Assembly (NCBI GenBank): GCA_964016885.1
Contig: CAXHJY010000796.1
Location: 1 to 64,000, forward strand
Direction of reading: 5' to 3'
Length of the DNA: 64,000 nucleotides
Origin: Eledone cirrhosa
Taxonomy: Eukaryota
How positions within the stretch are numbered: position 1 is the first letter of the stretch; each line of letters begins with the position of its first letter. The notes under the pieces were generated by a model. It saw nothing but the letters and a program-made list of their open reading frames with translations. It did not search any database and was not told the origin of the DNA. Of the stretch, positions 1-64,000 are shown piece by piece. A program made the translations under genes and the position numbers.

Positions 1-275
1 GAAACACATATACTTGTTTACGCGCACCTACATACTATCTCTGTCACTCTCTTTCTCCCTCTTTCTCCTCTCTCTTTCGCTCATTCTCTCTCTCTCTCTC
101 ATTCTTTCCCATCCCTCTCTCTGTCTCCCCCTCTCTCTCTCTCTCTCAATCCCATCTCTCTCTCTCTCACTCACTCGCTTTCCTTTTCTCTCTTACTCTC
201 ACGCATATCGTCTTACACTCTATATTGTCTCTCATTTTCCTTCTACCTTAACAACTTCTTTCTTACCTGCTCTTG

Positions 276-338
<63 letters not shown>

Positions 339-345
339 GATATAT
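1..345. repeat. CT-rich low-complexity tract followed by (TA)n
   Basis: Directly visible (CT)n-like sequence 30-270 and (TA)n 279-350. Confidence 0.9.
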
Positions 346-1164
346 ATATATTCTTCTCTCTTATTCCAACAATTTCCATTCTGTACTTTTTCATTGTGAG
401 GAGATGTGTTTTTTCTTCTCCCTCTCTCTATCCCTCAGTCAGTCTCTTTATACCTTCCATATAAATCCTAACATGTTATGTGAAGCTATATGAGAGAGAG
501 AGTATTAAACAGGATAACTATAAATGGTTTAAAATGCAGTGTATACTTTTTAACATGAAAGAAGGGGTCCATATAGTTTGCAGCCAGTAGTTGGTAGTCC
601 GTCCGGTTTGGTCAGTGACAGCTCACACTTTGATTCTGGAAACTGGGAACTGCCAAGAATCCATTTAATTAAGAATGCCACCACCATAAGAAGATCATGT
701 TACTTTCTATTCGAAGCAGTTTAAAATTCAGTGGCTCTGGTGATAAGTAGCTCTCATAGCGACATCTTCATTTTAATTTTTCGTCTGTCAATATAACTCG
801 AACGAAGCTCGGTCGGTCATGAATAACATAAATAACTTATGAGGGCACATTTCCTGCAACACAATCGTGCAGGGAACAGAAGACATGCTTGCTGAATAAC
901 GTAGCTATTTGGGCCGGATTGGTCCGAGGTACACCACGTGCCAAGATTACAGCCACATGGTTCCTTTGACCTCTTCCTTCTCCCCACATACTCTTCTTAA
1001 CTTTTTACTCTCACTTTTTCTCTATTTCTCTCTCCCCACCCTTACTCTAACACACTTTCTCAGTCTTTCTCTCATATACATTTTTTTTTTCGTTATCTTT
1101 CTCCCTTTTCTCTGTGGCTTTCATTTTTCTCTATTCAAATTGCCCATCTTTTTTATATTCCTTC

Positions 1165-1560
1165 CATCATACCACCACCACCACCACCACCATCTCACCA
1201 CCTCACCACCTCCAGCATCCCCACCATCACCACCACCTCCATCACCTCCATCACCACCACCTCCATCACTTCCATCACCATCACCTCACCACTTCCACCA
1301 CCGCCACGCCACAACCACCACAACAACAACAACCATCTCCACCACCACCTCCACCAGCATCACCTCTACCTCCACCACCTCTGCCTCCCACCACACTCCC
1401 CCACCACCACCACCACCACCACCACAACCAGAGCAACAACCGTCTCCACCTCAACTAATACCAACACCACCACCCCCACCATCCCCCACCACCACCTCCA
1501 CCAACACCATCCCCCACCACCACCTCCACCAACACCAACGCCACCACCACCACCGTCACC
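1165..1560. repeat. Degenerate (CAC/ACC)n triplet repeat
   Basis: Runs of cac/cat/cct/caa triplets; source of the poly-H/P/T ORFs. Confidence 0.9.
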
Positions 1561-1939
1561 TTCCTACTTTCACTTTTACAAAGTAGCTCCCCCCCCGTCC
1601 CTCTTCTGTCCAAATTTTTCTCTCTTTTACAGTTGTTGTTTTTATTATTATTACTATTATTATTATTATTGTTACTATTATTATTATTACTAGCATTATT
1701 CTTTCCTTTCCTTTCCTTCTCTCTCCTTATCGCAATTCTCCACCACCTCCACCACCATCACCTTCATTTCCATATGTCCTTCTTTCCTTCTTTCTCTCTT
1801 TCTTTCTCTATATCTCTTTCGATTCTTTTTCTTCTCTCTCTTTATTTATTTTTTCCCCTTTTTTCCATATATAAATATGCGAGTGAGTCTTTCTAATTAT
1901 TTCACATAGTTTTCTTTGCTCCCCTCGCAAATACACCTC

Positions 1940-1963
1940 GCTCTTCATCTCTCTCTCTACCTA

Positions 1964-2034
<71 letters not shown>

Positions 2035-2215
2035 CTATATCTCACTCTCTCACTCGCTCTTTCTTGCCATCTCTCTCTCTCCATCTTTCTATCTATCTAT
2101 CTATCTATCTATCTCTCTCTCTCACTCTCTCTCTCCCATTCTCCCCCTCTCACTATCTCCTTCTCACTCTCTCACTCGCTCTCTCGCCATCTTTCCCCCT
2201 TCCCCTCTCTTCCTA

Positions 2216-2272
<57 letters not shown>

Positions 2273-2510
2273 CTCTCACTCTCTCTCAATTTCTCTCTTG
2301 CCATCTCTCCACCTTCCCCTAATCTCACTATCTCTCTCCCACACGCTCTCGCGCCATCTTCTCCCTTCCCCTCACTCCCACACACACTCTCTCTCTCTCT
2401 CTATGTTTCCTTCTCTATCCCTCCATCTCTCTCTATTTCTCTCTCCCACTCTCTCACTCTCTCTCGCCATCTCCACCTTAAACCCTCTCTCTCTCTCTTC
2501 CTTCCTCATT
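1940..2510. repeat. (CT)n/(CTAT)n low-complexity tract
   Basis: Directly visible. Confidence 0.9.
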
Positions 2511-3089
2511 CTCCCACCCTTCATCTAAATACTTCTCTTCCTTCTACTCCAACGTTTCCGGTTTGCCTGGCTTTTCCCTCTTATTACACCATTTCATCGT
2601 TTGTTTCTTGAATTATTCAAGACCATAGTTCATTTCGCTGCCCGCCTGGATGACTGGCATAAAGAAGCCATTGACACATCCAATATCGTTTATTCGCTCA
2701 TTCCATCAAATATTACTTGGTGCTTGCTGTTCTTATTTTATTCCTTTATTCCTTTCATTCGTCTAAACTAAAAGTTTAAATAACGAAGAGCTCACTTAAT
2801 GGGTGAAAGAAAGCTGGAGGTGTGGGGTGAAGGGGAGATATTGGTGGAGAGAGAGAGGGATCGTGAGGGAGAGAAGGGGGAGAGAGGGAGAGAGAGAAGG
2901 AGAGGGGGAGAACCAGAGACATACAGAGAGAGAGAGAGAGACAAATAGAGATATAGAGAAAGAGAGCCTGTGTGTAGAAGGAAGAGAGAGAGCTAAATTG
3001 AAAGATAGATAGAGTGACGCAGAGAGACAGATAAGGAGAGAGAGTGAGAGAGAGAAAGAGAAAGGAAGACAGAACGAGAAAGGGAGTGG

Positions 3090-3122
<33 letters not shown>

Positions 3123-3123
<1 letters not shown>

Positions 3124-3265
3124 GTGCGGCAGAAACTCGAGTCCGGGTACCTTATAGGCACCCGTTTTACGTGTGTTGTGTTGAGGCAAATAACTATGTG
3201 TATACTCTGGTAATGTATCTTACATTGCCCATTGATAAATATGGTGGGTCCGTCAACCCTTATTA
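3123..3265 (+). mobile_element. Short 5'-truncated insert in (TA)n beginning with the 3' half of a hammerhead (GAAA-CTCGAG-TC)
   Basis: Unique ~140 bp between two (TA)n tracts. GAAA 3132-3135, palindrome CTCGAG, GTC triplet; no CTGANGA upstream. Confidence 0.5.
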
Positions 3266-3272
3266 TATATAT

Positions 3273-3324
<52 letters not shown>

Positions 3325-3407
3325 GTATATATATATAATAAGGGTTGATATATATATATATACGTATATATGTATATATATGCGTATATATATATGTATA
3401 TATATGC

Positions 3408-3463
<56 letters not shown>

Positions 3464-3531
3464 GTATATATGTATATATATATATATATACGTATATATA
3501 TATATACGTATATATATATATATACGTATAC

Positions 3532-3572
<41 letters not shown>

Positions 3573-4675
3573 TATATATAAGAACAAGAAGAGATTGAGA
3601 TAGAGAGAGAGAGAGAGAGCAACAGACAGAGAGGGAGAGAGAGAACAACAGAAAGAGAGAGAGAGAGAGACAGATAAACAGACAGAGATAGAAAACGATA
3701 TAGAGACGGAAAAACAGATCATATATGTGTGTAAAAGAGAGAAAGGATAGAAATATATCTAATATAAAGCTAGAATAAATAAAAAAAAAAAACACATCAT
3801 GTCTAACGAGAGAAAAGATGTATGAGGTGAAATATATTCAGAGTCACAGAGGTATGGAGATTTCGGTTTAAATCTGCGAGAGAGAAAAACTGAGAAACAA
3901 TAGACGGTAATTAGAAACAGCAAGATCTCGCTCCTGTCTTTCAACATACACCGATATAGTATATATATATGGTATAGAGTTTGTGTATTTCTCTATTACG
4001 GTTAAATATAAGTATGTATACGTACATACATATATGTATACAGACGTACAATAGTATGTATATATATATATACATACATGCACACATATATATGTACGCA
4101 TGGATTTTTTCCGTCTATTACGGTTGTATTACTCTTAAATTTCTGTAGGTCTTTTAAGTCTTCTGTTGTGTATATAATATATAATTTTATTCACATCTTG
4201 GATGATTCAGAGGGATATTAAATAAACCGTCGTATATAACTGGTACTTTATTTTATCACGGATCAGGACCTATACCATCACCCCGTAGTTTGCTCGAATC
4301 ATTGTGGAATATGAGATGCTAACACAACTAGGAAATACGTTTGGTTATTTGGAAGCCGGGCAATGCGTGTGAGGTAATAGTGACAAGGTAATAAGAATTT
4401 GAGAAAATAGATTGAGGTAAAAAAGAACTGAGATAAAAGAGTGAGGACGAGAGAAGGTTACCTTAGTAAATTTAATGATCCCAATTATTTACGGATTTTC
4501 CATCCATTATCAAGGGAAGTCGGTAGAGGCACCTCAGAGAGAAACCTGAGAAATGGCATGGGTGGCTGTTAGATTTAATATCGATCGTAAAAATTCACGC
4601 GTCTGTGATGGCGTTAATGTGATCGACAAAATTATGGTGGTGCTCCAGTATGAAGATAATATAACTGAAACCTGA

Positions 4676-4719
<44 letters not shown>

Positions 4720-4964
4720 AGATCAAAAGATGGTTAAAGGAGTTCCATATATTTTATTATGCGCATTTCAAAAACAAACATCATCAAGCAATAATATTTG
4801 TGTTTTCATCAGATAAAACAGGAGAACATGATATGAAGGCTAAAAAACACTTGTTGATAGTGCAGTTTTAAATCAACATATCTTATCCGATATCTGCATT
4901 GCTTTATTGTACTACAATAAAACTCACCTCCTACACACATATATATATATATATATATATGCAT

Positions 4965-5155
4965 GGATCCTTAGCGTAGATCACAGGGAGACTCAGTGTG
5001 ATATTGTATAAAAAGGATGACGTTTTGAATTCATTTTTGTAGCTGAATGAACTGAACGTGAAGTAAAGTGTCTTAGCTAAGGACACAATGTACCACCGTG
5101 AATCAAACTCACGACCTTACGATCGTGAGCTGAACACTCTAACCACTAAGCTACA
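4965..5155 (-). mobile_element. tRNA-derived SINE, family B (degenerate)
   Basis: Reverse complement reads gtagcttagtggttagagtgttc...gtgagtttgattc...gtgtccttagctaagacactttacttcacg, homologous to 23388-23510. Confidence 0.7.
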
Positions 5156-6083
5156 CTAAGCCTTCCCTGGGGCTAAGCACTGATCATTAAACCCCTCTTA
5201 ATGGTTTGTCAGGGTTTTAGATGAGGACAATATGATAAGAATGAAGCTATTAATTCTCCTTTTACAGCAACAAGCTTTGTGTCTAACAAGTCGACATTAT
5301 AACAGTGTTTTAATTAACCTCATGTTCTATACAGATTTCACCTCTCTTCCTTTTCAGGTAAAAATACACAGTGAAACAAACCTTATCATGGTCAACATCA
5401 AGTAGTAGATGAACCTATATATTTGTTGTTACATTTATTCCGTCTTGTGTCTATTCTCTTCTCAACAACAACCACAACAACAACTACAACAACAACAACA
5501 ACTTATTTCTAGTCTTGTACGATTTCCAAGTAACCTGAGAGAACAGGCAGCTGACTCTTATGATGTTGGCATCGGAGTGATAAATGGTTTGAAGAAGCTG
5601 CCGACATTTTAACAACCGTTTCTGAAAATCGGATTTGCTATTTGTGTCTACTAATCTATTGTGAGATCTTTATTTCAACAAATCTTATTTAGTAAACGCA
5701 GCAGCAGCAGATAATACGGCAGACGAATCAATGGCGGGGTCTATTAAGAAGCACTACAGCTTGTAGAATCCTTCTGTAACAAGTGACGTTCGTTTTCTCT
5801 CTTATTATCATCACAGTGAACCGGGGACCGTCTCCCATTACTTCCCTTCATTCTTTCTATTTATTATTTACTGTTGTAGTTTGGGGCAATAAGCCATTGA
5901 ATGAGACAGTCAATCTAGATGACAGAATCCAGGTTTATGACCTTGTGTCCAAGGAAATCGATAAATCTGCTGAATGGTTAGCGAAGAATTAGGCTAACGA
6001 CATGAAGGCATCTAATGCTTATGCATGCGCAGACGTTTGCATATTGTTTGATAGCGTTCAGACATGTTTTACTTTGAATGCAT

Positions 6084-6451
6084 AAGTATACATACATACA
6101 CATACAGACACACATTTACATATGTATATATATATATATATATATATGTGTGTATGTATATATATATATATATATATACATACATATATATATATATATG
6201 ACTGTATGTATATATACATATATATATGTATATAAATATATATGTATATGTATGTATATATATATACATATATATATATACATATATATATATATATTTA
6301 TATACATATATATATGTATATATGTATATATACATACAGTCATAGATATATGTATGTATATATATATATACATAGATATATATATATAGATATATATAAA
6401 TATATATGTATATATATATATATATATGTATATACATATATATATACATAT

Positions 6452-6534
<83 letters not shown>

Positions 6535-6657
6535 TGTATATATATATATATATACATACATATATATATATGACTGTATGTATATATACATATATATATG
6601 TATATAAATATATATGTATATGTATGTATATATATGCATATATATATATATATATGC

Positions 6658-6706
<49 letters not shown>

Positions 6707-6745
6707 CAAATATGTATATAGAGAGAGAGACATACATATATAAAT
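6084..6745. repeat. Compound (TA)n/(TACA)n microsatellite with internal direct and inverted blocks
   Basis: tatgactgtatg at ~6197 and ~6569; reverse complement catacagtcata at ~6333. Confidence 0.9.
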
Positions 6746-7324
6746 AAATGTATGTGTGCCTGTGTGAACCTCTATATGCATGTACGTGCGTTGCGTTTAT
6801 GTGTCTGGTGTAGGGTAGTAGAGAAGGAGTCTCGTCTTTCAGACTGTAAGTCTAAGACTACATGACACGGCCACGTGAGTGACGATGATGAAATCATGTT
6901 AATTTCCACTTTTCTGATACACTGTTCGCTGTTTTTCATTGGCTTAAGTCTTGTGGAAATAATTACGTCAAATTGAGTAACATCAGAGATTGATAAATAT
7001 ATAGGTTTTTAAAGAGGCGATGGAAATATACCAATGAACGGAAATATAAAGGAATGATATACGTCTTAGGAGAAGAAGCCTATAGAATCGACCTCCGTCG
7101 GTTTTAACGATGCGAGTTCTAGTTGTTCGATCAACATAGAACGGTCTGATCATGGAAGTAACGTGTAACCTTTTAACCTAATAACATGTTTCTAAAGGAG
7201 CGGATCATTAGGGGACGGCTGCTTCCGATAGGAATTGCTGAAAGAAGAAGAAGATTTTTTTTTTGCAGAGAAGGATAGAAAGTGAGAGAACGTAAGTGAA
7301 AAAGAGATATGGAGGAAGAATCAA

Positions 7325-7865
7325 ACCCTAGTATTAAACTGGTATATTTTTATCAATCTCTGACCTCGGTGGATTTCGAACTGGAAGAGTAGAAAGCCGA
7401 AATAAATACCACAATCATTCTATTCAACGTTTTAACGGCTCTGCCAATTCTCACCATTATAAATGTTGGCACCATCGCTAATTAATGGTTTCTTATATAG
7501 GCACAAGACAGCAATTTGAAAGGAAGGAGTAAGTCGATTTAAATCGACACCAGTGCATTACTGGTACTTTATTTTATCGACTCCGTAAGGATAAAAGGCA
7601 GAGTTAACCTCGGCGGGATTTGAATTCAGACCGTAAAGGACCATAACTCTATGTTGCAAAGCATCATATCTGACGCTCTATTTTGGCACAAGGCCAGCAA
7701 TTACCCCAGTGTATTACTGGTACTTTATTTTATCGACCCCCGTAAAGGATGAAAGGTAAAGTTGAACCTCGGTGGGATTTTAACTCAGACCGTAAAGGGC
7801 CGTAACTCTATGCTGCAAAGCATGGCGTCCGACCCGCTACCGATACTGCCAATCCACCGCCCTTA
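7325..7865 (-). mobile_element. Cluster of three tRNA-derived SINE family A copies (youngest 7680-7865)
   Basis: Repeated actggtactttattttatcgac...gatgaaagg(c/t)aaagtt-acctcgg-gggattt, ending at the head ...ccgatactgccaatccaccgccctt. Confidence 0.9.
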
Positions 7866-8247
7866 GTTAATTAATAGAAGCTCGTCAGTTTGGGATTGAA
7901 ACTTAAATAACCTGTCAAAATAAATAGATCAATCACAAATCCTATATATTAGAAGATATTGTCCTCTGTAGCTCAGCATCCCGCTTTAAGTAAACACCTA
8001 CAAGAGATGGATAAAACCGTGAAATATGTATACATCGCTTATAGACGGATACTGAGTTGGCCCCGATATGATCAGAGCTTACAATACTTACGGCGAGACT
8101 ATATTTTTGTTTGTTATAGGTAAACATATTGTAAGTGACAATTGCCTCTATATACATCTCTGTCTCTATAGTGTCTAATGCACACACATACATAGACATA
8201 CAGACACACAGACACACGCACACACACACACACACACACACTCACAC

Positions 8248-8278
<31 letters not shown>

Positions 8279-9399
8279 AGTGTGTGTGTGTATATATATG
8301 TGTGTGTGTGATACATACATATATATATATATATATATACATATATATATTATATATACACACACACACACACGCACACACATATATATATATATATATA
8401 TACCTATACATTAATACATTAGTTATAAAAATCTTTGTCATATACAACTCGAAATTATTGCATACGTATTTGAAAAATAACCTTATACAACAATGTATAT
8501 GTATACATTGTTATACAACAATATACACACATTTTGTAGGGGGACCGCGGGTTATATTGTGAGACATCAAGTGATAATCAAAACCATCCCCTCTCTATGA
8601 GTCTTATTTCGTGTGCAATGTATAATTTGACAAGAATAGTTTTGCATACGTGTCAAGAAAAATAAGAAAATATACATAAAATTTTCAATAAAATTTTTTA
8701 TTTTATAAATTTATTTATTTATTTTATTTATAGAAACGAATGAAGTGAAAATTGTAAATTTGTTTCGGTTTAGATCCTAAAATTATTGATTCAAGTGGAA
8801 TTTCAAAAATGCTTATAGTAACAGTTTCTATGAGCGTTAGCAAAAGAATCCGAATTTTAGCAGCTTCTGCTCAAAATTTGCATTAAACACTGTTCTGCAT
8901 TAAGCATTCGTACGCTAATGAAAACGCATGTAACCATTACAAAAACATGTCTGTAAGTAGCTGAAACCCCTCGAATTTTCTTTCTTTTCTTTCATTTTTG
9001 ACGGGGTTTTTTGTTTGAAAAGGGAATGCTATGAAATAAAACGTACATGGTGTCTACAGATAGAAGCTTATGATCTCTATATATTTTTCAAATAATGTTT
9101 AATTTACCGGCTTTCTAAAATTTTGTTACGCCTATGTCTAAGCTATATAATCAATTCTCAAAAGCCAGACGCTATGTATTAAAAGCCTTTTTTTAAGCAA
9201 ACCCCTATTTTTTTGCCTTTCATTTACAAGGTATCATTTTAACATTGCTATGTTTTGTATCAATCTAAACATTGAATTACGTACGTTACATAGATATAAG
9301 TGGCAAAATCATAAATTGCTGATTTTTATACACAATTTTTGAATGGATTTATACTTTGTTAAATAAGAATAGAATATTCAGTGACATAACTCGTATATA

Positions 9400-9665
9400 C
9401 CGTGGACACCCGTCACTTACGACGATGAGTGTTCCAGTTCTTTTTCTAACAACGGAATAGCCTGCTCATGAAATTAACTTGAAAATGGCTGAGAATTCCA
9501 CACATCCGTGCCCCACTCAAGGGAAATAAAATATGACAGAGTTTGAGACACGGCTGGCTCATTTTTATTAACTGAGTGGAGCGGAGCAATGGAAAATTTC
9601 AGGGCATGTTCAATGACACAACAGCCTGCCAGGAATCGAAATCATGATCTTACAACCATAAGCCA
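9400..9665 (-). mobile_element. Degenerate SINE, family B-like
   Basis: ctcattttt..aactgagtggagcggagcaa...gacacaac...caggaatcgaa resembles the reverse complement of 23388-23510. Confidence 0.55.
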
Positions 9666-10259
9666 TTTGGTAGAGTACAAAGAACTAAACTAATCACTAC
9701 AAATAAATTAACCAAATTTGCTCTCAAAATTCAGAAATGCTTCCACCGCCCCTGAAGGGCACTACTTACTTTATAGTAAATAAATAACGTGGTAGTACTC
9801 TTGAAACCTCATCGTCAGTTTCTGTTAAATACTTACTGCACACTGCCTACCAAACAATTTAATTCTACTGTAGGTTTTGTTTAAGCTTGTTACAAAAACA
9901 AAATATAAAACAATGAAACCAACGAATTTCAGCCTATTAAGGGTGTATGTAGCTAGAAAATGTTGGAAAGTTATTTTTCAGCTGCAGAAAAATAAAGCTC
10001 GTTAAGACATTGGTGTCTAGGGAAGAGTTTTAATTAAATTTGATGAAATGATGTATCGAGAGAATTGTCTTAATCATTGTATACGTTAGGGCCGATTGAA
10101 GAGTCTCTATGTACAATAATTTCGCTTTCAGCAAGCAAATCACAATTAATTGGAAGAAAAAGAAAGAAAAGAAAATCGTTCTATATATAGATCGATTCTT
10201 TCTGACAAAATTATAAATAAAATTAAATGAAAGCAAAATAAAATGAAACAAAAAAGGAA

Positions 10260-10327
10260 ATATATATATATATACGTATATATATATATATATATATATA
10301 TATACGTATATATATATATATATATAC

Positions 10328-10381
<54 letters not shown>

Positions 10382-10538
10382 GTATATATATATATATATA
10401 TATATACGTATATATATATATATATATATACGTATATATACGTATATATATATTTATATATATATATATGTATATATACGTATATATACGTATATATATA
10501 TTTATATATATATATATACGTATATATACGTATATATA

Positions 10539-10585
<47 letters not shown>

Positions 10586-10616
10586 ACATGTGTGGATGCA
10601 AAAAAGGAAATATATA

Positions 10617-10677
<61 letters not shown>

Positions 10678-10684
10678 GTGTGTG

Positions 10685-10720
<36 letters not shown>

Positions 10721-10785
10721 AATGTGTATGCGTGTGTGTGTGTGCCTGTATGTATGTATCTATGTATGTATGTATGTATATTTGT
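10260..10785. repeat. (TA)n with CG interruptions plus (TG)n/(TATG)n
   Basis: Directly visible. Confidence 0.95.
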
Positions 10786-11160
10786 GTATTAGTGTTCGTA
10801 GAGTCTTTTTTCAAACAACAATGTTTCAGCACTGTCATTGAAAAGGTGATAGCTACATATAAATAACGACAACAATAATAATAACAACGGAGATAAATTT
10901 TCTAACTTGGAAATTAGAAATTTGTATTTAAAACGCAGTAAAAGTTAAAGTCGTTTCTAAGTATCAATTTAAAAGGTGTGAACACAACAACTCAAAAGAA
11001 GGCTAACTATTGGAATGAGTCACAATTTGATGAATAAAAAGATTCCAGTATTCTAACCGAAAGGTTATTGTTTCATATCCGATCACAGGTGGTGTTGTGT
11101 GTTATCTGGAAGAAGGTTTTCTATCAGCAAAAAATAACAGGTCAGAAATAACTGATACAG

Positions 11161-11488
11161 ACTTTATATTTTAAAATGGTGTAGGAGAAGATGCACTTAC
11201 GTAAGTGCAGTTCTTGAGTGGAGTGTTTGTGAGAAATATTTTATACGGGATCTAGGACTCACCACCAGGATGCGACCCGGCCCCCTTAGAATGTAAGAAG
11301 TTAAGGGACGAAACACTCGCTTCGAGGTGGGTCTTCTCTGAAGACCTTCCGCTGTCCAGCTCTCCTGAAAGTTTCTTACTTCTGGTACATACCTTATATT
11401 TTAAAATGGCGTAGGAGGAGAGGCACTTAGGTAGGTGCAGTTCTGGAGTAGAATAATTGAGAGAAATATTGTGTACATGATCTAGGAT
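11161..11488. repeat. Diverged ~98-bp direct repeat pair (11161-11258, 11391-11488)
   Basis: Both read ac(t/c)ttatattttaaaatgg(t/c)gtaggag..ga.gcactta.gta.gtgcagttct.gagt...gagaaatatt.t.tac..gatctagga. Confidence 0.85.
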
Positions 11489-13531
11489 GTGAAACAGAGT
11501 AGAGATGATGGAGTTAGAAATAACTAATGTGTCCTGTTTATAATATGAGTATCACTCCCGACAATGAAAGTGATATTATTTCAAATCCTCTGTACACCTA
11601 TTTTACCTCAATTATTTCGCCAATGTCCTTGTTAAATATATGAACGACACACTTTTCTATTTAACTCTACGCTTATTATGAAACATTTTTATATAAATTA
11701 TTTGACCATCTGTCGTGTCATTGTATTTCTCGCTTTGATTTTTATTCTTGTAGTGGTTTCGATGGAAAGAAAGCAAGCATTTAGAAAAGCTATACATCTC
11801 AGAACAACTACTTTACCTCATGTAATTATTTTTTAAATAATTTTTGGTGTATATCTTAGTCATTATTTTTTTGTACTTGATATTTTGATATTTAGGAGCT
11901 TAAGAAAACGGCATCGTTCAATGATTTTTGTTGCAGTTGTTGTCAATCATTTGCACCACATTGTTGCAAGCTGGTATTAAAATCTTCATAACTTGTCTAA
12001 TAGGAATTCTTTACAAGGAGATTATTTTAAATTTCTATCTAATCATCCCCATTATGAAATTCTAGTCATGTTTGTTTAAATATATTACGACATATGTGAA
12101 TGTAATGCCGTATTAACTTCAGTTATAGCATCTGGTACAATTCAGAAGACAAGCAAAACACTGGTTAGGGTCTTCCTATGTACGTTTATAGCTCGATATC
12201 GTCAGATTAATTTACAACTTCCATCCATGCGCATAAGCCCTTAACGCTTAGTAGAGTCGTAAGGGCGCCATTGTGACATATCCGTCTTAGGCATTTATAT
12301 GCCCGTTTGTCGGCATTTAAACTTGATGAAGCTTATCCTTCTCCTGTTCTTATCATCCCCAATTGTTCCAGAGAGAGAATGTGCGTGTGAGAGAGTGTGA
12401 GAGAAGGGAAGTAAGAAAGAGATATAGAGGAACAATCTAACACTGATAAAACACAGGTGCCCAGTTGTATCGGCTATTGCTTGTCCCTTTGATGAAATCG
12501 GTATCGTGGAGAGAAGAGAGTTGTATATATGGACGATTGCAAGCCTTTCACAATATACCTTGCACAGATTGTCGCCTCAGTGAGGGGAACATAGACAACC
12601 AGTCATAGTTACAACACACACAGCTCGTCATAACAAACAGAAGAATGCCCTTTACGTTCATTTTCTTTATATAAACATGTATAAAATCCTTTCGTTTTCT
12701 TTCTTTCCATCGTAGTCACTTCAGGTTTGAAGTTAAAAGACATCTAACTATAGAGGAAAAAGAAAATGGAGGTGGAAACGTGTGAAAGAAATATGGATCC
12801 CAAAACATGGCGATATTGAATGAAATGGAGTAAGCCAAGACTGCCAATCTACAAATGTTCATCGTCGTCGTCTTTAATGGAAGAGAGTGTTGAACAGATG
12901 TTAACTTATAGATCCAAATACGTCAATCAAGAAGAAATAAATGCTTGTTACAAAATGATTTTGGATGAGAATAAAAACACTTTATTCAGCAGTTTTGTAA
13001 CCATGACTTTTCTTCACCATTTTGCTTTCCTCCATCCCTTTACATTGAACTCTATAAATCCCCTTCCCTTCTATCTTATTGTCTCCTTCATTAACTTTAT
13101 TATTCACCTTTATACCACTCTGAGTTTTTTTTGAGTTTTTTCCTCTATTTTCTTCTTTTAGTTCTGTTTTTTTTTGTCTTTTAAAATCTGTCTTTTTATT
13201 TTTAGTGAGGGAGAGAAAGAGATAGCGGTGATTCGGACTTCCATTTTTTTTTTTTTCGAAAAATATCCTCTCCCTGGAACGTTCAATGTTCAGACGTGTT
13301 ACTATATTTTCTCTCTCTCTCTCTCTCTCCTTTCATCAGTAGCGGTCATTGCTAATAGTTCGCTATACTTCTCTCTACTTCTCTCCTCCGTGCAATGACT
13401 TAAAATAGACGCGCTCAAACAAAAGCCATACGGGAAGCATTTGTTTTTCTTTTGTATGAGATTGAACAAAAACAAACGACAGGATGTTCCTTTATTTTTT
13501 GTTAGTTAGTTAGCCATGTCTTCTATCTATG

Positions 13532-13580
<49 letters not shown>

Positions 13581-13841
13581 CATTTATGTTTGTGTGTGTA
13601 TTTATAGATATACATATATATATAAATACATATACACACATATATATATACAAAGGCATATATATATATACATGTATATTTATATATGTTATACATACAT
13701 ATATGTATATGTGTGTCTATGTATGTATATATATATATATATACATACACACATGTATATATATATACATGTATATTTATATATTTTATACATACATATA
13801 TGTATATGTGTATCTATCTATATATATACCCATACACACAC

Positions 13842-13881
<40 letters not shown>

Positions 13882-15069
13882 TGGTTTCAGTGTGTTTAAA
13901 CGCTGCATACAAATCCTATTTAAAGTGGCATTGTTATAGCTGGAATGGCATTCATATTGGATTATCGACAAGGTCAACTCAATGATTACCACAGAAACAA
14001 TAGTAAACTATATGTCATTTATTAGTTTTCCTTGAGACGTCAGAACAGGGCAATCTTTCTGCTGAAACTCTCTTCTTAGTTTTTCTTCTATTTATTAACT
14101 TATTCTGAAGGTTTCTCTTCTTTTTCCTTCTTTTTCTTAACTCATTCTCTATCTTTTTCTATGTTTGTTTGTTTGTTTTGCTAACCCACATTTTTGATAA
14201 ATTTCTCTCTATTTTTGTTCTTTCTTCATCATCCTTTTCTTAATTTTTCTTCTTTTTATTAACTCATTCATTCTTTTTTCTCTTCTTCTGTAAACGTATT
14301 CTTTATTTTTCTTCTTCTTTGTTAACTTATTTCCTTTTATTTTATTTTATTTTATTTTATTTTATTTTATACTTTGTTGGTGTTGTTTGTTTTGTTCCAG
14401 ATTCAGTCCAGACGTATTGCTGGCTTTTCAAAGCACAACAACGAAAGTGACTCCTATTTCCAGACACGTTGATAAAAGGATTAGAGAGTGTGTGTGGAGG
14501 GGGAGGGGGTATCTACATAAACTCTTCGTAAATATAAAGAAATTAATGCATCACTAATTTGAAACATAAAAAATAATATATAAAAAAAGCCATACATTCC
14601 TTTCTGTATAAATCCTCTCACTTTTCATACTATACAAAGCATATTTTCTCCTCGCTCACTTTTTCTATTCTTGCTTTCAAATCTAAGCACCTAGTCAATA
14701 ACTTGATATTTTCACTTTTATCACTTTACTCGAAGTTTCATTTCTTTCCTCCTTCTCTAACTATTTTTTTCTCACCATGCTTCAAATAAAACATGACAAA
14801 ACAACTATAGCAACATGTCACTGATCTGAATAGGGTCAAAGCTTGTAACCTTATTGAAAGTCCTTCATATTTATATTTATATTTATATTTATATTTATAT
14901 TTATATTTATGTCTATATTTATATTCTTAAGTGTAGTGCATTTGTCAAGAGAGGGAACATTTACAACGTAGAATTCCTGTCGATATTGTCATAAATGTAA
15001 CACAAATTCAACGGCATGTGAATGGTTTTACGACACTGCTAATAGTCTAATATTGTATTGGTCGGTTAT

Positions 15070-29199: not shown

Positions 29200-29760
29200 C
29201 AATAATTGTTTCTACTTTTGGCACATGGCCAGCAATTTGAAGGGGGAGGGAAAGTCGATTAAATGAACCCCAGTGTGTGACTGGTACTTTAAATATCGAC
29301 CCCATAAGGATGAAAGGCAAAGCTAATCTCGGCGGGATTTGAAATCAGAACGCAAACGGATGTAACACTATGCTACGAAGCAAGTTGTCCGACGCTCTAC
29401 CGATACTGCCAATCCACCGCCCTAATAGTACTAATACTACTAATAATAATTGATTCTACTTTTGGCACAAGGCCAGCAATTACCCAGTACATTACAGGTA
29501 CTTTATTTTATCGACCCTGTAAGGATGAATACTAATAATAATGATGGTTTCTTATATAGGTATAAGGCCAGTATTTTTTGGGGGGGAGGGGGGGGGAGTC
29601 GATTAAATCGACCGACCTCAGTGTATTACTGCTACTTTATTTTATCGACCCCGTAAGAGTGAAAAGCAAAGTTAACCTCGGCGAGATTTGAACTCAGATC
29701 ATAAAGGGCCGTAACTCTATACTACGAAGCACGACCCTCTACCGATACTGCCAATCCCCC
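29200..29760 (-). mobile_element. Cluster of SINE family A copies (29200-29425, partial 29445-29530, 29540-29760)
   Basis: Same core and head motifs as 7680-7865. Confidence 0.9.
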
Positions 29761-30122
29761 ACCACAATAGACTAAACGGTTCCCTTTACTAAACTGAGTT
29801 ACCGTATCGTGTTTAAGTAAATAATATGACTCTAGAAATATTGTAAATGGGGTTATGAAGAGTATTTGACAATCAGTATCAGTAAAACAGCTTAACGATA
29901 TTTTTGCCGTCATGTAGCCGTCATATGATCTATAATTTCTCACTTAGATATCTCACAGTGTACTTTACATAGAGAGAAAGGTGCTAAATCAGTTGTAACA
30001 AAATACTCGATATCAGACATTAAGCTTCGTTAGCAACTCATTTATGAACACTGCATCGAAAATAATGCTATGAAGCGAAGAGTACAACAAAAAGGGTGTA
30101 TATCACCAAACTAAATCATTAT

Positions 30123-30231
<109 letters not shown>

Positions 30232-30232
30232 T

Positions 30233-30530
30233 ACGATATTAATAAATGGAACTTTATAAAACCATATTTATTTCATTATACATATTTCAGGGATACCAAA
30301 TTAAATTATGGTATGCCTTCATCAGACAAAATACAATATATAACAGTTTTACAAATAAGCTTTGACGTACGCTTTTAAAATGCGACCATTATTTTTGGAG
30401 GCCATCTGATTTTATAAATATAGTTTCCATTTATTAATATCGTATATCCACTCCAAATACTTGTCGAGTGCTTTATATCAGTTATAAAAATATTTACTTG
30501 TTGTATCCCAACAATTTAAATAGAACTTTT
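30233..30530 (-). mobile_element. HHR-bearing element in (TA)n, family H2 (Penelope pLTR/retrozyme-like)
   Basis: Homologous along its length to 51353-51590. Contains an internal inverted copy of its own end at 30410-30446. Confidence 0.75.
30269..30333 (-). ncRNA. Type I hammerhead ribozyme motif
   Basis: Minus strand: tattttgt CTGATGA aggcatacca-taatttaatt-tggtatccct GAAA tatgta TA atgaaata; stems I and II pair. Confidence 0.75.
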
Positions 30531-30549
30531 GCATATATATATATATATA

Positions 30550-30628
<79 letters not shown>

Positions 30629-30684
30629 ATGTGTATATATATATATATACGTATATATATATATATATATACGTATGTATATAC

Positions 30685-30721
<37 letters not shown>

Positions 30722-30799
30722 TAGACAATGAATAACACAAACAAATCACTGGAGGCAAATTTACGCAGTTATATTAGATTCAGCCTTGGACACACTCAC

Positions 30800-30913
<114 letters not shown>

Positions 30914-30945
30914 ATAAACGTGCTGCGTGGTTGCTAATGGGTTAC

Positions 30946-31334
30946 ATATGAATAAAGTTAGTCCTTCATCAGTGATCTTCCAACCATCATTGGTATTTCA
31001 TCGCTTTAAAGACCATATACTTCCGGTTGGTGCGAGCAACGGCTAAGAAGAGTCGTTGCGACACGTAAATAAAGGGGACACGAGAGTGTAAACAAACAAA
31101 GATGGTGAAGCAACGAAAAGTGAATTTATATTCATGGAAATTTGGGACTTGACTCCTTCTTTCTCACTTTTCGTTGCTTCACCATCTTTGTTTGTTTACA
31201 CTCTCGTGTCCCCTTTATTTACGTGTCGCAACGACTTTTCTTAGCCGTTGCTCGCACCAACCGGAGGTATATGGTCTTTAAAGCGATGAAATACCAATGA
31301 TGGTTGGAAGATCACTGATGAAGGACTAACTTTA

Positions 31335-31341
<7 letters not shown>
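30946..31341. repeat. 178-bp near-perfect inverted repeat with 40-nt spacer
   Basis: 30946-31123 vs 31164-31341; two mismatches seen by eye. A diverged family member lies at 45612-45715. Confidence 0.95.
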
Positions 31342-31403
<62 letters not shown>

Positions 31404-31486
31404 TGTTTTATATCAGATGAAGCAATGACACATTTTTAAACATGGACATTTTATTTATCAAACTTAACTCCATTATTGCTATGATG

Positions 31487-31669
<183 letters not shown>

Positions 31670-31684
31670 TATGTACATATACAG

Positions 31685-31812
<128 letters not shown>

Positions 31813-32014
31813 TCATCATTATCATAGCAATAATGGAGTTATGTTTGATAAATAAAATATATAATAATAGCAATGTTTGTTCTTTCTTGTCATGAAGAAA
31901 AAAATTAGGATGAAAAGATGGGGCAGTCTGAATAGATTATTGAGATGTTTCTCTCTGATTGATTCCTGTATTGATTTAATTTATTTATCTGTCACATGAT
32001 TATTTATAGTATGA

Positions 32015-32494
32015 GAGAGGGATATAGAGGGGAAGAAAGAGGAGAAAGAGGAGAGAGATGGGAGAAGAAAGGGAGGTGAGAGAGAAGATAGGCGGGAGAG
32101 GAAAAGAGAGGTGAGAGGGGGAGAAGTGAAAGAGGAGGGAGCAAAGAGAGGAGAGAGAGGTGAGAGAGGAGAGAGAGGTGAGAGGTGAGAGAGAAGAGAT
32201 ATGTGTGTCAGGAAGTGACAGAGAGAGAGTGTGTGAGAGAGAGAGCGGTGAGAGATGAGAGAGGAGAGAGAGAGAAGAAATATGTGTGTCAGTAAGTGAC
32301 AGAGAGAGAGTGTGTGAGAGAGAGAGAGGTGAGAGGTGAGAGAGGAGAGAGAGAAGAGATATGTGTGTGTGTCAGGAAGTGACAGAGAGAGAGTGTGTGT
32401 GAGAGGGAGAGGGATGAGAGGTGAGAGAGGAGAGAGAGAAGAGATATGTGTGTGTCAGGAAGTGACAGAGAGTGTGAGAGAGAGAGAGGTGAGA

Positions 32495-32562
<68 letters not shown>

Positions 32563-32590
32563 GGTGAGAATGGAGAGTGTGAGAGACCGG
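32015..32590. repeat. GA-rich tract with repeated atatgtgtgtcaggaagtgacagagag units
   Basis: Four similar units between 32200 and 32470. Confidence 0.85.
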
Positions 32591-32659
32591 GCAGAATGAG
32601 TTATACCCACTTGAATTCCTCACACCCATCCCTTTGGCCCCAACACCGGGATCCGGTAA

Positions 32660-32880
32660 ATAACTAAATTTCAGGTATTGACTAAATGTATACTTGCGTT
32701 GGCTGCAATGAAGATCGCCGATGTCTCCAATCGCCGGTTGCCGTTTTCTTCTGCCAAATCGAGAAGAGGTTATCTCGCTTGAAGAAGGAACCCCACTTGG
32801 CAGAATGGCTGATGAAGCGGGTATCGCTGGCTGTTCTCAGTGATAATGTTTTCCACATCTTGTTCGCAGGGAGTATAGAA
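32660..32880 (+). pseudogene. Probable C-terminal relic of a CRE-like (restriction-like endonuclease) non-LTR retrotransposon ORF
   Basis: FFCQIEKRLSRLKKEPHLAEWLMKRVSLAVLSDNVFHIL resembles, from memory, the CRE-type end F+..+G.R+.....+P....FL.QR+S+A+QRGN...+L. The upstream part appears frameshifted. Confidence 0.5.
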
Positions 32881-34769
32881 TTTGCCTCCTACCATTTTCT
32901 TCCCTTCCACATTTTTCTATTATTTCTTTCTTTCATCCCCTTTTTCTTTCGTTATTTTTCATTCTTCCTGTTTGTAATTATATACAATTGAAAATGAAAT
33001 TTTGAATCAATAGAACATTTCTTTCTTTATTTGGCAAACCCTAATGGGATTGGAATTCAGATAATAAAACAGCGGGATTAGATACTGACATTGATTGGCA
33101 GACTGATTGATTTATTGGCTGACACATTGATTAATTAATTAATTGGGCTATAAACTGATCGATTTTAATATTTAAGAAAAGTTTATCGCAGTAAAGTAAG
33201 TTACGCTGGTATATGTCAATCGTTGTACCAACAGCGACCTATGCTTGCAAGACGTGGAACAAAAACAAACAAGAATCTACAGAAATGCCTATATCTCCCG
33301 TAAAAATTGCCTTAGAATCACCGTACGACGGCAGATGCTTGCATACGAGCTACGTATGGCCACTACGTAGGGACCAGTGAATGCCTTCCATGGATGGAAG
33401 CAAGAAGGAAGCAACACAGGTATGTCGAGACTTGGATGAGGTATTTCTAATAAGTAACACCTGGCAGACATGGCCTGGCCTTTCCTGTCCTGAGAGCAAA
33501 CCTGTGACCAAGCTTGCAACCGTACCGATGAGAGATCTCTCGCGTTTACCGATGCTCAATAAGGAGTGAAAGAAACTTCAATAGAATGTAGAAGAACGCA
33601 AGACACAAAACATAGTCGATAAATATGAGTTCACCTCACTTATGACTTTACATAGAACCTTTTAGAAAATTTATGAACTCACAAAATAACCCTTTTTTTT
33701 AATTCTAAACCACAAATATACTTATTAAATATTCTACTTTGAATATATATATTAAATATAGTTCATATACAGCTCTGCTGTTCGATTTCTTTAAATTTAA
33801 AACTAAAATTAAAAAATTCATAAAACGTTACAGTATATCTTTCATATAGATATTATATAAAAAGTTGAAATTATTATACTGCTGAAATCCAATATATTCG
33901 ATATATTATTCATATATTCAAGAGAAAACTATTTCTGGTTAACGACTTTTCACGAGATACACAATTCAAAACACATGAATGCCTTTCGTTATAATGTTTA
34001 CATTCATCAGTAATATTCTCTGATATTCAGATATCATATTGAATATGGGACAGGATATTTATTTTGTAATATTCATATTAGTAATATATAATATGAAACA
34101 TTGTATAATACCCAACTAATTCTCAATTTTGAATCTCATATAAAGCTAACATGTTGCTTTCATATATTCTTTTATCCTGTAATTCTTTTAGTGGTTCCAA
34201 TCATTGGACTGTGACCATACTGGGGCAACGCCAACATTTAGTCAACCATATAGATCCCAGTACTTTATTATTTTTTTTATTTTTACAAGTCTAGTACTTA
34301 TATTCTGGAGCTATTTTTTTTTTTGTCGAACCAGTAAGTTAGAGAAAGTAAAGAGAGACCCAGACAAACGTAATCATAGATACGAACGCAGGCGCACACG
34401 TGCATACACATACAAACATTCACACACACATACATACATACATACATACATACATACATACATACATACATACATACATACATACATACATAGGAGAACC
34501 CCCACCGATGTGCTGAACGAGTGTGACTTTTTAGTTCAGCCAGCGACGTGAAAACTCTGGTACAAACACTACACTTGTGACAATTACTGACACATAGTGC
34601 TGGGCCCATGGTACCATGTGATGACAAGTGCAGAAAGATCTCCAGTTATAAAGCAATGCCTGTGCCGTGAAGCTTTTATAGTGAGCAAAGGCACTGCACA
34701 AAGCCAGTCCCACACTCTTAACCAAGATGATATTTACCAAAAAGAAGAACAAGTCAACATCATTGGATA

Positions 34770-34980
34770 CCATCAGGGTTGCAGGTGTTATATCAGAGTT
34801 TTTCTTCTCCTAGAATTCTGCCTTGACAAAGGCTAAGGCGTCATCTCTCCCGGTGATTTTGGATGGCCATTGACTCTTAAGAGATCCTTTGCCCTTTGAC
34901 AGGTTTTGTTTTTAGTCTTGCAGGATGTCCAAAGTCACCCTCCTCACCAAGAAACCTTGGTGGGGTCGCCAACGATCCGA
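34770..34980 (-). mobile_element. Possible RTE-type 5'UTR relic
   Basis: gagtttttcttctcctag....tgccttgacaaaggct resembles the antisense of RTE 5'UTR segments; recalled similarity only. Confidence 0.35.
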
Positions 34981-35320
34981 CCATGAGACATACATACATA
35001 CATTCATACATACATAAATACATACAAGCATGCATATATACATATATGATGGCTGCAAACTCTAAGAGTATTGCAATCGCTTGTCAGATTACAGAAAATG
35101 GTGCATTTTTAGGCTACGGCCAGCCACACGTACCTGTAACATAATCTGAACAAGCAATGCCTGTGCTTTGAAGGTTTTTTAAGTGAGGAAAGCTTTTTCA
35201 CTCGACCAATCCCACTCTCTGAGCAACGAAAACACTACCCGAAAAGGATACATACATACATACATACAAAAATACATACATACATACATACATACATACA
35301 TACATACATACATACATACA

Positions 35321-35351
<31 letters not shown>

Positions 35352-35354
35352 GAG

Positions 35355-35520
35355 GGACTTCTGGAGTTTCCATCTACCAAGTTCTACTCACAATGCTTTG
35401 CTCAACATTAGGCCGTGGTAAAAGACACTTGCTAAAGTCTCACGCAGAGGAACAGAGTCTTCGAATCCAAACCCTGATTCACGTGATTCCGTAGCATATT
35501 CTTTAACCACAAAGCTATGG
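35355..35520 (-). mobile_element. tRNA-derived SINE family C (degenerate); relatives at 21100-21180 and 40284-40385
   Basis: aagacacttgc..aag..c.cgcag.gg...gaa....ctttaaccac motif shared by the three. Confidence 0.65.
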
Positions 35521-35748
35521 TAACGCCTAGAATATTTTCTTTTTAGACATGAGTTGTGAAGAAGTAATCCCTTTAGTAATTGCATCAATGAACTTGAAAT
35601 GTTTATAGCTTGTAAGAGGGTCAAAGGAGAAAGAAATACAATGGTGGTTATTTGAAAAGTTGTTTGAGCTGTCAGTTTTGTTTAAGCAATGCTTGTTTTA
35701 ATGTGTTTTGAGATTCTTCGAAACGTACGTAACAACCAGATAAATCAG

Positions 35749-35788
<40 letters not shown>

Positions 35789-35825
35789 CTGATTTATCTG
35801 GTTGTTACGTACATATATATATATA

Positions 35826-35938
<113 letters not shown>

Positions 35939-36030
35939 TAAAATAACAGATTAAAGTTTAAGCAAATTTATATATATATATATACATACGTATATACACA
36001 CACACACGCACACACACATACACCCCCCCC

Positions 36031-36063
<33 letters not shown>

Positions 36064-36384
36064 GTAGTTAAATAATGTTCTTTTCAGTTTTATTGTTCAA
36101 TTAAATCAATATTTCGGAGATATAGAATCAAATCAATTAAAATCTAAGATATTTGTTCAGCATATATCCTTATGATGTTGTGATTGAATATGCAAAGTAC
36201 ATAAAGGTACCTAGTGCTATCTTTGATACCAACTTGCCGCAAACCGCCCCAAGCCGCTCAAAACCGCCTTTGCTTCTGTGAAACAAAGCCACGTATTGTA
36301 AAAGGTTTCTATTAAAATGAAATATAAACAGCTTCGTATTATATGAAACCACGTTTTATATAACAGTTATGTTACATATAACAT

Positions 36385-36942
36385 TATAATAATTGTTTCT
36401 GCTTTTGGCGCAAGGCCAGCAATTATAACAGTACATTACTGGTACTTTATTTTATCGACCCCGTAAGGATGAAAGGCAAAGTTAACCTCAGCGAGATTTG
36501 AACTCACATCGTAAAGAGATGTAACTACGCTGGAAAGCATGTCTGACCCCTTACCAATACTGCCAATATAATAATGAAATAAATAATAATTGTTTCTACT
36601 TTTGGCACAAGGCCAGCATATTACCAGTGTATTACTGGTACTTTATTTTATCGACCCCCGTAAGCATGAAAGGCAAAGTTAACCTCGGCGGGATTTGAAC
36701 TCAGAATTGCAAGGGCCGTAACTCTATGCGTCAAAGCATGGCGTAATAATTGTTTCTACTTTTGGCACAAGGCCAGCAATTATCCCAGTGTATTACTGGT
36801 ACTTTATTTTATCGACCCCCGTAAGGTTGAAAGGCAAAGTTAACCTCAGCGGGATTTGAACTCAGACCTTAAAGTGCCGTAACTCTTTGCTGCAAAGCAT
36901 GGCGTCCGACCCTCCGCCGATACTGCCAATCCACCGCCCTTG
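36385..36942 (-). mobile_element. Three tandem SINE family A copies
   Basis: aataattgtttct.cttttggc.caaggccagc starts at ~36388, ~36585 and ~36746; the last copy is complete to the head at 36942. Confidence 0.93.
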
Positions 36943-37254
36943 AAATAAATAATAATGTTAGTCCCTTTCTACACCACCCCATCCGCCTGAAAAAGTTTTA
37001 TTAATTAATTAAGATGTGTGTATTTTGTTAAGGATATGGTCATGAAAGGGTTAAACTACCTTACAGGTGTTAAATGAGAAAAACCTGCCGAAAAAACTAC
37101 CTTGTATATCTGCGTTCTCTTTAAGTGAAATAATTCAAATTTGCGTTTTATTTTCTTCTCGGGACAGGAAATAACCTGAACGATCAAAGGAAGAAACTAA
37201 TCAGCTAGCGAACATGTTAGTAACGACTCATTAACTACAAACCAATTTCTAACA

Positions 37255-37527
37255 CTACCACCATAACCACTACCGCAACCACCGCCGCAACCACCACCAC
37301 CACCACCACAACCATCGCCGCAACCATCACAGCCACCACCACCACGACCATCATCCAACCACCACGATAACCACCACCACCACAACCATCATCCCATCAT
37401 CCAACCACCACCATAACCACCACCACCACCACAACCATCACCGCAACCACCACCATAACCACTACCGCAACCACCACCGCAACCACCACTACAACCACCA
37501 CCGCAACCACCACAACCACCACCACCA
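37255..37527. repeat. Degenerate (ACC)n repeat
   Basis: Directly visible. Confidence 0.9.
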
Positions 37528-38016
37528 TTTCACTCCCCATAAAAGTCGACACGACATTAGAAAGCTAGGGACCATAAATTACGCGAGGACAAACGATTTG
37601 CAAGCACGGCGGAAAAATATAACACATTTTAAAGATTTGCACACTTACATTTACGACAGACAGAAAAAAAAACAGAGCCGCTACATAGTTACCTGGTTTG
37701 CTAGAAAAACCAGTCAAATCTCATTCACATAACAAATTTGAAAGGTTACATGTCTGATCATCGTTCGATAGGTTTTCCCCCATATTTTAAAGAGTGACGA
37801 ATAGTGCAGTTTATAACAGTGATCGCCTCCCGATTTACATTGCGTTTCTCCATATTATATTTATACATACATACACACACACACGCACATATATATATAT
37901 ATACGTGATATCATACTCTGCTCTACGAAAGCATTGAGTGCTCATACGGCTTACCCCATACGGACGCTTTAAGCATCCAACACCAATTATATATATACAT
38001 ATATTATATTATATAA

Positions 38017-38210
38017 GGGGCGGTGAATTGGCAGTATCGGTAGAGGGTCGGACGCCATGCTTTGACGCATAGAGTTACGGCCCTTGCCATTCTGAGTTCA
38101 AATCCCGCCGAGGTTAACTTTGCCTTTCATCCTTACGGGGTCGATAAAATAAAGTACCAGTAATGTACTGGGTTATTTGCTGGCCTTGTGCCAATAGTAG
38201 AAACAATTAT
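38017..38210 (+). mobile_element. Full-length tRNA-derived SINE family A
   Basis: ggggcggtgaattggcagtatcggtag (A box), gagttcaaatcc (B box), core, then tail gtagaaacaattat; sits in TA-rich sequence. Confidence 0.95.
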
Positions 38211-38488
38211 ATTATATATATATATATAGTAATAATATAAATTTCAAGACTAAAATCCAAGGAGGGCTCGATAAGGATAAATACATACAGATGTGAGAAA
38301 AACCACAGACCCTCCATCTCAACTCTACTTTTGAAAAGCAGAAGAACTGCGAAACTGGTAAAGGAACCAAATAAATCTATATATTTTTTAAAAAATAATA
38401 CTCCAGTTGCATTTTCGATTTCATCTCTTTTTCTTTATACTTTCACTCGTGTAGGACACCTCGGTTATTTTTCATTTTGTAAAAAAAA

Positions 38489-38752
<264 letters not shown>

Positions 38753-38790
38753 TCTCTAGCTGTGTCATTCTCGATAAAAGCACTGGATAT

Positions 38791-38833
38791 GTAGTCCTGA
38801 AGATTTCTAACAAGAATGAAACGCGTAGATTAC
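38791..38833 (+). ncRNA. Type I minimal hammerhead ribozyme, copy 1
   Basis: gtagtc CTGAAGA t-ttct-aaca-agaa-t GAAA CGCG TA gattac; predicted cleavage after GUA 38827. Enclosed by a perfect 16-bp stem, 38767-38782/38840-38855. Confidence 0.88.
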
Positions 38834-39100
38834 TTCCCTTGCTTTTATCGAGAATCTAATTGTAATACGTGACGTATTCTATTCTATAGCGATTAGGTCT
38901 TCAAAATGTTTATTATAAACATACAGAATATTTTCGAATATTCTATGTCTATATTCACATATATATCGCTATTTCAGAGCATTTATTCCAATTTCTAATT
39001 TCTGCCGGACCGGCAACCGCTCTTTCAAACCAGTTCCTGTACACAGCTAAGTATTCTATAAGTCTCTAGCTGTGTCATTCTCGATAAAAGCACTGGATAT

Positions 39101-39143
39101 GTAGTCCTGAAGATTTCTAACAAGAATGAAACGCGTAGATTAC
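39101..39143 (+). ncRNA. Type I minimal hammerhead ribozyme, copy 2
   Basis: Identical to copy 1; predicted cleavage after 39137. Confidence 0.88.
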
Positions 39144-39733
39144 TTCCCTTGCTTTTATCGAGAATCTAATTGTAATACGTGACGTATTCTATTCTATAGC
39201 GATTAGGTCTTCAAAATGTTTATTATAAACATACAGAATATTTTCGAATATTCTATGTCTATATTCACATATATATCGCTATTTCAGAGCATTTATTCCA
39301 ATTTATATATATATATATATATATATACATATATATGGAGTGGGGACCGTGTGTGTGTAAGTGTGTGCTTGTGTACATGTGTGTGTGTGTACATGTGTGT
39401 GTGTGTGTGTGTGTTTGTGTGTGTGTGCACGAAAAGAAATATTTATCAATCGTAATAATGACTATTTTCTATAGGTTAATTTGTAGCGTGTTAATTTTCA
39501 ATTGTTGACAATATACAAGGTGAATATTGAACTTCAATCAAATCAATGGATTATAAATATATTCTTTTTCTCTTTATTTACGAAGGACGGAGGTGCTTTA
39601 GCTGAGAAGTGAGAAATCGATATTGAATATATATTCATAATGGGATAAACAACTAAAATGATTAACCATAGTGTACAATTTCGAGATAAACTTTGCTCTC
39701 TTCTCTCAGGCTTACTCTTTCTCTTCCCTTCTA

Positions 39734-39764
<31 letters not shown>

Positions 39765-39971
39765 TCACCTTTCTCTCTCTCTCTCTCTGTCTCTCTCTCT
39801 TTCTCTTCACCTTTCTCTAGCTTCCACCCTCTCCCTCGCTCTCGCTCTCGCTCTCTCAACCTTAAAATATATACACATATATGTATATAATTATGTATGA
39901 ATGTGTATAAGTATGATTATATATACATATATGCATGTAAATATTTATTAAGATATATATATGAATATATT

Positions 39972-40058
<87 letters not shown>

Positions 40059-41553
40059 TCAGGTATCACATCGAAGCTGAAGCTGCAATAGAGCAACACC
40101 AGTCGAATTATTTGAGGTGGTCTCTAAATACTCAATGATGCGAGAAATGTATTAATTCTTTCATCAGAGTGAGCACATTAAGTTATACGGGGAAAAACTA
40201 TGAATAATATATAGACCACCTATGCTGCCACAGCATATATCAACAACAAAGATGGCGAATACCATAAGAGAAGAGAAATTCCACTAAGAAGTTATTGGTA
40301 AACTCGAACACGATTGCGCAAGGTGTGCCGCAGTGGGGTTGAACAGAGAACTAAGTGGTTGCAAAACGAACTCCTTAACAACATACCAGTTCTTCTTCTT
40401 CTTCTTCTTCTTCTTCTTCTTCTTCTTCTTCTTCTTCTTCTTCTTCTTCTTCTTCTTCTTCTTCTTCTTCTTCTTCTTCTTCTTCTTTGCCACATATTCC
40501 TGGGAGGGTCATTCTTCTTCTTCTACGACTATATATAAAAAAATGTAAAATTAGTCTCTTACTGAAAATTTGTCTTAAATCATCAGTGATGTTTTGAGCA
40601 TTGGGTATGGGACTACAACGTTGTCTGCCGAGCTGTTTGGGCTGCAATTAAGGTGTAGATTAAATCGATTGATCAGTCACGAAGTGTCAATTAGTCTATT
40701 GTTATTTAAGTGAGATTTACGACTAACTAAATACATCTCTGCTTTAGCTATAGCAAAGAGACCCCCAGAGAAAAACACTGCCATAAACAATATTGACTTA
40801 CTAGTAAGCTTAATTTAATTTTAATTGTTCTAACTTCCATCACTTGCCATGTTTAGCCTTAGACAAATGCCATTGGTTTTAGCAGTCGAGATATATACAT
40901 ATTTACATACACATAGACGCACAAATATATACATACATATATATATACACACACACACAATCACACACATATATATATGTATGTATATTTGTGTATGTGT
41001 GTATATATTAACACATGCATTGAGAGTATCTAACTGGCAATAAAAATATAATATGTAACAGCTGAGTTTCACTTCGGGTTTTATGATTAGTCAGGTAGGA
41101 AACTAACCCTTTCCTACACACACATACGCATAACACTCTCTCAGACATACATACATACATACATACATACATACATACATACATACATACATACATACAT
41201 ACATACATACATACATACATACATACGCATACGTATCCCACTTGCTAATTATAGATGGCCAAAGAGACAATATAAAAAGAATAAACTGAAGTATCTGGTA
41301 CAAAAGGAGACAGATAGGGCCTACATTTTCAATGAGAAGGTCACAGCAGTTGTGTTGTAAGATCTTTCACAATTAAATAACCATCATGCTGTTAAATCGA
41401 CCAATGAAGGGACTAGTTACCGAAATAATTAAATAAACTGAAGTAAATCTCATTCGGGGAGTGAGTTGGCAGTATGACCCTCCCAAGCTATAACAATATA
41501 TGTTTCAACACACGATATCACATCAACAACTTTGCAAAATAAATTAAAAACGA

Positions 41554-41648
<95 letters not shown>

Positions 41649-41794
41649 GAAAAGTATAGAAATTATTGTAGCAAGAAGCCAACAGTATTCCATAATATAT
41701 AATATATATATATATATATACATGTTGTGTTAGTTAATTCCGAAAAAAAAGCAAAGGAAAAAAGAGTGCTCTATGTATAGAACAGAGCTATTTA

Positions 41795-41952
41795 ATTAGA
41801 AAGTGAAGAACACAAAATATAACTCCATTACCAAAGGTTTCTGGAGGTCAGACAATATTAATATACGTCTGGATTGGTCATCAGACCGAGATGTTGTGGA
41901 TAGAAACGTTTGGTAATGGAGTAGTTATATTTTGTGTTGTTCACTTTCTAAT
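41795..41952. repeat. ~48-bp inverted repeat with HHR-like remnant
   Basis: 41795-41842 vs 41902-41952. The minus strand has CTGATGA (41878-41884)...GAAA cctttgg TA atggag. Confidence 0.75.
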
Positions 41953-42684
41953 AAACATACATACATACATATATATATACATACATATATATACATATAT
42001 GCCCGAAACGTCGTCCTCCACCTACCCCCCACTCTCCTGAGCGTGAATTTAATAAACATTTATCGTACTGCCTCTCTGTTCTGTCCCTGTTCAATTTTTC
42101 ATTATATATATATATATATATATATATAGTTAATGAGTTCACGTGAGTACGAAACTGATTGCGAAGTTGATAATGACGGTTTCCAGTCTTCAGAGATTCT
42201 CATCTTGCCAATTAGATGTTGTGTTGTGAAAGCTATAATTAATGTCAGTCGGTTTTCATTAAATGTACGTAACGGCATGTTTAACGCGTGTCTACGCTTA
42301 ATTCAATGACCACGTGATGAGCATTGTAAACCTTGAAGAGGATAGAGACAGACTCGAAATGTTTGAATATCTGCTTCCCGATTAAGGCAGTGATGTCAAG
42401 TTAGAATATCGGATAGAATACTTCACATTAGTGAGTACGGCTCTCTGCGTTCTATGGTTTCAAATCTAGCATAGGTCAAGCTTGCATTTCATATTTTTTA
42501 GGTCGATAAACAAACCACAATACTGGTGTCGATTCTTATTCGGTATTAATTTCATGCACCCCGTCATTCTCTTCTAAATTTAAGGAGTATGCTCTGAATC
42601 AAACAATTCATTTCTTGTATCATTCAGTAGGTAAATGACTACCGTTGTGCAAATGTAACTTCAATAAATTCCTTAAAATATACA

Positions 42685-42809
<125 letters not shown>

Positions 42810-42871
42810 TCCGGGTTCAATAGGAGGTAACAAGAGTAAGTAAGGTATTCAGTACATAGCAGAATATAAAT

Positions 42872-64000: not shown

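Follow-up and report, generated by a model that had tools for sequence, protein, structure and literature searches.

The central question raised by this locus, found on a contig of Eledone cirrhosa (CAXHJY010000796.1 of assembly GCA_964016885.1), is why a 310-nt unit should be so rich in self-complementary segments, and whether its fold serves an RNA that is cut out of a multimer and closed into a circle. The original prediction, made from the 64,000-nt stretch analysed (positions 1 to 64,000 of the contig, henceforth the window), saw in it a viroid-type RNA with a selected fold. According to our analyses, the unit represents one monomer of a non-LTR retrozyme that is young, genomic and of a single polarity, and not a viroid. 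We propose that its fold is selected as the scaffold of a hammerhead ribozyme and that the element spreads by a cycle of cutting, ligation, editing and copying by Penelope-like element (PLE) enzymes, a model to which, taken as a whole, we assign a probability of roughly three in four. The retrozyme class and the self-paired fold of its members are already known, the Eledone family being a further member. The features discussed are listed in table 1.

Table 1. Features of the 310-nt retrozyme and its insertion in the window; monomer positions are counted from the predicted cut site.
Feature	Position	Strand	Remarks
Target microsatellite, (TA)n	left flank 38644..38750; right flank 39305-39336
One-armed retrozyme insertion	38751..39304	+	1.8 identical 310-nt units, head-to-tail
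Upstream copy of the 3′ arm	38767..38782	+	predicted partner of 38840-38855 in the uncut precursor (pair probability 0.97-1.0)
Type I hammerhead motif 1	38791..38833	+	stem I 38791-38796/38828-38833; core from 38797; predicted cut after 38827
Predicted monomer, cut site to cut site	38828..39137	+	310 nt; at least 251 near-identical genome matches
5′ arm of the 16-bp stem (outer part of hammerhead stem I)	38840..38855	+	covaries between families; recurrent A-to-G at 38847 (position 20)
6-bp hairpin	38864..38878	+	in sister families a hairpin in the same place, of different, unalignable sequence
Domain closed by the ATAGCG/CGCTAT helix	38886..38972	+	holds hairpin 38906-38922 and the UUCG hairpin 38925-38944
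Insertion end site A	38957..38966	+	monomer 130-139; 1,527 junctions; probable reverse-transcription start
5-bp helix 38976-38980/39019-39023	38976..39023	+	invariant, 98% paired; encloses site B and GC hairpin 39003-39015
Insertion end site B	38992..38994	+	monomer 165-167; 1,152 junctions; probable second reverse-transcription start
acacagcta hairpin	39038..39076	+	family-specific; A-to-G events at positions 216 and 218
3′ arm of the 16-bp stem	39077..39092	+	A-to-G at position 259
Type I hammerhead motif 2	39101..39143	+	core from 39107; predicted cut after 39137

The unit begins and ends where two hammerhead motifs are predicted to cut; the cores of these motifs, at 38797 and 39107, repeat with a 310-bp period, i.e. 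within the 150-450 bp expected of tandem retrozyme units. The G+C content of the monomer is 34%, low as in retrozymes, and we judge it non-coding by inspection of the sequence. The insertion is 5′-truncated at monomer position 234, with a 4-nt TATA microhomology at 38747-38750, and ends at monomer position 165-167 (39302-39304), which makes its 3′ end one of the site B type. Motif scans of the genome returned 13,282 and 14,882 hammerhead matches and none in reversed controls; the copies of the family, which are young and number about 14,000, sit in (TA)n and have ends of the Penelope type, and its arrays reach 28 units. These thousands of genomic copies with retrotransposition ends are at odds with the absence of a DNA phase that defines viroids, and a motif scan of the minus strand of 38751-39304 revealed no hammerhead, where a viroid might have carried one in each polarity. 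Rfam gave no match at the gathering score in the whole window, and no hammerhead or viroid family is among the 28 weak matches near the element. The 16-bp repeat was also considered as the inverted repeat of a MITE, which we ruled out because it runs on into hammerhead stem I and the insertions do not stop at it. As a separate observation, monomer positions 227-235 (39054-39062) hold a TATA-like word, nearly invariant in all three families described below and lying ~45 nt before the hammerhead core; it is a matter of speculation that it could be a promoter starting each unit's own transcript.

All six stems originally listed for the unit are present, although those at 38864-38878, 38906-38922 and 39004-39014, written with a 1-nt loop, each lose one pair because a loop of 3 nt is needed; the arms of the 16-bp stem are exact reverse complements. 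Folded as a circle, the monomer reaches -67.8 kcal/mol (z -4.5), a value equalled by none of 100 dinucleotide shuffles, as the prediction required, and the linear form likewise outdoes all of its 100 shuffles (MFE -72.5 kcal/mol, z -5.23), the stable self-paired fold being that expected of a retrozyme monomer. The minus strand folds similarly well (z -4.96), as is expected of inverted repeats, and the interior taken by itself (positions 29-249, with the closing helix and hammerhead removed) gives z -2.8 (60 shuffles). Elsewhere in the 64 kb, two of 48 non-microsatellite 310-nt windows fell below z -5 (at 31001 and 43711), each overlapping a further fold-back insertion in (TA)n. The description of the unit as dense and viroid-like is overstated: the predicted fold is branched rather than rod-shaped, with 58% of positions paired, -0.22 kcal/mol per nt and six hairpin loops.

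The closest copies (73 units) are nearly all 99-100% identical, so that covariation cannot be measured among them. A diverged copy, however, led to two sister families, B (57 exact motif matches) and C (3,516), which are 63-70% identical and use the same two insertion end sites as the family in the window (family A); a generic stem-I pattern (40 matches versus 23 in the control) served solely to point to the locus L132. Nine copies were folded, with z from -4.4 to -9.3, all showing the same layout. In an RNAalifold analysis of 20 natural copies, omitting two of the 22 representatives (L157, with a deletion, and a second L208 unit), 50 pairs were obtained, 22 of them with two-sided change, and the compensatory changes sought among genomic copies are thus present between the sister families. 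Counted per helix, with the structure of the window copy as the reference, the long helix made of the 16-bp stem and upper stem I shows two-sided change at 12 of its 19 pairs, with 95% of cells paired. Since the alignment rows are related, single copies were also compared pairwise: the changed pairs of this helix stay paired in 11 of 11 cases between A and B (p 5e-6), 11 of 12 between A and C (p 1e-5) and 10 of 11 between B and C (p 2e-4), against a null of ~0.3, the result being weaker with other single copies (7 of 10 and 9 of 11). Within family A, one subfamily has G14A together with C264T.

The remaining helices are conserved to different degrees. The UUCG hairpin has two-sided change at three of eight pairs and is 97.5% paired, hairpin 38906-38922 has one such change, and the helix ATAGCG/CGCTAT is nearly invariant and hence uninformative for covariation. 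Hairpin 38864-38878 and the ATAGCGAT helix have low paired scores (61% and 63%), which reflect alignment register rather than loss, as sister copies fold helices there. The acacagcta stem has 65% of cells paired, keeps only two of six and two of eight changed pairs, and is replaced by other hairpins in the sister families. The proposal that the fold is selected is accordingly supported for the 16-bp stem, hammerhead stems I and II and the UUCG hairpin, but not for the acacagcta stem. Many one-sided changes retain pairing as G-U wobbles, which argues for pairing at the RNA level. The covariation is drawn from three families, so independent events are few; selection likely maintains the fold, mainly because it serves as scaffold for a predicted type I hammerhead in which the 16-bp stem lengthens stem I.

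The hammerhead itself shows further signs of constraint. Of 38 motifs from families B and C, 22 have C3-G8 as their core pair and the other 16 have U3-A8, no mixed state occurring, and this covariation supports constraint on the predicted self-cleavage motif; the same swap is described for PLE hammerheads in the accessible part of PMC4209133. In family A, stem I has one G-U wobble per lineage (277G in 48 insertions, 2G in 23, neither in three, both in none), suggesting few origins and possibly a tuned, weakened ribozyme. Motif 2 has a U-U mismatch at the base of stem II, a palindromic stem III (ACGCGT, 39131-39136) and an A-to-G site at 39103 (position 276). Cutting as a dimer through a palindromic stem III is known for such motifs, and the palindrome would imply it here: stem III of the monomer amounts to one pair, capped by a palindromic loop, whereas two co-folded hammerhead segments reach -22.3 kcal/mol versus 2 × -8.1, a gain of ~6 kcal/mol. 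In the circle, imposing hammerhead stems I and II costs 6.7 kcal/mol above the MFE, which counts against the model; a double hammerhead is thought, in the partial accounts available, to permit cutting in multimers while sparing monomeric circles. As to other sequence sources, contigs of four sequencing runs of unrecorded type have common variants at hammerhead positions 284, 287 and 295, and a motif taken from a loose end of the run contigs had no match in the genome. A 340-nt contig (depth 10-26, from three runs with other organism labels) was left unused, because a circle and a tandem repeat would give the same contig.

The ends of the insertions point to PLEs as the probable agents of mobilisation. 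The arrays have variable 5′ ends and 3′ ends fixed at site A or B. Among 42 insertions not selected by their ends (15 of them picked for 100% identity), 33 consist of two arms placed head-to-head, and the 28 two-arm insertions with both ends visible include 26 of the A+B type and none with A+A or B+B. They hence display the inverted, 5′-truncated arm and the tail of 30-40 bp at one end by which PLE-mobilised insertions are recognised: these A+B ends, with sites 26-35 nt apart, fit both the inverted arm and 30-40 bp 'tail' of PLEs (in the accessible text of the preprint PMC8557442) and their two adjacent internal starts of reverse transcription (PMC11167929). PLE-like reading frames adjoin hammerheads in the genome (L135 and L139). 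We take these frames to be PLE-like on the strength of their motifs; a Pfam search with four such frames named none and produced one weak unrelated match, and a comparison covering 16 loci found no pLTR common to the family and an autonomous PLE.

A second line of evidence comes from A-to-G changes, tallied in 72 of 102 insertions (those that are young and have at least 1.8 units) with single-unit changes at positions 120-170 and near the cut ends ignored. Among variants present in the whole insertion, A-to-G makes up 11 of 24 site-by-background events, compared with 6 of 80 single-unit changes (p 6e-5), and 10 of these 11 events lie in helices, which hold 41 of the 93 A's (p 0.002); counted per site over all 102 insertions, 8 of 13 A-to-G sites are in helices, which is not significant (p 0.14). 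ADAR edits double-stranded RNA and, judging from the sequence pattern, is the likely source of these changes, whose concentration in helices supports the RNA fold. They are nearly all-or-none (15 whole-insertion events versus one multi-unit patchy case), the same edits recur on two to four backgrounds, and both arms share them; the change at position 276 is found in 840 units genome-wide, in runs spanning both arms and on three backgrounds among the matches listed. That all units, in both arms, have an edit in common speaks for a single circular template. Some arrays are unexplained by a single unchanging monomer circle: in one arm of L260 (G000:C1:61292900-61301000) the edit at position 276 sets in after four units, whereas it is present all along the other arm; a pair of variants recurs in units 1, 3 and 6 of a single L261 arm; and L009/L010 have a 4-unit repeat. 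The higher-order patterns of L261 and L009/L010 need a multimeric template or later duplication. It is a thought on which our judgement is evenly balanced that the genomic copies act as a fossil structure probe, two Penelope reverse transcriptases having carried ADAR edits from the helices of single circles into both arms at each successive lap; the DNA of the family would then record both the presence of the fold in the germline and a retrotransposition that runs round a circle, edits arising even in mid-copying (L260).

The same observations decide how seriously to take a transposition via uncut linear multimers, in which the fold is selected for hammerhead function and for recognition by the reverse transcriptase and a circle is unnecessary. 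Such a route is unlikely in our estimation, albeit far from negligible: unprocessed RNA is inserted by the anole PLE in vitro, equally well when the hammerhead is mutated (PMC11167929), the patterns of L261 and L009/L010 agree with it, and the stem II base and stem III of our motif are weak, yet linear units edited independently of each other should be patchy, whereas the A-to-G changes are nearly all-or-none and alike in both arms. A homogenised edited source array could explain some of this uniformity, but not so readily the recurrence of edits on several backgrounds.

If a circle is formed, its closure is a separate matter, and here the earlier notion that the 16-bp stem brings the two monomer ends together finds little support. 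The end-to-end path in the predicted fold measures 19.4 links versus 19.1 in shuffles, 17 of 40 of which are shorter, and close ends are common to most RNAs according to the accessible part of PMC6193969. Measured from the stem, the 5′ end is 12 nt and the 3′ end 45 nt away, and the stem runs on into hammerhead stem I, so the idea that it poises the ends for ligation survives indirectly, via the ribozyme stem. For the uncut 1.8-mer precursor, pairing of the arms is predicted across each cut site (probability ~1) and not within the monomer (~0), i.e. between units, so that a cut monomer must exchange partners. That the stem joins the ends and the hammerhead itself then ligates the circle is for these reasons, and given the single stem III pair of the monomer, rather improbable, even though, in the refolded stem I, the 5′ end is paired to the 5′ strand of the hammerhead itself and type I hammerheads are capable of ligation. 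In the accessible part of the same account of that capability (PMC7229834), axolotl and mussel monomers self-ligate to 3% and ~1%, as against >80% and ~30% with RtcB. The cross-junction pairing, the ends being no closer than in shuffles and the dimer cleavage implied by stem III make a host ligase likelier than self-ligation.

The cycle that we favour would begin with a multimer produced by read-through transcription of a tandem array. A long helix is predicted to form over each unit junction, and two hammerheads to pair via their palindromic stem III and to cut as a dimer. The freed monomer would swap helix partners, its own arms pairing and stem I re-forming around the 5′ end, and closure would likely be accomplished by a host RtcB-type ligase, as suggested by the published assays on other retrozymes; a circle with a single hammerhead would resist re-cutting. 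Judging by the A-to-G changes, ADAR likely edits the helices of the paired RNA. Finally, cleavage of (TA)n and copying of the RNA, starting at two fixed internal sites, would likely be the work of a PLE-like endonuclease and reverse transcriptase; copying probably runs round the circle, giving rise to the multimeric head-to-head arms, which, like the ends, are observed.

Two further explanations fare much worse than this cycle. That the inverted repeats are by-products of DNA fold-back or template switching, which copies one arm to the other with no selected RNA structure, could draw on the equal folding of the two strands, on the abundance of fold-back insertions here and on the strand change of the element during insertion, but is hardly tenable in view of pairs surviving only as G-U wobbles (not expected of arm-copying), a C3-G8/U3-A8 swap that concerns a tertiary ribozyme pair, and A-to-G events in helices on the ribozyme strand. 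An autonomous viroid-like RNA, replicating from RNA to RNA by rolling circle and occasionally reverse-transcribed into the genome, would share the size, self-pairing and hammerhead, and RNA-RNA replication has been raised as an option for mussel, where cloned circles failed to match genomic copies (accessible part of PMC7229834), yet it is scarcely credible for a branched, AU-rich fold with a hammerhead on a single strand, no Rfam hammerhead or viroid match, and thousands of near-identical genomic copies that suffice as templates.

The Avsunviroidae are self-paired RNAs of ~300 nt in which hammerheads cut multimers, and the Eledone element resembles hammerhead viroids and viroid-like satellite RNAs in these three respects, the cutting being predicted here; unlike viroids, it is genome-encoded and spread as DNA, has its ribozyme in one polarity and leaves the hammerhead unblocked in the predicted fold. 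Their multimers, too, are possibly cut by a dimer of hammerheads (for hammerhead viroid RNAs see also the accessible text of PMC7761336). The metazoan non-LTR retrozymes of coral, mussel and axolotl and the newt satellite 2, as far as the available portions of PMC7229834 and bioRxiv 10.64898/2026.07.22.740005 go, share with it tandem units of 150-450 bp that are non-coding and contain one type I hammerhead apiece, a G+C content below 50%, a predicted self-paired monomer, thousands of copies and several families per genome, and two axolotl motifs have the same U-U at the stem II base and palindromic stem III. What sets the Eledone family apart from these accounts is that its arrays come in head-to-head pairs, inserted in (TA)n with two fixed ends, and that covariation and editing marks support the fold beyond the ribozyme, whereas the metazoan folds are reported there as predictions; expression and circles, on the other hand, are demonstrated there for metazoan retrozymes, the evidence on the Eledone element being genomic. 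With PLEs (PMC4209133, PMC8557442 and PMC11167929, in their accessible parts) it has in common the type I hammerhead, palindromic stem III, U3-A8 core variant, 5′ truncation, inverted arm, two adjacent internal starts and AT-rich or microsatellite targets, but unlike them it lacks an open reading frame and has many full units per arm.

Retrozyme circles are usually termed 'highly self-paired' on the basis of folding programs alone, whereas the compensatory changes of three families and the editing marks tell which helices matter, namely the ribozyme-closing helix, the hairpin at the UUCG position and the domain around the two insertion start sites, as distinct from those that do not. Our literature search found no paper in which covariation or editing marks resolve helices in this way; supplements may list related families. 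The family also offers a concrete template for testing PLE copying of RNA circles, which has been proposed, a demonstration not being found in the accessible literature.

Several other repeats were seen alongside. A near-perfect fold-back with ~190-bp arms in (TA)n (30910-31340, z -39) is probably another short head-to-head insertion, and an insertion with inverted ends lies between (TA)n tracts at 43752-44270 (z -6.7). The palindromic element at 42860-43005, which resembles the loci L130 and L131, has hammerhead-like cores that lie on opposite strands, and its stem II is similar to the one in the 310-nt family. Genome-wide, a canonical-core hammerhead pattern had 5,135 matches versus four in controls, and the loci L090-L119, L135 and L139 comprise hammerhead repeats of 465-470 nt, from a family unrelated to ours, and PLE-like frames with other hammerheads at their flanks. 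At 36373-36930 and 38009-38226, a SINE-like repeat reminiscent of octopus SINEs is present in several copies, in both orientations, and an exact 97-bp duplication flanks a (TA)n tract at 49595-49790.
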